Source: Candidatus Parvarchaeota archaeon | GTDB taxonomy: Archaea > Nanobdellota > Nanobdellia > Parvarchaeales > Parvarchaeaceae | Assembly (NCBI GenBank): GCA_023380585.1 | Contig: JAMCRN010000009.1 | Span: 2,524 to 66,523, forward strand | Direction of reading: 5' to 3' | Length of the DNA: 64,000 bases | In this document: positions 1-64,000 of the stretch, one piece after another | Layout: every line of letters begins with the position of its first letter | Position numbering within the stretch: position 1 is the first letter of the stretch | Program-made: the position numbers and the translations under genes | The notes under the pieces: generated by a model | The model's input: the letters and a program-made list of their open reading frames with translations, nothing else | Told to the model about the DNA's origin: nothing | Database searches by the model: none

Positions 1-652
1 ATTCCCATACTGTAGATGGGGCTTCTCCTATAGGATTCCTGCGTTTGTGTCCGGGGGGGTATATATAATTTTTAGGATAAGGCGTCCTAATTCCATCTAA
101 ATTCCATTTATATTTATTTGATTTTGAGAAGACTAGAAGATATTCAGATCTATTTTTTAATTTCCTTCCGAAATGGAATGGAACCCCAGTAAGTTTCTTG
201 TAGACATAAACATCTTTACACCCTATACCTATGCTTTCAAATTGATTCATTATATGAAAAGGTAGTGGGATTACGTTTCCTGTGGGAGTTTTAATTCTTA
301 TAATATCTACATTAACAAAAATTACACCATCGTCTTTTATAACTCTAGCGCATTCCTTCCAAACATTCATTAACTCATTTAAGTATTCATCATAACTTTT
401 TTTAGTTTGTTTTGGTGATGCAGGCAATTGACTAGATTGAGATTTAATAGGCGATGAATAATCTTTTAAATTAAAATAAGGTGGTGATGTTACTATAAGT
501 TGTACTGATTTATTTTTTATCTCATCCATGTTAGAACTATCTTTATAAAAAACGAAATAATCCATACGATTAAATGTAAATTTGCTTATCTCCGTACTAT
601 AATTTGGATTAGCAAGTATTTCTTTCTTTATGGCGTAAATGGATGTTTTCAT
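1..652 (-). CDS. DNA methyltransferase (N6-adenine/N4-cytosine type), partial at window edge
   Basis: Minus-strand ORF starts at the ATG complementary to 650-652 and reads MKTSIYAIKKEILANP...VTSPPYFNLKDY, i.e. the (S/D/N)PPY catalytic motif IV of amino-MTases. It continues to position 1. The region is low GC. It lies upstream of the six-frame track, so I translated it by eye. Confidence 0.5.
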   Translation of the reverse strand, partial: MKTSIYAIKKEILANPNYSTEISKFTFNRMDYFVFYKDSSNMDEIKNKSVQLIVTSPPYFNLKDYSSPIKSQSSQLPASPKQTKKSYDEYLNELMNVWKECARVIKDDGVIFVNVDIIRIKTPTGNVIPLPFHIMNQFESIGIGCKDVYVYKKLTGVPFHFGRKLKNRSEYLLVFSKSNKYKWNLDGIRTPYPKNYIYPPGHKRRNPIGEAPSTVWE

Positions 653-773
653 ATTTATTCTAGCATCATAATTAGATTTACACTTTTTATATTAAAACGA
701 TTTATTAAATATAAAAACGACTTCTTAATCTCCATACTGTACTATCGCCCTAAATTTAGCTTTTCCATTCCTA

Positions 774-1484
774 CTAAAAGGCTTTCCATAAAATTTTATT
801 CTTATCCTTGACCCTTTCCAATCTAGGCACATAATGCCTCAGTGCATTGAACAGGCTGCCGTCATTCCTCTTCGGCTCGTAGCAGCCTTTATTCAGTAAT
901 TCAACAACTGTGAGAAAATACCTCCCGCTGTACCTCTTCCTCCTGCTGACTATGCCCGCCGTCCACCTGCTTACAGTCCCTTCCGGCACGCCGAGCTGCC
1001 TCGCTATATCCACAACCATCATTCCCTGCCTTGCCATGATCACTGCCGCTCTCCTGACTTTCGGGGGATATTTCACGGGAGGGTTGGGGCTCGGTATGTT
1101 CCACTTGGACAGGGTGCCGATAGGCACGTTGAGCATCTTTGCGGCAGTGCTTTTTGACAGGCCGGACTTTATCATCCTCTCCGCTTCCTTCCTCACTTCA
1201 ACGGGATGGTACTGCCTGTTGCTGTTTATCCCGATAACCCACTTGGATACCGTCGTTATGGGAACGTTGAGCTGCCTGCTTATCTGCGATCTCGACAGTC
1301 CCTGCTCCGCCAGGCTTTTCGCCTTTTCCCTGACCTCTTTGGGATAGCCGGCTCTTTTGCAGTACCCTGTCACCCATGAAGCCGCAGTCCCTCTTTTAAC
1401 GCCGAGTTTTGCGGCTATCTGCATTATCGTCAGACCCTGCTTTGCCATCTCCCTTGCGGTTTCCTTCACGCTTTCCTGGTACAT
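774..1484 (-). CDS. DNA-binding protein with four tandem helix-turn-helix repeats
   Basis: Four ~46-aa repeats follow the pattern (E/K)VR..A......G(L/M)(S/T)..QI(A/S).(Q/K)L(G/N)VP.GT(V/L)S.W, resembling transposase/resolvase-type HTH modules. Confidence 0.6.
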   Translation of the reverse strand: MYQESVKETAREMAKQGLTIMQIAAKLGVKRGTAASWVTGYCKRAGYPKEVREKAKSLAEQGLSRSQISRQLNVPITTVSKWVIGINSNRQYHPVEVRKEAERMIKSGLSKSTAAKMLNVPIGTLSKWNIPSPNPPVKYPPKVRRAAVIMARQGMMVVDIARQLGVPEGTVSRWTAGIVSRRKRYSGRYFLTVVELLNKGCYEPKRNDGSLFNALRHYVPRLERVKDKNKILWKAF

Positions 1485-1597
1485 AACAGGTTATGAAAAC
1501 CGATATAAAAAAGACTGCCTGTCATTTGCCAAAACGGCAGTAAAGGAATGCCTGGTTTGAAAGGGAGGAATCTGCGTAAACCTTGACTGCTGTGCTC

Positions 1598-2515
1598 TCA
1601 GAAGGCATCTGTGAGGCAGATTTGCCAAAAATTACATTCGGAAGTACTGCTATGAAAAAGCACCTCGACTACGCCTCCGCCGCCTCCGCCAGTATTCCCA
1701 CTATAATAACTATTCAGACCACCGCCACCATTCCCTCCGTTATTGGCTATCACTCCATTATTCTTGAATGAAAAGGAGAGTATTACCAGAGGAAAAACAC
1801 CGAAACCGCCTGGCGCGTATCCGCAACAATTGGGCACGTTTTCCACAGCACCGCCACTTGCGCTGTCTAACAGGCTAAAATTAAAGGAATAGCTAGGTAG
1901 TTTCTCTAAAGGCGTCCCGCCATTATAACCTTTTGTGTCCACTCCCGCCGCTCCGCCAGTAGCTAAAGTGTAACCTCCTGGCTCCTCCGCATTAGAAATA
2001 AAACCAGCGGCTCCACCACCACTTCCTGCAAAGGACAATCGGAAATTTGTGGCATTTCTTATAAAGTTATTATGCGTGATTATTCCTTTATTGTATATAG
2101 ATGTAAAATTCAAAAAATTCTGACTCCCTAATGAGACTGTCCCATTATTTGTTAGATTCTCTCCAGACACCAATAGGCCGGTGGTCTCGTTTATTGTCCC
2201 ATAATTTAACAAAATATTTGTTTGTATGCGACTGTTGTTTGTCATTAAAAGATCCGCACCTTTCTCTATGTATACACCAGCTGCACAGAGTGAAAACCCA
2301 TTGGTATTTAATGTATCATTTGGTTCTAATACAACCCAACCATTTGTAGTGATATTCTCGAAAAGCAAAGAAAGGCCAGAATCTATAGTTATATTATTAC
2401 TTGTTAAGTTATGGCTGCTGCAGTATGTAATAGTTTCTGCGTGTACTGTAGGTAATACAAAAAATAATATCAGTACAGCTAAAAATAAGATATTAAGATT
2501 TTCCATAAAGTTCAT
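1598..2515 (-). CDS. secreted Asn/Gly-rich protein with N-terminal signal peptide (beta-helix-like repeats, many N-X-S/T sequons)
   Basis: The N-terminus MNFMENLNILFLAVLILFFVLPTVHA is a classic signal peptide. NxT/NxS sequons are periodic, and the C-terminus is Gly-rich (GGNGGGG, GGGGGG). Confidence 0.55.
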   Translation of the reverse strand: MNFMENLNILFLAVLILFFVLPTVHAETITYCSSHNLTSNNITIDSGLSLLFENITTNGWVVLEPNDTLNTNGFSLCAAGVYIEKGADLLMTNNSRIQTNILLNYGTINETTGLLVSGENLTNNGTVSLGSQNFLNFTSIYNKGIITHNNFIRNATNFRLSFAGSGGGAAGFISNAEEPGGYTLATGGAAGVDTKGYNGGTPLEKLPSYSFNFSLLDSASGGAVENVPNCCGYAPGGFGVFPLVILSFSFKNNGVIANNGGNGGGGLNSYYSGNTGGGGGGVVEVLFHSSTSECNFWQICLTDAF

Positions 2516-2611
2516 ATAATACTAACCTTAACGTAATTGACATAGTAAAATACCGAGGTATGTTTCTTGGGCTTCTGAAAAAAATAAATGTAGAGAGAAG
2601 GTGTGCTTTTA

Positions 2612-2644
2612 GGGGGAAAGAGACTCCTTTATTTCCACTGGAAT
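2612..2644 (-). promoter_or_regulatory. full-length ORB element (minus orientation)
   Basis: The reverse complement reads ATTCCAGTGGAAATAAAGGAGTCTCTTTCCCCC. This matches the TCCAGTGGAAA(T/C)GAAA ORB core, with a G/C-string element about 15 nt downstream. Confidence 0.6.
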
Positions 2645-2797
2645 ACATTTTGTTTTTATCCTGCTTCATGATTTTCATATTATTTTTTATCATACGTAAC
2701 ACCGTGTATTACTATTATTATAAATATTATTTTTATAGGAAGCTAATACTATTTAAATCTTTCGTTTGTGAGACGCTCAAAATCAACAACGATTATT

Positions 2798-2820
2798 TCT
2801 CCATTGGAAATTTTGATGGG
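2798..2820 (+). promoter_or_regulatory. mini-ORB element (plus orientation)
   Basis: TCTCCATTGGAAATTTTGATGGG; dyad core TCCAttGGAAAT followed by a GGG string. Confidence 0.5.
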
Positions 2821-2848
2821 TTGTTTTTAATTCTTTAAGAGAAAGCAT

Positions 2849-2884
2849 GTTTCCTATGGAATAGACCTATATTTCCACTGCAAG
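2849..2884 (-). promoter_or_regulatory. tandem pair of mini-ORB-like elements (minus orientation)
   Basis: The reverse complement reads CTTGCAGTGGAAATATAGGTCTATTCCATAGGAAAC, two adjacent half-ORB matches. Confidence 0.45.
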
Positions 2885-2967
2885 CTTATTTTATTATATT
2901 TATATTATTCTATATAGTATATATAATATAGGAGACTTTATTTTAAATTATTTAAACGACTTATTTT

Positions 2968-2990
2968 TTTCCATAGGAAATATAGGTGTG
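2968..2990 (+). promoter_or_regulatory. mini-ORB element (plus orientation)
   Basis: TTTCCATAGGAAATATAGGTGTG; the same dyad core as the other elements. Confidence 0.45.
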
Positions 2991-3013
2991 TCAGCATTCT
3001 TATATAAAAAAAG

Positions 3014-3046
3014 TTATATAACTAAAGTATATCAACTTTAGTTATA
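3014..3046. repeat. perfect 12-bp inverted repeat hairpin inside the AT-rich DUE
   Basis: tataactaaagt, then atatca, then actttagttata. Confidence 0.5.
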
Positions 3047-3106
3047 GTATCTATTTAAATAGAAATTGACTAAATAAAGTATAAAACTTAGTGAATTATT
3101 TTTGAT

Positions 3107-4366
3107 ATGGACATAAATATTTCAGATACACAAAAGTTAGAGAGACTGAAAACTGAAGGTAAAAATAAATCAAACCCAAAAGACATATTCAATGAATTTC
3201 TTTTAAAGAAAAAAATCTTTAAAGATAAGGAAGTGTTATCATCCTCATTCGTTCCTGACACTATACAGCATAGAGATGAAGAAATAGAATTTATTTCTAA
3301 TATATTCGCTCCGAGCCTTTTGTTAGAAAGAGTCTCGAATCTCCTGATATATGGTTTCTCTGGTACAGGAAAATCCTTAGTTACGCGTTACGTGGCAAAA
3401 CAACTTTCTTCTATATCTATGGAAAAGAATGTAAATGTACTCCCAATTTATGTTAATTGCCGCCTAGAAAACAACAACACAGAATACCGTCTAATATCGA
3501 ACTTATGTTCTATTTTTGGAGTAAAAGTACCGACAAGCGGCCTTTCTGTAAATGAATTGTATAAAAAAATGACAAAAGCGATAGATGTAGAAAATAAATC
3601 GATTATACTCATAATAGACGAAATAGAAAAGCTCATCCAAAGCGCAGGAGATAGCGTCCTGTATAGCTTATTAAGGCTAAACGAATCGATGGCGCATGCT
3701 AAAATATCGATAGTTGGAATATCAAATAACACAGATCTTAAATCATTGCTGGACCAGAGGGTGAGAAGCTCGTTGAGTCCGTTGGAATTGGTCTTTAGAC
3801 CTTATAACGCAGTTGAGATAGGGAATATCTTAAAAACAAGAGTACATGATTCCTTTTATGAAGGGACTGTGGATGAAAGTGTTATACAAAAATGCGCTGC
3901 CATGTCTGCGCAAGAGCACGGAGATATACGAAAGGCTTTGAACTTGTTATTAGTCGCAGGGGATATAGCACAAAAATCTAGAAAAAGCAGAATAGAGGAG
4001 GAAGATTTAGACAAAGCGGTTGACGTTCTGGAACAAAATATAACAGAAGCGGTCGTAAAATCAATGACAAAACAGAGCAAATTGGTGCTTTACTCTATAA
4101 TATCTATCTCTAAAGGAAAAAGGATGGGGAGGGTCTACAGCGGAGAAGTATACGATACATATGTTAAATTAGCAGACAGATACGGTATGAAAAGGCTTAC
4201 TTTCAGAAGAGTCTCGGATTTAATCGCTGACATGGACTACAATTCTATAATAATGTCAAAAATAAGAAGTCATGGGAGATACGGCAGAACAAGAGAGCTG
4301 AACCTTGCATTCGCGCCTACTTTGTCCGATAAGATAGAAAACATAATAAAAAATAATTTAGTATAG
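3107..4366 (+). CDS. orc1: Orc1/Cdc6 origin recognition / replication initiation protein
   Basis: AAA+ Walker A (LLIYGFSGTGKSL) and Walker B (IILIIDEIEKL), plus a winged-helix C-terminal region. It sits immediately downstream of the ORB cluster. An A/T box-like tatatata sits about 25-30 nt upstream of the ATG, consistent with a leaderless start. Confidence 0.9.
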   Translation: MDINISDTQKLERLKTEGKNKSNPKDIFNEFLLKKKIFKDKEVLSSSFVPDTIQHRDEEIEFISNIFAPSLLLERVSNLLIYGFSGTGKSLVTRYVAKQLSSISMEKNVNVLPIYVNCRLENNNTEYRLISNLCSIFGVKVPTSGLSVNELYKKMTKAIDVENKSIILIIDEIEKLIQSAGDSVLYSLLRLNESMAHAKISIVGISNNTDLKSLLDQRVRSSLSPLELVFRPYNAVEIGNILKTRVHDSFYEGTVDESVIQKCAAMSAQEHGDIRKALNLLLVAGDIAQKSRKSRIEEEDLDKAVDVLEQNITEAVVKSMTKQSKLVLYSIISISKGKRMGRVYSGEVYDTYVKLADRYGMKRLTFRRVSDLIADMDYNSIIMSKIRSHGRYGRTRELNLAFAPTLSDKIENIIKNNLV

Positions 4367-4414
4367 GTCCGTAGAACTAAATAAAGATAAATATCTACAA
4401 GTTTTACTTCTATA

Positions 4415-7400
4415 ATGAAGCGTTTTCTTTTGGGGAAGAGATCCCAATCAGCATTGGAGTATCTAACAACGTACGCCTGGGAGTTTGCTCTTATAATTTT
4501 AGTGGTTGTTGCGCTGTTTTATACAGGCGTGTTCAATACCTCCGGATTCTTCTCATCCGCACCCGTTTTTTCTGGATTCAGCGGTATTTCGATACAGAAT
4601 GTAGTAGCAAATTCCACTGTAGTTGAACTGTCAATGGTCAATGATGAGAACTTTGGAGTAAACATTACAAATATGGCGCTCGATTACAACGGTCAGAATT
4701 TCACTGTGTTCTCATGCACAGAGTATTCACTATATCCTGGTGAGAACACAATCTGCGCTTTTGTGGGATCTTTCCCCCAAAGACGTATATCTACACACTT
4801 GTACATAGACTACAGTACAAACTCAATAAACACTCTATCAGCAGGGAGTATACTATTCTCTCCATCTAACTCCGCTGTCAAGTTCCCATTCATAAAAACA
4901 GAATTAAACTTCACAATAACAAATCTACAGAGCACAGCGACGTCGGCGCCATTCCAGCAAGAGATAACTTTTGATCCGCAGTTCCTGCAGCAGTACGAAT
5001 CCAGCAACCTCGGCAATATACGATTCTATGAAGGAGCACAAGAGTTATACAGCTGGTGCCAAAGCGGATGCTCCTCCTCTTCAGATAATGTAACATTCTG
5101 GGTAAATTTACCGAACGGTGTAGGCGCAGATTCTTCCCTGAATTTAACAATAGTATTCTTACCTTTGGCAAATTACGATGGTGTCTACGCTGGAGAAGCG
5201 CCACAGCTCTCCCCGATATACGCCGAGTATGATAATGGGGCTGATGTGTTCCCGGAATTGTATAATAATTTCAAAGGGACTACATTGAATGGCTTTAGTG
5301 GCGGGACCTATAAAATCGATAATGGTCTTACTATATATGACAATGGCAATTTAGTTTCTACCTCAGCAATACCAGACGGAAACACTGCTGTAACCATTTT
5401 TGGTCTGTTTGACTCTGGCGGCGCAGTATACTCCGGCTCGGGTAGTACATATGCATTGGGTTATGATTTTTACGACGGCAGCGGAGGAACAGGGCTTAGT
5501 TATGCTTTGAACTCAAATTCCGGTGGCAATGTAAATTGCGAAAATTTCGACACAAATAAATCTTGGGGTGCGTCAGCCGTTCCTATAAATACAACAGGTT
5601 TTTATTCTCTTTATTCGATTTATAAATCAGGTAATTTAACGACAGAATTTTATTTCAACAATATTTTCGACTGCGCAGGGAGTTGGCTTTCTGGTAATCC
5701 TTTTTACAACTCATTCTCTTCAACGAGCGACTTTCAATTTTATACGCAGACAACCTCGAATGCCTATGAATATTGGCAGTATATATTTGCGAGAACATTG
5801 CCCCCCAACGGTGTTATGCCGACTGTCTCCGGGCCGCTAGTCACCAGAGTGCCTATAACTTTTACTAACTACCAAGGCACTTCTACGCCGTCTCCTTTCC
5901 AACAAATGGTAACCGTGAACTCCTCACATTTCTCTAAATATGAAGCTAATAATCTAGATAACGTTTTTTTCTTTTATTCTAATGGGACTATCGTGCCTTC
6001 ATGGCTTGAATCAGGCGATGTAGCTACGTTTAATGGCGAGACCACCTCTTATAATTTAGGCGGAACTTCGTCGTATATACAAGGGTCGTCCCCCTACGTT
6101 TTTCCTTTATCTGGCTTTGCTTGGGTCTATGATAAGAACTATGGTACTAGCAATTTTCAGGTAATATTTGAATTTGATGGTAACACTCAAGGGAGTAGTC
6201 AGTTCGAGCTAGCGCTCAGTACAAGCGGGCAATTGAGATTCTGGAACGGGTCAGAGAACTTTTTATCCTCCTTAACCGTACCATTGGATTCATGGAGCCT
6301 AGTTGGGTTTTCTGTGGATTCCAACAATATAAACCTATACGTAAACGGACAAATAGAGTCTTTCCCCACCTCTAACGCCCCTCAGGATCCAGGAGACGGA
6401 TATTGGATAATAGGATGGCAGAACTGCTGCGGTGATAGAGACTTTAACGGAAGCATATCAAACGTCCAGCTATACTCATCAGCACTGTCCAAAACCCAAG
6501 CTGATCAATTATATTTAAGCGGACCATCGGGGTCTCCTCTACAGAATGGAGAATTGGCGGGTTGGTGGCCTCTTCTTGGTAATGCGAATGACATGAGCGG
6601 GAACAACAATAATGGTGTAGTGAACAACGTTTCGTTTACTTTCACCAGTTCGGCAAGCACAAAAACCACATATTGGTTAAAGATAAGTTCTATTCCTGCA
6701 GACTCAACAAAAACAGTGTATATAGGATTCGCGCCTCCCTATATAAATTCCTTCAACAGACTTACTGGAGAAGCGCCACAGCTCTCCCCGATATACGCTG
6801 AATATGATAATGGAGCAAAACTGTTTAATGACTATTGGAATTTTAATGGAACGTCTATGCCCTCTGCTTTTAGCGTAGTGAACCCGAATAGCAAAAGTAC
6901 AATAAGTGTAGACAATGGATTATATATCGCACCATACCCCAATAATTACGCAGGGATAGAGTATAACAGTGTCTTTAACCCCGATTCTGTAGTAGAATAT
7001 TATGAGGTAAGCTCTTATTCAGTACCAAATTGCTGGGCCGTAGGAGAGGCAGTCGGCTCATTTAACAGCTCTGGCGGCTATCTTTATGTTTATGCGTATC
7101 CGCCTGGCAGCGTGTACGGCCAGCTCGGATGGAGTGCCGGTAATATCGTTTTAAGTGATGGGGTAATATATAACCAAATTTTTAGAAATATTACGCGCAG
7201 CAATGTCATAATAGGAGAGGCTTGGCCGTCGGAAAATTTACAGGTGTATTATGCGGATGGACAGGACAGACAGGTGTCGTCAACAAATGAGCTTCTAATA
7301 AAAAGTGGAATAAGCTTCAGCTTTGGGGGGTATTACTGTACAAACGGGTCCTCTATATATACACGTTGGATCAGGGTAAGAGCATATCCCCCAAACGGCA

Positions 7401-7435
7401 TTATGCCAGCCGCCAGCTTTGGAGGAGTGATATAA
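4415..7435 (+). CDS. large (1006 aa) class III signal peptide (type-IV-pilin-like) surface adhesin with internally duplicated ConA/LamG-like modules
   Basis: The N-terminus MKRFLLGKRSQSALEYLTTYAWEFALIILVVVALF is an archaeal prepilin-type signal. GEAPQLSPIYAEYDNGA occurs twice, about 525 aa apart. PPNG(V/I)MP motifs mark the module ends. GWWPLLGNANDMSGNNNNG is a LamG_3-type motif. The protein is rich in Asn/Ser/Thr sequons. Confidence 0.75.
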   Translation: MKRFLLGKRSQSALEYLTTYAWEFALIILVVVALFYTGVFNTSGFFSSAPVFSGFSGISIQNVVANSTVVELSMVNDENFGVNITNMALDYNGQNFTVFSCTEYSLYPGENTICAFVGSFPQRRISTHLYIDYSTNSINTLSAGSILFSPSNSAVKFPFIKTELNFTITNLQSTATSAPFQQEITFDPQFLQQYESSNLGNIRFYEGAQELYSWCQSGCSSSSDNVTFWVNLPNGVGADSSLNLTIVFLPLANYDGVYAGEAPQLSPIYAEYDNGADVFPELYNNFKGTTLNGFSGGTYKIDNGLTIYDNGNLVSTSAIPDGNTAVTIFGLFDSGGAVYSGSGSTYALGYDFYDGSGGTGLSYALNSNSGGNVNCENFDTNKSWGASAVPINTTGFYSLYSIYKSGNLTTEFYFNNIFDCAGSWLSGNPFYNSFSSTSDFQFYTQTTSNAYEYWQYIFARTLPPNGVMPTVSGPLVTRVPITFTNYQGTSTPSPFQQMVTVNSSHFSKYEANNLDNVFFFYSNGTIVPSWLESGDVATFNGETTSYNLGGTSSYIQGSSPYVFPLSGFAWVYDKNYGTSNFQVIFEFDGNTQGSSQFELALSTSGQLRFWNGSENFLSSLTVPLDSWSLVGFSVDSNNINLYVNGQIESFPTSNAPQDPGDGYWIIGWQNCCGDRDFNGSISNVQLYSSALSKTQADQLYLSGPSGSPLQNGELAGWWPLLGNANDMSGNNNNGVVNNVSFTFTSSASTKTTYWLKISSIPADSTKTVYIGFAPPYINSFNRLTGEAPQLSPIYAEYDNGAKLFNDYWNFNGTSMPSAFSVVNPNSKSTISVDNGLYIAPYPNNYAGIEYNSVFNPDSVVEYYEVSSYSVPNCWAVGEAVGSFNSSGGYLYVYAYPPGSVYGQLGWSAGNIVLSDGVIYNQIFRNITRSNVIIGEAWPSENLQVYYADGQDRQVSSTNELLIKSGISFSFGGYYCTNGSSIYTRWIRVRAYPPNGIMPAASFGGVI

Positions 7436-7536
7436 ACAATGAAGAGTACTGGCTTTTATACCCAGAAGGCAGTTATTTAGAATACCTATTTTGCCTGCTT
7501 AACATGCATTTATACTAATTTGACAATACTATTTTA

Positions 7537-7872
7537 ATGGAAAAAGAAAAGACCGAGATTTTACCATTTTATCATATAGGGAGAGTCATAAAGTGTTTGA
7601 CGAAGATAAATTCAGACAGCGCTGATAAAAAATACAAAGCTGTAGTGGAGATGTGGGACAACAATATAATAACGTGCGAAACCGGTGGATTAAAAGTAGA
7701 AGACGGCGATTTCGTCGTTGTATTATTCGATGGTGTGGTACAGGGCAACAATGTTATAATGCATCCCTCCAAGATAACAGATAAGATATCAAAGCAGACT
7801 GGAGAAGAGCTCTGGGAAAATTTCAAAAAGTTTTTCGACAAAGCAAAACCTCCGCACCCCATGACAGGGTAA
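7537..7872 (+). CDS. hypothetical small protein, cotranscribed with the downstream ferritin-like/VIT1 gene
   Basis: A 111-aa ORF whose stop lies 2 nt before the next start. I recognise no motif. Confidence 0.45.
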   Translation: MEKEKTEILPFYHIGRVIKCLTKINSDSADKKYKAVVEMWDNNIITCETGGLKVEDGDFVVVLFDGVVQGNNVIMHPSKITDKISKQTGEELWENFKKFFDKAKPPHPMTG

Positions 7873-7873
7873 T

Positions 7874-9010
7874 ATGAAGGAGTCCAAAGTAATCGAGGAC
7901 TTATTCAGACAGGAAAACAAACACCACCAAGTATACTCCACGCTACTGTTCACAGAGAATAACCGTGCGTTCAAGGCCAGGCTGTCAAAGATCGCAGACA
8001 TAGAGCGCAAGCATTGTGATATATGGGCAGAGATACTGAAAGAATATGGCAAAGAGGTTAAATACAAGAATTATTACCTTCTGCCCTACCTGTTCGTTTT
8101 AATCAGAAGGCTTTTTGGAAGGAGAATTCTGGCTGCCCTCCTTTCTGTATACGAGAAAAACTCCATAGACAAATTCCTTTCAGTGATAAGCTATATCCCC
8201 CGAAAAAGGTTGAAGAAAGTCGTGAACGTGATAAGCGATGAGCTATATAATGAAAGCATATATGGCCCAGAAGTAGACGGTGGCATCTTCTCTCATATCC
8301 GTGAAGTCGTATTCGGCATGAACGACGGCTTAGTGGAAGTATTAGCCGCAGTAGCCGGGATAGTCGGCATATATCATGATAATCTTATAACGGCTCTTGC
8401 AGGTCTGATAATAGGTATCTCAGGCACATTATCTATGGGGGTAGGGGCCTATCTCTCTTCTCGTTCAGCAAAAGACGTTTACACCGCAGAAAACAAGCGT
8501 ATATGGTTAGAATTAGAAGCTGCGAAGAGGCGCGTTCTAGAAAGGTCTAGCCTTTCGTTTGACCATTCAAAAAATATCTTGAGGGATCTCGACTTATTAA
8601 TAAAACGCTTAAGAGCTAAGAGAGACCCTTTCTATACTATCCTCGAAAAAGAGAAGACGAAATATCTCCTAAGAACTCTCGGAGAAAAGAACAGTCTAGA
8701 AGCGAATAAGGCGACAAATCCATTCAAGGACGGGTTATACGTCGGCGTGTTTTATTTGTTAGGGGCAGTAATTCCCCTGGTAAGTTTCTTTGCCGGTGTG
8801 ATACTTCATGATTCGGTCTTTCTGAACTTAATTATATCCGTCATAGCCACCTCACTAGCAATATCACTGGTCGCTACGATAATAGCAGTAGGCACAAGCG
8901 AAAACGTTTTAAAGAGGATATCACAGTCGCTTTTTCTTAGTCTCATGGCAGCCACTGCGACTTTTCTTATAGGCAGCATAGTATCGCATTATATCGGAGC
9001 GTTGTTTTAA
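7874..9010 (+). CDS. membrane-bound ferritin-like protein (N-terminal rubrerythrin/ferritin-like domain fused to VIT1/CCC1 iron transporter domain; MbfA-like)
   Basis: The N-terminal helices carry ExxH (IERKHCDIWAEIL). The C-terminal half (GMNDGLVEVLAAVAGIVG...) is a multi-TM VIT1-type domain. Confidence 0.7.
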   Translation: MKESKVIEDLFRQENKHHQVYSTLLFTENNRAFKARLSKIADIERKHCDIWAEILKEYGKEVKYKNYYLLPYLFVLIRRLFGRRILAALLSVYEKNSIDKFLSVISYIPRKRLKKVVNVISDELYNESIYGPEVDGGIFSHIREVVFGMNDGLVEVLAAVAGIVGIYHDNLITALAGLIIGISGTLSMGVGAYLSSRSAKDVYTAENKRIWLELEAAKRRVLERSSLSFDHSKNILRDLDLLIKRLRAKRDPFYTILEKEKTKYLLRTLGEKNSLEANKATNPFKDGLYVGVFYLLGAVIPLVSFFAGVILHDSVFLNLIISVIATSLAISLVATIIAVGTSENVLKRISQSLFLSLMAATATFLIGSIVSHYIGALF

Positions 9011-9089
9011 GGCCAGCGGTCTGCATATTCAAATTACTACTTTTAAGTAATAGAAAAGTATTAATACTAGTTATAATCATTGTACTTGC

Positions 9090-9425
9090 ATGGAAAACAA
9101 AAACGGAAAGAAAAGCAGACTTGAAGGCTTGCTAGGAGGCAAGAGGACTGCCGTGATCGCAGGTTCCTCAGCTGCAGCAGGTGCTGCCGTCGGCATATAC
9201 GCGACTCTCAAAGGAGCCACACAATATGCATATGGTGTACTAAAAGGCATCGGCTCATACCTTTCGACAGGGTACAAGGCTTTCATACACCAGCCACTGG
9301 TAGTAGCAGCCGGTGCGGTAATTGGCGGCTTTGCGACCTATGGTATAGCAGCACTTGTAGGTGGTCTTCTAGGCTACAAGGTAGCTAAGCGGCACAAGGC
9401 AAAAGCTAAGCCGGTAAGCGGGTAG
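9090..9425 (+). CDS. small Gly/Ala-rich membrane protein
   Basis: Glycine-zipper-like hydrophobic segments with a basic C-terminal tail. Confidence 0.4.
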   Translation: MENKNGKKSRLEGLLGGKRTAVIAGSSAAAGAAVGIYATLKGATQYAYGVLKGIGSYLSTGYKAFIHQPLVVAAGAVIGGFATYGIAALVGGLLGYKVAKRHKAKAKPVSG

Positions 9426-9595
9426 GCGTTCCGCAATTAAGCGGGCGTCCCCGCAGCTACGGCGAGCTAGACTGCCTTTTACTAGAACCTTTATTTTCTG
9501 TTTTGTGTTATTTTTGGTTCAACTATTTCTAAGAAGATGATATAAGAAGGTGCCCACCTAAGCGTATAAATACACTGGCATTTAACCATCAGTAA

Positions 9596-10216
9596 ATGGA
9601 ATTGCAGCCATATATAAAAGGCGAAGAAAAGTTTGGAGCAATAACTTCAAAATTATACTCAGCTTTTGCACATATCGCTCTAGACAGGATGTATAATCTT
9701 GTGGTAGACGATCTGGTAAAGTTACACCCAAAGAGCATACTTGAGGTTGGTTCCGGTCCGGGCGACCTTGCAATAAAGCTTTCAAAAAGAATGCCTTCGT
9801 CTATTATCTACTGTGTAGATCCCTCGGTTTACATGAGGAAGATAGCATTAAAAAAGATAGAAAAGCACACAGCTAAAAACATTATATATTTAACTGGCAG
9901 CAGTCGGCACGTCCCTCTAAAACGTAGATTCAATGTCATAATATCTACATTATCCTTCCATCACTGGATGAGAAAGAAGGAGAGCCTCCTATACCTTGCC
10001 AGTCTGCTGAATCAAAAAGGCAAGATACTAATATATGAATACGACCGGGAAAGATTACGATACCCCTTCAGGCTTTTTTTAGGGGGGCATTCACTCGACA
10101 TAGACGACATAAAAAACTTGAATATAAGCGGCTTAGCCTACAAAATAAACAAGCGGCCGCCTTTTTTGTCTGTTGAGTTCTACCAGAGAAACCAAGGTAA
10201 TCAACTAATGAAATGA
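9596..10216 (+). CDS. SAM-dependent methyltransferase (class I)
   Basis: Motif I ILEVGSGPGDLA. The stop lies 3 nt before the tRNA-Val 3' end. Confidence 0.7.
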   Translation: MELQPYIKGEEKFGAITSKLYSAFAHIALDRMYNLVVDDLVKLHPKSILEVGSGPGDLAIKLSKRMPSSIIYCVDPSVYMRKIALKKIEKHTAKNIIYLTGSSRHVPLKRRFNVIISTLSFHHWMRKKESLLYLASLLNQKGKILIYEYDRERLRYPFRLFLGGHSLDIDDIKNLNISGLAYKINKRPPFLSVEFYQRNQGNQLMK

Positions 10217-10219
10217 GTC

Positions 10220-10292
10220 TGGGCCCAGGGAGGTTCGAACTCCCGACCTTTTCCATGTGAAGGAAACGTCATAACCGCTAGACCATGGGCCC
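10220..10292 (-). tRNA. tRNA-Val (anticodon CAC)
   Basis: The reverse complement GGGCCCATGGTCTAGCGGTTATGACGTTTCCTTCACATGGAAAAGGTCGGGAGTTCGAACCTCCCTGGGCCCA folds as a cloverleaf with a 7-bp acceptor stem, a D-arm, an anticodon stem TTTCC/GGAAA with loop TTCACAT, and a T-arm GGGAG-TTCGAAC-CTCCC. Confidence 0.85.
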
Positions 10293-10303
10293 ATTTAGGT
10301 CTT

Positions 10304-11341
10304 TTAAAGGCCTCCGCCTCCACCCAGCTGAGAGCTAGCGAAGAAAGTGGAAACGCCGAACCTGACCACGAAAAATATCGCTATTCCTATCAAAGCGTAA
10401 ATAGGCGCTTTTTTCATTCCATCTTTTGCCTTTCCCGTGTTCAATATTCCCCCGAGTATGGCGCTCGAGCCAGTTGTTATTATGACATTTATAACCGAAA
10501 TGACCAGTATAAGAGTTACAGGCACGCTAGGAAGGCTAAATGATGAAAATATACCGACCCCAACAGAGGGAACGTTCGCCGTAGAGGCACCAGATACTTT
10601 GCTTATATTATCAAGTATACCTATAAGGAAGGATGCGACACCGTAGAGTAGTGGTGCAGCTATTGTAGAAGCCAAAAATATAAAAAGAGCATAACTCCTG
10701 ACCTGGGCTTTCATATCATTCCTTATTGACTCGTTTTGAAGCATGTTGTCGGCCAGGTTTTCCAGGATCAGATGTAATTCAGCCCCAGCACGTATTCCCT
10801 CAGATATTATCCGCATCGTATCCTTAAAGAACAGAGAACTCGTACGTCCTGACATATCCATTAAAGCCTCCGCGAAATTTCTACCACCTTGGACTTCAAT
10901 AGCGGCGCTGCTAAGCAGGTAGTTTAGTTTCCCGAATTCTGGCTTTATGGAAGCGAGAAAAGAATTCTCAGGTATCATCCCCGCGCGCAGGTTCGCCGCC
11001 ATCAACAGGAGCATATCTGGCAGGACCTTCTCTATGCTAGTCGCTACGGAGTCAGAGATGGCTGAGAACACAGAATCTATCAATACGCTCCCCCCGAAAT
11101 ACACAAGAGGCGCGCTCACAATAGAAAAGATTATACTTTTAGTGAATACAAAAAGGACTATCGGCACCAAAACCGTCATTATCAGAATAGCGAGCGTTAC
11201 AAGGCCTGTGAGTTCAGATATTCTATCAGTGTTTATCTGGGCCGTCATTATATTGTTTGCAATGGATTTCCTTACTTTACTAAAAAGAAGAAATTGTAAA
11301 TTGAACAGAAAGTTGTGCTTCTCGTCCATCTCACACACCAA
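10304..11341 (-). CDS. type II secretion system F-like (TadC/FlaJ-like) pilus assembly membrane platform protein
   Basis: A polytopic membrane protein with the T2SSF-type organisation. It overlaps the upstream T2SSF-like gene by 11 nt and lies downstream of the FlaI-like ATPase. Confidence 0.65.
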   Translation of the reverse strand: MVCEMDEKHNFLFNLQFLLFSKVRKSIANNIMTAQINTDRISELTGLVTLAILIMTVLVPIVLFVFTKSIIFSIVSAPLVYFGGSVLIDSVFSAISDSVATSIEKVLPDMLLLMAANLRAGMIPENSFLASIKPEFGKLNYLLSSAAIEVQGGRNFAEALMDMSGRTSSLFFKDTMRIISEGIRAGAELHLILENLADNMLQNESIRNDMKAQVRSYALFIFLASTIAAPLLYGVASFLIGILDNISKVSGASTANVPSVGVGIFSSFSLPSVPVTLILVISVINVIITTGSSAILGGILNTGKAKDGMKKAPIYALIGIAIFFVVRFGVSTFFASSQLGGGGGL

Positions 11342-12233
11342 CAGCAGGCCTTCTGCTCTTTACCATCCCCATAAAGAACACCTGGAAAAGAATTAAGAAT
11401 GCAGGCACCATATATATCAGTGCAACTATGTCAAAATGCGCAAGAGAACCGAGTATTATGAAAACAGACATGCCTAAGCTAGGCAATACCACCGAAACAA
11501 GCATATAACCCATTGACATAGGAGTAAGTTCTGCGGCATAAGAGCGCATATCAGACTGCTGTTTTTTCACAAGCATGTCGTTTATGAGGGTAAGCGTTCC
11601 GCGCATGTCGCTACCTGATTTCATCGAATTTACTATTATGTCTATCGCCCTCCTAAGCGATTGGGATGGCACGCGTTTTGAAAGATTAGTGAGAGCTGCA
11701 TCCTGTCTTTCCCCAGACTGGATCTCTTCGACGGTTTTTTTAAATTCTGTAGAAACAACACCATAATCCCCGTTTGAAACGTCCAACAGTGCGTTAAATA
11801 CAGGCACACCAGATCCGACCTTTATCATAAGCTCTCTGACAGCAAAGACAACTTTCTCGTCTATTTTTGCCCTTCTTTTTGATGCAGATAACTTAGGATA
11901 GTTTATAAAGTAGACGAAATATATCCCCGGTACAAGGAAGATCATAAGGACCAGTATGGCGGTAAGATTCATCGTAAGTATCCCTTTTTTAATCGCTATC
12001 AGCAGTAATGAGACAGCTATTACAAGAAGCAATGCCATCAATGCCAGCGCTACGAATATACCGGCCGATACGTAATCCAATGGGTCTATATCTATCCCGC
12101 CTTCTATTAGAGACATTTTCAGGCCCTTCGTCGAATTTATAATTACATAGGCCAGCCCTTTGAACTTTCTACCAAAATACAAAGCCTTGTCTTGGCTTAC
12201 TATTATACTCGGCATTACCCTCTCTTTCATCAT
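11331..12233 (-). CDS. type II secretion system F-like (TadB/FlaJ N-half-like) pilus assembly membrane platform protein
   Basis: A cytoplasmic helical domain followed by TM helices, sitting between the ATPase and the second platform gene. Confidence 0.65.
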   Translation of the reverse strand: MMKERVMPSIIVSQDKALYFGRKFKGLAYVIINSTKGLKMSLIEGGIDIDPLDYVSAGIFVALALMALLLVIAVSLLLIAIKKGILTMNLTAILVLMIFLVPGIYFVYFINYPKLSASKRRAKIDEKVVFAVRELMIKVGSGVPVFNALLDVSNGDYGVVSTEFKKTVEEIQSGERQDAALTNLSKRVPSQSLRRAIDIIVNSMKSGSDMRGTLTLINDMLVKKQQSDMRSYAAELTPMSMGYMLVSVVLPSLGMSVFIILGSLAHFDIVALIYMVPAFLILFQVFFMGMVKSRRPAVGV

Positions 12234-12237
12234 ATCG

Positions 12238-13755
12238 CTAAGTCTCCAAAACTTCAGGCTCTTCGTCGGCGGCTACCACTCCCATTAACTTTTCTTTATT
12301 GATGTAATAATTACTCGTTATAAGTCCTATTTTATTTACAGAAGCCACTTTTTTATGGGACATCCATTTGAGGATTGACACTTTCTCGCTTATATCTTTT
12401 TTCATCTCTTCCGCGGTCATACCGGAATAAAGCTCCAGCTTGTTAGCGATCTTCTGTGATATGTTTATAGTCCTCTCTATCGTGTCTGTCCTTGGCTTCC
12501 ACTCGAATAGATTATTTGTTTTTATCTCCGTCTTTCCAACTACAGAACGTTCGGCGACTTCAGCAAGTTCAAGTACACGACGCAGCCCACTTCTTCTCTG
12601 CCTGAACGCTGTTATTACCAAGTCTAGGGTGGACACTTCTATCTCAGGAAGATTTATAGGCTCAGAAAGAAGCCTTTTAATAACCTGTTGGGCTGTTTCA
12701 GCATGAAGAGTAGCATAAACAGAGTGTCCAGTCATAAGCGCTTCAAAAAGAGTTTCCGCGTCTTCTTTCCTTCTTATCTCACCGACGACTAGTCTGTCGG
12801 GCCTCATCCTAAGCGAATTCAGAAGAAGATCAAGCATGGTTATCTCTCCTTTGCCTTCGGAATTAGGCTGCCTTGTAACCATCGGCACCCAGTGCAGGAA
12901 TCTAGGCAGAACAAGCTCATTTGTATCCTCTATCGTTATTATTCTCTGGTTCGGAGGTATGAAAGGTAAGAACACGTTCAGAAGGCTAGTTTTACCAGAT
13001 GCTGTACCTCCTGTTACAATCATAGACAGCTCGTACTGCATCGCTTGCCATACAAACGCGGTCAATTCTGGGGTTATAGTGCCCTTAGTGATAAAATCGA
13101 CGATTGTCCATGGTTCTTCTCTAAATTTTCTTATGTCGAAAGTGTTGCCGTGTACAGATATAGGATATAAGGTCGCGTTTACACGGTCGCCGTTGGGTAG
13201 CCTTGCGTCAAGCAAAGGAGATAGAGTGGTTATCTGCCTACCCACCTTCCTTGCGACTTGCTGTGCGAAGTTTTCTATCATCTTCTCTGTTTCTATCCTT
13301 ATAGTGGTCTCAAGCCAGCCATATTTTATGTGGTATACCATAACGTTGGTTTTGGAGTCGTTTACTACTATCTCTTCCAGATTCTTGTCATTGTCCAATA
13401 TCTCTAAGACCCCAAGTCCGAACATCTCATGGAGAAGCGTGGCGGATAACTCTATGTAAACTCTCTCCTCCATACCCGGAAGTATCGTCTTCAGCTTATC
13501 AGACGTAAGATCCAGAAAATCCGTCCTCAAAGTAGGGGAGTAGCTCTCAGACAGGGTCTGTATTTTAAGAGGGTACTCCTTTATCAATTCTGTCCTTATC
13601 TCTGTCAGCACCGCTCTGATTCCAGGGTCTATAGCCGGCACTTTTATATTATACACAGATGTAAATTTACCAGGCACTCTCTCGATGCTTACCCTAGCTA
13701 ATACACCGTCAGAAATAACGTCATAGCTTTCAAGCACTTCGACGCGCTGCTCCAT
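12238..13755 (-). CDS. archaeal type IV pilus/archaellum assembly ATPase (FlaI/VirB11/GspE family)
   Basis: Walker A IVTGGTASGKTS, a Walker B/Asp box RIITIEDTNEL, a His box ATLHAE, and an N-terminal FlaI-like domain. Confidence 0.85.
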   Translation of the reverse strand: MEQRVEVLESYDVISDGVLARVSIERVPGKFTSVYNIKVPAIDPGIRAVLTEIRTELIKEYPLKIQTLSESYSPTLRTDFLDLTSDKLKTILPGMEERVYIELSATLLHEMFGLGVLEILDNDKNLEEIVVNDSKTNVMVYHIKYGWLETTIRIETEKMIENFAQQVARKVGRQITTLSPLLDARLPNGDRVNATLYPISVHGNTFDIRKFREEPWTIVDFITKGTITPELTAFVWQAMQYELSMIVTGGTASGKTSLLNVFLPFIPPNQRIITIEDTNELVLPRFLHWVPMVTRQPNSEGKGEITMLDLLLNSLRMRPDRLVVGEIRRKEDAETLFEALMTGHSVYATLHAETAQQVIKRLLSEPINLPEIEVSTLDLVITAFRQRRSGLRRVLELAEVAERSVVGKTEIKTNNLFEWKPRTDTIERTINISQKIANKLELYSGMTAEEMKKDISEKVSILKWMSHKKVASVNKIGLITSNYYINKEKLMGVVAADEEPEVLET

Positions 13756-13785
13756 TTCAATATTTAGAAATTTTACATTATATAC

Positions 13786-13893
13786 TTTAAAGGGGCAACG
13801 GATGCTCTACCTGGTTGAGCTACGAGCGCATGCGCTCGAGGGGATTTGAACCCCCAACCAACCGGTTAAAAGCTTCATCTGCCCCCTTTAAAG
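13786..13893 (-). ncRNA. tRNA-like element with permuted T-arm/acceptor and acceptor/D-arm halves inside a long hairpin (candidate circularly permuted tRNA or tRNA remnant)
   Basis: The minus strand reads ..GGGGGTTCAAATCCCCT-CGAGCGC-A-T-GCGCTCG-TA-GCTCAACCAGGTAGAGC.. The T-arm and 3' acceptor strand come immediately before the 5' acceptor strand and D-arm. The whole element is flanked by TTTAAAGGGGGC / GCCCCTTTAAA inverted repeats. Confidence 0.35.
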
Positions 13894-14045
13894 TAATATT
13901 AGTCAGATGCATTATAGTTATTTATGTATTTTAGTGCATGAAAACGATATCTGCGTTTAAAGTGATAATTATGTGTTTTTTGGTTTCTGAAGGTAAATCA
14001 TCCATCCTACATACTGTTTATAAGTTTTGAAAAACTCCTTATGAC

Positions 14046-15290
14046 ATGATAAATTCGCTGTCTGTGAGCTTTTTTCTCTTAGGAGCAGCTGCTGTCTTGT
14101 TTATAGGGTTCGTAGGAAGGGCCATGGCTAGGAAGACGTCCATCCCGCATATAGTATGGCTTATGCTCTTTGGGATAGCCATAGGCCCGGTATTCGGCCT
14201 CTTAAAAAGGCCAGTTTTGCTGGAATTTCTTCCTTTTGTTACCAGCATAGTCATAATAATAGTACTTTTCAACGCAGGACTCAGCATAAACATAAAAAAG
14301 ATAATAAAAGGCGTATCCAAAAGCGTAGTGCTGGCGATAACAAACCTAACGCTTGCTGCAGCGGCTACCGTAACCATATTATATTTTCTTGGGTACCCTC
14401 TTACCACGTCTGTGCTTATTGGATTGATAGTCGGAGGCCTTAGCGCTTCGATAATACCCGGATTTGGGAGTCTCTCTGCTTACAGCGACAAGATAAAGAC
14501 GATAATAAACCTAGAATCCATAATAGCAGAGCCATTGGCGATAATATTTGTCCTAGTTTTTGTAAGCGCGTTCTTGCTACATGATTATTCCCCAGGATTT
14601 ATAGCGAGTAAGCTGATATCAGAATTTTCTATAGGGATAGTCATAGGAGCGGTATTCGGGCTCGGGTGGGTACCAGTCATGAGCCATTTTCAAAGGTATA
14701 AATATGAGTATTCCTATGCCGGCTCTCTTGCGATAGTATTCTTTCTATACATAATAGTACAGGGTATGCAAGGAAGCGGCCCAATGTCAGCATTGGTATT
14801 CGGAATGTTCCTCGCAAATGGGGAAGACATATTCAAAGCGCTAAAATATAGGCACGGGGTGTCGTTTACATTAAGTAAGGAGTCTAGGTCGTTTAACGAC
14901 CTAGTGGCGTTCCTTACTGCTTCTTTCTTCTTTGTTTACTTCGGCGCTCTCATATTCCTGCAAGATTATTATGCATTTGCTATAGGCGTGGCTATAGCCG
15001 TGTCCCTGCTCATAGCCAGGCAGATAGGTACAAGACTTGCCCTTTTGAAGTCCCAATTCGTATCGAAAGATAAAGCCGTGATCTCATCCATGCTAACACG
15101 TGGGACAGGCGCAGCCGTCGCGGCAGCTATCCCTGTGGGTTTAGGAATAGCTGGAAGTGGAGACTTTATAGACATAGCAGCAAGCACGATAATAACGACT
15201 ATAATCCTAACAGTAATAATGGGCAAGGTCTTCAAACAGAATCAGCCCCAAAAAACAGTTAAACAAACTCTTAGAAAAAGTAGCGTATGA
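14046..15290 (+). CDS. cation/proton antiporter-like polytopic membrane transporter
   Basis: About 12-13 TM helices. Its topology resembles the CPA/NhaP families. It is paralogous to the next gene. Confidence 0.55.
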   Translation: MINSLSVSFFLLGAAAVLFIGFVGRAMARKTSIPHIVWLMLFGIAIGPVFGLLKRPVLLEFLPFVTSIVIIIVLFNAGLSINIKKIIKGVSKSVVLAITNLTLAAAATVTILYFLGYPLTTSVLIGLIVGGLSASIIPGFGSLSAYSDKIKTIINLESIIAEPLAIIFVLVFVSAFLLHDYSPGFIASKLISEFSIGIVIGAVFGLGWVPVMSHFQRYKYEYSYAGSLAIVFFLYIIVQGMQGSGPMSALVFGMFLANGEDIFKALKYRHGVSFTLSKESRSFNDLVAFLTASFFFVYFGALIFLQDYYAFAIGVAIAVSLLIARQIGTRLALLKSQFVSKDKAVISSMLTRGTGAAVAAAIPVGLGIAGSGDFIDIAASTIITTIILTVIMGKVFKQNQPQKTVKQTLRKSSV

Positions 15291-16486
15291 CAATAGGTGC
15301 TGAATCGATATTTGTTTTTGCAGGGTTCATAATACTGGTCGGGTTTATAGGCGAGCAAATATTCAGAAAAACCAATGTGCCTTCTTTCCTTTTTCTAATA
15401 TTGATAGGGGTCGTAATAGGACCTGTTCTAAGACTTATAACAAGGAATGTTCTAACGCCGATATTGGGTACCGTGGCAGAGTTTACGCTTATAATGGTCC
15501 TTTTTTACGGCGGTATGGAGATAAATTTCAAAGCTCTTTTGGACAGCAGCGGACGCGCAATAGCCCAAGTGTTCTTTTATGTTTCCATAGCGATATCGCT
15601 AATAACTATCTTTGTAAATGTATTTCTTGGGTGGTCGCTGATACAGTCGCTAATATTCGGGGCGATTGTGGGCGGAGAAACTACCACTATAGTGGTCTTT
15701 AAATTAGCGGACTACATAGGTATAAAGGAAAAGACCGCAGTTTTTCTCAAACTTGAGGCTGCCCTCAACTCTATAGTGCTTGTTGTCCTTTTCGTTACTT
15801 TTGTAGGGCTTTATCAGACCGGCAGCGCGAATATCTACAGCGCAATGTTAGGGCTATCTTCGAATTTTTCTATAGGAGTCGTTGTAGGACTGATACTATC
15901 TATAATCTGGCTTTCGATATTAAACAAGGTAAAAAAGTACAAATATACATATGTCCTTACTCTCGGCTTCCTTCTTCTGACATACTCCTTTACTCAAATC
16001 GTTAACGGAAGCGGCATACTAGCTGCATTGATATTCGGGGTAGTCGTGGGTAACAATAAATTCATAGCTTCTCTGTTAAAGAGGAGGACGAATCTTAAAA
16101 ATCTGGAAAAGCAACTGCATACACTCCAAGGAGAGATAACTTTCTTATTGAGCACTTTTTTCTTTGTGTTCTTAGGCATAGTATTCAGCATCTCGTTGTC
16201 TAGTCTGGAATTCGGAGCGATTGTAGGGGCGATAATATTGCTGATACTGCTCTTCTCAAGGTACCTCGCAACTTCTATATCAACAATAAGATCAGAAATT
16301 TCTGCAGATAAAAAGTATATAATAATGTTATTGCCGCAGGGTCTTACTCCGGCAACTCTAGCCATCCTGGCCCTGAGTTACGGCATACCCCTCGCCAGCA
16401 CCTTTTTAGTCCTTGTGACATATGTTATAATATTCACAAATGTAGTAGCTACAGTCGGCGTGTTCGCAGCTAGAAGAGGAGCATAA
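15287..16486 (+). CDS. cation/proton antiporter-like membrane transporter (tandem paralog)
   Basis: Same architecture as 14046..15290, with a 4-nt overlap. Confidence 0.55.
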   Translation: MTIGAESIFVFAGFIILVGFIGEQIFRKTNVPSFLFLILIGVVIGPVLRLITRNVLTPILGTVAEFTLIMVLFYGGMEINFKALLDSSGRAIAQVFFYVSIAISLITIFVNVFLGWSLIQSLIFGAIVGGETTTIVVFKLADYIGIKEKTAVFLKLEAALNSIVLVVLFVTFVGLYQTGSANIYSAMLGLSSNFSIGVVVGLILSIIWLSILNKVKKYKYTYVLTLGFLLLTYSFTQIVNGSGILAALIFGVVVGNNKFIASLLKRRTNLKNLEKQLHTLQGEITFLLSTFFFVFLGIVFSISLSSLEFGAIVGAIILLILLFSRYLATSISTIRSEISADKKYIIMLLPQGLTPATLAILALSYGIPLASTFLVLVTYVIIFTNVVATVGVFAARRGA

Positions 16487-16531
16487 ACTGCCGGTTCGCT
16501 GACAAAGTATATTAATCAAGAACTGCGTAGA

Positions 16532-17935
16532 TTGTTTATAGGGAAAAATCTTCAGAATATGGGCTTTAGAAAAGAACATGACTACTTAGGCGATGTCAGA
16601 GTGCCAGACGATGCTTACTGGGGGGCGCAGACACAGAGGGCAGTAGATAACTTCCCGATATCCGGTTTGAAGCTCGATAAAGATTATATAAAGTCGATAG
16701 TCTTGATAAAAAAGGCGGCCGTTATATCCAACATGAAAATAGGTCTTATCGAGAAAAATAAAGCCAATGCCATAAAAAAGGCCGCTGATGAGATACTATC
16801 CGGCAGATTAGCCGATCAATTCGTTGTGGACGTGTTCCAAGCAGGCGCCGGCACGTCTACGAATATGAATGTTAACGAAGTAATAACGAACAGGGCGATT
16901 GAGATTCTAAAAGGCAAGAAGGGAGATTACTCCATAATACACCCGAATGACGATGTTAACATGGGCCAGTCTACAAACGACGTAATACCGACTGCGATAA
17001 AATTAACATCGATGACTCTGTCCAAGAAGCTCATAGAGAGCTTAGACACTTTAATAAAAATTCTTCGGATAAAGGCCAAAGAATTCAACCCCGTAATAAA
17101 AAGCGGAAGGACGCATCTGATGGATGCAGCACCTATACGGTTAGGGGCAGAATTCAAAGCATGGGCGGACATGATAGAATTAGACGTAAGAAGAATAAAA
17201 GAAGCGGCAGAAAAACTAAGATATATAAATATAGGAGCTACGGCTGTCGGGACAGGTGTAAACGCAAACCCTAAGTATGTAAAGTTCACTATCGAGACGC
17301 TTAGTTTATATTCTAACATAAAGCTTAAACAAGCTCATGACCTTCCAGAGGCTACAGAGTCGATGACAGATATAGTGGAGTTGTCATCTTCTTTGAAGAG
17401 TTTATCAGTCGACCTTATAAAAATATCAAACGATATACGTTTAATGAACTCAGGACCAGTCACCGGGCTGGAAGAAATAATACTGCCGGCAGTCCAACCC
17501 GGCTCGTCGATAATGCCTGGTAAAGTAAATCCAAGCGTACCTGAGATGGTGGATATGGTCTGCTTCCAAGTAATAGGCAACGACGAAGCCATAACTATGG
17601 CGGCACAGGCCGGCCAGTTTGAGTTAAACGTCATGATGCCGTTGATTGCTTATGATATCATCTACAGTCTAAGGATCCTCACAAATGCAGTCACCGTCTT
17701 CGCAGAGAAGGCTATAATGAAGATAAAAGCCAACTCTGTCAGGATACATGAGTTGGTCCTAAAAACGCCGGGGGTCGCTCTGGCCCTAAACCCATATATA
17801 GGCTATGAAAAGACGGCAGAGGTCGTGAAGAAAGCGATAAACGAGGGAAAGAGCATCGCCCAAGCAGCCAAGGATATGAAGGTATTACCACCAAAGAAAA
17901 TAGACGAGATACTTGACCTGTATAAATTAGCATGA
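16532..17935 (+). CDS. fumC: class II fumarate hydratase / aspartate ammonia-lyase family enzyme
   Basis: Carries the signature GSSIMPGKVNPS (GSxxMPxKxN) of the fumarase/aspartase superfamily, at ~467 aa. Confidence 0.85.
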   Translation: MFIGKNLQNMGFRKEHDYLGDVRVPDDAYWGAQTQRAVDNFPISGLKLDKDYIKSIVLIKKAAVISNMKIGLIEKNKANAIKKAADEILSGRLADQFVVDVFQAGAGTSTNMNVNEVITNRAIEILKGKKGDYSIIHPNDDVNMGQSTNDVIPTAIKLTSMTLSKKLIESLDTLIKILRIKAKEFNPVIKSGRTHLMDAAPIRLGAEFKAWADMIELDVRRIKEAAEKLRYINIGATAVGTGVNANPKYVKFTIETLSLYSNIKLKQAHDLPEATESMTDIVELSSSLKSLSVDLIKISNDIRLMNSGPVTGLEEIILPAVQPGSSIMPGKVNPSVPEMVDMVCFQVIGNDEAITMAAQAGQFELNVMMPLIAYDIIYSLRILTNAVTVFAEKAIMKIKANSVRIHELVLKTPGVALALNPYIGYEKTAEVVKKAINEGKSIAQAAKDMKVLPPKKIDEILDLYKLA

Positions 17936-17987
17936 ATGGCTTTTAGTCGACAGACAAGTATATATTAAAGTAATTTTTAGTTTATAT

Positions 17988-18830
17988 ATGAGAGATAAGA
18001 TGTTCGATTTTGTAAGCACGTACAGACCGGCGCCGAAACCGCATAAGACTGGAGTTATAGAAATAAGAGGCCCATATTATTCTACAGTCACTTCGGCTTA
18101 TCTGAAAGCAGTCCTTGATGACTGGGGAGAATACGTCGATGGTGTAAAATTCGCGGGAGGTTCGTTCAGCCTTCTCAAAGCAGACAAGATAAAAGAATTC
18201 ATAAAGATATGTCACTCGCATGACGTTTTCGTGGACACTGGTGGATGGATAGAGAGGGTACTTGTAGATGGAAAGACGGCCGTTGACAAGTATATAGACA
18301 CGTGCAAAAAGCTTGGTTTTGACATAATAGAAGTATCCAGCGGCATGGCCCCAGAGATAATAAGCATGCCACTCGAGGATAAACTGGCAATAGTAAAGAA
18401 GATAAAGAAAGCCGGCCTAAAACCAAAACCAGAAGTCTCTTTAATGATAGGCGCAGGCGCCGGAACCCATATAACAGAATACGAAGAGGAGATGAGATAC
18501 AGAGACATGGAAGACTTCATAAAAGAGACTAGAGCTTATCTTGATATCGGGGCGCATATGATAATGGTCGAATCAGAAGGGATAACAGAAGACCTGCCGC
18601 CAGAAAAATGGAGAGTCGACGTTATAAAGAGGCTTCTGTCCGAGTTCGGATACGAAAAACTGATGTTCGAATCCTCCGACCCGCCTGTTTTCAAATGGTA
18701 TCTGAAAAACGTAAGTAGGGACGTAAATCTATTCATTGATCATTCTCAAGTTGTAGAATTCACAGCATGGAAACTCGGCCTTTGGGGAGACAAAGACATC
18801 TGGAAAGGCAAGAAAATAAGATATAGCTAA
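17988..18830 (+). CDS. phosphosulfolactate synthase (ComA) family protein
   Basis: Resembles ComA in three blocks: GVKFAGGSFSL, FVDTGGW and FDIIEVSSGM (compare FVKFGWGTS, YPGGTLFE, FEAVEISDGS). Confidence 0.6.
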   Translation: MRDKMFDFVSTYRPAPKPHKTGVIEIRGPYYSTVTSAYLKAVLDDWGEYVDGVKFAGGSFSLLKADKIKEFIKICHSHDVFVDTGGWIERVLVDGKTAVDKYIDTCKKLGFDIIEVSSGMAPEIISMPLEDKLAIVKKIKKAGLKPKPEVSLMIGAGAGTHITEYEEEMRYRDMEDFIKETRAYLDIGAHMIMVESEGITEDLPPEKWRVDVIKRLLSEFGYEKLMFESSDPPVFKWYLKNVSRDVNLFIDHSQVVEFTAWKLGLWGDKDIWKGKKIRYS

Positions 18831-18890
18831 GCCGCTCCAACAAAGAACTACAGCCATTGCAGATAAATATTCTTTCTGCCGTTTGCGGTT

Positions 18891-20264
18891 CTATAGTATT
18901 TTTACGATATCGAATAGCTGGGAGATGTCGCTCTCTTTGTCTATACCCCATAAGAACTTAAGCACAGTCTCAGTCTTCTCTGCTCCGAGATTTTTACCGG
19001 CCAGATGCCTGAATTTTTCCTCGACTTCCCTGTCGCTCATAGGGTTATTGGGATGGCCCCTCTGGAAATATTCCTCTTCTGATAGGGTCCTGCCGTCCTT
19101 GAGCTTTAAAATAACCTTATTTGGTATGCCTTTGTATGGGTAGGCCATAGTAAACTCTTTATTCTCCTTCACCTTTACTTTTTTAAGGAATCTCAGAGTT
19201 TTATTATCTCTAAACCGTTTCCTAACAAACTGGTCTTCTGTTACGTCCCCGTCCATCAATGCAACTGTCGTTATGTAAGCTATGCTGTGATCTGCTGTCT
19301 CTTTGGTCTGCGGGTCCCATTTTTCAGGCTCCCTCTTTCTGTCCCCTATTATGGAAAAGCCTGCCTCTTGCGTTTCTATCGTCATAGAGTCAATGTCATC
19401 TATACTATCTATTTTACCCCTCAGTTTAAGGGCGGCGTCTATTGCAGTTTGAGAATGTATCTCTCCATCATGCTTCTTTATGTATGTCTTTTCTATCATA
19501 AACGGTGTTCTTTTCCCTCCAAAATCGCCAGTGTTTATAGAAAACTTTCCTGAAACTTCTTTCTGGAATCCATATTTGCCCTCAAATGTCTCTGATGGGC
19601 CTGTGAACCCCTTTTTTGCGATTATAGCGGAAAATACCGAATTTCTTACTGCATTAGACGCGGCTGCAGCTTTCCAGTTAGAAAGTTCCCCGACTCTGTT
19701 TTGTCTTGTGGAGAGGTTGTTAAGAGCGATGTTCACAGCTTGCGCAGACTGTTCAACGGAAGACTCCAACAATTTCGAAGCCGCAAGTGCATTGCCGGCC
19801 AATAAATAATTCACATGGTCCCACCCTCTTGCTCTAAGACTGGAAGCATCGCACAATCTGCATTGTATCTCATATCCTATAACGATCGACAATATCAAGT
19901 CCTTTCCGCTTTTATGCAGCATATCCGCAACTGCTAAAGCGCCAGCTATATTATCGCTTGGGTGTGCCGGCTCTTTAGATAGATAAGTGTCATTCCAATC
20001 CAGATATCTTATCGCGTATCCATTGCTGAAAGCCGCATGGTCAGGAGGAGCCTTGTACGCTGACCCTAGCAGAGTAGACGACCCTGGCCCATCGGTGTGG
20101 TAAACTGTATCTCTTATTGTCTTCACAGAATCATTATAGAAAGTATTTAGCCCGCAGCCCAAAGAGTCTATCAATCTCCTCTTGGTTTCTCTTATAGCGT
20201 TGGGAGAAAGGTCTTCGTATCTTAACTTGTAAGCATATTCTGCTAACGAATGTGATATGTCCAT
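18891..20264 (-). CDS. MmgE/PrpD family protein (2-methylcitrate dehydratase-like)
   Basis: The N-terminus MDISHSLAEYAYKLRYEDLSPNAIRETKRRLIDSLGCGL is typical of PrpD, at ~457 aa. Confidence 0.8.
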   Translation of the reverse strand: MDISHSLAEYAYKLRYEDLSPNAIRETKRRLIDSLGCGLNTFYNDSVKTIRDTVYHTDGPGSSTLLGSAYKAPPDHAAFSNGYAIRYLDWNDTYLSKEPAHPSDNIAGALAVADMLHKSGKDLILSIVIGYEIQCRLCDASSLRARGWDHVNYLLAGNALAASKLLESSVEQSAQAVNIALNNLSTRQNRVGELSNWKAAAASNAVRNSVFSAIIAKKGFTGPSETFEGKYGFQKEVSGKFSINTGDFGGKRTPFMIEKTYIKKHDGEIHSQTAIDAALKLRGKIDSIDDIDSMTIETQEAGFSIIGDRKREPEKWDPQTKETADHSIAYITTVALMDGDVTEDQFVRKRFRDNKTLRFLKKVKVKENKEFTMAYPYKGIPNKVILKLKDGRTLSEEEYFQRGHPNNPMSDREVEEKFRHLAGKNLGAEKTETVLKFLWGIDKESDISQLFDIVKIL

Positions 20265-20386
20265 CCTGACAATATAATAATCTCTTAAAATATAAAACCA
20301 TGCGGAGACGGGTATTTTTATAGTTTTACAGACACCTCAGTTAAAATCCCGGCAGACCAGCATAAGAAAAGTTTTATATTTTGTAG

Positions 20387-21040
20387 ATGTATGTCATATT
20401 GCATATGGAAAATGCTTCAAGACCAAAATACTCCGCCGTGCCTTTAAAATACAAAGAAGTCCAGGGCATATCTGCAAAAACTTTTTCAGAGCATTTCAAG
20501 CTTTATGAGGGTTACGTAAACAAGACAAATGAAATATACGAAAAGATAGCAAGCGGGTTCGCAGACCCCTCGAAATCAGCAGGTACGTACAGCGAATATG
20601 GAGAAGCCAAAAGGCAGCTGTCATTCAATCTTGGAGGAATGTGGAATCACAAACTGTATTTCCATGATTTCGAGAACGGGGCGGGTACCAAACCTTCAGA
20701 ATCTCTAAGCAGAGCCATAACAAATGATTTTGGCTCATATGAAAAATGGAAAGAAGATTTTGTAGCCACAGGTATGGCTGCCCGTGGCTGGGCTATGCTG
20801 TGCTTTGGACTGGACGACGGACGGCTCCACAATATAGTCCTTGACGCACAAAATGCCGGGTTTCCGGCCACAGTCGTGCCTCTGATATTAATGGACGTTT
20901 ATGAACATGCGTATGTTATGGATTACGGCGTAGCGAGGAAACCGTACATAGATTCATTCTTCAACGCTATAAACTGGACTTACATATCAAAGCGATATGA
21001 CATCTCTGTAGAGATGCACAAACTTTGGTCAGCTCAATGA
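20387..21040 (+). CDS. sod: Fe/Mn superoxide dismutase
   Basis: C-terminal signature DVYEHAYVMDYG (DxWEHAYY). The true start may be an internal Met. Confidence 0.85.
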   Translation: MYVILHMENASRPKYSAVPLKYKEVQGISAKTFSEHFKLYEGYVNKTNEIYEKIASGFADPSKSAGTYSEYGEAKRQLSFNLGGMWNHKLYFHDFENGAGTKPSESLSRAITNDFGSYEKWKEDFVATGMAARGWAMLCFGLDDGRLHNIVLDAQNAGFPATVVPLILMDVYEHAYVMDYGVARKPYIDSFFNAINWTYISKRYDISVEMHKLWSAQ

Positions 21041-21703
21041 ATGGTCATAAAAGCAGTCATATTCGACCTCAACGGGACTTTGATAGACGATTCAGAAATA
21101 ATCAATGAAGCATGGAGATCAGCTGCCGGTTCTATCGGTATAAGACTACCGGTAGATTTCGATTTTATCCGACGCGGATTGACATCCAGCGACATAATAA
21201 CAAAGATTCTAAAAGTCACTAATGCAGAGGAGATGTATGCGCTGCTAAAAAGGCGGAGCTATGAGATAAACAAGAATATAGACAGGTCCTTGCTTTTCCC
21301 GGACGTAATACCTGCTCTGGATAAATTAAAACAAAAACATAAGAATATTGCGATTGCAAGCAGCATGGAGCCGAATCTGATAGAGAGATTATTGGAGCTA
21401 ACAGGACTCAAGTCTTATGTAGATGGAGTAGCCTCATCCAAAGAGGTAAAAAATGGCAAGCCGGCACCAGATGTTTTCCTGCTAGCCGCAGATAGGCTTG
21501 GTCTGGGGCCGGGAGAGTGCATGGCCGTAGGAGACAGTCCAAACGATATCTTAGCCGGAAAAGCAGCTGGGATGATTAGCATATTCCTCAGCAGGAAAAA
21601 TGAAAAGTTCGAGGGAGCCTATACCAACATAAAAAGCATGGAAGAACTTGTGGAGAACGGGATAGGCGATCTTTTATTCCGCCAAGCGCCCGATAGTGAT
21701 TAA
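21041..21703 (+). CDS. HAD-superfamily hydrolase (beta-phosphoglucomutase-like phosphatase)
   Basis: Motif I VIFDLNGTLID and motif IV GDSPNDILAG. Confidence 0.8.
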   Translation: MVIKAVIFDLNGTLIDDSEIINEAWRSAAGSIGIRLPVDFDFIRRGLTSSDIITKILKVTNAEEMYALLKRRSYEINKNIDRSLLFPDVIPALDKLKQKHKNIAIASSMEPNLIERLLELTGLKSYVDGVASSKEVKNGKPAPDVFLLAADRLGLGPGECMAVGDSPNDILAGKAAGMISIFLSRKNEKFEGAYTNIKSMEELVENGIGDLLFRQAPDSD

Positions 21704-21726
21704 TAATAACAATTATTACTAATATA

Positions 21727-22263
21727 ATGGCCGAGGAATCCGATTTTCAAATAGGCAGCTTTTCTTACCCAGGATTAGCAGATGTTTTTTTGACAAGAGC
21801 GCAGAAATTTATAGATTACGTACTGGACTGGGGCCGTAAGAATTCATTATGGCCATTGACTTTTGGCACATCATGCTGTGCCATTGAGATGATGACGTTC
21901 GGGGCTACCAAGGTGGACGCTGACCGAATGGGTACGCTGTTTATGGCTGACAGTCCTAGGTTATCTGATCTGATACTAGTCAGCGGTACTATAACGAAAA
22001 AGATGGCTAGGAGGCTCCTGAACATGTACGAGCAGATGCTCTACCCAAAATATGTGATCGCTGTCGGAGCATGCAACGTCAGCGGAGGCCTGTATCACGA
22101 CAGCTACAACACTATAGAGGGAGTCGATAGGATAATACCTGTCGATGTTTATATCCCTGGATGCCCTCCGAGACCAGAGCAGTTCATGGACGCCGTTCGT
22201 GTGCTTCAGAGACTTATAAAAGAGAATGAGACGAAGGTCCAGAAATATGGCAGATATTATTGA
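21727..22263 (+). CDS. nuoB: NADH-quinone oxidoreductase subunit B
   Basis: GTSCCAIEMM, GACNVSGG and PGCPPRPE, the Cys ligands of cluster N2. Confidence 0.9.
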   Translation: MAEESDFQIGSFSYPGLADVFLTRAQKFIDYVLDWGRKNSLWPLTFGTSCCAIEMMTFGATKVDADRMGTLFMADSPRLSDLILVSGTITKKMARRLLNMYEQMLYPKYVIAVGACNVSGGLYHDSYNTIEGVDRIIPVDVYIPGCPPRPEQFMDAVRVLQRLIKENETKVQKYGRYY

Positions 22264-22714
22264 CGATTTAAAGCTTAAACTAAAGGATAAAATCTCCGTC
22301 TTATATAGTGACCCTAAGGAACCAGTGGTGGCATTAGCTGACAAGACTGCAATAAAGCCGGTCGCTTCTATAATAAGCAAAAGCTTTGATATACTCTTCA
22401 TGCTGGTCGTGGTAGACAGAGCACCAAAATTTGAGCTAAATTACCTCTTTTCAAGGTACTCTGATGACAAGACCATAACGCTTAGGGTCGTAGTAGACGA
22501 AAAAGACTATGCGATAGATTCTATCTGCAGTGTCTTCGACTCTGCTAATTGGGAGGAGAGGGAAGCTTATGACCTTTTCGGTATAAAATTTACAGGCCAT
22601 CCTGACATGAGAAGAATACTGCTGCCAGAGGACTGGCCTGGATTCCCTCTGCGTAAGGACTTCAAAGTCACCGATGAGATAAGAAATTGGACCGGTTTGG
22701 ACCTTAAATTCTGA
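22226..22714 (+). CDS. nuoC: NADH-quinone oxidoreductase subunit C
   Basis: ANWEEREAYDLFGIKFTGHPDMRRILLPEDW, the 30-kDa subunit signature. Confidence 0.85.
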   Translation: MRRRSRNMADIIDDLKLKLKDKISVLYSDPKEPVVALADKTAIKPVASIISKSFDILFMLVVVDRAPKFELNYLFSRYSDDKTITLRVVVDEKDYAIDSICSVFDSANWEEREAYDLFGIKFTGHPDMRRILLPEDWPGFPLRKDFKVTDEIRNWTGLDLKF

Positions 22715-22717
22715 ATT

Positions 22718-23818
22718 ATGGAAAAACGTCACGGAATAGTATTGAATATGGGGCCAGTCCATCCTTCCACACATGGCGTCTTGAAAGTCGTAGTAGATAT
22801 AGAGGGGGACACTATAAAAAAGGCCGTAACTGAGATAGGTTTCCTGCACAGAGGAAAAGAAAAATTAGCAGAGATAAGGTACTTCTCAAATTATTACCCG
22901 ATAGTCGATAAACTAGATTACCTATCCGCGTTAAGCATGGAGACTCTTTATGCAAGTCTTATAGAAAAAGCCGCAGATATAAAGATACCAGAGAGAGCGG
23001 TTTATCTTAGGACTATTTTTGTGGAGATACAGAGAATAATGAGCCATCTTCTCTTTATAGGCGCCTTCGGACAGGATGTAGGCAATATCACAGGCCTTAT
23101 ATGGGGGCTTAGGGAGAGAGAATTGCTTATGACGCTTGTAGAAGAGGTCAGCGGCGGCCGTCTGGCCCCGATGTATATGACCAATGGAGGAATGTTCTAT
23201 GACGTGCCTAAAGACTTCGGCGACAAATTAGTCGATATACTCGACAAGATAGAGAAGAAACTGGAAAAAGACTATGTCGCAATGTTCCAAAACAACGAGC
23301 TTTTCAAGATAAGGACCAAAGGCGTCGGTGTAATAGACTCTCAAACGGTAAAGAGACTTGGTATAACCGGCCCAAACATGCGCGCAAGCGGAATAACACG
23401 TGACCTTAGGAAAGATCAGCCCTATCTTGCTTACGACAAACTTGAATTTGATATAGCCAGCGAGAAAGAAGGAGACTCATATGCCAGATTCATGGTAAGG
23501 GTAGAGGAGGTATTTCAGTCAATAAAGATAATAAAACAGGCGCTAAGGCTCCTTCCAGACGGCCCGGTAGTGACAAAGACTCCATGGCTACTTAAGATAC
23601 CTCCAAAGTACACTTTTGTAAGGCATGAAACGCCTCGTGGAGAGATGTCCTTCTATCTGGTGACAGACGGCAGCGAAAAAGCTTACAGACTTAAGATAAG
23701 AAGCCCGACATTCTTCTCAATAAGAGCCCTTGAAGAAGTTCTTGTGGGTTCCAAAGTTGCCGATGCGGTGGTAATCATAGCAAGCATAGACCCAGTTATG
23801 GGGGAAGTGGACAGATGA
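22718..23818 (+). CDS. nuoD: NADH-quinone oxidoreductase subunit D
   Basis: GPVHPSTHGVLKVVVDIEGDTI and the remaining 49-kDa subunit features. Confidence 0.9.
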   Translation: MEKRHGIVLNMGPVHPSTHGVLKVVVDIEGDTIKKAVTEIGFLHRGKEKLAEIRYFSNYYPIVDKLDYLSALSMETLYASLIEKAADIKIPERAVYLRTIFVEIQRIMSHLLFIGAFGQDVGNITGLIWGLRERELLMTLVEEVSGGRLAPMYMTNGGMFYDVPKDFGDKLVDILDKIEKKLEKDYVAMFQNNELFKIRTKGVGVIDSQTVKRLGITGPNMRASGITRDLRKDQPYLAYDKLEFDIASEKEGDSYARFMVRVEEVFQSIKIIKQALRLLPDGPVVTKTPWLLKIPPKYTFVRHETPRGEMSFYLVTDGSEKAYRLKIRSPTFFSIRALEEVLVGSKVADAVVIIASIDPVMGEVDR

Positions 23819-24816
23819 TAGTCGACATATTTCTAGGTTACGTGTCAATGTTCGTCGGCGAGCCGATAGCTTACATAATATCGCTTCTGCTCGCTTTTAT
23901 CGCTGCTCTCATACTTACCGGATTTATACCGATATTCGTAGGATGGGTGGACAGGAAGCTTTCAGCCAGGATACAGTCCAGGTACGGACCTGTCTATGTA
24001 GGTCCATTCGGGCTTTTACAAAACGTGGCAGACGCGATAAAGCTGCTGGGAAAAAGCTTTCTGACAACGGACGTCGACTGGCTCGTATTCAATTTCGTCC
24101 CGATAGCGATGACGACGGCATCTTTTTTGATGATTAGTATAATACCTCTTGGCCTTCCAGGGTTCTCTTTCATTTCTGTACCTTTCGACGCTATATTCAT
24201 ATATGTGCTGGTAGCAGTCACACCACTTTTTGTGCTTTTGGCCGGATGGGGGTCAAATAACAAGTATTCAATGATAGGTGGGTTTCGAGGAGCTGCACAG
24301 ATAGCGACATACGAGCTTACTTTTCTTCTCTCCATAATAAGCATATCAATGCTTGCAGGAGGCTATAATTTCAGCACGATCGTAACAGGCCAGAGCAAAT
24401 TATGGTATATAGCGTACTTCCCTCTAACGTTTTTAGCGTTTGTGGTAGCCAGTCAAGCCACTATAGAAAGAGAGCCTTTTGACCTCCCGGAAGCGTCTCA
24501 GGAGTTACAGGCTGGGTGGGAGATAGAATATGGCGGGATTAAATACGGGCTTTTCTTCGTTTCGGACTATGTAAGGCTAACAGTGATCTCCATGCTTATA
24601 GTGTATTTTTTCTTAGGAGGATGGCTTGGTCCTTCTATCTTACCTGCGATAGTTTGGTTCTGGCTAAAGACCGCAGTTGTACTTTTCCTTTTGATGGTGC
24701 CTAGATGGGTGCTAGGCCGCCCCCGCATAGACCAGCTGCTGAGATTTGGGTGGAATTGGCTCCTGCCATTAGCAGTATTTAATTTATTAATCGTAGGGGC
24801 GCTTATATTTGTATGA
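23815..24816 (+). CDS. nuoH: NADH-quinone oxidoreductase subunit H
   Basis: A polytopic ND1-like protein with DRKLSARIQSRYGP and EYGG motifs. Confidence 0.9.
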   Translation: MIVDIFLGYVSMFVGEPIAYIISLLLAFIAALILTGFIPIFVGWVDRKLSARIQSRYGPVYVGPFGLLQNVADAIKLLGKSFLTTDVDWLVFNFVPIAMTTASFLMISIIPLGLPGFSFISVPFDAIFIYVLVAVTPLFVLLAGWGSNNKYSMIGGFRGAAQIATYELTFLLSIISISMLAGGYNFSTIVTGQSKLWYIAYFPLTFLAFVVASQATIEREPFDLPEASQELQAGWEIEYGGIKYGLFFVSDYVRLTVISMLIVYFFLGGWLGPSILPAIVWFWLKTAVVLFLLMVPRWVLGRPRIDQLLRFGWNWLLPLAVFNLLIVGALIFV

Positions 24817-25313
24817 GCCTGAAAGACACGGTCAAAGTGATAGGTTATGGGCTAAAGAACGTATCTGAGAAGCCAGTAACAGTGATGTATCCCGACGTTC
24901 CGCTGCCGATACAGACCAGAAGCCGGGGCATGCTGAGTCTGGATCTGGACAATTGTATAGGCTGCGAGCTATGTTTTCGCATATGCCCTGCGGATGCGAT
25001 AAGGATGGAAAAAATAAACCTGCATATGCCCAGGAACCCAAGAGACGAAGCACCAGCAATAGATTTTAATAAATGCATATTCTGCGGCCTATGCAGCGAG
25101 ATTTGTCCGCCGAACGTTCTGCACCATACGCATAAGTATGATATATCGACAGAGAATAGGGAAGACCTTGTTTATTCTCCATTTAAACTCAAGAAGGTAT
25201 ATCTTGATCTTGTAGCGCCACATAAAGATGAATATGAATTTAGGATAAAGAAAGAAGAACCGAAACAGCAGGATAAGACTGAGAAAGTTCCCGGGGCGGA
25301 CAACTCTAAGTAA
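24813..25313 (+). CDS. nuoI: NADH-quinone oxidoreductase subunit I (2x[4Fe-4S] ferredoxin)
   Basis: Two CxxCxxCxxxCP motifs (CIGCELCFRICP, CIFCGLCSEICP). Confidence 0.9.
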   Translation: MSLKDTVKVIGYGLKNVSEKPVTVMYPDVPLPIQTRSRGMLSLDLDNCIGCELCFRICPADAIRMEKINLHMPRNPRDEAPAIDFNKCIFCGLCSEICPPNVLHHTHKYDISTENREDLVYSPFKLKKVYLDLVAPHKDEYEFRIKKEEPKQQDKTEKVPGADNSK

Positions 25314-26097
25314 CTCTTTGGAACTTAGATATAACTCTAGAATATATACCGTATATCAGAGAATACAGCTTTAGGAAGTATCTGGACGAAAATACGAAAT
25401 ATACGAATAAAAACGCTATGCTAACTCCAAGAGCGGCTCCGGCCAATACATCAGTGGGGTAATGCACTCCTACATAGACCCTAGAGAAAGAGACCAAAAG
25501 TGCTTCGAATAAGAGCGGAATAGAATAACGCTTTTTAAGAAAGAGCAATGCTACCGCGGCCCCTCCGAATACAATCAGTGCATGACCAGATGGAAAAGAG
25601 GAATCGCTATCCCTTGGTACGAGAACATGAGCCACCTGCATAACATCGAAAGGCCTCGGCCTATAGTATACGGTCTTCAATAACAAACCGACTACGATTA
25701 TAATTACAAACACTAATGCCATAGCCAAAGCTGCCTTTTTTTCGTTTTCTTTCCCGAGTATCCATACAAGGGCGACTACCGGCACCCAAAAATAGGACCT
25801 TCCATACAAAGAGACCAAAGAGAAGAAACCATCAAGCGCCGGAACATTCAGACCGGAATTTATAAAGTTAAACGCAGAGACATCAAAGCTGTAGATTACT
25901 TTGTAGTTGACGAGAATGAATATCAATATAAATGCAGCTAGAGATATGATTCCAGATATAAAAAGCCGGTTTTTATCCATCTTAAACATTATAAAGAATA
26001 AGTTTAAATCCTTTTGTTTCGCTTGATAAGCTATGGAGGAAAAGAAGCTCGATATCGCCGCGTTCCAGCTCCAAGATTCCGACGCAGAGATAAACAT
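25306..26097 (-). CDS. PAP2-family membrane phosphatase
   Basis: KxxxxxxRP (YYRPRPF), PSGH (SFPSGHA) and SRxxxxxHxxxD (SRVYVGVHYPTD). Confidence 0.8.
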   Translation of the reverse strand: MFISASESWSWNAAISSFFSSIAYQAKQKDLNLFFIMFKMDKNRLFISGIISLAAFILIFILVNYKVIYSFDVSAFNFINSGLNVPALDGFFSLVSLYGRSYFWVPVVALVWILGKENEKKAALAMALVFVIIIVVGLLLKTVYYRPRPFDVMQVAHVLVPRDSDSSFPSGHALIVFGGAAVALLFLKKRYSIPLLFEALLVSFSRVYVGVHYPTDVLAGAALGVSIAFLFVYFVFSSRYFLKLYSLIYGIYSRVISKFQRVT

Positions 26098-26761
26098 AGG
26101 CGATATAATAGACGAGTATCTGAATGAGGAGACGCGTCCAAAAAGGATAGGCTCATACTACCCGAGTGAAATAGGGATGTGTATCAGGCGGAGCTACTAC
26201 TCCTATTTCATATCAAAACCTACTGAACCGAAAGCGCTTAGGATATTTGCACTCGGCAATAACGTGCATGAGTTTATAGCCAGAGCTTTAAAAGACTCGG
26301 ACAGGTTCGAGGTAGTGGAGGAAGAAAAGCCGATAAAGATAAACTATGTCGATGGCGAGACAAGTTTCTCTATCTATGGCAGGATAGACGACTATGTGGT
26401 CTCTAAAGGAAACACAAAGAAGGTCATAATAGAGGCAAAATCTACTAGCGACGTAGACAAGATAACCGTGCCCGAGGATAAGCATGTCATGCAGATAATG
26501 CTGTATCTAGCCGCTGAGAAGACGGATTACGGGATAATAGTGTATGCTGACAAGAAGAATTTGCAGATAAAGCAGTTCAAGGTAGAGTACAACGAAAGCG
26601 TATACAACAAAGTGATCCAAAGGTTCAAAGATCTGGACTATCATCTAAAGAAGAAGAAGTTGCCTCCAGCAGAGTACTATTTTGACAATAAAAAAGTGTG
26701 GGAATGCAAATACTGCCCTTACTACAATGAGTGCATGCAGGCCATAGCCAACGGAGATTGA
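26033..26761 (+). CDS. Cas4/RecB-like PD-(D/E)xK nuclease with 4-Cys cluster (stand-alone)
   Basis: An N-terminal Cys (EIGMCIRRSYY), an IEAKST (E-x-K) motif, and a C-terminal CxxCx5C (CKYCPYYNEC). Confidence 0.55.
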   Translation: MEEKKLDIAAFQLQDSDAEINIGDIIDEYLNEETRPKRIGSYYPSEIGMCIRRSYYSYFISKPTEPKALRIFALGNNVHEFIARALKDSDRFEVVEEEKPIKINYVDGETSFSIYGRIDDYVVSKGNTKKVIIEAKSTSDVDKITVPEDKHVMQIMLYLAAEKTDYGIIVYADKKNLQIKQFKVEYNESVYNKVIQRFKDLDYHLKKKKLPPAEYYFDNKKVWECKYCPYYNECMQAIANGD

Positions 26762-26766
26762 GCTGA

Positions 26767-28143
26767 TCAGGGAGTTATTTCTATATCGTCGTACGGCCCG
26801 ATATCGTCCGTTATATTATTTATCATTTGATACAAAGGAGGGGATAAAACTGCTATATGGCCTGGGTTAGACCTGTATGAAACGTATACATACCCATTCG
26901 GAGTAACTGCGACGCCAGGTACCTGGTCGCCAAAAAAATTAGGCAATGTTATATTATCTTCTATGGCATACGTTTTCGGATTTATGATTAAAAGCGAAGA
27001 ATTTGGCGATTTAACCTCTGTTAAATAGACATTTCCATTGGAATAAGTGATTGCTTGCGGATTAGGCCCGGTGGATATGTTTATTATATACGAATTTGTT
27101 GTGGAATTAAAAACAGAAACTGTATCCCCTTCCCAATTCCCTACCCAGACGGTGCCATTAACAGCCTGTACAAAAACAGGATAACTTAAACCAGTTATAT
27201 TCTTGATTATCTTGCCTGCTGATGGGGAAACAACGAACACGTAATTTTGTCCCGACAGCCCGCAAGTCGGCCATCCATTCTCATTAGTTATATAAACATC
27301 TCCAGTATCGCTTACGCCTAAAGTAGAGATACAATTTGTAGGGATAGGGATAATTTGGGTTACACTATTTTTATCTAAACTGTAAGCCACCAAATCTCCA
27401 GCCTTTCCAGTCCCATTGAACAGGTATAAGAAACTCCCATTTAAACTGTAAACGCCCTGTCCAGCGTTTGGTATGTTTACAATTTTTGCAGGAGCCAGGG
27501 TATTTATGTTAACAATAGAGAATGAATCGGTAGAGTTTCTGAACAAGATGTAACTAGAATTAGGGGATTTCATAACAAAATAAGGTTCGAAAGCACCGAA
27601 GCGTTTTATTACTGTATCCGTGAACGTTGATGCTATATCAGTATAATTTGAATCCGCCATAGCTATTATTATGTAAGAATTCTTACTGCTGGTTTTGCCG
27701 AAGACTGAACCTGTTGAGATGTAAGGCCCAGAGAAAACCTGGCCCGGCTCTGTATAATTTATGTATACAGAATATGAATATACAGAGCCAATAACGGAAG
27801 GACAAACTCCGGGGACTAGAAAAGTGCTCATGGTATTTGGTGGTACCAAGGTATTAACGTCTGGGTAGTCCAAGTATTTTTTAGATCCGGATATTAACTC
27901 TATTTGTGAGATGTTTATAAGATTTCCAGTAGAGTCCCCAAGTGTCAAATAAAGGCCTTGATTCTGCACACAGGAAGCAGAAACGGTTCCTAAACCGGCG
28001 AAGCCTGTGACTGTGGCTGATATACTTGAGGATGGGGAGAAGATACCTAGGGAGTATAGGACTGCGGCTACGATGACTATTATGAGAATGGCCCAGCCAT
28101 AGGTCATCATGTACTCTAGGGCTGACTGGGATTTGGTTCTCAT
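26767..28143 (-). CDS. class III signal peptide (pilin-like) surface protein with beta-propeller/YVTN-like repeats
   Basis: The N-terminus MRTKSQSALEYMMTYGWAILIIVIVAAVLYSLGIF is shared with the 49461 and 60250 genes. The rest is divergent. Confidence 0.7.
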   Translation of the reverse strand: MRTKSQSALEYMMTYGWAILIIVIVAAVLYSLGIFSPSSSISATVTGFAGLGTVSASCVQNQGLYLTLGDSTGNLINISQIELISGSKKYLDYPDVNTLVPPNTMSTFLVPGVCPSVIGSVYSYSVYINYTEPGQVFSGPYISTGSVFGKTSSKNSYIIIAMADSNYTDIASTFTDTVIKRFGAFEPYFVMKSPNSSYILFRNSTDSFSIVNINTLAPAKIVNIPNAGQGVYSLNGSFLYLFNGTGKAGDLVAYSLDKNSVTQIIPIPTNCISTLGVSDTGDVYITNENGWPTCGLSGQNYVFVVSPSAGKIIKNITGLSYPVFVQAVNGTVWVGNWEGDTVSVFNSTTNSYIINISTGPNPQAITYSNGNVYLTEVKSPNSSLLIINPKTYAIEDNITLPNFFGDQVPGVAVTPNGYVYVSYRSNPGHIAVLSPPLYQMINNITDDIGPYDDIEITP

Positions 28144-28283
28144 ACATTGATAGGTAGTATTGTCTTCTTCAAAGAAGAGTTTTACACACCGCCTTACAAG
28201 TTTTATAGACTAGAAGTATTTAAGTATTTAAAATAAAAGTACTGTATATCTTCACACCGTAATTAAATATCCGGCAAATATAA

Positions 28284-28742
28284 TTATTTTCGCAATATCT
28301 TGCAAGTCCAAGACTCCGGGACAGATACCTTATCAAGTTCTGATAATATAAGCTGTCTCTTCTTTTTGTCAGGTAGGCTTTCGAAAGTCAGATAAATAGT
28401 CTCTTCTTCTGTTTTATCATGTAGTAAAAGAACGTTTATGAGCGCAGTCGTCCTCTTGTAGCATTCCTCAAGTCGGTTATCTTTAATAAGAGAGCTTATA
28501 GCCGTAAGTAGGTTCCAGATCCCTCCATGGTCTCCTTCCAGTCTTTTTATTAATCCTTCCGTTTCTCCGTTTCTTACTGCTGGGAAAAGGACTTCCTCCT
28601 CCCAAAATATGTGGTTTTTTAGTTCTTTTTCTGCCGTCAAAAAACCTGCTGTGTCTACTCTCCCTGTCTTAAGGCCGTCCCAAAAATTATTCAGACTAAT
28701 CGCAATCCTTGCGTGGTCATCCTGCAAAATATCATTGAGCAT
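28284..28742 (-). CDS. hemerythrin-like (HHE cation-binding) domain protein
   Basis: Spaced His/Glu residues typical of hemerythrin four-helix bundles. Confidence 0.5.
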   Translation of the reverse strand: MLNDILQDDHARIAISLNNFWDGLKTGRVDTAGFLTAEKELKNHIFWEEEVLFPAVRNGETEGLIKRLEGDHGGIWNLLTAISSLIKDNRLEECYKRTTALINVLLLHDKTEEETIYLTFESLPDKKKRQLILSELDKVSVPESWTCKILRK

Positions 28743-29640
28743 TTTTAGCCTCGCGTCTGATATACAGTCTTAAGAGCTTTAAAGCCTTTTCCTTATCATT
28801 TATTTTGCCGTTTATAGTGCGCTGCCTAGCCTCTCCTACAAAACCTATTCTTTTCATCTCTTCTGATAATCTTTTTATGTCAAGTCCGCTTTTTTCCCCT
28901 GCAAGGACGAATATCTGGGAGCTAGAAACGACAGCTATGTCTTTTCCAGGGCTTTCTTTTATGAATTTATTAAATACACGATAAAAATCTGAGATTCGCA
29001 TATTCCCCATGTCCAATGGCATATTAGAAGCGTTAAGTAGTGACTCTAGCAGGAATATATCATTATCCTTCTCTTCCTTGAGGGCGCCTTTAAGTCGTGA
29101 ATACTCATCGGATAATCTTTCAGGGTCGAACCCATTTTGCAGAGACAAGCGTAGGATGTCGTTTTTTTTATCTATAGCGAAAAGAATCGCGTCCAACCCA
29201 GATAAAAAACGTATCTCCGTCTCGCCACGTAAGTGGGATATATTGCAAATAGAGAACGCTAATATCTCTTTGGTAGTTTTTACATGTTTGTGTATGCAAG
29301 CAGAGAAATCAAAATCGCCTATAGAGATTACTCGTACCGTTTTTTCTTTTTCAAGCCGCTCTTCGTTGAATCTCAGTTTAGGGAAGCGCTTTATAGCCTT
29401 GTTTAAATCATCGAACATCGTTTCATTTACCTTCAGATTAGAATTTATTACTTTATTTGTATCTGCCTCTGCCACGAATACCTTTTCTGCGTCTAAGTTC
29501 TCCTTTATGAAAATCTTGCCCAGCTTTTCTTCAGAGAAAGTGTCAGCTTTCCTGACGTGTATTTCTTCCCCAAGGTTTTGCAATGACCTGGCGAATATGT
29601 GTTCTGCGGAGTGTAATCCCTCGTTCTCTGATACCGACAT
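28732..29640 (-). CDS. AlaX-like tRNA editing domain protein (alanyl/threonyl-tRNA synthetase second additional domain)
   Basis: An HxxxH motif (HSAEH) near the N-terminus and a CxxxH motif (CIHKH) about 100 aa downstream, matching the zinc-binding motifs of the AlaRS/ThrRS editing domain. Confidence 0.5.
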   Translation of the reverse strand: MSVSENEGLHSAEHIFARSLQNLGEEIHVRKADTFSEEKLGKIFIKENLDAEKVFVAEADTNKVINSNLKVNETMFDDLNKAIKRFPKLRFNEERLEKEKTVRVISIGDFDFSACIHKHVKTTKEILAFSICNISHLRGETEIRFLSGLDAILFAIDKKNDILRLSLQNGFDPERLSDEYSRLKGALKEEKDNDIFLLESLLNASNMPLDMGNMRISDFYRVFNKFIKESPGKDIAVVSSSQIFVLAGEKSGLDIKRLSEEMKRIGFVGEARQRTINGKINDKEKALKLLRLYIRREAKNAQ

Positions 29641-29702
29641 TAGATAAAAAAGATTGCATAATATATAAATCTCAAACAGCTCAGATTCTATATGTCTAAT
29701 CT

Positions 29703-30596
29703 ATGGCAGGTATAGATTTACTTGGAGTTCCTTCATGTCTAGGCGCTAATCGAGAAGGGTGTGAGAAAGGTCCAAAAGCGGTAAGAGAGGCAGGGTTGTT
29801 GGATAAGAACAATGTACCATACATCGATATCCGAGACCTAGGAGACATAGAGGTGCCGCAGGAATCAAGCAAAGACAAAAATCCTAAAAATATAGATGCT
29901 ATAAAAGCGCTTTGCCTGAGAATAAGAAAATCTGTAAAAGACAGCCTCTCCAGCAATAGATTGCCACTAGTTATAGGAGGGGATCATTCCCTGTCAATAG
30001 GTACCCTGGCCGGGGTCAGCGATTATCTTTCGGAGCAGGTAGGTCTTATCTGGTTTGATGCGCACCCCGACTTTAATACACCAGAAACGTCGATCACAGG
30101 GAACATGCATGGGATGTCTTTGGCTGTTGCCTGCGGCCTAGCCAAAAAGTGGTTCGCTCCTCCGGAATGGCCAAGCGAGGCAGTGGATCTTTCGAGAGTC
30201 GTTATAATAGGAGCAAGGAGTTTTGATGAGGAGGAAGCCAAAATACTGCATGATTTGGATATCAGAGTATTTACGATTCAAGATATAGACTTGGTCGGGA
30301 TAAAAGATATCATAAAAAACGCTATAGATATCGCATCAGGTCCGCTTGGGAAGCCTATCCACGTAAGTTTCGATATGGATGTGATCGACCCATTAATATC
30401 TCCTGGCGTTTCTACACCAGTTGATGGAGGAATCACTTTCAGAGAAGCAAGGCTAGCCATGGAGCTGCTTCATGATTCTACCACTCTTACATCGGCAGAG
30501 TTCGTGGAAACGAACCCATTATTTGATTATAAAGGTTCTACCATCAACACGGAGCGCAGCCTTATAACTTCACTTTTTGGAAAGAGGGCATACTGA
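29703..30596 (+). CDS. arginase/agmatinase family ureohydrolase
   Basis: GGDHSLSIG, DAHPD and SFDMDVIDP, the Mn-binding motifs. Confidence 0.85.
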   Translation: MAGIDLLGVPSCLGANREGCEKGPKAVREAGLLDKNNVPYIDIRDLGDIEVPQESSKDKNPKNIDAIKALCLRIRKSVKDSLSSNRLPLVIGGDHSLSIGTLAGVSDYLSEQVGLIWFDAHPDFNTPETSITGNMHGMSLAVACGLAKKWFAPPEWPSEAVDLSRVVIIGARSFDEEEAKILHDLDIRVFTIQDIDLVGIKDIIKNAIDIASGPLGKPIHVSFDMDVIDPLISPGVSTPVDGGITFREARLAMELLHDSTTLTSAEFVETNPLFDYKGSTINTERSLITSLFGKRAY

Positions 30597-30646
30597 CGTA
30601 CGATGGTAGAAATAAGTAATATAAAACACAAATGATGGGCATATAG

Positions 30647-31930
30647 ATGAAAGAAGAAAACAGGGATACTATAAAATTATGCGGGTGGGTCGAAAATCTC
30701 CGTGATTTGGGCAAGATACTTTTCATAAAGGTCAGAGACGACAGCGGATATTACCAGGTAACAATAATAAGAGAAGAAAGCAGCAAGATATTCGAGGAAG
30801 CCAAAAAAATAAAACCGGAATCGGTTATATCATTAAACGGCATAAAAAGGGCGAATAAGAAGGTAATAAATGGCTATGAGATAATCCCTCAGCAGATAGA
30901 GCTGATGTCAGAAGCAGAGCAGCCCGTGCCTCTTAATCTGAATGAGAACGTTAAATCCTCCCTCGACAAGGAGATAGATTATAGATTTCTCAGCCTTAGA
31001 AAGCCAAGTGTAGCATCAATATTCAAGATACAAAGCACAGTAAGTAACGCTATAGTAGAGTTTTTTCAAAAGAATGGCTTCTACCAGATACACTCTTCCA
31101 AAATAGTTTCACAGGCGACGGAAGGAGGGGCAAACGTTTTTCCAGTCATATACTTCGATAGGACCGCTTATTTAGCGCAGTCACCACAATTTTACAAACA
31201 AATGATGATGTCCGCAGGGCTAGAGAAGGTTTTCGAGATAGGGCCCGTGTTCAGGGCAGAACCGCACCATACCTCCAGGCACCTCACAGAATATACAAGT
31301 GTCGATATTGAGATGAGTTTTATCAAGTCATATGAAGACGTAATGGACATAATGGAGGATATGATGATATACCTATTCAAGAAGGTAAGAAAGACAAACG
31401 TTCGAGAGCTTAAATCAACTGGCGCTAGTCTCAAGGTTCCGCGGAAGCCATTTCCAAGGATAAATATGGCAGATGCCGCAAAAATATTGGAAAAATACGG
31501 GAATAGACCAAAAGATGACGGAGACATAGATCCAGAAGGAGAGCGCATCCTCGGAGAGTATGTTAAGGAGCGGTATGGAGCCGAAATTTTCTTCCTTACA
31601 GAATTCCCATGGACTATCGCCCAGTTTTACCACATGAGGAGCAAGGAAAATCCAAACATAACGTATCGCGCTGATATGATATACAAAGGGCTTGAGATAA
31701 CAACACTTGCACAAAGGGAGCACAGGTATGATGTGCTTGTAAAGCAGTTAAAGGAAAAAGGACTTGACCAAGAAAAATTCCAGTTCTACTTGGATTTCTT
31801 CAGATACGGTGTCCCTCCCCATGGAGGGTCCGGCACTGGTTTAGAAAGAATAGTAAAGCAGATGTTGAACCTGGAAAATGTGGCGGAGGCGACACTATTA
31901 CCAAGAACACCGGACAGACTGACTCCTTAA
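30647..31930 (+). CDS. aspS: aspartate--tRNA ligase (archaeal type, class IIb)
   Basis: An N-terminal OB fold, motif 2 GPVFRAE, QSPQFYKQ, and motif 3 GGSGTGLERI. Confidence 0.85.
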   Translation: MKEENRDTIKLCGWVENLRDLGKILFIKVRDDSGYYQVTIIREESSKIFEEAKKIKPESVISLNGIKRANKKVINGYEIIPQQIELMSEAEQPVPLNLNENVKSSLDKEIDYRFLSLRKPSVASIFKIQSTVSNAIVEFFQKNGFYQIHSSKIVSQATEGGANVFPVIYFDRTAYLAQSPQFYKQMMMSAGLEKVFEIGPVFRAEPHHTSRHLTEYTSVDIEMSFIKSYEDVMDIMEDMMIYLFKKVRKTNVRELKSTGASLKVPRKPFPRINMADAAKILEKYGNRPKDDGDIDPEGERILGEYVKERYGAEIFFLTEFPWTIAQFYHMRSKENPNITYRADMIYKGLEITTLAQREHRYDVLVKQLKEKGLDQEKFQFYLDFFRYGVPPHGGSGTGLERIVKQMLNLENVAEATLLPRTPDRLTP

Positions 31931-32640
31931 GCGTACATGGTGTCGGTTTCTTTATCGTAATTAAGGTTTTCGCCTAACTGCATACGTATCATGGAAACAA
32001 CTAACGATGTTTTCGAAGCCATATCCTTTTTGGTCATCTCGGCTTTCAATGTATCCGGATTGAGTCTAAACGAGTACAGTTCATCTTTATCTTTGTCCCA
32101 TATATATAAGTCGTACCCTAAACGGTGCAGCGTATACTCAAGTATAAGTTTGTGGGAATCAGGTGTAGGTTCTTGTGCGCTTGTAATATAAGGAAATAGA
32201 CCTGGGTTTACTTTGTACAGCTCTTCCTTCGTCGTCATATAAGCGAATGAGTTTATTTCTTGGGGATCATCTTCGTTTTCTTCATCATATGAGTAGTTAA
32301 TAAAAAAAGAATTGTTTTTTATATCAGCAGATATTTTAGCACCTATCGAGTCATACCTTAAATCCGATACATCGAGTTTTCTTCTTTTGATGGAGAGTTC
32401 TTTTTTTAGCTTCCTTTTTACTCCAGGGTATTTTTTGCCAAATTTATTTATGGTATCTATTTTTGGTCCCGTATGATCGGTGGCTATGTCATAACCTACA
32501 GTCGTAAGTCTGTCTTCTTCATTATTGTATATCCAGGTAGGTGCTCCCATTGTATTGTATAAAAGAAAAAGCGAGTAAGAATCGAGAGATTTTAAGGTTT
32601 TTATAGTTTCTAACCCGTTCTTCATGGCTTTTTTTTTCAT
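31927..32640 (-). CDS. hypothetical protein, paralog of 32826..33704 (C-terminal MYA tail)
   Basis: Shares blocks with its neighbour (YIWDKDKDELYSFRLNP vs YVLDKKNDSMFIIDIKP). Both end in MYA. Confidence 0.5.
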   Translation of the reverse strand: MKKKAMKNGLETIKTLKSLDSYSLFLLYNTMGAPTWIYNNEEDRLTTVGYDIATDHTGPKIDTINKFGKKYPGVKRKLKKELSIKRRKLDVSDLRYDSIGAKISADIKNNSFFINYSYDEENEDDPQEINSFAYMTTKEELYKVNPGLFPYITSAQEPTPDSHKLILEYTLHRLGYDLYIWDKDKDELYSFRLNPDTLKAEMTKKDMASKTSLVVSMIRMQLGENLNYDKETDTMYA

Positions 32641-32825
32641 CTATAAGGTATACGCCGCCAGCGTGCATGTCTTTCAAAGGGTGAAATACCACTGCAGTTC
32701 CTATCATGTCTGCCGCCAGTCCGAGTATCCCGCTGTCCAGCTCATCTTCGTCTCCTGGTTTTTGTGTATCTGATATTATCTGCTCTAAGCCGGGCTTACG
32801 ATAAGAAAGACCAGTAACGTTGTCT

Positions 32826-33704
32826 TCAGGCATACATCTCACCGGAATTCGAATTGTCTTTAGCTTTAGGTTTTATCCTGCTGTCAAAAGAAAGGTCTTT
32901 TTCTAATCTGCAAAGTTCAGGAAAGTTTTCAGATGCCTTGACCGGGGGAAGAAAATTCGTGACAGGAGAGCCGTTTGGTTTTATATCGATAATGAACATA
33001 GAATCATTTTTTTTGTCTAAAACATACATCGACGCTCCCAAAGATAGGCCAAAAAAATCCAGTGATTCCTTGTCCAATACCAGTATCTTGTCTAACAGGT
33101 TATCTTCTTTCTTTTCCACCCTATCATACGTTGTGAACAGTATCTGCTTGATATCAATAGGGGATGCTCCATACAAGACAAATTCTGACACGTCTTTTAG
33201 GTCTGCTACCAAATATGATATGTATTCACGTTTTTTGTCTATCTTTATAGAATCTTCATCCTTTACTTTGTCATGATCCGGAATATCCAGAATATAAAGA
33301 CATTTTTTAAACTCGGGCCTCTCTTTGCTGAGTCCAGATGTCCTATACTCTATAGAATCTATAAGTCCCTGGTGTCCTTCTGCTATATAAGCCACAGTGT
33401 CTTTTTTCCTGTCTATGATGTAAACGTCGAAGCGCAGAATATTCTTGAGAAAGCGCAGAGCCCTCTCATTCATGGATGACAGTATCTCGTCTACTTCAGG
33501 GATGCTTTTTGATAGCACATCATAATCTACGATATAAAACGGGTTAAAAAGCCCGTTTTCGTCTCTGACGATAGAAGACGCGGATTTTATCTTTGCGGCT
33601 AAACCGTGGATACGCGAAAATATCCTACTCGCGTCCCCTTTTTTTGCTTCTTCACTCGCCAGGCAGTCTTCTAAATTATAAAGTGTTTTTATTTTGCTTT
33701 TCAT
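32826..33704 (-). CDS. hypothetical protein, paralog of 31927..32640 (C-terminal MYA tail)
   Basis: See the paralog at 31927..32640. Confidence 0.5.
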   Translation of the reverse strand: MKSKIKTLYNLEDCLASEEAKKGDASRIFSRIHGLAAKIKSASSIVRDENGLFNPFYIVDYDVLSKSIPEVDEILSSMNERALRFLKNILRFDVYIIDRKKDTVAYIAEGHQGLIDSIEYRTSGLSKERPEFKKCLYILDIPDHDKVKDEDSIKIDKKREYISYLVADLKDVSEFVLYGASPIDIKQILFTTYDRVEKKEDNLLDKILVLDKESLDFFGLSLGASMYVLDKKNDSMFIIDIKPNGSPVTNFLPPVKASENFPELCRLEKDLSFDSRIKPKAKDNSNSGEMYA

Positions 33705-33761
33705 ATCCTATCTTAGATGGGGTAGGATATTTATAGATTGAGAACGTCCAGCAAGTACTTT

Positions 33762-34436
33762 CTAAGGCTGTTTGTTTTGGGAGGAGGATTTAAGACCTTC
33801 TATAAGGTCCCTGAGCTCTTTTATGCTGTCGCTTATAGTCGGTACCAATCTATCTATAACTTTTTCAAACGCTTGCAGCTCTATGTTTACGTCTGATAAG
33901 GTCTTGTTATACTCTTCGGTTTTACCTACCATAGTATTCTGGATGCGGTCTATACGTTCGTTAAGACTGTTTACTTTTTCCTCGAGACTCTGAGTTGAAA
34001 GCGCATTCGCCTTTACCTCATTTTTTATAGCGGACATGTCGGCTGCAGCGGACTCCCATTTCTCTTGTATTATCTGTTCCAATACCTGCTGCATGGCATC
34101 AAGGGTTTTATCGCTTATATTCGTCTGCGCAGTCTGAGACTGTTGCGGTCTTTTCGGCGCCGGTGGCTCATCTTGTACGTCCTCAGTCATCTGCATAGTG
34201 TCATAAGACGGCATTTTGAACCCGGAAGGCGGTTCTGTGTCCTGGTCTTTGTTTATTGACGCTTTTATAAGCGCGTTTTTTATCGCTGTGCTGTCATACC
34301 CCTGTTGTCTTAGGCTTTCTATTATATCCTGGTCACTCATGCCGTTTTTAACCATATCTGACACGTCCGGTACGTCTGCCGGTTCCTTTTTCCTGAAAGC
34401 GTCTATCAAACTCATATCAGCTCCATTTTTTGCCAC
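33762..34436 (-). CDS. coiled-coil protein with acidic Q-rich linker
   Basis: A small N-terminal helical domain, a PAPKRPQQSQ linker, and a long C-terminal coiled coil. Confidence 0.45.
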   Translation of the reverse strand: MAKNGADMSLIDAFRKKEPADVPDVSDMVKNGMSDQDIIESLRQQGYDSTAIKNALIKASINKDQDTEPPSGFKMPSYDTMQMTEDVQDEPPAPKRPQQSQTAQTNISDKTLDAMQQVLEQIIQEKWESAAADMSAIKNEVKANALSTQSLEEKVNSLNERIDRIQNTMVGKTEEYNKTLSDVNIELQAFEKVIDRLVPTISDSIKELRDLIEGLKSSSQNKQP

Positions 34437-34785
34437 TCATATAGTTGTCTACAATTTTTATAACGTCTTCCTTACTTAAAAACCTTGATGGGTCTATGAA
34501 ATTGAGGTACTTTTCTATTACTTTTATGTCCTGGAGCCTGGCAGCTTTTTGCACCTCTCTCTCCAATCTGCTTACGCTATCCTTCACTTCCAGAAGCTCT
34601 GTCTTGTAAGTGGACAAAGAAAGAGAGACAGCCCTTATCTGGTCGCTTATTTCTTTGTATTTGTCATTCTGATTCTGGTCAAGCATCTTTATTGTATCTC
34701 TGAGCTGCGACAGCCTTTGATCAAAGATCTTTATAGACTCTCTTAGCTCTACGATGTTCTTTGCAGTATCACCAACCGGCTCCAT
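34417..34785 (-). CDS. coiled-coil protein
   Basis: Heptad-rich 122-aa ORF overlapping the upstream coiled-coil gene by 20 nt. Confidence 0.45.
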   Translation of the reverse strand: MEPVGDTAKNIVELRESIKIFDQRLSQLRDTIKMLDQNQNDKYKEISDQIRAVSLSLSTYKTELLEVKDSVSRLEREVQKAARLQDIKVIEKYLNFIDPSRFLSKEDVIKIVDNYMSGKKWS

Positions 34786-34961
34786 TCTAATCTATAAAAG
34801 CCTATGTTTTTATGTCTTTCCAAAATCTAGGAGCTAATGAATCGATAAGCAGGTAGAAAATGTCTTAACAAGTCTACGAGAATACAAATTTCTTAAGACT
34901 TAGTATGAAAGTCGATAAAATATAGATACGGAACAATAAAATATTACACGTAAAAGGCGGA

Positions 34962-35083
34962 TCCCGACGGAAGCCGAAAGTGCTACACCTAGTGTGGTCC
35001 AGTAAAGCCTCTTTCGCACAGAACGATCCTATGTGATGTAAAACCGGAGGAGAAGTTAGTATGCCGCCTTTTTCAAAGAAGTG
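34962..35083 (+). ncRNA. candidate structured small RNA (closing helix GGCGG...CCGCC followed by a T-run)
   Basis: A 113-nt segment closed by AAAAGGCGG...CCGCCTTTTT, with internal helices GUGC/GCAC and ACAC/GUGU. An A/T box lies about 25 nt upstream, and a T5 run follows the 3' stem. Confidence 0.3.
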
Positions 35084-35150
35084 TGATCTATATGCGTAAT
35101 CTTAGTGTACTTCGCACGTATATATATTAGTTTATAATAAGATACAGATA

Positions 35151-35465
35151 ATGGGAAAAAATATCAGAAGAGGAAGAACATCAAGTGTGCATTGTGCTTC
35201 ATGTGGCCAAACAACAAGAAGAGACAGGGCTGTATATCTCTTCAGAGATGGTATAAAAGCGTATTACTGCCCAGACTGCGCCAAGAAGATACACGGTTCT
35301 AGATTGTACAAGGGGATGCCGAAGTTCATAAAGAAGAGACAAGAGGCCAAGACGAAGAGAAAATTTGTGATGTACACAAAGGACTACAGTACGGAGGAGC
35401 CTGCCCAGCTCGATTCAAAAATCGATGAAACAGATTCAACAAAAGACGAGATACAATCGCCTTAA
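35151..35465 (+). CDS. zinc-ribbon protein (CxxC...CxxC), basic; possibly ribosomal or nucleic-acid-binding
   Basis: CASCGQ...CPDC plus a Lys/Arg-rich tail. Confidence 0.45.
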   Translation: MGKNIRRGRTSSVHCASCGQTTRRDRAVYLFRDGIKAYYCPDCAKKIHGSRLYKGMPKFIKKRQEAKTKRKFVMYTKDYSTEEPAQLDSKIDETDSTKDEIQSP

Positions 35466-35470
35466 GGGAT

Positions 35471-36247
35471 ATGATAATCAGGTTTAGTGTTAGACGTATA
35501 CTATTAGTAGTAGTCGTTATAGTTTTAGCTGCATTTGCGTATTATTTTTTCTTATCTGGGCATATATCTGCGGCCCCGCAAACACCAGCAGATGTAAGGT
35601 ACGCCTTGGAATATTTCAATGCGGTGGAGTCAAATAAAACAATAATCGTGCCGCCGTCATATTATAAAATTGCGTCTGAACTTGCTATAAATGGCAATAA
35701 AGTGGTAAGCGATGCAGCAGAGTATGCAGGTATCCTATTTGGGAACAAGTCTCTCCCTAAAGGAGATTTCATCCTTGTAGACATGGCGCAATTGGATCAA
35801 TTAGGAAGCCTGTCGAAGGCATCAGGACTGAATCTGTCCTATGATATAGTCTCTTTCCCGCCGTCTTACTACCAGGCTAATCTAAGCAATTCAGAGAGAA
35901 ACTGTCTCGTTTATAAGAACGTTTCATCTTACTTCGCTTTTTGTGGCGTATATCTAGACAACGTTAAAATAGCCTATATAGGGATGATTAAATTTCCGGG
36001 GAGCAGCACTGAATACGAGATAAATTCGACAGTCTTCTACAATGGCATCCATAGATATTTGTTCAAGTCAATAGCGACTAATAATTCGAATGAAAAGCAC
36101 GGGATCGCATTAGTTTATCAGAATATCACGACGCTTTATTTCCCTCAAAACATTACCAAGACATTCTTTGGCAAAGAGATGCTTCTCCCCTCGTCAGAAT
36201 TAAACAACGTTTTTGACAACTATGGGGAAGCGAGGATAATATCTTAA
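35471..36247 (+). CDS. membrane-anchored extracytoplasmic protein
   Basis: An N-terminal TM/signal anchor and several N-glycosylation sequons. Confidence 0.45.
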   Translation: MIIRFSVRRILLVVVVIVLAAFAYYFFLSGHISAAPQTPADVRYALEYFNAVESNKTIIVPPSYYKIASELAINGNKVVSDAAEYAGILFGNKSLPKGDFILVDMAQLDQLGSLSKASGLNLSYDIVSFPPSYYQANLSNSERNCLVYKNVSSYFAFCGVYLDNVKIAYIGMIKFPGSSTEYEINSTVFYNGIHRYLFKSIATNNSNEKHGIALVYQNITTLYFPQNITKTFFGKEMLLPSSELNNVFDNYGEARIIS

Positions 36248-36585
36248 AGTCTATACCGGAATAAAAACATACTTTTTTGCCTTCAAAAAGAGAAGGCACG
36301 CTATAAATATCGATATTACCAACAAAATAGAGAACAAGGAGGCAAAAACATCACATTTGAGCATAAACGGGCCGCTCCCTCCGGCTGAGCCAATGCTTAA
36401 AAAGTATGCAGACGTCGTGCAAGAGTTATAATTGTCAAAGATCTCCAAAGCCCCCGGGATACCCATAATAATGGCTATCAAAAGGAATATCTCTCGCGTC
36501 TTTCTCTTAGGCGCCGATGCCTTTTGGGGTTTAAAATCAGTATTCTCTCTACCTATCTGCTCTATATATCTTTTAGCCAGGCTCA

Positions 36586-37017
36586 TTATAACTCTAAGTG
36601 CTCCACAATAAATAAAGAATGTGTCCTGTTTATGTTCTTGTTCGTGTTGAGTTCTTTCATCAACATTCCTGCTACGTCTTCCTTGGTGCCGTTGACGACT
36701 AGCACCAGGTCCCAGTCGCCGGTGACGCTATATATATCAGATATCAGCTTGTTCTGTTTTATGCTATCCAAAAAGGATGCAGTGCTTTTAGTGTTTGTTT
36801 TAGTCAGGGAGACTAGTATAAGCGCAGACTTGTAGTTTTTCGTATCCGCATAATTAAGCGATACTTTGAAGCCCGTTATCACACCATTCTTCTTCAGCTT
36901 CTCCACGTGATAGTAAACAGTCGATTTCGGTATCTTCAGTTTCTCAGCTATGGAATTGATGTCCTTTCCTTCTCTTAGAAGATTGAGTATCTCGATGTCC
37001 TTCTGTTTTATTCCCAT
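36586..37017 (-). CDS. Lrp/AsnC family transcriptional regulator
   Basis: An N-terminal HTH (ILNLLREGKDINSIAEKLKIPKSTVYYHVEKL) and a C-terminal RAM domain. Confidence 0.85.
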   Translation of the reverse strand: MGIKQKDIEILNLLREGKDINSIAEKLKIPKSTVYYHVEKLKKNGVITGFKVSLNYADTKNYKSALILVSLTKTNTKSTASFLDSIKQNKLISDIYSVTGDWDLVLVVNGTKEDVAGMLMKELNTNKNINRTHSLFIVEHLEL

Positions 37018-37151
37018 AATTATGATAAAAATATAGATAATGTTGTAATTTTTACAATAGTATAATCTAATCCTCTGCCTTTAAAAGCTTTTACAAGAGC
37101 ATATCGCCTCTTTGGTAACGCTCTTTTATATTATTATGATATTAAATTGAA

Positions 37152-37766
37152 ATGGCGAGGATAGCGTTATTCTCGGATTTGGAAGGGGTTTTTGTACCTG
37201 AGATATGGCCAGCGATAGGAAACCGGCTTTCAATACCTGAATTGTCATTGACTACTCGCGACACACCAGATTTCAAGAGACTCATGAAAATGAGGCTAGA
37301 TGCTTTAAATAAACACCATATAAGCTTTAGCATGGTCATGTCCGCTTTGGACGGGGTAAGGCCGTTTAATAATGCGGTGGATACGATGCGGGAGATAAGC
37401 GAAATAGACGGGATAGATCCGATAATCATCTCCGACTCATTCAAGGAATTTATCGACAAGATATTGGGCAAGCTGCATGGCTGGACCGTCTTCGCGAATA
37501 AGTTTCATGTAGAAGATGACATAATAAGAGATTGCGTATTCACAGTGGGAGGTGACAAGGCAAGAATTTTTGAAGATAACATGCACAGGGGAGACAAAAC
37601 TATAGCCATAGGCGATTCTTTCAATGATGTAGGCATGCTGAAAAAAGCTAATTCCAAAATACTCTTCAACCCAATATGGGAGCTCAGGACAGTACTTACA
37701 GATGCAGTGGTATGCGACAGTATGGATTCTCTGCTGTCTGTCATAAAGCGGCTGGCCAATACATAA
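37152..37766 (+). CDS. HAD-like hydrolase (subfamily IB, SerB/MtnX-like)
   Basis: GDSFNDVGML is motif IV. Motif I is atypical (FSDLEG). Confidence 0.5.
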   Translation: MARIALFSDLEGVFVPEIWPAIGNRLSIPELSLTTRDTPDFKRLMKMRLDALNKHHISFSMVMSALDGVRPFNNAVDTMREISEIDGIDPIIISDSFKEFIDKILGKLHGWTVFANKFHVEDDIIRDCVFTVGGDKARIFEDNMHRGDKTIAIGDSFNDVGMLKKANSKILFNPIWELRTVLTDAVVCDSMDSLLSVIKRLANT

Positions 37767-37779
37767 ACCGGGCTATACT

Positions 37780-38154
37780 TCAGTCTATCAGGTTAGGCTG
37801 GTTCTTCATCAGATAACGGATAAGCAGGACCATGTAAACGAAGGCAATGCCGACCCCCAGAAATACAATTACTCCGAGAGACTTTGAGTACTCTGCCCAC
37901 AAGAATAGCAGTACGAAAAGGGCTTCGAATACTACGAACATTATTGCGTAGAAAAAATACTGGAAACCGACTGTCCTCGCCTTAAACAACGGCCTTTCTG
38001 CGCTTTCGACCGCAACGTGCGCCATGCCACCATATTTTATTCTGGGGCTTACCGCCTTCGCTATGACCATAGTGAAGACCCAGACGAGGGAGCTGGCTAC
38101 CAAAAATATGCCTAAAAGCACGAAACCGTTTTGGATCATATTATTACTATACAT
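37780..38154 (-). CDS. small integral membrane protein
   Basis: Three or four hydrophobic helices. Confidence 0.4.
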   Translation of the reverse strand: MYSNNMIQNGFVLLGIFLVASSLVWVFTMVIAKAVSPRIKYGGMAHVAVESAERPLFKARTVGFQYFFYAIMFVVFEALFVLLFLWAEYSKSLGVIVFLGVGIAFVYMVLLIRYLMKNQPNLID

Positions 38155-38198
38155 TAAACGGATTAAAAGTTAATATTATTGAAACAAGCATTAATTTT

Positions 38199-39293
38199 AT
38201 GGAAAGGACTGGTCCGCTTATCCTTGTTTTGGCCATGATAGTCCTATTTTTTACTTTCAGTGCTTCCAATGCGACTTCTCTACAGTTCTCCTTCTCTGTC
38301 ATGAACAGGACAGTACAGATGAATCAAAATCTGTTTTTCAACGTATCTGTATCGTCTCCGGCAAGCGTAAACTATACTATATACCTCAATTCCACGCCTG
38401 TGCACAGCGGCACAATACCTGCTAACAGCACAGGGTACGCGATAATAAAATACAACGTATCAAATAGGCTTTATGGAGAGTATTCTTCGTCCGCCGTCTT
38501 CTCCGGCGTCTCCTATCCGATAAAAAGTGATTTTGATACATACATAGCGCCCCATCCATCATTTTCATTTTTTAACCCTTCCAATATAACGCCTTTCTTC
38601 AATGGTTCAGCCAAGCTAAACATAACTCTTTTAGACACAGGGAATACGCCCCTGGAGATGACATGGTCGATACCTTCCATCTCCGGCATCGACTTCAGTC
38701 TGGATTACCATCAGTCTTTCTCTATATCCCCTTCGGAGATTTACAGCATCCCTATAAATCTTTCCCTATCCCAAAATTTCCAAAAGAGCCTAAACTTCTC
38801 TTTCTATGGGAGATTCAAAAACAGCACTATAGAGGGAACATATTCGACGGAATTGTTTGTTCCGGCGGTTAATCTGACTTTTCTCAACAGCACAATAAGA
38901 AGACTAAGCGATACGACTTTATTGTACGCGATTTCCTTGGATAATAGAGACAATTCTCCCCTGCCGATAACGATTAACTTCCTGCTGTCTATAAACGGAA
39001 GCTCTTTCTACTATAATAGGTCTTACACTCTTTACCCTGAGAATAAGACGATAGCGGTAGAAGTCCCTTACAGTAAAATAGTTTCCGTTTCAGTCTCTTT
39101 CCTTAACCAATACGGCAAACCGGTAAACGAGGTTGTTTACTCTTATAAACCAGCATATAGCAGTGTTTCGGGCTTTTTTGCGGTTTTTGGGTATCTTATA
39201 TTGACAGGTGCCGTCATAGGGATAATCGTGTTCATGCACTACAATTTCAATAAAAAAGGGGGGAGAAAACGAAGGATATGGAAAAGGCTCTAA
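38199..39293 (+). CDS. cell-surface glycoprotein with signal peptide and C-terminal TM anchor
   Basis: Signal peptide, more than 20 NxS/T sequons, and a C-terminal TM helix followed by KKGGRKRRIWKRL. Confidence 0.55.
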   Translation: MERTGPLILVLAMIVLFFTFSASNATSLQFSFSVMNRTVQMNQNLFFNVSVSSPASVNYTIYLNSTPVHSGTIPANSTGYAIIKYNVSNRLYGEYSSSAVFSGVSYPIKSDFDTYIAPHPSFSFFNPSNITPFFNGSAKLNITLLDTGNTPLEMTWSIPSISGIDFSLDYHQSFSISPSEIYSIPINLSLSQNFQKSLNFSFYGRFKNSTIEGTYSTELFVPAVNLTFLNSTIRRLSDTTLLYAISLDNRDNSPLPITINFLLSINGSSFYYNRSYTLYPENKTIAVEVPYSKIVSVSVSFLNQYGKPVNEVVYSYKPAYSSVSGFFAVFGYLILTGAVIGIIVFMHYNFNKKGGRKRRIWKRL

Positions 39294-40000
39294 AGACTTA
39301 CAAGCTTAAGGCATACTTGGTAAAGGCCTTCGGTTTTGATAAAGAGGATATCCGCACCTTCCTGTATATACTGCTACTGATGAGCATCCTTTTCGCAGTG
39401 GACTTTTATTACTTTGCTTTAACCAGCATACTTACGTATGCTATAATAATAGTGTTATCTGCGGGAGCGATAACATGGGCAAGGTCATTCCTTGGTAAGA
39501 TGATGGATATAAAGGCCACAGTGTCTCCCTGGATAAGCGGTTTTGTGATCTCCGCAGTTGTCACCGTCTTATTCTCAATCGCAGGGATGCCTATACTGGT
39601 GCCTGTCATAAGCTCTAGTGAGCATAGAAGGGCTCTTACACTAAAAGGCATGAAAAAAGGAGAAGTCAATATACACGAAAGCTGGTCGTTTTCCATGTTT
39701 TCTTCGATGGTCATAGTGCTTTTCGGGCTTCTTTTCGTCTCATTATGGGTAAAATTTCACAATCCTGGCTTTATGGCAGCGGGGTCGTTTTTATTGTTCT
39801 ATGTCCTCATTAGCTTTCTGCCACAGAACCGCTTTGACGGGGCCTTTCTGGCGTACCATAACCTGCCAATGTATATTATAATCTTTGTGTTTCTGCTCAT
39901 CATAACGTTTACTGCCATATTTTATTTCCTTGCGGCGTTTATAGCCTTCCTTGTCTTCGCATCCTTCTCCTTTATTTCCCTTAAAATGAAACTTTGGTAA
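39278..40000 (+). CDS. polytopic membrane protein
   Basis: Six or seven TM helices. Confidence 0.45.
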   Translation: MEKALKTYKLKAYLVKAFGFDKEDIRTFLYILLLMSILFAVDFYYFALTSILTYAIIIVLSAGAITWARSFLGKMMDIKATVSPWISGFVISAVVTVLFSIAGMPILVPVISSSEHRRALTLKGMKKGEVNIHESWSFSMFSSMVIVLFGLLFVSLWVKFHNPGFMAAGSFLLFYVLISFLPQNRFDGAFLAYHNLPMYIIIFVFLLIITFTAIFYFLAAFIAFLVFASFSFISLKMKLW

Positions 40001-40129
40001 AGCTGAAAGACTGCTGGTTTTTGCCGGAAAAATGGTGTTATAACGCTGATAACACGTTTTCAGTAAGTTTTTCGAGAACCGATAACCATTTATATAACGA
40101 CGTTATATTTATATCTGAAGTCAAATACT

Positions 40130-40504
40130 TTGATTTGTATGGCAGATTTGTTTTGCAGCAAGACCATCGGTGAGATACTACCGTCTGTGAGGTCACTTGT
40201 CGCTAACAGGCTTCTCGAGGCAGGGTTGACGCAGAAGGAAGTATCATCCAAATTGGGTATAACCCAGCCTGCTATTTCCCAGTACAAGAAAGGGTTGCGC
40301 GGGAGCATGGTAAGGGACATGGCAGGAAGCGAGACCATGTTAAAGTACATAGATACTTTAGTAAAGCAGACAATCGAAGGCAAAATCGATCTTAATACAA
40401 AGATATGCGAAATGTGCAAAGTGACCAGGGAAAGCGGCATAATAAAGCTTGAAGAAATGGACCCATTCCTGTGCATACTCGAGATAGCAAAAAAGGCGAT
40501 ATGA
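40130..40504 (+). CDS. HTH transcriptional regulator upstream of sufCBD
   Basis: HTH VSSKLGITQPAISQYKKG and a C-terminal CEMC...C. Confidence 0.5.
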   Translation: MICMADLFCSKTIGEILPSVRSLVANRLLEAGLTQKEVSSKLGITQPAISQYKKGLRGSMVRDMAGSETMLKYIDTLVKQTIEGKIDLNTKICEMCKVTRESGIIKLEEMDPFLCILEIAKKAI

Positions 40505-41244
40505 CGTCGGAATTGGGCATAAACGGATTGAATGTCAGTGTAAACGGGAACCTTATACTCAAAGGCATAAATCTAGCTGTAAAAACAGGAGAACTGCACA
40601 TAGTGATGGGACCGAATGGCAGTGGCAAGAGTACGCTATCAAACACTATACTCGGCAGTCCTAAATTCAAGGTCGAATCCGGCAGCATCAAGCTGGACGG
40701 CGGAGAGATAAGCGGGTTAAAACCAGACGAGAGGGCCAGATTAGGGCTTTTCCTGGCGTTTCAGGAACCAGTCAGCATCTCAGGTGTCAACGTGCTAAGC
40801 TTTCTTAGGACCGCATATACTAAACTCAATCCGTCTGATAAGAATATTGATGATTTAAAGGTAAAAGTATCAAAGGTAATAAGTAAACTCGGACTTTCCG
40901 AAGAATTCCTTAAGAGGAGCCTGAATGAAGGGTTCTCAGGCGGAGAGAAGAAACGCCTTGAGATAGCGCAGCTGATTTTATTTAGGCCCAAAATAGCTAT
41001 ACTGGATGAAGTCGACTCCGGCCTCGACATGGACAGCCTGAGGATCCTCGGCGATGCAATAAACTCTCTTAAAAAAGAGAGCGGCGTGCTTCTCGTCACA
41101 CACTACGAGCGGATATTCGATTACATAAAACCAGATTTCATACACGTTTTGATGGATGGGAAAATAGTAGGGTCAGGAGGTATGGAGGTTCTACAAAACA
41201 TAAAAGAAAAAACTTATTCCTTCTACAAAAACGAGGCCGCATGA
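40471..41244 (+). CDS. sufC: Fe-S cluster assembly ATPase SufC
   Basis: Walker A GPNGSGKST and the ABC signature LSGGEKKRLEIAQL. Confidence 0.9.
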   Translation: MHTRDSKKGDMTSELGINGLNVSVNGNLILKGINLAVKTGELHIVMGPNGSGKSTLSNTILGSPKFKVESGSIKLDGGEISGLKPDERARLGLFLAFQEPVSISGVNVLSFLRTAYTKLNPSDKNIDDLKVKVSKVISKLGLSEEFLKRSLNEGFSGGEKKRLEIAQLILFRPKIAILDEVDSGLDMDSLRILGDAINSLKKESGVLLVTHYERIFDYIKPDFIHVLMDGKIVGSGGMEVLQNIKEKTYSFYKNEAA

Positions 41245-42632
41245 AAGAGAAATTTGAAGTCGATTACACAAAATACGAGTTCAAGAACCCCGTTAACTAC
41301 GAGGTGGTCTTCGAGAAAGGTTTGTCCGAGTCGACAGTAACGGCGATATCAGAGCTTAAAAAAGAGCCGGATTGGATGAGAGAGTTCAGATTAAACGCAT
41401 ACAAGTTCTTTATAAGAAGACCAATGCCGAAATGGGGGGCCGATCTATCAAGTATAGACTTCAATGAGATACGCTATTATATGAAACCGACAGAAAAGGC
41501 CACAAACTGGGAGGATCTGCCAAGTGACATAAGGATGACATATGAAAGGCTGGGAATACCTGAGGCCGAAAAGAAGGTCTTGTCTGGGGTGGAGGTAATG
41601 TACGAGAGCGAAGTAGTCTATAATCGTGTCAGGAAGGACTTGGAGGAGCTCGGAGTCATCTTCTGCGACACGGACACCGCCCTCAGAGAGCATCCCGATC
41701 TGGTTAAAAAATATATAGGACATGTGATATCTCCCAATGACAACAAATTCGCCGCCTTGAATTCTGCGGTCTGGTCCGGCGGTTCTTTCATATACGTGCC
41801 AAAGGGGGTAAAAGTCCCTATGCCACTGCAGGCGTACTTCCGGATAAACGCAGCCAACGTCGGGCAGTTCGAAAGGACATTGATAATCGCAGACGAGGGA
41901 GCGGATGTAGTTTATATAGAGGGATGCTCTGCGCCGATATATTCCAAAGAGTCTCTGCATGCTGCGGTAGTAGAGATAGTCGCGCATAAGAATTCCCACG
42001 TCAAGTACATAACAATACAAAACTGGTCAAGCGACGTATACAATCTAGTCACAAAAAGGGCATTCGCATACGAGAACGCTTTTGTCGAATGGATAGACGC
42101 GAATATAGGCTCTAGGATAACGGAAAAGTATCCGTCCGTTTATATGTTGGAGCCAGGCGCAAAAGCGAATGTGCTGTCAATCGCATTCGCTAATAAAGGC
42201 CAGCACCAAGACACAGGGTCAAAAGCTGTCCATCTGTCAAGGGACACAAGCTCGACTATAACGTCCAAATCAATATGCGTGAACGGTGGAAGGACCACGT
42301 ACAGGGGGCTGGTGAAAGTCATAAAGGGAGCCAAGGATGTGAAATCTGCAGTCCGCTGCGACGCACTCATCTTAGATGATAAGTCGAGGACTGACACTTA
42401 TCCGTATATGGAGGTTGACGAGGAAGAGTCGACTATAACGCACGAAGCTTCGGTGGGGAAGATAGGCGAGGAGCAATTGTTCTACTTGACTTCTAGGGGC
42501 ATACCAGAACAGGAAGCGATAAACATGATAGTCCTCGGTTTTCTGGGAGAATTTATAAAAGAGCTGCCGCTAGAATTCGCTTTAGAGTTCAATAGGCTCG
42601 TCAAATTAAACATGGAGGGCTCCGTAGGATGA
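41241..42632 (+). CDS. sufB: Fe-S cluster assembly protein SufB
   Basis: SufB/SufD beta-helix family; about 463 aa, with conserved C-terminal blocks. Confidence 0.9.
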   Translation: MKEKFEVDYTKYEFKNPVNYEVVFEKGLSESTVTAISELKKEPDWMREFRLNAYKFFIRRPMPKWGADLSSIDFNEIRYYMKPTEKATNWEDLPSDIRMTYERLGIPEAEKKVLSGVEVMYESEVVYNRVRKDLEELGVIFCDTDTALREHPDLVKKYIGHVISPNDNKFAALNSAVWSGGSFIYVPKGVKVPMPLQAYFRINAANVGQFERTLIIADEGADVVYIEGCSAPIYSKESLHAAVVEIVAHKNSHVKYITIQNWSSDVYNLVTKRAFAYENAFVEWIDANIGSRITEKYPSVYMLEPGAKANVLSIAFANKGQHQDTGSKAVHLSRDTSSTITSKSICVNGGRTTYRGLVKVIKGAKDVKSAVRCDALILDDKSRTDTYPYMEVDEEESTITHEASVGKIGEEQLFYLTSRGIPEQEAINMIVLGFLGEFIKELPLEFALEFNRLVKLNMEGSVG

Positions 42633-43942
42633 CTGTAGACGATTTTACGGAAGACAGATTAGTAAGACTTTCTCAAGAGAGATCGGAAGAGGCTTGGCTT
42701 AAAAATTTCCGTGTTAATGCTCTGAGAAGTTACAAGGCCACTCCCGAAGAAAAAAACGAGATGCTAAAGAAGTACTCTGATGGAATAGATTATAGCGGTA
42801 TAGTAGAGGGTGCTTCCCAGATGCAGCGTTCCGATAAAATCATAGCACCAGAGATTAAAAATTGTGTGTTCATAGATGGGCACTCTTATTACAAGAATAT
42901 AGATTCTGTCGGCATAGACATAGACGATGACTTCGACTTTTCTTCCTATGAGAAAATGGATTACAATAACCAAGACCGCTCTTCTTATCTTATAGACGCG
43001 TTCTTCAACAGTCTAACGATAATCCGCGTAAAAAAAGAGTATAACGGTGGGCCAGTAAGACAGATATTCAGCCTAGACGGCAAAAACACAGTCTTGAACA
43101 AGACTGTGATAATCACAGATGAGGATAGCAGCATAGACCTGATACAAGAGATATACTCAAAAGGAGAAACCAGAAACCATTTCGGCAATAACATCTCCAT
43201 ATATTCAGAGAAGGGTTCAAAAGTTAGGTTTACATCCATACAAAACCTGAAGGGATCAGAACATATAATACTGAACAAGAAAATATACACGCATGGTTCC
43301 GCAGAACTTACGGCATTGAACCTAGGAGGGGAGAGGATACGAAGCAGAGCGAGCATAAATCTTCTGTCAGAGGGCTCGTCCTTCGCAGCTGGCGACGGAT
43401 TTTTCGGGTCTGGTTCGCAGTATATGGATTCTTTTATACTACTAAGGCATATGGCCAAGTCAACGAACAGCACTTTCCATTCAAGATCCGTACTGGACGG
43501 CCGCTCGAAAGCGGTCTCCAAAGGGATAATAAAATTGGAAAAGCCGGCAGCGAAGTCGAACGCTTTTTTGGTTGAGCATTCGCTACTGCTGAACAAGGAG
43601 GCCAGGACTAATGCAGTGCCAAGCCTCGAAATAGAGACGGACGATGTAAAGGCCACCCATTCTGCATCTTCTCATCCTCTTGACAAGGACCAGGTCTTCT
43701 ACCTGATGTCTAGGGGATTGGATAGAGAGGAGGCAGAAAACGAGATAGCGATGGGTTTTATCTGGCCGGTCATCAGTCATATAAAGAGTAAAAACTTGAT
43801 AACTCACATATACAATCTGTTGAGGGATAAAAGAAAAGGCACTGGCACTGCAGAAGGGTTCGCTGACATTACAGATTATCTTGGAAACCAGGGCGATTCA
43901 CTGGAAAGCGGGATATTCGTCGGGCATTATAAATACCGCTGA
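42629..43942 (+). CDS. sufD: Fe-S cluster assembly protein SufD
   Basis: A SufB paralog immediately downstream. Confidence 0.85.
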   Translation: MTVDDFTEDRLVRLSQERSEEAWLKNFRVNALRSYKATPEEKNEMLKKYSDGIDYSGIVEGASQMQRSDKIIAPEIKNCVFIDGHSYYKNIDSVGIDIDDDFDFSSYEKMDYNNQDRSSYLIDAFFNSLTIIRVKKEYNGGPVRQIFSLDGKNTVLNKTVIITDEDSSIDLIQEIYSKGETRNHFGNNISIYSEKGSKVRFTSIQNLKGSEHIILNKKIYTHGSAELTALNLGGERIRSRASINLLSEGSSFAAGDGFFGSGSQYMDSFILLRHMAKSTNSTFHSRSVLDGRSKAVSKGIIKLEKPAAKSNAFLVEHSLLLNKEARTNAVPSLEIETDDVKATHSASSHPLDKDQVFYLMSRGLDREEAENEIAMGFIWPVISHIKSKNLITHIYNLLRDKRKGTGTAEGFADITDYLGNQGDSLESGIFVGHYKYR

Positions 43943-43977
43943 TATTAAGTAAACAGGAGGAAGTCAGAGTCCGCATC

Positions 43978-44634
43978 ATGGGAGTGATATTCGATTTAGA
44001 CGGTACATTGATAGACAGTCTAAGCTTGCACGCAAGGCTTCTGAAGAAAGGGCTTGATTCAGTCTTGGGTCAGGATATAGTGGAGTACAACACAGTCGAA
44101 AAGTTCATATGTTACCCGACTTCCTTCTTTTTCAGAATACTCCGTACGAAGTACGGCATAGACATATCCAGTAAAAAAACGGCAGAGATAATGCAGATAA
44201 AAGACGACGCGTTTAGAAGAAGAGACATAGAAAAAGTAAAGGTGTTCCCATACGTAAGGGATACTTTTAAGTTCCTCAAATCAAAAAATGTTAAGTTATG
44301 CATAGCCACTTCCATGAACACTAGAGCCTTGAAAAAATTCTCCCCAATACTGAAGCTCAGGTCGCTGTCGAAAGTAATAATAAACTCCCCTTCCTTCTTC
44401 TACGAGAAACCCAACCCATACATATTAAACAAGGCTATAAGGGAATTAAAGATGGATAGAGCGAAGACGGCATACGTAGGCGACAGCCCTGCAGACAGAG
44501 AGGCTGCGTCCAATGCAGGGATAAGTTTCATAGGAGTATTCAATAGTGCACTCGCCGGGCATGGACGTTTTTTCGAGGATTTCAATGGATTGCTTTCTTA
44601 TTTAAGAGAAACATATAAGGATTTTTTGGATTAG
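43978..44634 (+). CDS. HAD-superfamily hydrolase
   Basis: GVIFDLDGTLID and GDSPADREAA. Confidence 0.75.
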   Translation: MGVIFDLDGTLIDSLSLHARLLKKGLDSVLGQDIVEYNTVEKFICYPTSFFFRILRTKYGIDISSKKTAEIMQIKDDAFRRRDIEKVKVFPYVRDTFKFLKSKNVKLCIATSMNTRALKKFSPILKLRSLSKVIINSPSFFYEKPNPYILNKAIRELKMDRAKTAYVGDSPADREAASNAGISFIGVFNSALAGHGRFFEDFNGLLSYLRETYKDFLD

Positions 44635-44683
44635 CGACCGGCTCCAAAGAAGATATTTAAACTACAAGAAATTATCGATATGG

Positions 44684-45619
44684 ATGTTAGGCGAGAAAGT
44701 ACAAAATATAAACATAGAAGGCGGCGAAACAGTAAAATCTCTTTTCAAAAAATTTTCTGTATCTGGCGGATTTTCGTCTAAAAAGCTTGCCCAGGCTTCT
44801 GAGATACTCATGGATATGGGCAAAGACAAAGAATGTGTTAAGTTCCTGTCTTTCCCAGCGGACATAGTGTCTACTGGCACACGTGGCGTCATAAAGGATA
44901 TGGTAAAGAACAGGATGGTAGACATCATAATAACTACATGCGGAACGCTCGACCACGACCTCGCTAGGATCTGGAAGGACTACTACAGCGGCAACGAATA
45001 TGCAGATGATGTGCATCTGCACAATGCCGGCATAAACCGTCTTTACAATATTTTCATACCGAATGAAAGTTATGGCCTCATCCTGGAGGAGAAATTGCTG
45101 CCGATATTAAAGGCGGCGTCAGAAAATAAGAAGGAATATTCTACGCACGAACTTATAAGTTTCGTCGGGGAGAGTATAAGCAGAGAAGAGCACGCGGAGG
45201 ATTCAATAATCTATTGGGCCTGGAAAAATAAGGTGCCAGTTATAGTACCTGGGATAATGGATGGCAGTTTCGGATCACAATTGTGGTTCTTTGCCCAGAG
45301 AGAAAAAGAATTTAGAGTGGACCTGATCGCCGATGAAAACATGCTGTCAGACACAGTTTTCAAGGCAAAGAAGAGCGGGGCGCTGATGATTGGCGGAGGG
45401 ATATCAAAACACCACACTATATGGTGGAACCAGTTTAAGAACGGGCTCGATTACGCCGTCTACATAACCACAGCGGTAGACTGGGATGGTAGCCTGTCAG
45501 GTGCTAAATTGAACGAGGCCGTCTCTTGGGGCAAAGTAAAACCAAAGGCAAAACAAGTGACTGTGGAAGGCGACGCAACGGTTCTTCTGCCGCTACTGTA
45601 TGCGTCTGTAATAAATTGA
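44684..45619 (+). CDS. dys: deoxyhypusine synthase
   Basis: FLSFPADIVSTGTRGVIKDMVKNRMVDIIITTCGTLDHDL and the GGGISKHH active-site Lys region. Confidence 0.7.
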   Translation: MLGEKVQNINIEGGETVKSLFKKFSVSGGFSSKKLAQASEILMDMGKDKECVKFLSFPADIVSTGTRGVIKDMVKNRMVDIIITTCGTLDHDLARIWKDYYSGNEYADDVHLHNAGINRLYNIFIPNESYGLILEEKLLPILKAASENKKEYSTHELISFVGESISREEHAEDSIIYWAWKNKVPVIVPGIMDGSFGSQLWFFAQREKEFRVDLIADENMLSDTVFKAKKSGALMIGGGISKHHTIWWNQFKNGLDYAVYITTAVDWDGSLSGAKLNEAVSWGKVKPKAKQVTVEGDATVLLPLLYASVIN

Positions 45620-45629
45620 GGAGGAGAAT

Positions 45630-45920
45630 ATGAAAATAAGTGAAGTAAAGGAAGGAATGAATGACGTAAGCATTTCTGGAGAAATAACAGAGATTTCAGA
45701 GCCCAGGGAGGTGCTAACCAGGTTCGGTAACAGCTCCGTCGCTACTGCAAAAGTAAAAGACGAGGATGGTGTTATATCATTGTCCTTGTGGGGCAAGCAG
45801 ATATCCATGTTCAAGGTAGGGGACCGTATAGAAATAACGGGCGGGTACACCAAATCGTTCAGAGGAGAAGTACAGATAAATGTAGGAAAATCAGGCTCGA
45901 TAAAGAAAATAGAAAACTGA
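45630..45920 (+). CDS. single OB-fold ssDNA-binding protein (RPA/SSB-like)
   Basis: A 96-aa protein with an OB-fold pattern. Confidence 0.55.
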   Translation: MKISEVKEGMNDVSISGEITEISEPREVLTRFGNSSVATAKVKDEDGVISLSLWGKQISMFKVGDRIEITGGYTKSFRGEVQINVGKSGSIKKIEN

Positions 45921-46820
45921 TCAAAGAGCGTATACAAACGGCTTTATATCCTTTGCGTTTATAGATAGATTGTCATTAAATTTGTTAGCCGAACCTGTAA
46001 TCTCAACATGGATGAGGCCATAGCTTATATCATTTATTTTTCTGATCGTGTCTTCTTCTCCTGACATGTCAAGAAGTTTCCTAGCCGATCTATCAAAAAA
46101 AGAAACCCTTATGCTAGACAGCCCATCATCCAATATCCCGCTTATCATCAATATTTTTGATATCGCCTTATCCCCATGTAAATCGCACACTCTGTCGACT
46201 TTCTTTTTACATATATCACATCGCACAAGGTATACGTTATTGGAGAAAAGTCTCGTTATAAACCCCCTCAAGCGATAAAGTTTTTCACTATCCTTTACAT
46301 CTTTTATAGCGACGAAAGAATCTACCGGCTTGTTATCAACCTTCTTTTTTATCGCAATGGCGCTTCCGTTCCCTAGGTTTAGCTCTATTTCATTGTTGAA
46401 TTTATTAACCCTTGAATAAGCATTTGCTATTGAAATCTCGTCTCCTTCCGCAGATTCGTTTATAATCTTGTTTATTATGTTTTCGTCCCAGATTGTAATT
46501 CCGATAGAGCCAGTATCATCCTCTATGTTTATCCTCAAGACCTTTGCATTTCTACCGTGAACAATAACTGTTCTAGGCTCGAACTTTCTCTTCATTATAG
46601 CAGTCAGGTTTATGTGTTTTATCTCTTCGGCTATATCCTTTATCTTGTATTCTCTTCTGATCGGCAGGACACCCATTTCAGTTGCGATCATCCTCTCAGC
46701 TGCATTCTTTGTCAATGAAGGGAATTCGTTCATCTTCTTCTCTACCAAAAAAAGCACCTTTTCTCTATCCATCCCGGTTTTCTTCTCTATGCTTTCAAGC
46801 AGCCAGCCATCATCTTCCAT
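45921..46820 (-). CDS. replication protein A-like ssDNA-binding protein with OB folds and C4 zinc ribbon
   Basis: The CDICKKKVDRVCDLHGDK zinc ribbon embedded between OB folds. Confidence 0.6.
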   Translation of the reverse strand: MEDDGWLLESIEKKTGMDREKVLFLVEKKMNEFPSLTKNAAERMIATEMGVLPIRREYKIKDIAEEIKHINLTAIMKRKFEPRTVIVHGRNAKVLRINIEDDTGSIGITIWDENIINKIINESAEGDEISIANAYSRVNKFNNEIELNLGNGSAIAIKKKVDNKPVDSFVAIKDVKDSEKLYRLRGFITRLFSNNVYLVRCDICKKKVDRVCDLHGDKAISKILMISGILDDGLSSIRVSFFDRSARKLLDMSGEEDTIRKINDISYGLIHVEITGSANKFNDNLSINAKDIKPFVYAL

Positions 46821-48090
46821 ACTTTAGGACCTTATTCATCAATTTCTTGAGTCTTGCCATAGACTTATAATTATTGCCTTCGTAGTACGCACGTATAATC
46901 GGCTCCGTGTTGGACTTTCTGAAGAGCATAAAGCCGTCTTCTGTATCTATTCTTATGCCATCTAATTTGTTGACTTTGCCAAGCTTGGAAGAGGATTTTA
47001 TTATCCGTTTCATGCTTGCTTCCCTGATTTTTTCTGAACCGTATTTTAAATTATAATTCCCATAATATATTTTTGGTATCTCTTCTGCCAGTTCGCTTAA
47101 TTTCACGCCACTATCTCTTACTATTTTTAGCATCAGTAGCGATGCTAGAAGTCCGTCAGAAAATGGGTAATAAGATCCAAAATAGAAATGCGATGAGGTT
47201 TCTACGCCAAAATCATGGCCCTTTCTGCCCAACGGTACCTCTATGAAAGGCCTGCCGACTTTCGTATATGTGACCTTAGCATACTTTTCAAGCATAGGCG
47301 AGCAGGAAACCGTCGCGAGTATCTTTTTGAATTTAAGATTCTTTACAAAAATCGCAGCTGTGGTCATTGGGTCTATAAACCTGCCGCGTTCATCTCTGAC
47401 TATCATCCTATCACCATCTCCATCTAGTTGGAACCCCAAGTCTAATTTTTCTTTTCTTATCAATCTGCCAAGGCTATCAGAATTTGTTTTTGTTGGTTCA
47501 GGTGTCTTCCCGAAGAAATTCTGACTGACTTTATCATGCACGGAAAATACCTTTGAGTGTAAGTCTGTCAGCATTCTCGGGAAAATGAACGTGGTTGCGC
47601 CGCCCATCCCATCAAATCCCACTTTTAAATCAAGTTTCCCTACATCTTTTGTTATATAATCTATATATTCTTGCTGGTAATTTGAAGGTATCAGCCTGCC
47701 CAATTTTTCTTTAAAACCGCCACTGAGAAATGCCTTCTTCGTCTGCGTCGGGGAAACTCCAATGCCTTTGTGATATACGAGTATCCCTGTATATTCCGGC
47801 GGATTATGAGACGCTGTTATAGAAACACCATAACATTTTTCCGAAAAGGAAGCAAATGCAGCTACAGTTATCGGATTCATACCAAGCTCAAAGACCGCAG
47901 CACCAGAAAGCATTAATCCACTGACAAATTCATTTCTGATTCTAATGCTTCCAAGTCGGGTGTCGTGATTTACGAATATTTTCTCTCCATGAAGATACGA
48001 GCCTATCGCCCGCCCTATTTTAAATGCTTTGTCCTCATCTATCTCCTCTGGATAGACACCACGTATGTCGTACTCTTTGAATATGTCCAT
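46810..48090 (-). CDS. phosphoglucomutase/phosphomannomutase family (or phosphoglucosamine mutase)
   Basis: GVSITASHNPPEYTG is the phosphoserine loop. DGDGDR is the Mg site. Confidence 0.85.
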   Translation of the reverse strand: MDIFKEYDIRGVYPEEIDEDKAFKIGRAIGSYLHGEKIFVNHDTRLGSIRIRNEFVSGLMLSGAAVFELGMNPITVAAFASFSEKCYGVSITASHNPPEYTGILVYHKGIGVSPTQTKKAFLSGGFKEKLGRLIPSNYQQEYIDYITKDVGKLDLKVGFDGMGGATTFIFPRMLTDLHSKVFSVHDKVSQNFFGKTPEPTKTNSDSLGRLIRKEKLDLGFQLDGDGDRMIVRDERGRFIDPMTTAAIFVKNLKFKKILATVSCSPMLEKYAKVTYTKVGRPFIEVPLGRKGHDFGVETSSHFYFGSYYPFSDGLLASLLMLKIVRDSGVKLSELAEEIPKIYYGNYNLKYGSEKIREASMKRIIKSSSKLGKVNKLDGIRIDTEDGFMLFRKSNTEPIIRAYYEGNNYKSMARLKKLMNKVLKYGR

Positions 48091-48126
48091 ATAGATTAAC
48101 AGAATACATATTTATTTAAATTACGG

Positions 48127-48498
48127 TTGATTTATAGATTTAAAGATATGGAGCAAAAAGGGGTTTTTCCTTTCCCTTTCACAAGAGAAAGTATAACTAA
48201 AAAAGAAGAACCGAAAAAAGTGACGGACCTTTCGAGTATATCAGCATCGAAGGGAAAAGAATTTATATTTAGGCTCAGAAACGGAAAAGAGGTCGGTAGA
48301 GCCGGCAACCTAGCAGAGTTCGCTTCTAAGATTAGGACAGTTCCTTTGGAATCAATAGAATACCACTTCTCAGGGCGCCATTTCACGCCGTGGTTAAACG
48401 ACCTAAAACAAATAAAAGTAGCGCACGAGATAGAACAAATCAAACTCAGCGGCGAAAAATTGAGACAGAGTATACTTGACATACTTAGCAGAATATAA
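48127..48498 (+). CDS. hypothetical protein
   Basis: A 123-aa ORF in a codirectional gene run. Confidence 0.4.
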   Translation: MIYRFKDMEQKGVFPFPFTRESITKKEEPKKVTDLSSISASKGKEFIFRLRNGKEVGRAGNLAEFASKIRTVPLESIEYHFSGRHFTPWLNDLKQIKVAHEIEQIKLSGEKLRQSILDILSRI

Positions 48499-48501
48499 AA
48501 G

Positions 48502-49380
48502 ATGATATACAAAGAACTAGGAAAAACCAAGGAGAAAGTATCTGCTATAGGTCTTGGCACATGGCAACTTGGCGAGATTACTGAAAGCAAGGTAGACGCC
48601 ATAAGGGCGGGACTTGACAACGGGATAGACTTCATAGACACCGCTGAAATCTACGGTACGGAGGACCTTGTCGGCGAGGCAATAAAAAACAGGAAAAAGC
48701 CTTTTATCGCTACTAAGGTCTGGCCATCTAATTTCAAGTATGATTCTGTTATAAAAGCGTGCGAATCCAGCCTTAAGAGGCTTGGTGTACCTCAAATAGA
48801 CCTTTACCAGCTGCACTGGCCGAATAAATCCATCCCTATAAAAGAAACCATGTCCGCCATGGAGAGATTAGTGGAGGAGGGGAAGATAAGGTACATCGGC
48901 GTAAGCAATTTTAGACCAGAAGAGGTGGATGAGGCCAATAAAGCGCTGAAAAAAAGCGAAATAGTTTCGGACCAAGTAGAATACAGTCTGATAGTAAGAG
49001 GCGCGGAAAAGAAGATTCTCCCATACTGCAAGAAAAAAGGTTTAAGCCTCATAGCATACAGTCCTTTAGGTCATAAGAAGTTAGTATCGAATAAGCATCC
49101 GGAACTTACGGAGACTCTCAAAGAGATAGGAGAAAAATACGGAAGAAGTCCGGTGCAGGTAGCTTTAAATTGGCTCATATCAATGGACAATGTAATAGCT
49201 ATACCAAAGGCTAGCAGCAAAGAACACGTTTTGGAAGATGCGGGAGCAGCAGATTTTGTGATGACAAAGGGAGACATCGCAAAATTAAATGAAGTGTCAG
49301 CAAAGTTCCAGTCAAAATCGCTTTACCAGATGGTCGGTCCTTTAGTTTCTGTCTATTTAAAGTTTAAAAGAATATTTTGA
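48502..49380 (+). CDS. aldo/keto reductase
   Basis: IDTAEIYG and LYQLHWP, the AKR motifs. Confidence 0.85.
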   Translation: MIYKELGKTKEKVSAIGLGTWQLGEITESKVDAIRAGLDNGIDFIDTAEIYGTEDLVGEAIKNRKKPFIATKVWPSNFKYDSVIKACESSLKRLGVPQIDLYQLHWPNKSIPIKETMSAMERLVEEGKIRYIGVSNFRPEEVDEANKALKKSEIVSDQVEYSLIVRGAEKKILPYCKKKGLSLIAYSPLGHKKLVSNKHPELTETLKEIGEKYGRSPVQVALNWLISMDNVIAIPKASSKEHVLEDAGAADFVMTKGDIAKLNEVSAKFQSKSLYQMVGPLVSVYLKFKRIF

Positions 49381-49460
49381 AATTCTGTCATCTTTTTAAT
49401 CAGCTAAAATTTACTTTTATTTTTTATAATTTTATATATCTAACAATAAATCATAAAATC

Positions 49461-50588
49461 ATGAGTAGGTCACAGTCAGCCCTGGAGTACATGATGACCT
49501 ATGGCTGGGCTATCCTGATCATTGTCATCGTAGCCGCAGTCTTATACTCCTTAGGTATCTTCTCCCCATCCTCAAGCATATCAGCAACAGTAACGGGCTT
49601 CTCCAATCTAGGCTCAGTAGCAGCACAATGCACATCCAACGGAGTATTAAGATTAAGTCTTGGAGACTCGACAGGTTACCCTATAAACGTCACCAGTATA
49701 ACAGCAAAAGACTCCTCTACAAGCCAGACATCCACCTTCAAACCAAACTCCACAGTAGATCCTAATCCTATAATAGATGTGGGAGGCAGTTACATCTTCT
49801 CGGTTCCAAATGTATGTCCTCCGGCTGGCTCACATTACTCGATATCGACGACAGTGAACTACACCGAACCCGGACAGCCACTTCCAGGTCCGTATTTTTC
49901 TGTAGGGACTATAACAGGGATTACAATTCCTATAGATTTGCCTGAATATGTAGCTACTTTTAGCAGCAGCTCATCTAGAATTAATACCTCGGCAATTCCG
50001 TTTAGAAACCAGTCTTTTTCGATAACATTTTGGGTTTATCTAAAAACATACAATTCATCATGCCCATACGGTTGTGAATCAAAAGCTTTTACTCTTTCGT
50101 CCTTTCAAGGATGCACTGGTTCTTCTTGTCAGATTTTGGGCTTTGATACAAGAGGTAATAACTTCCATTATTTTGTATGGGACGCAGATCTTTATGAGCC
50201 GTCTACTGCCGGTAAATGGTATTTTATAAGCTGGACATTTAGTAACCCATCTAAGACACAAACAGGTTATATAGACGGAGCTTCGCCGGTTGGAAACGGT
50301 GTATATATAAGTAACCCCACCTACTTGTTCATAGGAGACGGGCCAGTTTTAGGAGGAGGATCTTTAGACGGGTTCATAACAAATTTTCAGATATACAATT
50401 CAACTTTAACACAGTCACAGATAGCTTCCTTGTACCAAGAAGGGCTGGATTATACACCAGTACCTAGCACAGGTTTGGCTCAGTGGTGGCCTCTTAATGG
50501 GACCATAAAGAACTATGCGCAAAATATAATCCCAGCAAACAATGGTGTAGTTTTCACAAGTAATTATCCTTCGACAGGTCTGCCTTAA
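49461..50588 (+). CDS. class III signal peptide (pilin-like) protein with LamG/ConA-like C-terminal module
   Basis: MSRSQSALEYMMTYGWAILIIVIVAAVLY, then a ~150-aa module about 93% nt-identical to the 60250 gene, then a divergent C-terminus ending LAQWWPLNG...NNGVVFTSNYP. The ORF track begins at 49377, but the prepilin-type start is the internal Met at 49461. Confidence 0.7.
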   Translation: MSRSQSALEYMMTYGWAILIIVIVAAVLYSLGIFSPSSSISATVTGFSNLGSVAAQCTSNGVLRLSLGDSTGYPINVTSITAKDSSTSQTSTFKPNSTVDPNPIIDVGGSYIFSVPNVCPPAGSHYSISTTVNYTEPGQPLPGPYFSVGTITGITIPIDLPEYVATFSSSSSRINTSAIPFRNQSFSITFWVYLKTYNSSCPYGCESKAFTLSSFQGCTGSSCQILGFDTRGNNFHYFVWDADLYEPSTAGKWYFISWTFSNPSKTQTGYIDGASPVGNGVYISNPTYLFIGDGPVLGGGSLDGFITNFQIYNSTLTQSQIASLYQEGLDYTPVPSTGLAQWWPLNGTIKNYAQNIIPANNGVVFTSNYPSTGLP

Positions 50589-50665
50589 TCGCGTCATTTT
50601 AGGAATGCAAGAAAAATGGCCAGCCAGGATTTTAATGATTTAAACCCGGAACTCTTTAAGCAAAA

Positions 50666-51229
50666 ATGGCTGAGACACTAGAAGCAATATCAGAAAGAGT
50701 GGTAAAGTGCACTTTATGTGACCTTTCCAACGGCAGAAAAAACGCCGTGCCTGGCGAGGGAATGGCAAATGCAAAACTCATGATAATAGGAGAAGCCCCC
50801 GGAAAGTATGAAGACATACTTGGAAAACCTTTCGTCGGGATGTCTGGAAAGTTTTTAAATAAATATTTAGAATTAGCTGGCATAGACAGATCGAGTACTT
50901 TTATAACAAATTCTGTCAAGTGCAGGCCCCCGAACAATAGGAAGCCCGTTATCGAGGAGATAAGCGCATGCAGGTCATATCTGATATCACAGATATCCCT
51001 GATAAAACCCAAACTCTTGCTGTGTTTAGGCACTTCCGCGTGCAATTCCATGGAAATAAGATACCAGCACCTTTCTGAAGTCAGAGGAAGACCGATGCAT
51101 CTAAAGTTTTATGGATTAGAAATAGAATGTTTTGTTACCTTTCATCCCTCCTTCCCGATGCGCTTTCCAAAAGCCAGGGAAACTTTCCTTGCGGACCTGA
51201 AAGAAGCTAAAAAAATAGTAGGGATGTAA
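50666..51229 (+). CDS. uracil-DNA glycosylase, family 4 (Fe-S, thermostable type)
   Basis: CTLCDL, GEGMANAKLMIIGEAPG and FVGMSGKFL. Confidence 0.85.
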   Translation: MAETLEAISERVVKCTLCDLSNGRKNAVPGEGMANAKLMIIGEAPGKYEDILGKPFVGMSGKFLNKYLELAGIDRSSTFITNSVKCRPPNNRKPVIEEISACRSYLISQISLIKPKLLLCLGTSACNSMEIRYQHLSEVRGRPMHLKFYGLEIECFVTFHPSFPMRFPKARETFLADLKEAKKIVGM

Positions 51230-51358
51230 CTGTGTTGTTGTGCATGCGCCAATCGAATATTTTATTAAAAATTACTATTCACTTTATAATAGTAAAGTAT
51301 TTATAGTAGTTAATCTCTTAAAACTTTAGATGCATCGGTCTTCCGGAGGAAAACAGTT

Positions 51359-52255
51359 ATGCAAAACGCAGGAAACACAAGCAAGACGAAACAATCACCG
51401 AAAGCCGGGAATGCGCCGGCGAAACCAGTGGTACAGACAACTGCTCCGGTAGTAAAACAGTCGTTAGACGATTTATTGTCTCATACAAATTCTCAGCCTT
51501 ATATGCAGCTCGCCACGGCGATGCAGATATATGACAGGCATAAAGATAAACCGAAGTTCAATGTAAACCAGGTCGGCACGGCCCTTTACAACTCTTTAGG
51601 CTCTATAATACAGCAGCATCCTGGCATGGACAGGCAGCCAGAAAACGCACTTCTTTTGAGCAGCATAAAGAACAACATCGATTACGGCACTTTTGACAAC
51701 GCCAAATTCGAAGCAGTAAGGTCGCATGCAATGAAGTTCATAGCGCCTTACTGGGAGGACGTAAAGAACGCCCTTTCAGACGGTGAATATAAGAGGATGG
51801 CGGAAATAGCTTTCGTAAGGAAGAAAGATTTCCCGAATCTGCACAATGAATTGGCTTCGCATGATACAGCAAAGAATGCCGCGTTCTTCGGCGTGATGCT
51901 TAACCAAATGTCGGAAGACGCGAGCGCAAGGAACACTTCCAACATGCTGCAATACTACAATAGTATGGTGGATAACATAGATCTCTCCGTATACAAGAAA
52001 GCGGGATTCACAGATGCACAGGCATCGGACCTGGCTAAATCTGCAAAAGACACTTACACGAAGTTAGTGAACGGCATGACCGAACAGGCGAGAGAAGCCC
52101 ATATGAAAGACATGATGGGTATAGCCTCGTACAAGTTCTCACAGCATGTGAAGAACGTGGACGTAGGCCACATAAAGAGCAAGATAGGCGCAGCGGCTCC
52201 TTACGAGGGACTGCTGCTAGCTCTTCAGTCAAAGAGCCAGCCGAACGAGGCATAA
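51359..52255 (+). CDS. hypothetical protein (disordered Q/S/T/P-rich N-terminus), first of a three-gene operon
   Basis: No recognisable motif. Higher GC than the surrounding DNA. Confidence 0.45.
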   Translation: MQNAGNTSKTKQSPKAGNAPAKPVVQTTAPVVKQSLDDLLSHTNSQPYMQLATAMQIYDRHKDKPKFNVNQVGTALYNSLGSIIQQHPGMDRQPENALLLSSIKNNIDYGTFDNAKFEAVRSHAMKFIAPYWEDVKNALSDGEYKRMAEIAFVRKKDFPNLHNELASHDTAKNAAFFGVMLNQMSEDASARNTSNMLQYYNSMVDNIDLSVYKKAGFTDAQASDLAKSAKDTYTKLVNGMTEQAREAHMKDMMGIASYKFSQHVKNVDVGHIKSKIGAAAPYEGLLLALQSKSQPNEA

Positions 52256-52340
52256 GGCCTCGACGGCTGGATATCTTGTTTTTAGGCCTTGAGACCTCCC
52301 TCTCATGAGGCCTTTCAATATTTAAATCGCAACAGTATCT

Positions 52341-53264
52341 TTGATAAAGATGGAAATCGCAGGGATGTATCCTGAAACGGCAGAAACGGCACCGAGTAGT
52401 GCCTCTAAAGAGACAGGAGAACCGCCGGTCAAGGAGCAGAGTCCTACAGAACAGCAATCCCAACCATCTCAGGCAGCCAATGACACTTCCGTCCAATCTG
52501 CGCCTTCCACTAAGGTAGGCAGGAGCGGTACAGCAAGACGGCTCTCCTCTTTCGCTTCTCAGTTGGAAACAGAGCTTGACAAAGGAGGAATAGGCTCTAT
52601 ATATTCCAATCAGGCCGTAGGCAACGTTTTCGAGGCGGCAGAGATGCCGAAAGCAGAGGTAGTCGGCACAGAAGAGAAACTTAGAGAGATAAAAGAGCTT
52701 AACATACTCGAGCAGGGCGCAATAGAAGCCCCGCCTGAACTTTTTAATCTAGGCCTTCTCGATTTCCAGTTGACCCCATACAAAGACAATAAGGGAAAAC
52801 AGCTAACGAACAAGAACGGGGAAAAGATCTATATAATGAGGGCCAAATGGGGGTACAGGTTTTACAATAACAAACCGAACTACCGCATGAACATATATTC
52901 AGCAGCCAAGAACCTATGGCAGCATTCAGTCAATCTTCGAATGCATTTAGGAAACTTTAAGAGGAACCTGATAAACCCAGAGATATCCGGTGCTGATGTA
53001 TCTGTACGTTTCCTTTCCCCTTACAGGATAGACGGAGGATATAGATATCATTATCCAGGCAGCCCATACGCTGATGACACCCGCTCACGCAGTCTAATTT
53101 CGAGAGTTTTTTCCGCCCCATATGAGCTGCTGAAAGGCGTGATTGTAGGACCTAGAGTAGCAGTTTCTACAGGTCCTATAACAGAGCCTAAGGCCAAGTC
53201 ATTGATAGCGATACTTTCCCAGACAGATGCGAAAGCAAGACTGGAAGCGGAGGAAAACGCATGA
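52341..53264 (+). CDS. hypothetical protein (disordered acidic S/T/Q/P-rich N-terminus)
   Basis: No recognisable motif. Its stop overlaps the next gene's start. Confidence 0.45.
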   Translation: MIKMEIAGMYPETAETAPSSASKETGEPPVKEQSPTEQQSQPSQAANDTSVQSAPSTKVGRSGTARRLSSFASQLETELDKGGIGSIYSNQAVGNVFEAAEMPKAEVVGTEEKLREIKELNILEQGAIEAPPELFNLGLLDFQLTPYKDNKGKQLTNKNGEKIYIMRAKWGYRFYNNKPNYRMNIYSAAKNLWQHSVNLRMHLGNFKRNLINPEISGADVSVRFLSPYRIDGGYRYHYPGSPYADDTRSRSLISRVFSAPYELLKGVIVGPRVAVSTGPITEPKAKSLIAILSQTDAKARLEAEENA

Positions 53265-54007
53265 GTCTTAATAAGTATTTCAGCGATGACAAGGGCGTAC
53301 AGAACCTCGTCAGGCATGGATTCTCACAGATGCCGTTTCATATAGAAAGTGAAGATACGGAAGAAGCTATAGCCGACGGAGTTTGCTGGGCGAGGAAAGG
53401 ACTGGAAAAAATATTAGGAGATACGATAGTAGTCGTAGAAAAATTGGGCAGAGGCAGGAAGACGCATTACAATCTTGTAGGGCCTCTTTCTTTAGAAACA
53501 TATTCCAAAGAAGAGATAAGCGACGATGAAAGGATACAAGATAAATTCAAACCAGGAGTATTATATATAAGCAAATACAATGCTCCGAGAGAAGGAGGTT
53601 CATTTGTAGGGGCTATGAACCCCGAGCATATAATAGGCGCCTACGGGATAGTAAGAGGATACTTAATGAAGAAAGAGGACCATGGGCAGACAACCCGTCC
53701 GATACCTGAGATAGACAGGATATCAACAGGGCCGTATGGGATGGTGCCGAAGAAGGTAACAGACATAATAGCGGACAGTTACGGTTTTCCTAGGCCTAAA
53801 GAGGGAGACATAGTCCCGGTCATATCACATTACGATTTCAACCTAACTTCTTTCAATGAGGAAAACCCCCAGAAGATATTCAGCGCAGTGGTCTACGATG
53901 GTCCGGTATTCCAGGTAACTCCACAGGCAGACGCGGACCGTGTAAAAGTACTGGAAGTCGTCCTGGGTATAGACAAACATCTTTCCTCGTTTCTATTCAA
54001 GAATTAG
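53261..54007 (+). CDS. hypothetical protein
   Basis: No recognisable motif. It is translationally coupled to the previous gene by a 4-nt overlap. Confidence 0.45.
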   Translation: MSLNKYFSDDKGVQNLVRHGFSQMPFHIESEDTEEAIADGVCWARKGLEKILGDTIVVVEKLGRGRKTHYNLVGPLSLETYSKEEISDDERIQDKFKPGVLYISKYNAPREGGSFVGAMNPEHIIGAYGIVRGYLMKKEDHGQTTRPIPEIDRISTGPYGMVPKKVTDIIADSYGFPRPKEGDIVPVISHYDFNLTSFNEENPQKIFSAVVYDGPVFQVTPQADADRVKVLEVVLGIDKHLSSFLFKN

Positions 54008-54033
54008 ATGTTATCTCTGCAAAGTTTAAATAA

Positions 54034-55014
54034 TTGCGGTTACAATCCATAAAAATGAAGGTTTTATCTTTTGATACAGTAATATTCTTAGTGATAGGTA
54101 TAGTCGTAATCCTGCTGGCAAGCACTTACAACATATCACAGGCACTGGCGGCTTTTTCTAACATAAATCTTTTTTACATATTCCTGGCCGCAGTGGCTTG
54201 GGTCCTATTCATATTTTCAAGGTTCATGCCATGGTCGTTTGTACTACGGAGACTGAAGATGAAGGTGCCGTTCATAAAGAGCATGTCCATGATGATACCC
54301 TTCTTTGGGCTCGCTTTCATACCTTCCAGCGTCGGACAGCTCCTACCTCTGCAACATTTAGAAGAGTTCAAGAAGGAATCCCGTTTTTTGTCTCTTGGGA
54401 TACTGCTGTCTCTTAACTCAACATACCTACTTAGCATCATAGCCATGGCCATGATAACCGCTATCTTCGTATCGAATCTTGTTCTGTATATCGTGGCGAT
54501 ATTTGCTATATTATATTTCTTTGTCTCGATGCTAAAGCTAAGCCTGTTCTATAAAGCAATAGACAGATATGTAGTCAAGCCGTTTAAGCTGAAGAAAAGA
54601 AGGTTTATAAAGAACGTCACAAAATACCTTAAACAGCTGGAAAAGAATAAGAGCATATTCTCTCAAAAGGACATAATAACACAGATTCTGCTCTTTCTTC
54701 CGCCCCTGCTCTTGGAAGCGAGCATCCTTTACTTCGCGTTGGTAGCGCTGAACCAGAGCATATCCTTCTTGTCTGCAGTTTTCATCTTCTCCTTCTCTTT
54801 CTCAATCGGAGTATTGCTCTTTTTCTTCCCAGGGGCGATAGGACCGGCCGACGCTTCTATAATAACCCTGCTTATCATTTCCGGAGTGCCAGGGGCAATA
54901 GCCGTCTCAGCAGACATAATACTGCGTTTTTTCAATACTTTTCTGACAATACTGGCCTCATACGGAGTATTCTTGTTTTCAAGGCGTTACATGTGGTCAA
55001 AGAAGACGGTTTGA
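54034..55014 (+). CDS. flippase-like / lysylphosphatidylglycerol-synthase-like (UPF0104) polytopic membrane protein
   Basis: Eight TM helices. It sits at the head of the glycosyltransferase cluster. Confidence 0.45.
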   Translation: MRLQSIKMKVLSFDTVIFLVIGIVVILLASTYNISQALAAFSNINLFYIFLAAVAWVLFIFSRFMPWSFVLRRLKMKVPFIKSMSMMIPFFGLAFIPSSVGQLLPLQHLEEFKKESRFLSLGILLSLNSTYLLSIIAMAMITAIFVSNLVLYIVAIFAILYFFVSMLKLSLFYKAIDRYVVKPFKLKKRRFIKNVTKYLKQLEKNKSIFSQKDIITQILLFLPPLLLEASILYFALVALNQSISFLSAVFIFSFSFSIGVLLFFFPGAIGPADASIITLLIISGVPGAIAVSADIILRFFNTFLTILASYGVFLFSRRYMWSKKTV

Positions 55015-55087
55015 CGGATTTATTGACCAGTTTTCAGTCGCCAAGCCAGAAGGAGATTTATTTATTCAAAAATCTGTTTTTATAGAC

Positions 55088-56251
55088 ATGGATAACGATA
55101 GAAGCCTGAAAATCGCTATTTTTACGGATACTTATCATCCTGCAGTGGATGGCGTCGTCAAGTATATAGACAACATCAGGAACGAACTTGAAAGCCGCGG
55201 TCATGAAGTTTACGTGTTCGCGGCAGGCAATAGAGCAACCAGGGAGTTATCGAATGCAGACAAAAAGCTATTTGTCTTTTATGGGATAAATTTCCGCAAG
55301 TACAAACAATATACCTTAGCGGCTAATCCGATCTTGACAAGGATAGTAGGCAAGATAAAACCGGACCTGATACATTCACAGACACCGTTTTCTATGGGGT
55401 TACTCGGCCTTATCGCAAGCAGAAGATACAAGATAAAGATGCTAAGCACATTCCATACCTTCATAAACTCCGATGAACTTATCGAGAAATATCTGAATAA
55501 AAACAAAGCACTTCTTAGGATATCTAAAAGGCTGCTGGTACAGTACATGCGATATTTTTACTCCAGGAATAGTATTGTGATAGCGCCAAGCGAATACTCA
55601 AAAAGAATCCTCTCCAGAATCGGCGTAAAAAATGTCGTAGTAGTACCTAATGGAGTAAATCCCCCTTCCGAAATAAGCAAGTCATATGCAAGGAGGAAGC
55701 TCGGGATAAGACCGAAGGAAAGGATAATATTGTACATGGGAAGGATAGGGCATGAAAAGAACCTAAACTTTCTGGTCTCTGTATCCGACAAGATTGCGGA
55801 ATTAGGCGCGACATTGGTGATCGGAGGATCCGGACCGGCTTTATCCGGACTCGAAGACTATGTTTCAAAGAACAGGCTGCCGAATATAAAATTCCTTGGA
55901 TTCGTCAGCGAGTCAGAGAAAAATGCCTACTACAAAGCTGCCGATGTTTTCGTAAACCCCTCGAATATAGAAATCTTAAGCACGGTGGACATAGAAGCCA
56001 TGGTAAACGGGACGCCTATACTAGTGCCGGCTATGACTTCTCAGGAAGAGTTCCTGAGAAAAGGAAAATGCGGCGAAAAGTTCAATCAAAACGACCCGGA
56101 TGATTTCATAAGAAAGCTTAAAATAATGTTTAGAAATCTGGATAAATACAATCCTCAGCGGTGTGCGAAAGAGTACTCTATAAAAAATTCCGTGGACAGG
56201 CTCTTAGAGGTCTATTATTCGCTTTTAAAGGAAGATGTACGAACCTCCTAG
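55088..56251 (+). CDS. GT4-family glycosyltransferase
   Basis: An N-terminal Glyco_trans_4-like region (IAIFTDTYHPAVDGV) and the C-terminal GT1/GT4 EX7E region. Confidence 0.85.
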   Translation: MDNDRSLKIAIFTDTYHPAVDGVVKYIDNIRNELESRGHEVYVFAAGNRATRELSNADKKLFVFYGINFRKYKQYTLAANPILTRIVGKIKPDLIHSQTPFSMGLLGLIASRRYKIKMLSTFHTFINSDELIEKYLNKNKALLRISKRLLVQYMRYFYSRNSIVIAPSEYSKRILSRIGVKNVVVVPNGVNPPSEISKSYARRKLGIRPKERIILYMGRIGHEKNLNFLVSVSDKIAELGATLVIGGSGPALSGLEDYVSKNRLPNIKFLGFVSESEKNAYYKAADVFVNPSNIEILSTVDIEAMVNGTPILVPAMTSQEEFLRKGKCGEKFNQNDPDDFIRKLKIMFRNLDKYNPQRCAKEYSIKNSVDRLLEVYYSLLKEDVRTS

Positions 56252-56343
56252 GAGGCCGTTGCCGGCGTCCCTTTTTCAAGGCTTACGTATAGCTAAAGCC
56301 GACGGCTGGATAGTTTTATTAATAAGCTTCGTTCGGTATTAGA

Positions 56344-57069
56344 ATGGACGAGTATCCATTGATATCAGTATTGATACCGACTAGAAACGAAGAAAAATAC
56401 CTGCCTTTTTTGCTTAAGTCGATAAAAGCCCAGACCTACAAGAATTACGAAATAATCATTGGAGATTATATGTCCGTTGACAACACGATACCCATAGCCC
56501 GTAAATACGGCGCAAAAGTCATAAAATGCCATAAAAAAGGAATGGCAGCCGGAAAAAACGCAGCGCTAAATATCGCTAAAGGAGAAATAATATTATTCGT
56601 AGACGCAGATTTCATCTTGTCCAAACGCTTGTTTGAATCTGTCGTAAAGATGTTCAGAAAAGAAAAGGACGTTGTTGGAATAGAGCCAAGGTCGGCACTC
56701 AACCCACGAAGCATCAGAAAGGACAGGCTCCCCTACTTTAGGATGGCTGTAAGGATAATCAACATATTAAAACGATTTTCTTACCATACCAAGGCGCCAT
56801 TCGCTTTTGGTTGTGTTTTTTGCAGGGCGTCGGCCATGAAACGTGCAGGCAGATTCAAAGAACATCTTTTGATCATTGAAGATAAGGACTTCTATTCGAG
56901 ACTCAGGAAATATGGACGTTTCAAAATGGTAAATGCGACCGCGATGATCTCCTTCAGGCGACAGGTCGGTAAAGGTTTTCTGCGTTCGACAATTACTTAC
57001 ATAAAGGCCGAGATAGGGTGGGCCACGACCGGGAAAGTAAAGGGAGAACTGGAGCCCGTCCGTTTGTAG
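56344..57069 (+). CDS. GT2-family glycosyltransferase (dolichyl-phosphate sugar transferase-like)
   Basis: ISVLIPTRNEEKYL and the DAD motif (FVDADFIL). It is paralogous to 58309..59040. Confidence 0.8.
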   Translation: MDEYPLISVLIPTRNEEKYLPFLLKSIKAQTYKNYEIIIGDYMSVDNTIPIARKYGAKVIKCHKKGMAAGKNAALNIAKGEIILFVDADFILSKRLFESVVKMFRKEKDVVGIEPRSALNPRSIRKDRLPYFRMAVRIINILKRFSYHTKAPFAFGCVFCRASAMKRAGRFKEHLLIIEDKDFYSRLRKYGRFKMVNATAMISFRRQVGKGFLRSTITYIKAEIGWATTGKVKGELEPVRL

Positions 57070-57196
57070 TCAAAATGTCCCGATCGTTGGCTGGATGGCA
57101 AACGCTACATGGTCCATGGAATATATATGGTATTATTATAAGAGTTTCTAAGAATCATATGGATATTATCTCATCGGACGTCTACGGGAGCAAAAC

Positions 57197-58312
57197 ATGC
57201 TAGTAGGGACATCTACTTCTGCGCACCAGGTGGAGGGCAACAATAAGAGCAGCGACTGGTGGCATTTCGAGCAGACAAACAGGCTGAAGCATAAATCCGG
57301 CTCCGGATGCGACCAGTACAGGCTTTACAAGAAAGACATAGACCTAATGAAATCTCTAGGATACAATGCCTATAGATTCTCTATAGAATTCGCCAGAGTC
57401 ATGCCCCACGAGAGGAGTATAGACCAGGGGGCCGTAAAACATTACAAAGACATGATAGAATACATGAAGCAGAAGGATATAGAGCCTATCCCGACGCTGT
57501 GGCATTATACACTGCCGCTCTGGTTCTCCAGGAAGGGCGGGTTCGAAAAGAGGAAAAATTTCAAATACTTTTTTGACTACGTAAACGCGCTCCTAGAGGC
57601 AGGGTTGGACGTAAGGTACATACTTACCATAAACGAACCGGTAATATTCTCCACAGCCGCATACTTGTCGGGCCTGTATCCTCCGTTCGTTAGATCATTC
57701 ATCAAGTGGAACAGGGTAATGCTGAACCTTTTTGCCCTGCACAATGAAGTTTATGATATACTGAAATCTTACGGTTACAGGGTCTCTTTTGCGAATAACT
57801 TCGTAGACATGAAGAGCGACTTGATATTCTCTCCAGTGACAAAGCTCATAGACTACCTTATGAATCAGAGGCCGCTTCTATTCACAAGGTTCGATTTCAT
57901 TGCGATAAACTACTATCATAGCATAGACGCAATAAGGTACCTTGTATACAAGATATACAAGGGCAGGAAAAGGGTAGAATTCCTTGATGCTAAAGGCTTA
58001 TACAACATAATACGCAGGGAGTATTCCCTGTTCAAAAAGCCGATAATGATAACCGAAAACGGCCTGGACACTTTGGACGACGATTTCAGGTGCAGATTCA
58101 TAAAGGACCATTTTGAGTCCGTGTTGTCTGCCAGGCGATCCGGCGTGCCAGTACTAGGATACCTGCACTGGTCTTTCATAGACAATTTTGAGTGGACCTA
58201 TGGTTATAATAAAAACTTCGGAGTCGTTGGTTTCGACATGAAGACAAAGAGAAGGATACCAAAAAAGAGCGCCTACGTCCTAGGTGAATTAGCAAGGGAG
58301 AACAGGGGCTAA
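57197..58312 (+). CDS. GH1-family beta-glycosidase-like protein (short, 371 aa)
   Basis: TSAHQVEG, TINEP (the acid/base Glu) and ITENG (the nucleophile Glu). Confidence 0.75.
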   Translation: MLVGTSTSAHQVEGNNKSSDWWHFEQTNRLKHKSGSGCDQYRLYKKDIDLMKSLGYNAYRFSIEFARVMPHERSIDQGAVKHYKDMIEYMKQKDIEPIPTLWHYTLPLWFSRKGGFEKRKNFKYFFDYVNALLEAGLDVRYILTINEPVIFSTAAYLSGLYPPFVRSFIKWNRVMLNLFALHNEVYDILKSYGYRVSFANNFVDMKSDLIFSPVTKLIDYLMNQRPLLFTRFDFIAINYYHSIDAIRYLVYKIYKGRKRVEFLDAKGLYNIIRREYSLFKKPIMITENGLDTLDDDFRCRFIKDHFESVLSARRSGVPVLGYLHWSFIDNFEWTYGYNKNFGVVGFDMKTKRRIPKKSAYVLGELARENRG

Positions 58313-59040
58313 CCCTTCTTTTTTCTTCTTATCGCCTTGAACCTGAATTTAAATCGTCGCGCAAGCAATGCGGACAAAGCCGCCATAAAATAGATAAGCC
58401 CGGTCTTTATGACCCCTTCTTTTGCATGCCTGCGGTAGGAGACTCTTACCGTCTTCCTTATCAGCTTGAACCTTCCGTACAGCCTTAATCTGGAAAAGAA
58501 CTCCTTGTCCTCGCACACGTCTATGTTCTCGTTGAACAGGCCTGCTTTCTTTATGGCGCTACTAAGGCAGAAATCGCACCCGTATGCTGCAGGCAGAGGC
58601 CCGAAGAAACTTATCGTCTTGTTGAGGGTGACGAAAGCATTCACTACCCTGAATTTAAGCCTGTCCTTGAACCGCAGGTCTTTCAGGCCTATCCTCGGCG
58701 AGGGCTCCACGCACACCAGCTTTTTATTCTTGTCGAAAGCCGCTACTACTCTCCTGAATACGTCCTTTGAGAGGATGTAATCTGCGTCTATAAGGGCGAT
58801 TATATCACCGTCCGCTTTCTTTATACCGGCATTTCGTGCAGTCGCTATGTTAGTCTTAGGTACCTTGATTACCCTGGCACCATATTTTTTGGCTATGCTT
58901 GGCGTAGAATCATTGGAAGAATCAGCCACTATTATGTCGTATTTATTGTAAGTCTGTGCTTTTATCGACTTTAGAAGGTCCTCTATATAGTTTTCTTCAT
59001 TGTAAGTCGGTATGACAACCGAGATAAGCCGATCACCCAT
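58309..59040 (-). CDS. GT2-family glycosyltransferase (inverted paralog of 56344..57069)
   Basis: ISVVIPTYNEENYI and IDADYIL, about 45% identical to its paralog. Confidence 0.8.
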   Translation of the reverse strand: MGDRLISVVIPTYNEENYIEDLLKSIKAQTYNKYDIIVADSSNDSTPSIAKKYGARVIKVPKTNIATARNAGIKKADGDIIALIDADYILSKDVFRRVVAAFDKNKKLVCVEPSPRIGLKDLRFKDRLKFRVVNAFVTLNKTISFFGPLPAAYGCDFCLSSAIKKAGLFNENIDVCEDKEFFSRLRLYGRFKLIRKTVRVSYRRHAKEGVIKTGLIYFMAALSALLARRFKFRFKAIRRKKKG

Positions 59041-59122
59041 ATTTTTATCCTTAGAATAGTATAGGATCGCTTAATAACTTTTCCATTCAAAATATTTAAA
59101 CCCCGTCTTTTCTTATAATATC

Positions 59123-60121
59123 ATGGACAAAAATAACATCGTTATAACTAGGACCCCTCTGAGGATAACTTTCTGCGGAGGCGGCACGGACATACCTGAA
59201 TACTATAAAAACAACTCTTACGGCTGTGCCGTCAACTCAGCCATAAACAAATACATTTACGTTACGGTAAACAAAAGGTTCGAGAACAATTTAAGGATAA
59301 AATACTCTTTGACGGAAAACGTTGACAGTGTAGAGGACATAAAGCACCCTTCTATAAGAGAATCCCTTAAATTCCTAGGGATAAAGAATTCAATTGAGAT
59401 AGACAGCATATCCGATATCCCTTCCAAGGGCACTGGCCTCGGCTCAAGCAGCACTTTTCTGGTAGGGTTATTGAACGGCCTGCATAATTGGCTCGGGGAA
59501 GAGCCGGGACCGAGACAGCTGGCAGAGGAAGCCGTAAAGATAGAGCGCGAAATACTTAAGGAAGCGGGCGGAAAACAAGACCAATATGTTGCGGCATACG
59601 GCGGCCTTAACTATATGAGGTTCAAAAGCGACGAGAGCGTGGAAGTCCGTCCTATACGCATGAACAAGAGGGACTTGAAGTCCTTAGAAGCAAGCCTTCT
59701 TTTGCTGTATACTGGCGGGGACAGGAGCTCCTCGGCCATCTTGGAAAAACAGAAGAAGGCCATATCTGATAAGACGGAACAGTACACAAAGATGAGGACT
59801 TTGACCGACAGCCTTTATGTTGATTTAGAAATGGGCAACTGGAAATCCACTGGTAAATACCTGGATGAGAACTGGAAGATAAAAAGGAGTTTTGAGGACA
59901 GCATCTCCAACGGTTTTATCGACAATGCTTACAATACTGCTATTTCAAAGGGAGCGGAAGGCGGTAAATTGGTCGGTGCGGGCGGCAGCGGCTTTCTTCT
60001 GTTGTTCGCCGATAAAAGCAGGCACGATGCAATAATGTCCGCTTTGCCATCTCTCAGGCAGGAGGACTTCCGCTTTGAAGACTCCGGCAGCAGCGTCTTA
60101 TACAAGTCTGCTACGACATAG
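59123..60121 (+). CDS. GHMP-family sugar kinase
   Basis: PSKGTGLGSSS is the GHMP ATP-binding motif. Confidence 0.75.
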   Translation: MDKNNIVITRTPLRITFCGGGTDIPEYYKNNSYGCAVNSAINKYIYVTVNKRFENNLRIKYSLTENVDSVEDIKHPSIRESLKFLGIKNSIEIDSISDIPSKGTGLGSSSTFLVGLLNGLHNWLGEEPGPRQLAEEAVKIEREILKEAGGKQDQYVAAYGGLNYMRFKSDESVEVRPIRMNKRDLKSLEASLLLLYTGGDRSSSAILEKQKKAISDKTEQYTKMRTLTDSLYVDLEMGNWKSTGKYLDENWKIKRSFEDSISNGFIDNAYNTAISKGAEGGKLVGAGGSGFLLLFADKSRHDAIMSALPSLRQEDFRFEDSGSSVLYKSATT

Positions 60122-60249
60122 GATCAACGAATTGGCTTCCATCGATGACTGCAAGTTTTAAGTAAGTATCATAGCAGATTATAAATTTTCCTCTTTTTCG
60201 TAGTACGTTTCCCATAAAACTATTTATTCACTATATATCTATCTCTTAT

Positions 60250-61422
60250 ATGAGCCTGACGCATAGATCTCAGTCAGCATTGGAGTACATGATGACCTAT
60301 GGCTGGGCCATCCTGATCATAGTCATCGTAGCCGCAGTCTTATACTCCTTAGGTATCTTCTCCCCATCCTCAAGCATATCAGCAACAGTAACGGGATTCT
60401 CCAATCTAGGTTCAGTAGCAGCACAATGCACAGCCAACGGAGTCTTAAGGATAAACCTAGGAGACTCGACAGGTTACCCTATAAACGTCACCGGTATAAC
60501 AGCAAAAGACTCCTCCACAGGACAGATATCAACATTCAAATCAAATTCCACGGTAGATCCTAATCCTATAATAGATGTGGGAGGCAGTTACATCTTCTCA
60601 GTTCCAAATGTATGTCCCCCTGCCGGCACTCATTACTCCATATCGACGACAGTAAACTACACCGAACCCGGACAGCCACTCCCAGGTCCATACACATCCA
60701 GTGGAACTATCTCTGGAACGGTATCGGCTACAAATCTGCCACCAAGTGTCCCCTACTTTAATGGCGTTAACGCCTATCTTTACTCATCAGGAACGCTTAA
60801 CGGTTTGCCGGTCGGCCGTAGTGCAAGAACGGTTACCGCGTGGTTTTACGCCACTAACCTAACTTCAAGCGGTGGCGGCCGTTCAAATGTTTTTGTGTAT
60901 GGCACAACTAACTGTAATCCAGATAGTATGTTTCATGTGTATATCAATTACGGCAGCGCGCCAAATATAGTTATGAATGCTTGGTGCACTGATACTTCGA
61001 TTAGTGGTGTTGTAGCCGGAAAGTGGTATTTTGTTTCATATGCAATTAATGGTTCCAGCACTCCAAATGGAGATACTTTCCAAACCGGTTATACAGCTTC
61101 GTATGGTGGTAATCTAGTGTTAGCAAAGGACGGTCCATACAATATAAGTACTAGTTCTGTTTCTGGAATAGACATAGCGAATCCTTACGGATCAAACTAT
61201 TATTTTCAAGGTTATATAACAAACATTCAAATATACAACTTTGAACTTTCTCAGGCTCAAATACAAACATTAGTAAATGAGGGTATTTACGGTGCGCCAG
61301 TAACAACTAGCGGTTTAGTTGCGTGGTATCCTCTAAACGGTAGCCTTTCATCGTATCTGGTAAGCAACACAGCATTCTCAAGTGCAAATGCAGTATTCAC
61401 TAGCGATTATCCCACGCCATAG
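60250..61422 (+). CDS. class III signal peptide (pilin-like) protein with LamG/ConA-like C-terminal module
   Basis: MSLTHRSQSALEYMMTYGWAILIIV, the conserved 5' module shared with 49461, and a divergent C-terminus ending GLVAWYPLNG. Confidence 0.7.
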   Translation: MSLTHRSQSALEYMMTYGWAILIIVIVAAVLYSLGIFSPSSSISATVTGFSNLGSVAAQCTANGVLRINLGDSTGYPINVTGITAKDSSTGQISTFKSNSTVDPNPIIDVGGSYIFSVPNVCPPAGTHYSISTTVNYTEPGQPLPGPYTSSGTISGTVSATNLPPSVPYFNGVNAYLYSSGTLNGLPVGRSARTVTAWFYATNLTSSGGGRSNVFVYGTTNCNPDSMFHVYINYGSAPNIVMNAWCTDTSISGVVAGKWYFVSYAINGSSTPNGDTFQTGYTASYGGNLVLAKDGPYNISTSSVSGIDIANPYGSNYYFQGYITNIQIYNFELSQAQIQTLVNEGIYGAPVTTSGLVAWYPLNGSLSSYLVSNTAFSSANAVFTSDYPTP

Positions 61423-61556
61423 TCTTAAATATTATCCTGCTCAGAATATTCTCAAGGAAGGCAAAATAGGCTAACATTTTTCTACGTTTTTGTGCTATTT
61501 TAAGTATTGAATCGATGCGCATCTAATTTAAAAGTATTAACATCTACTTTTATGTA

Positions 61557-62297
61557 ATGGACGTAGAAACGGCGAGGGCTAGATTTGTCCGCGGAGTAAA
61601 ACGCTGGCCATGGCTGCGTTATAGACTTGTCGCTCTCAGGCGCATTTTATACCGAATCATTTTCCACTTTCATTGGAAGAAATTGGAAAGAGATTATCTT
61701 TTGTCTCCCGGTTTGAAGAAGCTACAGGTCGGCAGCTGGACTAATCTACTTGATGGGTGGCTAAACACAGACTACTACCCACGAAAAAATGTTCCTTTTC
61801 TAGATGTTTTGAAACCTCTTCCGTTTCCTGATAATTCGTTCGACTATGTATTTTCAGAACATATGGTTGAGCATCTCCCTTTTGATGGCACATTTGGTTT
61901 TTTTGTCGAGTGTAATAGACTATTGAAAAAAAACGGAAAAATAAGGATAGCGACTCCTGGTCTGGAACTGCTTTTCAAGGTTTTCACGGAGAAGAACGAT
62001 GCTACAGTCAAAAGTTTTATATCCGCCAATGGAAGGCCACCTTCCCCAAAACTGAAAAAGCCGCTTGCTGCGTATGCGATAAATAGAACTTTCTATGGGC
62101 ATGGTCACAAGTTCATATACGATTTTAAGTCTTTGAAAGCATCTCTCGAGGCTGCAGGCTTCAGGAATGTTGTCAGATGCGTGCCTGGCAAGAGCAAAGA
62201 CAAAAATCTAAACAATATAGATAGACGTGAAATCGAGCCTCGTAATAGGAAAGGTTTCAATAGATTAGAAACCATAGTCGTGGAAGCAATCAAATAA
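61557..62297 (+). CDS. class I SAM-dependent methyltransferase (type 11-like)
   Basis: DYVFSEHMVEHLP and the surrounding fold pattern. Confidence 0.55.
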   Translation: MDVETARARFVRGVKRWPWLRYRLVALRRILYRIIFHFHWKKLERDYLLSPGLKKLQVGSWTNLLDGWLNTDYYPRKNVPFLDVLKPLPFPDNSFDYVFSEHMVEHLPFDGTFGFFVECNRLLKKNGKIRIATPGLELLFKVFTEKNDATVKSFISANGRPPSPKLKKPLAAYAINRTFYGHGHKFIYDFKSLKASLEAAGFRNVVRCVPGKSKDKNLNNIDRREIEPRNRKGFNRLETIVVEAIK

Positions 62298-62308
62298 CGA
62301 GTATGATT

Positions 62309-62383
62309 TGGGGCAGCCGGGATTTGAACCCGGAACAACCTGAGCCCAAGTCAGGTATCATAGCCAAGTTAGATCACCACCCC
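62309..62383 (-). tRNA. tRNA-Pro (anticodon TGG)
   Basis: The reverse complement is GGGGTGGTGATCTAACTTGGCTATGATACCTGACTTGGGCTCAGGTTGTTCCGGGTTCAAATCCCGGCTGCCCCA. It has a perfect anticodon arm CCTGA-CTTGGGC-TCAGG and T-arm CCGGG-TTCAAAT-CCCGG. The acceptor stem has two G-U pairs and the D-arm is slightly atypical. Confidence 0.75.
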
Positions 62384-62436
62384 ACATCGATAGATATAAT
62401 TATCAAGTATAAAAAGTAATAGTTGTTAATCTTAAA

Positions 62437-63420
62437 ATGAAAGGAAAGCAACCGTTAGTGAGCATATATTCTACGGTTTTTAATAATTCAAAAATAATCA
62501 GGAAATCGATCGATTCTATAATCAGGCAGTTGCCGGACTTCTCCAGAAATTTTGAGTTGGTGATTGTCGACAATTTTTCAACGGACGGAACGTGGGATAT
62601 AATTAAAGAATATATGCTAAAACACGATAATATAGTAGCATTACAACTTCACTGTAATAGGGGAGAAGGCAGAGCCGTCGCTTATAATAATAGCACTGGC
62701 AAATTCATATTAAGCATCGATTTGGACCAGGTCTACGAGCCGATTTTTTCTAAATTTATTTATGGTTGCATTAAGTTTTACAAAACAGACACCATAATAA
62801 ATAATTTTATGGATAGGAAAACCATGGACAAAATTGGCAACTGGGGGCCGTTCTCAGGAGCAGAAGACTGGGAACTTTATGGCAGGGCTTTGTCAAAACA
62901 TGTTAAATTACGCTTTCTTCCGATTAATCTGTTTAAGAACGTCGTCGTTAAAGGCAGTAGAGAAAGGCGTTACTACACGAATCAGCTCAATGGAATAAAA
63001 AGGCGGTATTCTATTGTTAAGGACAGAATAATGGCTTTGGGCTTCCATCGACTTAAAGACGTGTTTGGTGTAAGAACGAGCGGCACCGTTGCCGCCAAGC
63101 TGGCATACATTCAATTGAAAATTCTTAATAAAAGAACTTATTCCTACTCCGATTACCGCTCAAATGAGGAATATTTTCACGCAAATATGGATTTTTTAGA
63201 CCCAGAGAAATTCGGAATACCTAAAGAGTATTGGGTTTGGAATGTGGCGTTAAGGCCAATTAGTTTAGATATTATAAACAAACTTCTCGACGCCCTTTTT
63301 AGATTAGGATTTAATAGAGTTAAGCTTGGAAGTAACCGCCATCTTATAGTTTTTACCGACAGAACAAAGCAAGACATACTGAAATTTTATTATAGTTTCT
63401 GGGAAAATTTCATCTTATGA
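62437..63420 (+). CDS. GT2-like glycosyltransferase
   Basis: VSIYSTVFNNSKII and ELVIVDNFSTDGT. Low GC. Confidence 0.6.
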   Translation: MKGKQPLVSIYSTVFNNSKIIRKSIDSIIRQLPDFSRNFELVIVDNFSTDGTWDIIKEYMLKHDNIVALQLHCNRGEGRAVAYNNSTGKFILSIDLDQVYEPIFSKFIYGCIKFYKTDTIINNFMDRKTMDKIGNWGPFSGAEDWELYGRALSKHVKLRFLPINLFKNVVVKGSRERRYYTNQLNGIKRRYSIVKDRIMALGFHRLKDVFGVRTSGTVAAKLAYIQLKILNKRTYSYSDYRSNEEYFHANMDFLDPEKFGIPKEYWVWNVALRPISLDIINKLLDALFRLGFNRVKLGSNRHLIVFTDRTKQDILKFYYSFWENFIL

Positions 63421-63457
63421 AAGCTAAAATAGCAAAGAGCATATAAAAAGCATAAAA

Positions 63458-63895
63458 ATGTCGATAGCTAAACTAAATATTCTAAGGAAAAATGGACCCG
63501 TCACTAAAGTGACGATATATAGCAATTCAAACCAAAAACCCTGCGTAAGCTGTATAATTCTGTGTTACAACTCAGAACGCTTTCTTGGAGACGCTATTCG
63601 CTCTCTTTTCCTGCAGGACTTTAAAGAACCCTTTGAAATAGTTGTTGCATACGGCAGAGGCACGACCGACGGAACATTATCCAAGCTGATATCTGTGCTT
63701 AAGGAGAATCTAGGGGCATCAAAGAAAATAGCACTGTCCATCCTATTCCACAATAACACCACTGAATTCAGGGCCAGAGCCTTGGCTTTAAAATACGCAC
63801 GCGGAGAGTATATGTGCTTTTTAGACTACTATTCCGTTGCACAACTGTTTAATAGAATCGGCGCTTCTACCATTACATGGCTTCTAATAGGCTAA
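63458..63895 (+). pseudogene. GT2 glycosyltransferase N-terminal fragment (145 aa), probably truncated
   Basis: CIILCYNSERFLGDAIRSL and EIVVAYGRGTTDGT are present, but the ORF stops after ~145 aa, before the DxD/acceptor domains. Confidence 0.4.
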
Positions 63896-64000
63896 AAGAA
63901 GGACGAATTGTGTGGGGGCGTCCTTTAACAAAGGTGAGACCAATGGAAAAAGACGCCCTCCAACGAAAATCAGAGGCAGTGATAACTAAAATAGATGATG

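Follow-up and report, generated by a model that had tools for sequence, protein, structure and literature searches.

The gene that begins at position 3107 of the 64-kb stretch of DNA analysed here (the window) had been named orc1/cdc6 in an earlier note, and its reading frame bears this out with the Pfam domains AAA_22, Cdc6_lid and Cdc6_C. It is the only orc1 copy in the window, and the identical gene is present in metagenome sequencing runs such as SRR10273178, SRR33270693 and SRR7275281. Judged by sequence, the encoded initiator is closest to two structurally characterised ORB-binding Orc1-1 proteins, with 2V1U_A (E 4.9e-82) and 2QBY_A (E 1.2e-79) as best PDB matches and weaker matches to Orc1-3 (E 6.8e-42) and to the Orc1-2-like chains 1FNN (1e-18) and 1W5S (1e-14); it keeps DNA-contacting residues, namely the Gly-Leu pair of the ISM (G145-L146), the RRVSD helix and the GRYGRTRE wing. 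The host does not belong to the Thermoplasmatales, as had been supposed, but to Candidatus Parvarchaeota (DPANN): an identical protein is deposited under 'Candidatus Parvarchaeota archaeon', and the nearest named relatives are ARMAN-4 and ARMAN-5. The organism is an uncultivated, acidophilic acid-mine nano-archaeon with a genome of 42% GC. Immediately 5' of orc1/cdc6 lies a 590-base gap, the features of which are collected in Table 1. Two ORFs called over 2493-2838 had been judged spurious, and this status is supported because relatives show no conserved coding signal there. Among the non-coding RNA families of Rfam, none matches the gap at gathering score, the sole sub-threshold match being Srn266 (21.6 bits, where the gathering score is 63).

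Table 1. Features of the gap upstream of orc1/cdc6 and of the gene itself, in window positions
Feature	Positions	Strand	Basis or remarks
GGGGG run, not part of the origin	2612-2616		Excluded as ORB G-string
ORB-A, distal long ORB; core TCCAGTGGAAAT at 2631-2642; AGGAGT at 2623-2628, then CTCT	2619-2645	-	25.6 bits; core an exact pattern match
Extra AT-rich spacer between ORB-A and mini-ORB B	2646-2796		151 nt, 75.5% AT; in this subclade alone
TATA-like box CTATTTAAAT inside the spacer	2749-2758		Repeats the orc1 TATA-like box exactly over 10 nt
Mini-ORB B; core TCCATTGGAAAT at 2800-2811; weak extension	2797-2823	+	13.1 bits; exact pattern match
ORB-D (long) and, 22 nt on, mini-ORB C	2849-2885	-	Composite site; ORB-D 24.0 bits
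Mini-ORB C, TCCATAGGAAAC	2849-2860	-	Part of the composite with ORB-D
ORB-D core TGCAGTGGAAAT	2871-2882	-	AGGTCT at 2863-2868
Presumed duplex-unwinding element between facing ORB cores	2883-2969		87 nt, 87% AT; flanked by the inverted ORB pair
Palindrome TTCTATATAGTA; family consensus TTCTATATAGAA	2908-2919		Invariant columns in alignment A2
ORB-E, proximal long ORB; core TCCATAGGAAAT at 2970-2981; G-string equivalent AGGTGT at 2984-2989	2967-2993	+	37.4 bits, best in the window
AGTTATA repeats with palindrome AGTTATATAACT at 3012-3023 and a 12-bp hairpin	3012-3046		Folding; family alignment
TATA-box-like element CTATTTAAATAG, presumed orc1 promoter	3051-3062	+	About 50 nt before the ATG; family alignment
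orc1/cdc6, 419 aa, Orc1-1-type initiator	3107-4366	+	Pfam domains and PDB matches

Five ORB sites, long and mini, lie within 2619-2993, in the order -,+,-,-,+ and not in the alternating orientation first proposed. The minus-strand letters of 2612-2644 are ATTCCAGTGGAAATAAAGGAGTCTCTTTCCCCC, exactly as the earlier note gave them. At no more than one mismatch, the dyad pattern TCCANTGGAAAT occurs eight times in the window against 1.38 expected (none of 100 shuffles reaches eight), and four of these eight occurrences fall within 2631-2981; the fifth site of the cluster, mini-ORB C, has two mismatches. Of the four further dyads listed earlier as TCCA(N)TGGAAAT, only one matches that pattern exactly. 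A scan with a 27-nt ORB matrix, built from the ORBs of relatives alone and applied at a threshold of 8 bits, upholds the clustering: the whole window yields four matches, all within 2619-2993, against a mean of 0.56 in simulated 64-kb sequences, none of which gave a match above 20 bits. The remaining 63 kb of the window contains no match. A perfect but isolated mini-ORB at 27031-27042 lies inside a gene, scores below 8 bits on the long-ORB matrix and is taken as a chance occurrence; scattered mini-ORBs also occur in Pyrococcus (PMC1904270).

Beyond the core, the real ORB extension has the form GGAAAT-NN-AGG(T/A)GT-CTCT. The long ORBs of the window run GGAAA-TAT-AGGTGT, GGAAA-TAA-AGGAGT and GGAAA-TAT-AGGTCT, and the family consensus is AGGTGTCTCT; mini-ORB B and ORB-D depart from consensus. 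The G-rich extension follows the core on its 3' side at a constant offset, the same as in the GGAAA-NNN-AGGGGT of other archaeal phyla, with a degenerate hexamer. Calling the ORB 'Pyrococcus-like' was apt for its 16-nt core, but not for the G/C string that had been counted with it: on the ORB strand 2612-2616 reads CCCCC, 14 nt past the core of ORB-A, whereas the P. furiosus ORB1 and ORB2 oligonucleotides carry GGGGG on the core's own strand, 8 nt past it (PMC1904270), and none of the relatives has the run at that position. Polarity, spacing and non-conservation all speak against this string as an ORB G-string, and the window ORB was likewise set aside as a Pyrococcus-type 34-bp ORB (core, GAAACTCT and GGGGG), the same-strand G-string 8 nt past the core being missing.

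Position 2882 closes the last minus-strand core and position 2970 opens the plus-strand core of ORB-E, so that two inverted ORBs enclose an AT-rich tract, within which the 80-nt duplex starting at 2886 is the least stable of that length in the 64 kb (dG -75.7; mean -105 +/- 6.3). The 81 nt from 2886 to 2966 are 88.9% AT; AT-rich tracts had been reported at more than 90%, and they do exist, but values of 90% or above are reached solely in windows of 60 nt or less. This geometry is a family trait. The initiator itself is a family-wide ortholog, with 63-75% identity across dozens of assemblies (a search of genome contigs with the lone Orc1 protein gave no match; an alignment-based query recovered the loci), and the comparison set comprised 23 Parvarchaeota-family orc1 loci totalling 230 kb, of which 17.9 kb lie upstream of orc1 and 212 kb elsewhere. 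All 23 have ORBs of the same type 5' of orc1, nearly all in the same layout, and the ORB matrix finds 65 matches in the 17.9 kb vs two in the other 212 kb. The plus-strand ORB lies 92-144 nt before the orc1 ATG in 23 of 23 relatives, mostly at about -122, and in 17 of the 22 relatives' origins the facing cores are 87-89 nt apart (range over the 22, 80-98), around a tract of 74-92% AT. In this shared layout orc1 follows the pair at about 130 nt. The composite of an ORB and a mini-ORB, of the ORB-D/C type, is kept across the aligned family origins. In more distant archaeal Orc1-1 loci, the core TCCANNGGAAA, followed by NNN-AGGGGT, occurs 66 times in 40 kb upstream of the gene vs 12 times in 420 kb elsewhere, and 31 of these loci have an inverted minus-then-plus ORB pair 5' of orc1.

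The outer parts of the gap vary more among relatives. The distal minus-strand ORB lies at about -315 from the orc1 ATG in relatives and at -488 to -632 in the closest relatives and the window; a stretch of about 170 nt that includes the spacer is missing from most relatives. A TATTTAAA..TTTTC block is kept in the related loci L001, L002 and L006, with a variant form in L003, and the position of mini-ORB B holds a mini-ORB-like word in L001 and more degenerate words in L002 and L003. Downstream of the ORBs, the hairpin described in the earlier note is real, its arms (3017-3028 and 3035-3046) pairing at 12 of 12 positions around a 6-nt loop with a folding z of -4.1, but it sits between the last ORB and orc1 and not amid the dyads. 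The perfect hairpin is specific to the window and was rejected as a conserved origin element; what the family keeps is AGTTAT(A/T)TAA-N4-AGTTATATAACT, with its AGTTATATAA words. The TATA-like box that follows, which we take from the archaeal TATA consensus to be the orc1 promoter, contains TATTTAAAT, invariant or almost so in the family alignment.

Motifs, clustering, conservation, geometry and initiator type are all seen directly at this locus, and on these sequence grounds the gap 5' of orc1/cdc6 is very probably a chromosomal replication origin built on the standard archaeal plan. More specifically, there is every likelihood, short of certainty, that 2619-3106 is the oriC1-type chromosomal origin of this Candidatus Parvarchaeota archaeon, with orc1-1 as the cognate initiator gene. 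The canonical oriC/orc1 arrangement previously claimed, in which ORB repeats accompany an AT-rich tract for unwinding and the initiator gene lies next to them, is favoured by every available computational test. The GC-skew test proposed earlier is uninformative in this window, which extends just 2.5 kb leftwards of the site, and nucleotide skew there only follows gene orientation: the cumulative purine and AT skews have their minima at 2972 and 3001, but the GC-skew minimum falls at 13886, and the replication term of the GC skew is 0.002 +/- 0.015 once the coding-strand effect is removed. Gene orientation diverges at the site, both genes to the left being on the minus strand and 45 of the 65 to the right on the plus strand, and the same pattern is found in relatives; because divergent orientation produces the purine and AT minima, these were rejected as independent evidence of an origin. 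In the relatives, skew minima over +/-6 kb are scattered, following gene orientation.

It is improbable that the ORB cluster is an operator only, serving autoregulation of orc1 and perhaps the divergent secreted-protein gene too, with replication starting elsewhere or depending on recombination. The sites do lie 90-490 nt before the orc1 ATG, beside the conserved TATA-like box, replication-linked skew is not detectable in the window, and an origin that bears ORBs is not always needed: in Thermococcus kodakarensis it is dispensable, and origin-independent replication is documented (PMC5663688). An operator, however, has no need for two inverted ORBs set at a fixed distance, some 88 nt apart, with the least stable duplex of the 64 kb between them, and a mutagenesis study of S. 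islandicus reports the same layout as necessary for oriC1 activity, which is abolished when one of the two flanking sites (ORB2, ORB3) is lost (PMC12141716). Neither the 64 kb nor the 212 kb of relatives' flanks contains another ORB cluster, and an operator role is in any case compatible with an origin role, the two not being mutually exclusive. That the origin and orc1 derive from an integrated plasmid or virus, and not from the chromosomal replicon, is very hard to believe. Archaea do often take up replicator-initiator pairs from extrachromosomal elements (PMC4010727), the window encodes at 774-1484 a multi-HTH protein with domains of the transposase/resolvase kind, and the gene directly downstream of orc1 differs among relatives; against this stand the family-wide orthology of Orc1, the neighbours kept on both sides (the secreted-protein gene upstream; a 111-aa ORF with VIT1 downstream) and the housekeeping genes of the window, synteny and gene content around the origin being chromosomal. 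Viral contigs, searched for mobile elements that bear the long ORB, yielded three sites, each isolated and with neither orc1 nor a cluster. The reading of the dyads as words due to chance or to promoters in AT-rich DNA between genes is left with virtually no probability: it would suit a region of 75% AT with many low-complexity repeats but is already refuted by the matrix counts, by simulation at intergenic composition (0.002 matches vs the four observed) and by the relatives, nearly all 23 of which keep ORB position and orientation while the sequence between drifts.

As a chromosomal origin, the locus would work in the manner described for other archaea (PMC12141716, PMC3607249, PMC3089459, PMC1904270), and Orc1 binding, MCM loading and firing are expected here by analogy with work on Sulfolobus, Aeropyrum and Pyrococcus. 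Each ORB would take one Orc1 monomer in a fixed polarity, with the winged-helix domain on the dyad core TCCAnnGGAAAT and the AAA+ initiator-specific motif on the AGG(T/A)GT-CTCT extension. The minus-strand ORB-D and mini-ORB C would then face the plus-strand ORB-E across the AT-rich tract, and ATP-bound Orc1 at both facing sites would direct MCM hexamers onto that tract, where unwinding would begin and from which replication would proceed bidirectionally. ORB-A and mini-ORB B would provide additional Orc1 binding, and the palindrome in the tract may be a second cis element with a putative partner. Lying just 5' of the orc1 promoter, the ORBs probably also exert feedback on orc1 transcription.

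The palindrome aside, the locus is a textbook arrangement, that of an ordinary oriC1-type origin. Sulfolobus oriC1 is reportedly treated by Robinson and colleagues (2004). In Sulfolobus/Saccharolobus (Samson et al. 2013, PMC3607249; Dhanaraju et al. 2025, PMC12141716), as here, orc1-1 adjoins the origin, the long ORBs are each expected to take one Orc1-1 monomer with polarity, a third ORB lies distally and an inverted pair surrounds an AT-rich unwinding element, with 135 bp from ORB-D to ORB-E vs 130 bp for ORB3-DUE-ORB2 (PMC12141716); the G-string, however, is degenerate in Parvarchaeota. The oriC of Pyrococcus abyssi and P. furiosus (Matsunaga et al. 2007, PMC1904270) likewise lies directly 5' of cdc6/orc1 and combines long ORBs, arranged as an inverted repeat, with 13-bp mini-ORBs and two AT-rich regions, and ORB-A and P. 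furiosus ORB3 have TTCCAGTGGAAATAAA in common at 16 of 16 positions. Pyrococcus ORB1 and ORB2, however, continue as GAAACTCT-GGGGG(G), whereas the window has AAAGGAGTCTCT and the family consensus is ATAGGTGTCTCT; Pyrococcus has another ORB cluster within the downstream gene dp1, whereas the window has no matrix match past 2993. The downstream genes also differ. In Aeropyrum pernix the ORB is GGAAAC-GG-AGGGGT, its G-rich hexamer at the same core offset as the AGGTGT of the window, an offset that the more distant archaeal loci bear out directly. The A. pernix ORC1-ORB4 complex (PDB 2V1U) is the best match of the Parvarchaeota initiator, but the Parvarchaeota hexamer is AGGTGT, AGGAGT or AGGTCT and not AGGGGT, and the Parvarchaeota host, with its genome of 42% GC, is an acidophile and not a hyperthermophile. 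Haloarchaea (Wu et al., reviewed in PMC4010727) share the conserved oriC1-cdc6 pairing and a lineage-specific 3' ORB extension that matters for function; halophiles, however, lengthen the G-string, whereas in Parvarchaeota it is weaker and a conserved CTCT has been added.

What is new is the palindrome in the AT-rich tract, an unexplained extra on top of the standard plan. It was placed at all 22 related origins with a placeable ORB pair; a further copy, in L046, is unplaced. In its extended form the family consensus is TATTCTATATAGAATA. At no more than one mismatch, TTCTATATAGAA occurs nowhere outside the inter-ORB tracts of the 23 family loci (230 kb; 2.25 expected). Its place in the tract is off-centre (25 nt to the one core, 50 nt to the other), and the distance to the left, minus-strand core is 25 nt in the window and most relatives (range 24-29). 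Sulfolobus oriC1 also has a short conserved non-ORB motif, ucm, within its unwinding element, but the palindrome is not ucm: the likeness is one of position only, the Parvarchaeota motif being an off-centre dyad that is origin-specific in 230 kb, whereas ucm is asymmetric, ATTATACAAA(A/C)(G/T), and its consensus is also found at more than 300 UBP-bound genomic sites (PMC12141716). The ubp gene is reported solely in Sulfolobales and Desulfurococcales, and the authors of the UBP paper ask whether ucm/UBP analogues exist in other archaea (PMC12141716). One tentative and rather doubtful idea is that the replicator has in the palindrome another essential element, to which a dimeric factor peculiar to the lineage would bind, acting between the two loaded MCM hexamers; the system would then be an independently arisen DPANN analogue, in function, of Sulfolobus ucm/UBP. 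The 111-aa ORF at 7537-7872, syntenic with orc1, was set aside as a UBP-like factor; it abuts VIT1 and has no Pfam or PDB match.

The searched literature yielded no origin description for Parvarchaeota/ARMAN, whose genomes exist solely as metagenome assemblies, and the locus gives these genomes a defined replication start, usable to rotate closed genomes and to anchor coverage-based estimates of growth rate for acid-mine symbionts. The oriC1 design, in which an inverted ORB pair encloses a short AT tract with Orc1-1 alongside, reaches a fast-evolving, reduced DPANN lineage, in which the spacing of the pair is almost invariant at about 88 bp. Among these features the palindrome alone could raise a new question; it may be the mark of an origin factor other than Orc1 outside the Crenarchaeota.

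The locus beside orc1/cdc6 is very probably a functional chromosomal origin of replication. The earlier note's reading of an archaeal oriC next to the initiator gene is supported, with corrections to the lineage, the G-string, the site orientations, the hairpin's place and the value of skew. The Orc1/Cdc6 gene is confirmed as starting at 3107; it encodes 419 aa with AAA_22, Cdc6_lid and Cdc6_C domains and is the sole orc1/cdc6 copy in the window. Its top structure matches are A. pernix ORC1 bound to an Orc1-binding site (ORB; 2V1U, E 4.9e-82) and S. solfataricus Orc1-1 (2QBY_A, 1.2e-79), with Orc1-3 at 6.8e-42 and Orc1-2-like proteins at 1e-14 to 1e-18. The protein retains the ISM Gly-Leu (G145-L146), the RRVSD recognition helix and the GRYGRTRE wing, all of which those structures implicate in contacting DNA (PMC3089459). 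A Thermoplasmatales lineage is not borne out, as a deposited 'Candidatus Parvarchaeota archaeon' protein has the same sequence as the window Orc1, whose nearest relatives (63-75 % identity) belong to Parvarchaeota MAGs including ARMAN-4 and ARMAN-5, and the next tier, from other DPANN lineages, shows at most 48 % identity. The window is chromosomal, and its gene content includes a class II aminoacyl-tRNA synthetase, SufB/D, fumarase and two tRNA genes.

The string read on the minus strand at 2612-2644, ATTCCAGTGGAAATAAAGGAGTCTCTTTCCCCC, is exact. Matches to TCCANTGGAAAT with at most one mismatch number eight in 64 kb, where 1.38 are expected and none of 100 shuffles reaches eight; half of them lie inside 2631-2981. 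The further dyads are thus present, but their strict alternation fails because the strands of sites A to E run -, +, -, -, +. The dyad is clustered within a few hundred bases upstream of orc1 in all 23 family loci fetched (L001-L022 and L046), and a 27-nt matrix derived from 40 long ORBs of relatives only, the window being left out (consensus CTTTCCATAGGAAATATAGGTGTCTCT), was run along the full window on both strands with a cut-off of 8 bits. Rather than recurring at similar density elsewhere, which the earlier note would have counted against an origin, the matches are confined to 2619-2993, where there are four, at 25.6 (-), 13.1 (+), 24.0 (-) and 37.4 (+) bits. Simulated 64-kb sequences hold a mean of 0.56 matches above 8 bits and none above 20, and sequences simulated at intergenic composition hold 0.002 matches per 591 nt; among the relatives, 65 matches fall in the 17.9 kb upstream of orc1 vs two in the remaining 212 kb. 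The perfect mini-ORB TCCAATGGAAAT at 27031-27042 (-), within the gene 26767-28143, stands alone, is without the long-ORB extension, scores below 8 bits and is probably due to chance.

Features of the origin region and its neighbouring genes (window positions)
Feature	Position	Strand	Remark
ORB-A (site A)	2631-2642	-	TCCANTGGAAAT at <=1 mismatch
Mini-ORB B (site B)	2800-2811	+	TCCANTGGAAAT at <=1 mismatch
Mini-ORB C (site C)	2849-2860	-	fifth site, two mismatches to TCCANTGGAAAT
ORB-D (site D)	2871-2882	-	TCCANTGGAAAT at <=1 mismatch
ORB-E (site E)	2970-2981	+	TCCANTGGAAAT at <=1 mismatch
Hexamer AGGAGT	2623-2628		G-string offset
Hexamer AGGTCT	2863-2868		G-string offset
Hexamer AGGTGT	2984-2989		G-string offset
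Upstream TATA-like box	2749-2758		CTATTTAAAT
Presumed unwinding element	2883-2969		between facing cores of ORB-D and ORB-E
Palindrome	2908-2919		TTCTATATAGTA
Hairpin arms	3017-3028 / 3035-3046		12 bp, perfect
Pre-orc1 box	3051-3060		CTATTTAAAT
orc1/cdc6	3107-4366
Helix-turn-helix protein	774-1484	-	236 aa
Secreted Gly/Asn-rich protein	1598-2515	-	true upstream gene
LamG-domain protein	4415-7435		1006 aa
111-aa ORF	7537-7872	+
VIT1-family gene	7874-9010	+

The description of the ORB as Pyrococcus-like holds for the core and not for the G/C string. The core strands of the P. furiosus oligonucleotides read TTCCAGTGGAAATGAAACTCTGGGGGG (ORB1) and CTTCCAGTGGAAATAAAACTCTCTCC (ORB3) (PMC1904270), and a Pyrococcus-like core is a fair description because ORB-A is identical to ORB3 at 16 of 16 positions over TTCCAGTGGAAATAAA. 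The proposed G/C string, CCCCC on the core strand, was rejected as part of the ORB, lying 14 nt past the core, not 8; a G/C run at that position is absent from all relatives among the family loci compared. Within the family the conserved extension reads GGAAAT-NN-AGGTGT-CTCT. Forty Orc1-1 loci of more distant archaea (Bathyarchaeia, Hydrothermarchaeota, Aenigmatarchaeota and others) have 66 copies of the core in 40 kb upstream vs 12 in 420 kb elsewhere, and their extension reads GGAAA-NNN-AGGGGT(G/C), so that the Parvarchaeota hexamer occupies the canonical G-string offset but is degenerate.

Measured from the orc1 ATG, most relatives carry an ORB (-) at about -315, an ORB (-) plus mini-ORB at about -231 and an ORB (+) at about -122, and the window sites lie at -488 (-), -310 (+, weak), -248 (-) and -140 (+), the distal ORB being about 170-300 nt further out in the window and its closest relatives, L001 and L002. 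The cores of the proximal inverted pair face each other 87 nt apart; of the 22 related origins with a placeable pair, 17 have a spacing of 87-89 nt (range overall 80-98). The intervening tract is 74-92 % AT, and 87 % AT in the window. The 80-nt duplex from 2886 is the least stable in the 64 kb (dG -75.7 vs a mean of -105 +/- 6.3). The next least stable after the origin region, 49363-49445 and 51251-51330 (dG about -81), are without ORBs, and both are at gene boundaries. Tracts of more than 90 % AT had been claimed, which is roughly right for the inter-core tract but not for 2646-2796, at only 75.5 %; no stretch longer than 60 nt reaches 90 %. The AT-rich spacer that sets the distal ORB apart carries a conserved TATA-like box, an exact 10-nt direct repeat of the box before orc1; this upstream copy is kept in the closest relatives (alignment A3) and may be a second promoter driving transcription across the ORBs and the unwinding element. 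The perfect hairpin exists (folding z = -4.1), although it sits between the last ORB and orc1 and not among the dyads. AGTTATA(TAA) words spaced about 14 nt apart occupy 3012-3046, between the proximal ORB and the orc1 TATA box (family form AGTTAT(A/T)TAA-N4-AGTTATATAACT), and the hairpin is a local by-product of them.

In Sulfolobus, one Orc1-1 monomer binds per ORB with fixed polarity, the unwinding element lies between the inverted ORB2 and ORB3, each of which is needed for origin activity, ATP-bound Orc1-1 suffices for MCM recruitment to the inter-ORB tract, and initiation maps to the boundary of the AT-rich tract and ORB3 (PMC12141716; PMC3607249). ORB-D to ORB-E spans 135 bp in the window vs 130 bp for ORB3-DUE-ORB2 of S. 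islandicus oriC1. By analogy, when Orc1 occupies D/C and E, its winged-helix domains would cover the cores abutting the unwinding element and its AAA+ domains the AGGTGT hexamers, which point outward. Loading of MCM would take place on the 87-nt tract, and sites A and B would contribute extra affinity or regulation. Besides the origin role, autoregulation of orc1 through these sites is likely, since they adjoin its promoter.

Skew adds little to this reading. The earlier note proposed GC-skew and Z-curve plots, and within the window, which extends only 2.5 kb left of the site, the GC-skew minimum is off the origin, at 13886; those of cumulative purine and AT skew are at 2972 and 3001, respectively. 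When the skew of each gene is divided into a coding-strand and a replication term, the latter is 0.002 +/- 0.015 for GC skew, vs a coding term of 0.07, and a weak 0.058 +/- 0.021 for third-position AT skew, so the minima at the origin only restate gene divergence. Of the genes to the right, 45 lie on the plus and 20 on the minus strand (plus strand, 72 % of coding bases), both genes in the 2.5 kb to the left are on the minus strand, and left-hand genes in relatives are mostly so; this orientation fits a rightward fork, as weak, non-independent evidence covering only 2.5 kb leftward.

The view that the ORFs over 2493-2838 are spurious is supported: 2493-2702 (-) and 2560-2838 (+) have no conserved coding similarity in relatives, their sole matches being about 10 residues of translated ORBs. 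Gene callers set a 66-aa minus-strand ORF at 2493-2693, which has no Pfam match. The true upstream gene keeps its synteny in relatives (30-35 % identity, E down to 1e-22). The 111-aa ORF, which has no Pfam or PDB match, abuts the VIT1-family gene, and the pair is syntenic 2-3 kb downstream of orc1 in 11-13 relatives; the LamG-domain protein between orc1 and this pair has matches in few relatives only. Two genes left of the origin lies a protein with four tandem helix-turn-helix repeats (HTH_23, HTH_28 and similar families), a homolog of which is near the origin in only two relatives, L013 and L017. The MAG TL2-4.bin18 holds two differing orc1-origin loci, L012, with ORB sites exactly those of ARMAN-4 (L011) in sequence and position, and L018, which belongs to another subgroup; two populations binned together are likely, rather than two origins.

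Within the unwinding element, the family alignment contains an invariant block of columns forming the palindrome TTCTATATAGAA (extended form TATTCTATATAGAATA). Exactly one exact copy is present per locus in 20 family loci, and with at most one mismatch the palindrome is in the inter-ORB tract of all 23 and nowhere in the remainder of 230 kb, against an expectation of 2.25 copies. The minus-strand core is 25 nt away (24-29) and the plus-strand core about 51 nt (42-62). In Sulfolobus, the unwinding element of oriC1 also contains a short motif, ucm; firing depends on it, and its binding protein is UBP, which is nucleoid-associated, contacts MCM and is encoded by a gene, ubp, that is reported from Sulfolobales and Desulfurococcales only (PMC12141716). 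However, ucm reads ATTATACAAA(A/C)(G/T), unlike the palindrome, is asymmetric, and has a consensus that also marks more than 300 UBP-bound genomic sites, whereas the Parvarchaeota element is origin-specific. Because of these differences in sequence, symmetry and genomic spread, and the limited distribution of ubp, the palindrome is a positional analogue of ucm without being homologous to it. Candidate partners are a dimeric factor, Orc1 itself and TBP/TFB. The palindrome also occurs at 5801-5812 of L023, a contig labelled as a Methanosarcinales MAG, with an Orc1 only 42 % identical and an ORB with a Parvarchaeota-like AGGTGT hexamer; this contig may be mis-binned, or the palindrome may be more widespread. 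The tracts between the inverted ORBs of other lineages (L054, L063, L072; L056, L064, L066, L067, L074, L076; Bathyarchaeia) have conserved non-ORB words too, for example CGGAGT(A/G)(T/G)ATTC(T/C)TCTTCTAGAAGAAGAATCA, ACCTTTCAGAGTAT(A)TTTC and TTTGTACA/TTTCTACAAATAG, the last resembling the core of the Sulfolobus ucm in reverse complement (TATACAAA). The locus is a further example of a well-known type of element, and the conserved palindrome in its unwinding element is the unexpected part.

Follow-up and report, generated by a model that had tools for sequence, protein, structure and literature searches.

A modular type-IV-pilin-like protein with predicted lectin modules encoded beside cdc6 in a Parvarchaeota archaeon

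Parvarchaeota, Micrarchaeota and similar DPANN archaea must attach physically to the archaea that host them, and what they use to recognise these hosts is being sought. In the genome considered here, that of a tiny symbiotic Candidatus Parvarchaeota archaeon, a gene next to orc1/cdc6 encodes a protein that starts like a prepilin and then continues to 1006 residues, raising the question of whether it is a pilin, an adhesin or another kind of surface protein. Its open reading frame, at 4415-7435 on the forward strand of the window (the whole 64-kb stretch of DNA that was analysed), was confirmed by translation as given in a preliminary description of this DNA. The product was 100% identical to M1293_00850, a 'hypothetical protein' of Candidatus Parvarchaeota archaeon, and has a computed pI of 4.1 and a mass of ~108 kDa, with few Cys and a richness in Ser, Thr and Asn.

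Domain architecture of the 1006-residue protein

The features of the gene and its product are as follows.

4415..7435, +, CDS of the modular pilin-like protein, 1006 aa (NCBI M1293_00850)
4415..4444, +, predicted leader peptide MKRFLLGKRS, aa 1-10, short and basic (sequence; pattern kept in homologs)
4445..4549, +, Q(+1)...E(+5) and hydrophobic alpha-helix, aa 11-45 (sole hydrophobic segment; AF2 helix)
4577..4879, +, all-beta globular N-domain, aa ~55-155, with C101 and C114 (AF2)
4895..5182, +, DUF2341-like beta-sandwich #1, aa 161-256 (BLAST against unit 2, E=2e-10; AF2 pLDDT 80-90)
5183..5839, +, V1 domain, aa 257-475, from GEAPQLSPIYAEYDNGA to LPPNGVMP (ConA-like by homology to V2)
5190..5250, +, junction repeat DNA, copy 1, coding for the start of V1
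5840..6019, +, N-terminal half of DUF2341 #2, aa 476-535 (BLAST chains, splice test)
6020..6649, +, nested LamG_3 (ConA-like) insertion, aa 536-745 (Pfam, BLAST chains, splice test)
6560-6616, +, GWWPLLGNANDMSGNNNNG motif (GWWPLLGN), aa 716-734, within the LamG insertion of unit 2
6650..6757, +, C-terminal half of DUF2341 #2, aa 746-781 (Pfam DUF2341 match at aa 747-772)
6758..7432, +, V2 domain, aa 782-1006, from GEAPQLSPIYAEYDNGA to YPPNGIMP (AF2 ConA-like jelly roll)
6765..6825, +, junction repeat DNA, copy 2 (89% identity over 61 nt)

The order is thus leader, helix, beta-sandwich N-domain, DUF2341, V1, DUF2341 with a nested LamG_3, and V2. Self-BLAST revealed an internal duplication in two stretches, aa 220-472 against 745-1001 (E=4e-18, 29% identity) and aa 167-225 against 482-541 (E=2e-10). 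The duplication had been described as two repeats of ~450 aa, and was itself upheld; the sizes were not, unit 1 spanning ~315 aa (aa ~161-475) and unit 2 ~530 aa (aa ~476-1006), the latter being the module of unit 1 plus a LamG_3 insertion of ~210 aa. The repeated block GEAPQLSPIYAEYDNGA was found in the two copies expected, at aa 260-276 (nt 5192-5242) and aa 785-801 (nt 6767-6817). Its nucleotide identity, put at ~96% between 5191-5240 and 6766-6815, had to be corrected to 47/50 (94%), and the two junction copies have in common an exact run of 32 nt, with 0 such matches expected from shuffles. Of the ending YPPNG(I/V)MP ascribed to both repeats, PPNG(V/I)MP is common to them and the initial tyrosine is not: unit 2 ends in YPPNGIMP and unit 1 in LPPNGVMP.

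A Pfam scan of the full protein (E<=1) returned matches to LamG_3 and DUF2341 only. The former (Laminin_G_3, PF13385) covers aa 569-695 with 62.8 bits against a cutoff of 27.6 (E=5.4e-17), and a Foldseek search with the full model returned only LamG, pentraxin and other ConA-like structures, so that the earlier proposal of a LamG/ConA fold was supported by both sequence (E=5e-17) and model. Against PF10102 (DUF2341) the native protein scored 20.9 bits, under the 23.4-bit gathering score, and the DUF2341 #1 region of unit 1 on its own gave no Pfam match at E<=1; a precomputed PF10102 match exists for most homologs. When aa 536-745 were removed from unit 2, the score rose to 27.7 bits (cutoff 23.4), with a match that spanned the splice point, and LamG-free homologs run in colinear BLAST chains from aa ~532 straight to aa ~748. 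On the strength of these chains and the splice test, at the level of sequence, LamG_3 is an insertion of ~210 residues inside the second DUF2341, and a clear case of one domain nested within a DUF2341 domain; the same nesting recurs in 11/120 homologs. The motif GWWPLLGNANDMSGNNNNG, previously placed between the repeats as the start of the LamG_3 domain, in fact lies inside unit 2, ~20 aa past the end of the LamG_3 match.

The V domains start with GEAPQLS..YDNGA and end in PPNG(V/I)MP, and no Pfam or PDB sequence match to them was found. An AF2 model of V2, built with 52 V sequences (pLDDT 68.5, pTM 0.69), was matched best in a Foldseek search of the PDB by GH16 glucanases, L-type lectins and calreticulin; E values were as low as 5e-6 and the TM score was ~0.55. 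Confidence was moderate (mean pLDDT 65.6 for the full model, 68.5 for V), with poorly modelled stretches inside both V1 and V2. Both V domains are modelled as ConA-like jelly rolls, V1 by homology to V2, which would bring the lectin-type domains of the protein to three when LamG_3 is counted. In profile-profile comparison the V modules showed no relation to the LamG part; they make up a ConA-like family of their own, which can be defined as a domain but for which Pfam has no model. Its interiors are highly divergent: 125 of them fell into 41 BLAST clusters, in which both query V domains were singletons, and majority-residue conservation (n=125) was 0.76 and 0.67 at the termini and 0.23 in the interior. 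The same gradient was seen in identity to the closest homologs, at 70-85% in the junctions, 50-65% in DUF2341 and 25-35% in the V interiors.

N-terminal handle and genomic setting

The N-terminus reads MKRFLLGKRS followed by QSALEYLTTYAWEFALIILVVVALFYTGVF, and the class III signal peptide proposed earlier could be recognised in its archaeal, prepilin-type layout, which is kept in homologs and common to three other window proteins: a short basic leader that ends in [KR][G/A/S] is followed by at least ~20 hydrophobic residues as a helix. The sole hydrophobic, TM-like segment of the whole protein lies at about aa 14-46, and AF2 predicted a helix for aa 13-36 and, after it, a beta domain. The leader pattern, [KR][AGST] followed by Q[SA][AS]xE[YF][LM], was kept across homologs, as found with a regular expression that itself required the Q and the E. 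In the EppA-type motif QxSxExxxL, associated with Pfam PF04021 and reported by Szabo et al. 2007, Q stands at +1 and E at +5; QSALEYL of the window protein has these two residues in the same places, with Ala instead of Ser at +3. Pfam and NCBIfam models of class III, pilin and archaellin proteins gave no match to the first 46, 60 or 157 residues even at E<=10, a weak negative because HMMER filters handle short hydrophobic queries poorly. Judged by its sequence pattern, the aa 11-45 segment is a pilin-like handle or a membrane anchor. The N-domain behind it, with AF2 strands at aa 58-150 (pLDDT 77-88), showed 35-40% identity to the closest homologs and no Pfam match; from the model it is likely a pilin head or stalk domain.

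Neighbouring genes, and those window genes that carry the same leader and helix, are given below.

3107..4366, +, Orc1/Cdc6 gene, immediately upstream of the 1006-aa CDS (synteny anchor)
10304-11341, -, T2SSF/TadC-like platform gene, first of two
11331-12233, -, T2SSF/TadC-like platform gene, second of two
12238-13755, -, FlaI/TadA-type T2SSE ATPase
26767..28143, -, 458-aa beta-propeller (YVTN/NHL-like) surface protein, same leader and helix
49461..50588, +, 375-aa LamG_3 protein, same leader and helix
60250..61422, +, 390-aa protein, same leader and helix (weak LamG_3: 24.9 bits, just under the cutoff of 27.6)

Candidate genes for an assembly ATPase and platform proteins of the type IV pilus kind are present in the window. 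This candidate machinery (10304..13755) lies ~2.9 kb downstream of the CDS in convergent orientation, outside its operon, with VIT1, a methyltransferase and a tRNA in between. No prepilin peptidase gene was found among the multi-TM ORFs examined in the 64-kb window, nor did the window yield a gene for a small major pilin. Among four homolog contexts, one is near a secretion ATPase (P0003), two adjoin cdc6 (P0005 and P0027) and one sits amid metabolic genes (P0004). Orc1/Cdc6 serves as a synteny anchor because P0005 and P0027 occupy the same position as the window gene.

A proposed pilin-like adhesin and its alternatives

We consider it fairly probable that the protein is a modular, type-IV-pilin-like lectin adhesin of a host-dependent DPANN archaeon, which may sit on the tip of a pilus or may be anchored in the membrane through its helix. 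That it is an adhesin rather than a major pilin, as the preliminary description had suggested, is the best reading because a pilus-associated adhesin role has been published for DUF2341 proteins: those of arCOG03508 are encoded within the Epd pilus loci of Methanococcus, and a function as tip adhesins has been suggested for them (Makarova 2016, PMC4858521), and the annotation of Micr_00366 proposes the same kind of role (Krause 2022). Transformation depends on a DUF2341 gene of the epd locus (PMC10133366), and LamG proteins are expanded in Micrarchaeota, some being tied to T4P loci (PMC5498576). In the mechanism envisaged, class III signal (prepilin) peptidase would cleave between S10 and Q11, after which the helix would meet one of two fates: loading by the nearby FlaI/TadC-type machinery onto a type IV-like (Epd-like) pilus, at its tip or close to it, or retention in the membrane, where it would serve as a stalk. 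As spacers, the DUF2341 sandwiches would push the three lectin modules past the cell envelope, where these may bind glycans of host cells (e.g. wall-less Thermoplasmatales) or of the biofilm matrix, and the variable V interiors may determine ligand or host specificity. New architectures could arise from module duplication, from domain insertion, as of LamG into DUF2341, and from recombination at conserved junctions. Several observations count against this reading. Glu5 is missing, according to Shahin et al., from the subunits at the very tip of bacterial filaments (K, PilA), whereas the window protein has E(+5). The gene is not co-operonic with the ATPase and platform genes, its product matched no class III, pilin or archaellin model, and the window yielded neither a prepilin peptidase nor a small major-pilin gene. 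A secretion ATPase adjoins only one of the four homolog contexts, and the AF2 models are of moderate confidence.

In another reading, which we regard as possible but not probable, the protein never enters a filament and the class III-type leader serves only for export and anchoring. The helix would stay in the membrane and the 100-kDa ectodomain would form part of the cell's glycan-binding coat, by analogy with the PibD-processed sugar-binding proteins of Sulfolobus; PibD does process substrate-binding proteins besides pilins (PMC4858521). One leader and helix on at least four unrelated ectodomains in the window suggests a generic surface-display handle, and the position of the gene outside a pilus operon, the absence of T4P genes from most homolog contexts and the existence of family members of up to 4,712 aa, which are hard to picture as pilus subunits, agree with it. 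However, P0003, the closest full-length homolog, lies two genes (705 aa and 221 aa) downstream of a T2SSE ATPase, on the same strand, and is preceded also by a gene for a polytopic membrane protein; related DUF2341 proteins are found inside the Methanococcus epd pilus locus, with a pilus-related phenotype; the homologs keep Q(+1) and E(+5), which are also found in pilins that assemble; and filament tips do accommodate the bulky modular pilins of bacteria.

We see very little chance that the protein degrades polysaccharides, as an enzyme either secreted or bound to the cell, with the V domains as GH16-like hydrolases and LamG as a carbohydrate-binding module, and so supplies the symbiont with food from glycans of the host or the matrix. 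In structure V2 is indeed matched best by GH16 enzymes (beta-1,3-glucanases, porphyranases and O-glycanases), but lectins with no catalytic function (Emp46/47, calreticulin, legume lectin) match equally well, as does the GH16-fold Rv0315, called a pseudo-glucanase by its depositors. No GH Pfam match was found, no interior V residue is conserved family-wide (interior conservation 0.23), and the E-x-D-x(x)-E motif of GH16 in its strict form, E-[ILV]-D-[IVAF]-[VILMF](0,1)-E, occurs in 0/125 V segments, query V1 and V2 included, its loose form in only 2. A structural S-layer or sheath glycoprotein anchored through the N-terminal helix, as also raised in the preliminary description, appears just as improbable. 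Its likeness is superficial, consisting in the low pI (4.1), the Ser/Thr/Asn-rich and Cys-poor composition, the ~108-kDa size and 19 N-X-S/T sequons; as composition predicts 18.5 +/- 3.7 sequons, there is no enrichment. In contrast, the Pfam scan gave no S-layer domain, SLP_Mh, the S-layer protein identified in Micrarchaeota, is defined by PF05123 and comes from another, conserved family (bioRxiv 10.1101/2021.04.28.441871), and the present family is multi-copy and hypervariable, the same position holding 1006 aa in the window and 826 aa in P0027.

Relation to known systems and significance

By domain, the known proteins closest to the window protein are the arCOG03508 DUF2341 proteins (MMJJ_08210 in the Methanococcus Epd locus; Micr_00366 in Micrarchaeum A_DKE), likewise large, archaeal and extracellular, with DUF2341 (PF10102) and with Epd-like T4P machinery in their genomes; the likeness to those of Methanococcus is one of domain and description. 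Unlike them, the window protein scores above the PF10102 cutoff only once its nested LamG has been removed, is encoded outside a pilin locus and carries the DPANN-specific V module, for which there is no Pfam model. The DPANN LamG jelly-roll proteins (arCOG07813; Mia14, Undinarchaeales) are Laminin_G_3 surface proteins, some of them T4P-linked, with a proposed role in host interaction; here, in contrast, LamG_3 is nested in a DUF2341 of a DUF2341-V repeat protein. The modular pilins of bacteria, such as Streptococcus sanguinis PilC (a pilin with a ConA-like lectin module), PilB, CofB and ComZ, also combine a class III-type handle with bulky modules, including a ConA-like lectin, and bind glycans at the filament tip (PMC9934059, PMC8179133). 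They are analogues and not homologues: the leader of the window protein is of archaeal type, with Q at +1, and is not recognised as a bacterial N-methylation motif, and three lectin modules and two spacers in 1006 aa compare with 52.8 kDa for PilC and a maximum of 860 aa in the bacterial survey. With GH16 glucanases and L-type lectins the V2 model has its fold in common, without sequence similarity and with the catalytic motif absent in V. TafC of the haloarchaeal Tat-fimbriae was rejected as a relative, NF052521 giving 19 bits against a cutoff of 410 in the LamG part only (aa 585-706), in sequence terms a shared-domain match only; tafi subunits use a Tat-pathway signal, whereas the leader here is class III-type.

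The protein had been called giant, which holds only in relative terms, since members of its own family reach 4,712 aa. The V module is present in 3,060 representative clusters (at 50% identity), and those with an organism name are nearly all from Micrarchaeota or Parvarchaeota. Homologs of the window protein numbered 157, many with DUF2341 and LamG_3, and a GTDB scan gave 470 relatives; almost all of the best 80 of these are Micrarchaeota, Parvarchaeota or 'Nanoarchaeota' MAGs, with the cultured Ca. Micrarchaeum A_DKE and ARMAN-5 among them. Going by these sequence counts, the family runs to thousands of proteins, among which the 1006-aa protein is unremarkable and of medium size.

A more speculative idea, which we think unlikely, is that DUF2341-V modules form a cassette system by which the specificity for hosts or ligands is switched. 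Recombination within and between genes would use the junctions GEAPQLS..YDNGANVF and W.R.RAYPPNGVMP as handles, and the hypervariable lectin interiors would be swapped, duplicated or interrupted. One junction in the window gene has 13/17 identical codons against ~6.4 expected (P~8e-4), an excess not seen in three other genes; proteins at the same chromosomal position differ in architecture (1006, 1024 and 826 aa), and P0004 pairs near-identical DUF2341 copies with unrelated V domains. If the idea were true, the locus beside cdc6/oriC would set the host range of DPANN symbionts and evolve fast, in a manner comparable to antigenic variation of pilins or the shuffling of phage receptor-binding proteins.

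The window gene adds nothing beyond the existing proposals for arCOG03508 and the DPANN LamG proteins, of which it is an informative example, and through it the bacterial 'modular pilin' concept would extend to archaea, in a form that has a larger number of lectin modules than the bacterial cases compared. Proteins of this family probably attach symbiont cells to their hosts, and the V family, being large, apparently lineage-concentrated and hypervariable, with a lectin-type fold on a pilin-like handle, is a concrete candidate for host recognition.

Internal duplication, a nested LamG domain and the V module

The open reading frame at 4415-7435 (+) is one long frame encoding a protein of 1006 aa, whose N-terminus (MKRFLLGKRSQSALEYLTTYAWEFALIILVVVALFYTGVF) carries its sole hydrophobic, TM-like segment at about residues 14-46. 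Self-BLAST aligned residues 220-472 with 745-1001 (E=4e-18, 29% identity) and residues 167-225 with 482-541 (E=2e-10), and the internal duplication proposed in the preliminary description is thus genuine, although its units measure about 315 and 530 aa rather than ~450 aa each. The GEAPQLSPIYAEYDNGA block is indeed present twice, at residues 260-276 and 785-801; its DNA copies have a 32-nt exact run in common, where shuffled sequence expects none, and are 89% identical over 61 nt, while identity over the 50-nt stretches originally compared is 47/50 (94%) and not ~96%. Both repeats had been said to end in YPPNG(I/V)MP, but unit 1 terminates in LPPNGVMP, without YPPNG. Pfam placed Laminin_G_3 at residues 569-695 (E=5.4e-17, 62.8 bits) and a DUF2341 fragment, below threshold, at residues 747-772. 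The GWWPLLGNANDMSGNNNNG motif (residues 716-734), taken previously as a domain start between the repeats, sits within unit 2, past the LamG_3 match. The core observation of the preliminary description therefore stands, with these details corrected.

Among the 120 homologs listed, a recurring module pairs a DUF2341-type stretch of about 80-95 aa (PFQQ...SWxESG...FWVKL) with a following domain, here called V, which runs from GEAPQLSxxYxxYDNGANVF through an interior of about 200 aa to W.R.RAYPPNGVMPS. Unit 2 of the query contains about 210 residues more than unit 1. Colinear BLAST chains from three LamG-free homologs (P0034, P0063 and P0020) connect query residue ~532 straight to ~748, and in-silico removal of residues 536-745 fused the DUF2341 fragments into a single Pfam match of 27.7 bits crossing the splice point, compared with 20.9 bits for the native query and a Pfam cutoff of 23.4 bits. 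These joins and the restored match show that LamG_3 is an insertion nested within the second DUF2341. The nested form was found as 13 modules in 11 homologs, and simple modules numbered 114, among the homologs listed. As an account of the trailing GWWPLLGN motif, a circular permutation of LamG_3 was not supported, as moving the GWWPLLGN... segment to the front did not lengthen the Pfam match (HMM positions 23-149 both ways; 68.1 bits native, 66.1 permuted). TafC identity was rejected, the match covering the shared LamG domain alone and lying far under the cutoff.

AlphaFold2 modelled the full-length query from 36 sequences with a mean pLDDT of 65.6. The model comprised a helix (residues 13-36), a well modelled all-beta N-domain (residues 58-150, pLDDT 77-88), the first DUF2341 (residues 162-248, pLDDT 80-90) and a split second DUF2341 flanking a beta-rich LamG; the V domains were only partly confident. 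Foldseek searches of this model against the PDB returned ConA-like folds only (laminin LG, pentraxins, the botulinum neurotoxin receptor-binding domain and a sialidase lectin domain), which, with the Laminin_G_3 match, bears out the LamG/ConA fold suggested initially. A separate model of V2, the second V domain (52 V-domain sequences; pLDDT 68.5, pTM 0.69), matched GH16 glucanases, L-type lectins (Emp46/47), calreticulin and legume lectins (lowest E 5e-6, probability 1.0, TM about 0.55). The V profile gave zero matches to PDB sequences, and Pfam scans of V members one by one gave just weak DUF2341 edge matches. We rejected V as a merely divergent LamG_3, since profile-profile comparison (hhalign) with the family's LamG segment gave a probability of ~0.1%, that is, no relation. 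As modelled, V represents a third type of ConA-like jelly roll. Taken with the N-terminal handle and the domain matches, the fold models describe the query as a pilin-like handle and an N-domain followed by three lectin-fold modules, with DUF2341 sandwiches between them.

The pilin-like handle and the gene neighbourhood

The handle comprises a basic leader and a hydrophobic helix with Q(+1)/E(+5). Three more proteins of the window bear an RSQSALEY(M/L)xTYGW leader and helix as in the query:

26767-28143 (-), beta-propeller protein
49461-50588 (+), protein with a LamG-type ectodomain
60250-61422 (+), protein with a LamG-type ectodomain

One of the two LamG-type proteins has a LamG_3 match and the other a weaker, sub-threshold one. 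In all three same-handle proteins, a stretch of about 45 residues (RSQSALEYMMTYGWAILIIVIVAAVLYSLGIFSPSSSISATVTGF) shortly after the first few residues is identical, as expected of a common display handle; since it is borne by beta-propeller and LamG-type ectodomains alike, it would serve generally for surface display in this archaeon. A search for small major pilins with the shared 60-aa handle was uninformative: nothing longer than 103 aa was recovered, several of the proteins being labelled partial and many lying on contigs <1 kb. The class III N-terminus of the query gave no HMM match. Its QxxLE[YF]L pattern resembles that of EppA substrates (Pfam PF04021, Szabo 2007). EppA has been tied to clade 1 systems (PMC4858521). 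No prepilin peptidase was found in the window among the nine multi-TM ORFs checked (one VIT1-family, two TadC-like, two Na/H antiporters, NuoH, PAP2, one LPG-synthase-like and one of 240 aa, the last with neither a Pfam match nor a GxGD motif), and no small pilin gene was found in the 64 kb.

The query gene lies among the following features:

3107-4366, Orc1/Cdc6, directly before the query gene
7537-7872, small conserved cytoplasmic protein of ~111 aa, downstream of the query gene (counterpart at 12554-12892 of homolog locus L006)
after the small gene and ahead of the T2SSF/ATPase genes, VIT1, a methyltransferase and a tRNA
10304-13755, strand opposite to the query gene, two T2SSF/TadC-like genes and a FlaI/TadA-type ATPase

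The query gene is thus not in one operon with the T2SSF/ATPase machinery. P0003, the closest full-length relative among the matches listed, lies on the same strand as, and downstream of, a 750-aa T2SSE ATPase, with a 705-aa polytopic membrane protein and a 221-aa cytoplasmic protein between them. The homologs P0005 and P0027 likewise come after cdc6, P0027 retaining the small downstream gene too, and P0004 is surrounded by metabolic genes; pilus machinery is thus linked to the family in some contexts only. The order of cdc6 and a large DUF2341-V protein is kept in the window (3107-7872), L002 (6760-12949) and L006 (8689-12892), with the ~111-aa protein next in the window and L006. These large proteins vary in architecture, with 1006 aa in the window, 1024 aa in P0005 and 826 aa in P0027.

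Preceding Orc1/Cdc6 is an AT-rich intergenic region (2520-3106, GC ~0.32) with copies of an ORB-like element (TTTCCACTGGAA core):

2626-2643, direct copy
2866-2883, direct copy
2962-2979, direct copy
2847-2861, inverted copy
2969-2987, inverted copy

This region is probably the replication origin. Divergent from cdc6, with the putative origin between, is a gene at 1598-2515 (-) for a 305-aa Gly/Asn-rich protein; its N-terminus is hydrophobic and of Sec type, its N-X-S/T sites are numerous, and it had neither a Pfam nor an NCBIfam match. Near the window start, at 774-1484 (-), a 236-aa protein of several helix-turn-helix units matched HTH_23, HTH_28 and transposase-type HTH models. Scans for sigma-70 promoters and intrinsic terminators gave background level only, a sigma-70-type scan being unsuited to archaea.

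Family spread and variation of the V domains

M1293_00850, from a Candidatus Parvarchaeota MAG, has the same sequence as the query. When GTDB species representatives were scanned, the V module had 470 relatives; of the best 80, nearly all came from MAGs of Micrarchaeota, Parvarchaeota or 'Nanoarchaeota', including those of ARMAN-5 and of Ca. Micrarchaeum A_DKE, which is in culture. In an exhaustive HMM search, 3,060 representative clusters matched at E<=1e-3, and 812 still did so at E<=1e-30, with a maximum of 7 V modules and a maximum length of 4,712 aa, so that the query is mid-sized within its family. V-module matches also occur in bins named Nitrospirae, 'bacterium', Thaumarchaeota, Methanothrix and Thermoplasmata (L012, L016, L023, L024, L030, L057, L064 and L072), mainly on short contigs except L023 (124 kb) and L072 (14 kb); these could be mis-binned DPANN contigs or true transfer. 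In A_DKE, the loci L038 and L029 (NZ_CP060530.1, 256399-269583) are adjacent and overlapping, and each has one frame without stops over its full length (2217 and 2208 codons), implying one giant gene of >~4,390 aa with at least five V modules.

The majority-residue fraction was 0.76 and 0.67 at the V-domain termini and 0.23 in the interior. The 125 V interiors fell into 41 BLAST-level clusters, with both V1 and V2 of the query as singletons, and identity to the closest homologs among the matches listed was 70-85% at the junctions, 50-65% in DUF2341 and 25-35% in the V interiors. Within the query, 13 of the 17 codons of the GEAPQLSPIYAEYDNGA block are identical between the copies, whereas the gene's codon usage predicts 6.4 (P~8e-4); at its other conserved positions the figure is 26/86 (Fisher p=6e-4). 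The excess suggests that a short tract was homogenised recently. Codon identity at J1, the conserved junction at the V-domain start, was at baseline in P0003, P0005 and P0004, so the effect is local to the query gene. A family-wide conserved nucleotide element at the junction was rejected on these grounds and because the exact junction 20-mer was not present in the six homolog loci L001-L006. In P0004 (L004, 10001-14161), the DUF2341 segments at residues ~478-540 and ~813-875 are almost identical (PFQQMFTTDSAVYSAYEAPNLDNIQF(V/I)YQNGSIIPSWLESG) and each precedes a plainly different V domain, which suggests recent duplication or shuffling of modules. It seems to us doubtful that the family forms a lectin-cassette system in which recombination varies the host range.

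A probable lectin adhesin and its alternatives

Handle layout, domain order, lectin folds, a lack of catalytic motifs and hypervariable interiors are shown by the data. We consider it reasonably probable that it is a pilin-handle lectin adhesin overall, tip-mounted or membrane-anchored. A prepilin-type peptidase would cut ahead of Q11, and the helix would then either enter a type IV-like pilus, where only a place at or near the tip would leave room for the bulky ectodomain, or stay in the membrane. In this scheme the DUF2341 sandwiches would be spacers; glycans of a host or matrix may be bound by the three lectin modules, with specificity determined by the V interiors. DUF2341 proteins (arCOG03508) are found in Methanococcus Epd pilus loci, with a tip-adhesin role proposed (PMC4858521), and transformation requires a DUF2341 gene of the Epd locus (PMC10133366). 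In Micrarchaeota, LamG proteins are expanded and some are tied to T4P loci (PMC5498576). Filaments have been seen at Micrarchaeota-host contacts. The best-studied analogue is PilC of S. sanguinis, a bacterial modular pilin in which a pilin module is joined to a ConA-like lectin; at the pilus tip, PilC binds glycans (PMC9934059, PMC8179133). The topmost bacterial tip subunits lack Glu at +5 (Shahin et al.), a residue present in the query. This E(+5), the missing HMM match at the N-terminus, the lack of a peptidase or small pilin in the window and the lack of a machinery operon are the weak points of the adhesin evidence.

A surface lectin that is anchored and never part of a filament would also agree with a handle put to generic use and with family members of very large size; this account is possible, if on the less probable side. 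A GH16-like enzyme is suggested by the structural matches of V2, but the GH16 catalytic motif was present in 0/125 V segments and the V interior is unconserved, and thus this is very improbable. An S-layer or sheath protein, as considered in the preliminary description, is just as improbable: Pfam found no S-layer domain in the query, the Micrarchaeota S-layer protein comes from a different, conserved family (bioRxiv 10.1101/2021.04.28.441871), and the query family is multi-copy and unstable in architecture. N-glycosylation sequons are not enriched in the query (19 seen, 18.5 predicted from its Ser/Thr/Asn-rich composition).

The lectin adhesin favoured here is of a kind already known, the DPANN DUF2341/LamG surface proteins with pilin-like leaders, of which the query is an unannotated new member. 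What is new is the definition of the V module, for which there is no Pfam model, the nesting of LamG_3 in DUF2341, and the conserved cdc6-adjacent position of proteins whose architecture changes. As its Micrarchaeon is in culture, the giant A_DKE gene would offer a tractable member of the family.

What the first reader, a model, noticed from the sequence alone, without database searches (positions are those of the whole stretch)
13786..13893. tRNA-derived element with T-arm upstream of D-arm inside a 108-nt hairpin: candidate circularly permuted tRNA or tRNA remnant
On the minus strand a canonical T-arm (GGGGG-TTCAAAT-CCCCT) and 3' acceptor strand (CGAGCGC-A) come immediately before the complementary 5' acceptor strand (GCGCTCG) and a canonical D-arm (GCTC-AACCAGGTA-GAGC). 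This is the order expected for a permuted tRNA gene, known so far only in Cyanidioschyzon merolae and a few Crenarchaeota. The outer ends, TTTAAAGGGGGCAGATG and CATCCGTTGCCCCTTTAAA, pair for 13 bp or more. That could form the processing (BHB-like) helix that circularises such precursors. I could not place an anticodon stem cleanly. The alternatives are a decayed tRNA left at an integration site, or a palindromic regulatory element in the divergent promoter between the pilus ATPase and the transporter genes.
Basis: seen in the sequence. Interest (0 to 1): 0.7.

Follow-up and report, generated by a model that had tools for sequence, protein, structure and literature searches.

The report
Circularly permuted tRNA-Lys gene, Parvarchaeota
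This 108-base element is very probably a working lysine tRNA gene whose back half is encoded in front of its front half, so the RNA must be cut and re-joined to function; this layout was previously reported in archaea for only two genes of one species, and sister lineages here keep the normal gene at the same spot.

Summary
On the minus strand, 13893-13786 encodes leader, tRNA positions 31-73, a 1-nt linker, positions 1-30, then trailer. Leader and trailer form a strict bulge-helix-bulge (BHB) motif: a 9-bp outer helix, 3-nt bulges, a 4-bp central helix GAUG:CAUC and a 4-bp inner helix. Cutting after the second bulge base on each strand and joining gives a 74-nt tRNA-Lys(UUU).

The host is a Parvarchaeales (DPANN) archaeon. 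Four related lineages carry a conventional tRNA-Lys(UUU) at the same position upstream of the same ATPase operon. The joined product aligns to them end to end.

The permuted gene also occurs in nine further contigs or MAGs. These are Ca. Acidifodinimicrobium and a relative, and the gene sits in a different genomic context there. Compensatory changes occur in the acceptor stem and in the leader-trailer helix.

YrlA-like RNA, decayed remnant, regulatory palindrome and assembly artefact are all disfavoured. Expression and the circular intermediate are inferred, not shown.

In the literature searched, archaeal permuted tRNAs were reported only from Thermofilum pendens, joined at 59/60 with CCA encoded. 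This case is new by lineage and by junction.

The parts
13910..13917 (-). TATA-like octamer CTATAATG, 31-38 nt upstream of the central BHB helix; candidate archaeal promoter of the permuted gene (inferred)
   Evidence: All three permuted variants have an A/T-rich TATA-like element at the same distance: WIN CTATAATG, L169/L193 TTAATATA, L196 CATATATAG. A start about 25 nt downstream would fall at the 5' edge of the outer helix. No transcript data.
13880..13888 (-). Leader strand of the outer BHB helix h' (AAGGGGGCA); pairs with 13789-13797
   Evidence: 9 contiguous pairs. Two positions of this helix change on both sides among variants: G:C / A.C / A:U and A:U / G:C.
13876..13879 (-). Leader strand of the central 4-bp BHB helix (GAUG); pairs with CAUC at 13801-13804
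   Evidence: Invariant in all 4 distinct precursors. The geometry was found by the strict BHB scan.
13873..13875 (-). 3-nt bulge AA|G. Predicted cleavage after the second base; the G (13873) becomes tRNA position 31
   Evidence: The cleavage rule (after the 2nd bulge nucleotide) comes from established BHB knowledge.
13831..13873 (-). 3' half of tRNA-Lys(UUU), positions 31-73 (43 nt): anticodon loop CUUUUAA (13866-13872, anticodon 13868-13870), 3' strand of the anticodon stem, variable loop, T-arm (13839-13855), 3' acceptor strand (13832-13838), discriminator A (13831)
   Evidence: Identical over 43 nt in L169/L193 and 42/43 in L196. Positions 37-68 of the joined product (32 nt) are identical to the conventional gene of L203.
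13830..13830 (-). 1-nt intervening sequence (U; A in the other variants) between discriminator A73 and G1. No CCA is encoded
13799..13829 (-). 5' half of tRNA-Lys(UUU), positions 1-30 (31 nt, as the D-loop has 17a): 5' acceptor strand (13823-13829), U8 A9, D-arm (13804-13820), A26, positions 27-30 UCCG
   Evidence: It aligns colinearly with conventional genes across the 30/31 junction.
13798..13800 (-). 3-nt bulge CG|U. Predicted cleavage after G30 (13799)
13801..13804 (-). Exon-side strand of the central helix (CAUC = positions 25-28). It overlaps the last D-stem base, so the BHB conformer and the full cloverleaf are alternative folds
   Evidence: the BHB-enforced fold is -44.8 kcal/mol versus an MFE of -48.7.
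13789..13797 (-). Trailer strand of the outer BHB helix (UGCCCCUUU)
13778..13791 (-). TTTAAAGTATATAA, conserved promoter-like element of the downstream ATPase gene. It overlaps the end of the tRNA trailer helix
   Evidence: The same motif precedes the ATPase start codon in L121-L124. Inferred to be a promoter.
12238..13755 (-). FlaI/TadA-family secretion ATPase, first gene of the conserved block tRNA-Lys / ATPase / 2x T2SSF / tRNA-Val(CAC). It serves as the synteny anchor and is not part of the RNA

Best explanation
The element is a functional, circularly permuted gene for tRNA-Lys(UUU) in a Parvarchaeales (DPANN) archaeon. One transcript carries leader, tRNA positions 31-73, one linker nucleotide, tRNA positions 1-30, then trailer.

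Shown from sequence and comparison: the leader and trailer pair into a strict bulge-helix-bulge motif. Cutting after the second base of each 3-nt bulge and joining G30 to G31 gives a canonical 74-nt tRNA-Lys(UUU) that is colinear with conventional orthologs.

Inferred from established archaeal tRNA processing: the splicing endonuclease cuts both bulges and an RtcB-type ligase joins the ends. This gives either a 75-nt circle or, if the acceptor ends are trimmed first, two annealed halves that are then joined. RNase P and a 3' nuclease such as tRNase Z remove the single linker nucleotide. The CCA-adding enzyme finishes the 3' end, because CCA is not encoded.

In the window's organism the permuted gene occupies the locus where relatives have the conventional gene, so it is probably that organism's tRNA for AAA codons.
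For: (1) In-silico cut and join gives a 74-nt sequence that ARAGORN calls tRNA-Lys(ttt) over its full length. It has U8, A14, G18G19, A21, U33, A37, G53, U54U55C56, A58, C61 and an A15/U48 Levitt pair (read from the sequence).
(2) Strict hBHBh' geometry: 9-bp outer helix, 3-nt bulges, 4-bp central helix, 4-bp inner helix. Among 98 acceptor-complementary candidates (bacterial YrlA-like elements and tandem tRNA genes), only the window and its homologs L169/L182 gave a tRNA-length full-span product.
(3) Conventional orthologs lie upstream of the same ATPase / T2SSF / T2SSF / tRNA-Val block and on the same strand: L121-124 and L203-204 with a 13-nt intron at 37/38, L200-201 and L202 without an intron. 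The joined product aligns with them with no indel at 30/31 and differs from L203 at 5 of 74 positions.
(4) Cloverleaf covariation over 3 permuted and 4 conventional sequences: 95% of cells paired versus 26-54% when partners are slid. Four pairs change on both sides, including 28:42, which bridges the two halves. The covariation score is 0.184 and 0 of 500 shuffles reach it.
(5) The permuted gene is present in nine other contigs or MAGs as three sequence variants, in a different genomic context (between an LPG-synthase-like gene and an AsnC-like gene, near cdc6). It is 95% identical where flanking genes are 65-73% identical.
(6) Compensatory series occur in the leader-trailer helix (G:C / A.C / A:U and A:U / G:C) and at acceptor pair 5:68 (U:A / C.A / C:G). 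The BHB core is invariant.
(7) AAA is the commoner Lys codon (295 vs 218), and no conventional tRNA-Lys is present in the 64-kb window.
(8) ARMAN-4/5 relatives have an alpha4 endonuclease that needs strict BHB motifs (PMC3239211), which this motif satisfies.
Against: There are no expression data, so transcript, cleavage, circle and mature tRNA are all inferred. Only 64 kb of the genome was seen, so a conventional tRNA-Lys(UUU) elsewhere cannot be excluded. L204 (conventional) and L199 (permuted) come from the same metagenome assembly, so the two forms might coexist in some genomes, although composition argues they are different organisms. The BHB conformer is 3.9 kcal/mol above the MFE and requires opening the G10:C25 pair. 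Pair 27:43 is a U.U mismatch, and L169 has a C5.A68 mismatch. With only 4 distinct precursors, the shuffle control for the precursor structure is weak (69 of 500). A 1-nt linker is an awkward substrate for RNase P and tRNase Z, though T. pendens tRNA-Tyr has the same linker length (PMC3218864). The endonuclease, ligase and RNase P of this particular genome were not examined.
Confidence: 0.85

Rival explanations
1. It is a rearranged, non-functional tRNA-Lys pseudogene or remnant left by recombination or integration at the tRNA locus. Translation would rely on another tRNA-Lys(UUU) gene elsewhere in the genome.
For: Relatives have an intact conventional gene at this locus, so a rearrangement certainly happened here. 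Synteny breaks exactly at the tRNA. The segment downstream of the conventional gene is variable in L121 vs L123. The rest of the genome was not seen.
Against: The halves partition the tRNA exactly at 30/31 with no duplicated att-like core, no gap and no disabling change. The gene is kept at 95% identity in another genus where flanking genes are 65-73% identical and the context differs. Compensatory changes keep the acceptor stem and the leader-trailer helix paired. The BHB core is invariant. A pseudogene would not maintain a processing helix.
Confidence: 0.07
2. It is a tRNA-like non-coding RNA of the YrlA / Y-RNA kind. Such RNAs have a T-arm, a closed acceptor-like hairpin and a D-arm on a long stem, act as a protein-binding scaffold, and never become a decoding tRNA.
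For: Rfam's best hit on the locus is YrlA: 44.3 bits, E = 1e-8. Bacterial YrlA genes share the same arm order and overall topology and were picked up in numbers by my first pattern scan.
Against: The score is below YrlA's gathering score of 69, whereas true YrlA loci score 74-76. The Y-RNA stem columns are flagged as non-pairs in the alignment. The host is archaeal. None of the 31 window ORFs scanned (all ORFs of 300 aa or more, plus one of 206 aa and one of 280 aa) has a TROVE/Ro60 domain. The element carries a true CUUUUAA anticodon loop and, after the BHB join, a complete anticodon stem. It is homologous to conventional tRNA-Lys genes. YrlA-like controls do not yield a tRNA through a strict BHB.
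Confidence: 0.04
3. It is a DNA-level palindrome acting in the divergent promoter region, as an operator or terminator hairpin between the ATPase operon and the antiporter gene.
For: It lies in a 290-bp intergenic region between divergent genes. The trailer helix overlaps a conserved TTTAAAGTATATAA promoter-like motif of the ATPase gene.
Against: The two arms are not reverse complements of each other: T-arm versus D-arm. Only the tRNA helices pair. The same 95-nt block is conserved in Acidifodinimicrobium, where neither the ATPase nor the antiporter is adjacent. Relatives with the same ATPase promoter motif lack the palindrome.
Confidence: 0.02
4. It is an assembly artefact, such as an inverted chimeric junction.
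For: The centre, CGAGCGCATGCGCTCG, is a perfect 16-nt palindrome, as seen at some chimeric joins.
Against: The same arrangement occurs in nine independent contigs from different studies, as three sequence variants. The flanks continue into normal genes on both sides.
Confidence: 0.01

Closest known systems
[quoted passage not shown]
   Same: Archaeal. [quoted passage not shown]
   Different: The junction is at 59/60 in the T-loop there and at 30/31 in the anticodon stem here. CCA is encoded there and not here. Those genes also carry a 37/38 intron and this one has none. That host is a crenarchaeon with many non-canonical introns. This host is a DPANN lineage whose relatives have an alpha4 endonuclease restricted to strict BHB motifs.
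Algal permuted tRNA genes (Cyanidioschyzon merolae, Ostreococcus/Micromonas, Bigelowiella nucleomorph; Soma 2014 review, PMC3978253)
   Same: Same gene architecture and same proposed pathway: BHB cleavage, ligation to a circular intermediate, end trimming, CCA addition. CCA is not encoded.
   Different: Those are eukaryotic, with junction types 20/21, 37/38, 50/51 and 59/60. The circular intermediate was shown experimentally there and only inferred here. Intervening sequences in the algal genes are 5-85 nt (PMC3218864).
Split (trans-spliced) tRNA-Lys(CUU) of Staphylothermus spp. and Nanoarchaeum equitans (PMC3218864, Table 1)
   Same: Same amino-acid family and same breakpoint, 30/31. The mature half sizes are identical in Staphylothermus (31 + 43 nt). 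Halves are joined through a BHB-type helix formed by flanking sequences.
   Different: There the halves are separate genes at distant loci with their own promoters. Here they are 1 nt apart in inverted order on one transcript. The anticodon is CUU there and UUU here. No sequence comparison of the flanks was made.
Conventional tRNA-Lys(UUU) of related Parvarchaeales (L121, L200, L202, L203)
   Same: Orthologous position upstream of the same ATPase operon. 64-69 of 74 positions are identical to the joined product, and the unusual unpaired 27:43 is shared.
   Different: These are colinear genes, with or without a 13-nt intron at 37/38, called normally by Rfam (58 bits).
YrlA, bacterial Y-RNA-like RNA (Rfam RF02553)
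   Same: Order of T-arm, acceptor-like hairpin and D-arm on a closing stem. It is the best Rfam hit.
   Different: See the membership test: below gathering score, no Ro60, archaeal host, and a real anticodon arm after joining.

Membership tests
Circularly permuted tRNA gene (BHB-dependent) | [quoted passage not shown] | tested here: met
   Positions 31-73, 1 nt, then positions 1-30 on the minus strand.
Circularly permuted tRNA gene (BHB-dependent) | The halves partition one tRNA without gap or overlap, and the joined product is a canonical cloverleaf with the universal nucleotides | tested here: met
   ARAGORN calls tRNA-Lys(ttt) over the full 74 nt. The cloverleaf evaluates to -30.6 kcal/mol. 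The product is colinear with four conventional orthologs.
Circularly permuted tRNA gene (BHB-dependent) | Leader and trailer form a bulge-helix-bulge motif whose cleavage sites coincide with the exon ends | tested here: met
   Strict hBHBh' (3-4-3 with 9-bp and 4-bp flanking helices) in exact register. Two compensatory changes occur in the outer helix.
Circularly permuted tRNA gene (BHB-dependent) | A single upstream promoter serves both halves | tested here: inconclusive
   A TATA-like element sits at the same distance in all three variants. No transcript mapping was possible.
Circularly permuted tRNA gene (BHB-dependent) | A circular RNA intermediate and a mature joined tRNA are detectable | not testable with these tools
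   This needs RNA-seq or RT-PCR.
Circularly permuted tRNA gene (BHB-dependent) | The host encodes a splicing endonuclease, RNA ligase, RNase P, a 3' nuclease and a CCA-adding enzyme | not tested
   None of these was found among the 31 window ORFs scanned. About 28 shorter ORFs of 170-299 aa, the size range of an alpha4 endonuclease subunit, were not scanned. An alpha4 endonuclease is reported for ARMAN-4/5 relatives (PMC3239211).
Archaeal permuted tRNA of the T. pendens type (type IV) | Junction at 59/60 in the T-loop | tested here: not met
   The T-arm is intact within the 3' half, and the junction is at 30/31.
Archaeal permuted tRNA of the T. pendens type (type IV) | 3'-terminal CCA is encoded | tested here: not met
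   A73 is followed by U (A in the other variants) and then G1.
Split (trans-spliced) tRNA | The halves are separate genes with separate promoters | tested here: not met
   The halves are 1 nt apart.
YrlA (RF02553) | Reaches the Rfam gathering score of 69 bits | tested here: not met
   44.3 bits. L169/L182/L193/L196 are not called. True YrlA loci score 74-76 bits.
YrlA (RF02553) | Ro60/Rsr (TROVE) gene nearby | tested here: not met
   No TROVE hit in any of the 31 window ORFs scanned, which include every ORF of 300 aa or more. The rest of the genome was not seen.
YrlA (RF02553) | Y-RNA stem paired as in the model | tested here: not met
   The cmscan alignment marks the 7-bp stem columns as non-standard pairs and leaves 18 model positions unaligned.

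The most novel reading that the evidence does not exclude
The permuted gene arose once (identical BHB core in all copies) from an L203-like conventional tRNA-Lys(UUU). It then spread between genus-level Parvarchaeales lineages. In the window's organism it replaced the conventional gene at that gene's own locus and became the sole decoder of AAA. Its breakpoint, 30/31 with 31 + 43-nt halves, is the same as in the split tRNA-Lys(CUU) genes of Nanoarchaeum and Staphylothermus. That would point to a recurrent, mechanistically determined disruption site in tRNA-Lys, for example a mobile-element target or a lost 30/31 intron, linking split and permuted tRNA genes. A head-to-tail join with only 1 nt between A73 and G1 would then hint at an origin from a circularised tRNA or a precise tandem copy, rather than an ordinary duplication.
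Probability: 0.2. Interest if true: 0.75.

Novelty: new member of a known kind. Interest (0 to 1): 0.6.

Why it matters
In the literature I could search, archaeal permuted tRNA genes rest on two genes in one crenarchaeon, and their processing in archaea has never been followed experimentally.

This case adds a second, unrelated archaeal lineage (DPANN, Parvarchaeales). It adds a junction position (30/31, anticodon stem) that is outside the four listed junction types. It also lacks encoded CCA.

It comes with a "before and after" series, which is unusual. Sister lineages keep the conventional gene at the same locus, and three diverged permuted variants show compensatory changes in the processing helix. 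That makes the origin and maintenance of permuted genes testable by comparison.

Relatives of this host have an alpha4 endonuclease thought to accept only strict BHB motifs. The strict motif here fits the proposed co-evolution of endonuclease type and tRNA gene disruption.

There is a practical consequence. ARAGORN and Rfam do not call this gene (tRNAscan-SE could not be run here), so such genomes may appear to lack tRNA-Lys(UUU) in annotation and in completeness estimates.

Tried and rejected
(1) My first collection scan (genome contigs) used a pattern without the anticodon loop. It did supply useful YrlA controls.
(2) ATPase-anchored loci were at first judged to lack any tRNA-Lys, because my regex required TAGCTCA or TGGCTCA within 45 nt of a T-loop. 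A BLAST of the joined product later found the conventional genes.
(3) Cdc6-anchored loci of the window's nearer relatives (L185-L192) contain no tRNA-Lys.
(4) ARAGORN reported a tRNA-Val(gac) with an intron at position 30 in L192/L202, which would have suggested 30/31 introns in this lineage. By hand it reads as tRNA-Cys(GCA) with a 37/38 intron, so I did not use it.
(5) The aaRS at 30647-31930 was checked as a possible LysRS. It is a non-discriminating AspRS.
(6) The supplementary tRNA tables of the ARMAN paper are not held, so whether tRNA-Lys(UUU) was found in ARMAN-4/5 is unknown.
(7) The viral-contig scan for the leader/3'-exon junction gave 0 hits.
(8) Source names did not settle whether L203-type genomes are Acidifodinimicrobium. 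Composition suggests they are not.
(9) Other 'no-tRNA' hits from the metagenome scan (L136/158/163, L140/177/179, L145, L152, L154, L175, L181) have YrlA-like topology. None yields a tRNA-length product through a strict BHB, so they are not permuted tRNA genes of this kind.

Full report
OBSERVATION. The minus strand of 13893-13786 reads: 5'-CUUUA AAGGGGGCA GAUG AA|G CUUUUAA CCGGU UGGUU GGGGG UUCAAAU CCCCU CGAGCGC A - U - GCGCUCG UA GCUC AACCAGGUA GAGC A UCCG|U UGCCCCUUU AAA-3'. The region folds far better than shuffled sequence (z = -6.8). The T-arm/acceptor 25-mer is unique in the window even with 3 mismatches allowed. ARAGORN and Rfam at gathering score find only tRNA-Val(CAC) and tRNA-Pro(UGG) in the 64 kb.

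THE MISSING ANTICODON STEM AND THE BHB. If the outer pairing is read as a leader-trailer interaction, it is not a plain hairpin. It consists of:
- a 9-bp outer helix, AAGGGGGCA with UGCCCCUUU;
- a 3-nt bulge on each strand, AAG and CGU;
- a 4-bp central helix, GAUG with CAUC;
- a 4-bp inner helix: G24:C32, A23:U33, G22.U34, A21:U35.
This is the strict hBHBh' form of the archaeal splicing motif. Applying the established rule of cleavage after the second bulge base, and joining the ends, gives a 74-nt sequence. ARAGORN calls it tRNA-Lys(UUU) across its full length. The anticodon stem is UCCG|G with CCGGU, the loop is CUUUUAA, and the universal tRNA nucleotides are in place. The junction is 30/31. 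The 5' half is 31 nt because the D-loop has position 17a, and the 3' half is 43 nt. The linker between A73 and G1 is a single U, and CCA is not encoded. The BHB-enforced fold of the 108-nt precursor is -44.8 kcal/mol against an unconstrained MFE of -48.7, so that conformer is accessible. It does require opening G10:C25.

IS THE BHB DISCRIMINATING? Rfam's best hit on the unspliced locus is YrlA at 44.3 bits, below the gathering score of 69. YrlA is a bacterial Y-RNA-like family whose tRNA-like module has the same arm order. My first, badly designed collection scan returned many bacterial elements of that architecture, and two of them are called YrlA above threshold. I used them as controls. A scanner for strict BHB geometry was run on 98 acceptor-complementary candidates. 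Loose BHB-like geometries are common by chance. Only the window element and its homologs L169/L182 yield a tRNA-length product that ARAGORN calls over its full span. None of the 31 window ORFs scanned (all of 300 aa or more, plus two shorter ones) has a TROVE/Ro60 domain. The Y-RNA stem columns of the cmscan alignment are flagged as non-pairs.

ORGANISM. The neighbouring proteins are archaeal. They include Orc1/Cdc6, deoxyhypusine synthase and a non-discriminating AspRS. Their closest relatives are Candidatus Parvarchaeota, the ARMAN-4/5 group, at 65-75% identity. Cdc6 and the antiporter have 100%-identical entries annotated 'Candidatus Parvarchaeota archaeon'. ARMAN-4/5 are reported to have an alpha4 splicing endonuclease, which accepts only strict BHB motifs (PMC3239211). 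The motif here is strict.

CONVENTIONAL ORTHOLOGS AT THE SAME LOCUS. In the window the gene order on the minus strand is: permuted tRNA-Lys, FlaI/TadA-type ATPase, two T2SSF genes, tRNA-Val(CAC). Four related lineages have the same block with a conventional, colinear tRNA-Lys(UUU) upstream of the ATPase on the same strand:
- L121-L124 have a 13-nt intron at 37/38. Rfam calls this gene a tRNA at 58 bits, whereas ARAGORN miscalls it 'tRNA-Stop'.
- L203-L204 also have a 13-nt intron at 37/38.
- L200-L201 have no intron.
- L202 has no intron.
The in-silico joined product aligns to all of them with no indel at 30/31. It differs from L203 at 5 of 74 positions and from the others at 9-10. ARMAN-5-type loci (L125-L128) have no tRNA-Lys at this locus.

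MORE PERMUTED COPIES AND COVARIATION. A specific metagenome scan found two homologs, L169 and L182, after ordinary tandem tRNA pairs were removed. They are 95% identical over 95 nt, while flanking genes are 65-73% identical and the context is different. Using the nearby cdc6 gene as an anchor, seven more loci from independent MAGs and assemblies were recovered. This lineage is Ca. Acidifodinimicrobium mancum plus a relative with 83% Cdc6 identity. All seven carry the permuted gene between an LPG-synthase-like gene and an AsnC-like gene. Three sequence variants exist.

Among the variants the BHB core never changes, but paired positions do:
- Outer-helix position 4: G:C in the window, A.C in L169, A:U in L196.
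- Outer-helix position 8: A:U in the window, G:C in the other two.
- Acceptor pair 5:68: U:A in the window, C.A in L169, C:G in L196.

On the precursor alignment, 94% of cells pair versus 45-56% when partners are slid, and three pairs change on both sides. The shuffle control is weak with four sequences (69 of 500). On the seven-sequence cloverleaf alignment, 95% of cells pair versus 26-54% when slid, four pairs change on both sides, and 0 of 500 shuffles reach the covariation score. One of those four pairs, 28:42, bridges the upstream 3' half and the downstream 5' half. All three variants have a TATA-like element 31-41 nt upstream of the central helix. That would place transcription start at the edge of the outer helix. 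This is inference.

MECHANISM.
Shown by sequence and comparison: the gene order, the strict BHB in register, the canonical joined product, homology to conventional tRNA-Lys, and selection on both the tRNA helices and the processing helix.
Inferred from the established pathway for BHB substrates and permuted tRNAs (PMC3978253): the endonuclease cuts both bulges and an RtcB-type ligase joins G30 to G31. This gives a 75-nt circle or, if the acceptor ends are cut first, two annealed halves joined as in a split tRNA. RNase P and a 3' nuclease remove the single linker nucleotide, and CCA is added.
AAA is the commoner lysine codon (295 vs 218), so a UUU-anticodon tRNA is needed. The conventional gene is absent from its usual locus in this organism.

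WHAT REMAINS OPEN. No expression data exist. The rest of the genome was not seen. L204 (conventional) and L199 (permuted) come from one metagenome assembly. Their composition differs (tetranucleotide r = 0.74; GC 0.44 vs 0.40), which argues for different organisms, but coexistence of both forms in some genomes is not excluded. The permuted genes cluster with the L203-type conventional gene rather than with the gene of the window's nearest ATPase relatives. Acidifodinimicrobium Cdc6 is only about 64-66% identical to the window's. So either the permuted gene is old or it has moved between lineages, and I cannot tell which. How a 30/31 junction arose is unexplained, because the known relatives have introns only at 37/38. 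The usual model, tandem duplication of an intron-containing gene, would predict a 37/38 junction.

COMPARISON WITH WHAT IS KNOWN. As of the 2014 review, 34 permuted tRNA genes were known, with junctions at 20/21, 37/38, 50/51 and 59/60. The only archaeal cases are iMet and Tyr of Thermofilum pendens, joined at 59/60, with CCA encoded and linkers of 7 and 1 nt (PMC3218864, PMC3978253). Later papers in the searchable library still cite only that work for archaea. The Parvarchaeales genome papers do not mention such genes. The 30/31 breakpoint and the 31 + 43-nt halves are the same as in the split tRNA-Lys(CUU) of Staphylothermus, and N. equitans shares the 30/31 site (PMC3218864, Table 1). This is a lead that I could not test.

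VERDICT. This is a genuine and very probably functional circularly permuted tRNA-Lys(UUU) gene. It is a new member of a known kind, in a new lineage and with a new junction position, and it has unusually good comparative support. Interest is moderate to high for tRNA and archaeal specialists. My literature search covers open-access papers only, so an earlier report elsewhere cannot be excluded.

Noticed in passing
L136:9324-9392, L163:285-352, L175:9791-9861, L181:424-498 (also L140, L177, L179): These elements have T-arm, short closed acceptor-like hairpin and D-arm in that order, preceded by a complete CUUUUAA stem-loop. They sit inside dense tRNA-gene arrays on low-GC metagenome contigs (L175 also has a tmRNA). 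Neither Rfam at gathering score nor ARAGORN calls them, and none yields a tRNA-length product through a strict BHB. They may be an undescribed tRNA-like or Y-RNA-like class in phage-like or bacterial tRNA clusters.
   Followed up: partly
L006:79-208, L154:795-924 and about 50 other loci: The simple pattern GTTCRAATC-N19-31-TAGCTCANNNNGGTAGAGC retrieves bacterial YrlA-type genes in many phyla (Streptomyces, Caulobacter, Comamonas, Pyrinomonadaceae, Hymenobacter and others). Only the two Comamonas-type loci among those I scored reached the Rfam YrlA gathering score.
   Followed up: partly
L121:2331-3000 versus L123:933-3000: The segment between the conventional tRNA-Lys and the ATPase gene is 0.67 kb in L121 and 2.1 kb in L123, where it carries two extra genes. 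In L121 it is bounded by inverted 13-mers, CAGTACTTCCGAA just after the tRNA and TTCGGAAGTACTG just before the ATPase promoter. L123 shares the ATPase-proximal copy, but its tRNA-proximal copy differs. This looks like an insertion or inversion hotspot at the tRNA 3' end.
   Followed up: no
L121:2244-2330, L203:3280-3368; L192:1769-1876 = L202:1335-1442: ARAGORN mislabels intron-containing tRNA-Lys(UUU) genes as 'tRNA-Stop(tta)'. It also labels a probable tRNA-Cys(GCA) with a 37/38 intron, next to a CysRS gene, as 'tRNA-Val(gac)' with an intron at position 30.
   Followed up: partly
alignment A3, tRNA positions 27:43: The top pair of the anticodon stem is unpaired (U.U, C.A or U.C) in 6 of 7 Parvarchaeales tRNA-Lys(UUU) sequences, permuted and conventional alike. 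This is a lineage signature.
   Followed up: no
window 13778-13791 and 13880-13893: The motif CTTTAAAG occurs at both ends of the element. The downstream copy is part of TTTAAAGTATATAA, which is conserved upstream of the ATPase gene in relatives and is probably its TATA box. The reverse complement of the upstream copy (TTTAAAGTAATATTAG on the plus strand) resembles it and faces the antiporter gene 150 nt away. The extra A/U pairs of the window's outer helix may therefore be borrowed from two divergent promoters.
   Followed up: no
window 14046-16486: Two tandem, overlapping cation/proton antiporter paralogs (414 and 399 aa) lie immediately upstream of the element, in divergent orientation. The window also has large LamG-domain proteins at 4415-7435 and 49377-50588.
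   Followed up: no
L130, L141, L143, L146, L150, L153, L155, L167, L171, L174, L178, L183, L184: Many metagenome contigs carry tRNA-Lys(UUU) directly followed by tRNA-Lys(CUU), with spacers of only about 4-19 nt. Such tight Lys-Lys tandems are the kind of arrangement from which a permuted gene could arise by deletion of the outer parts.
   Followed up: no
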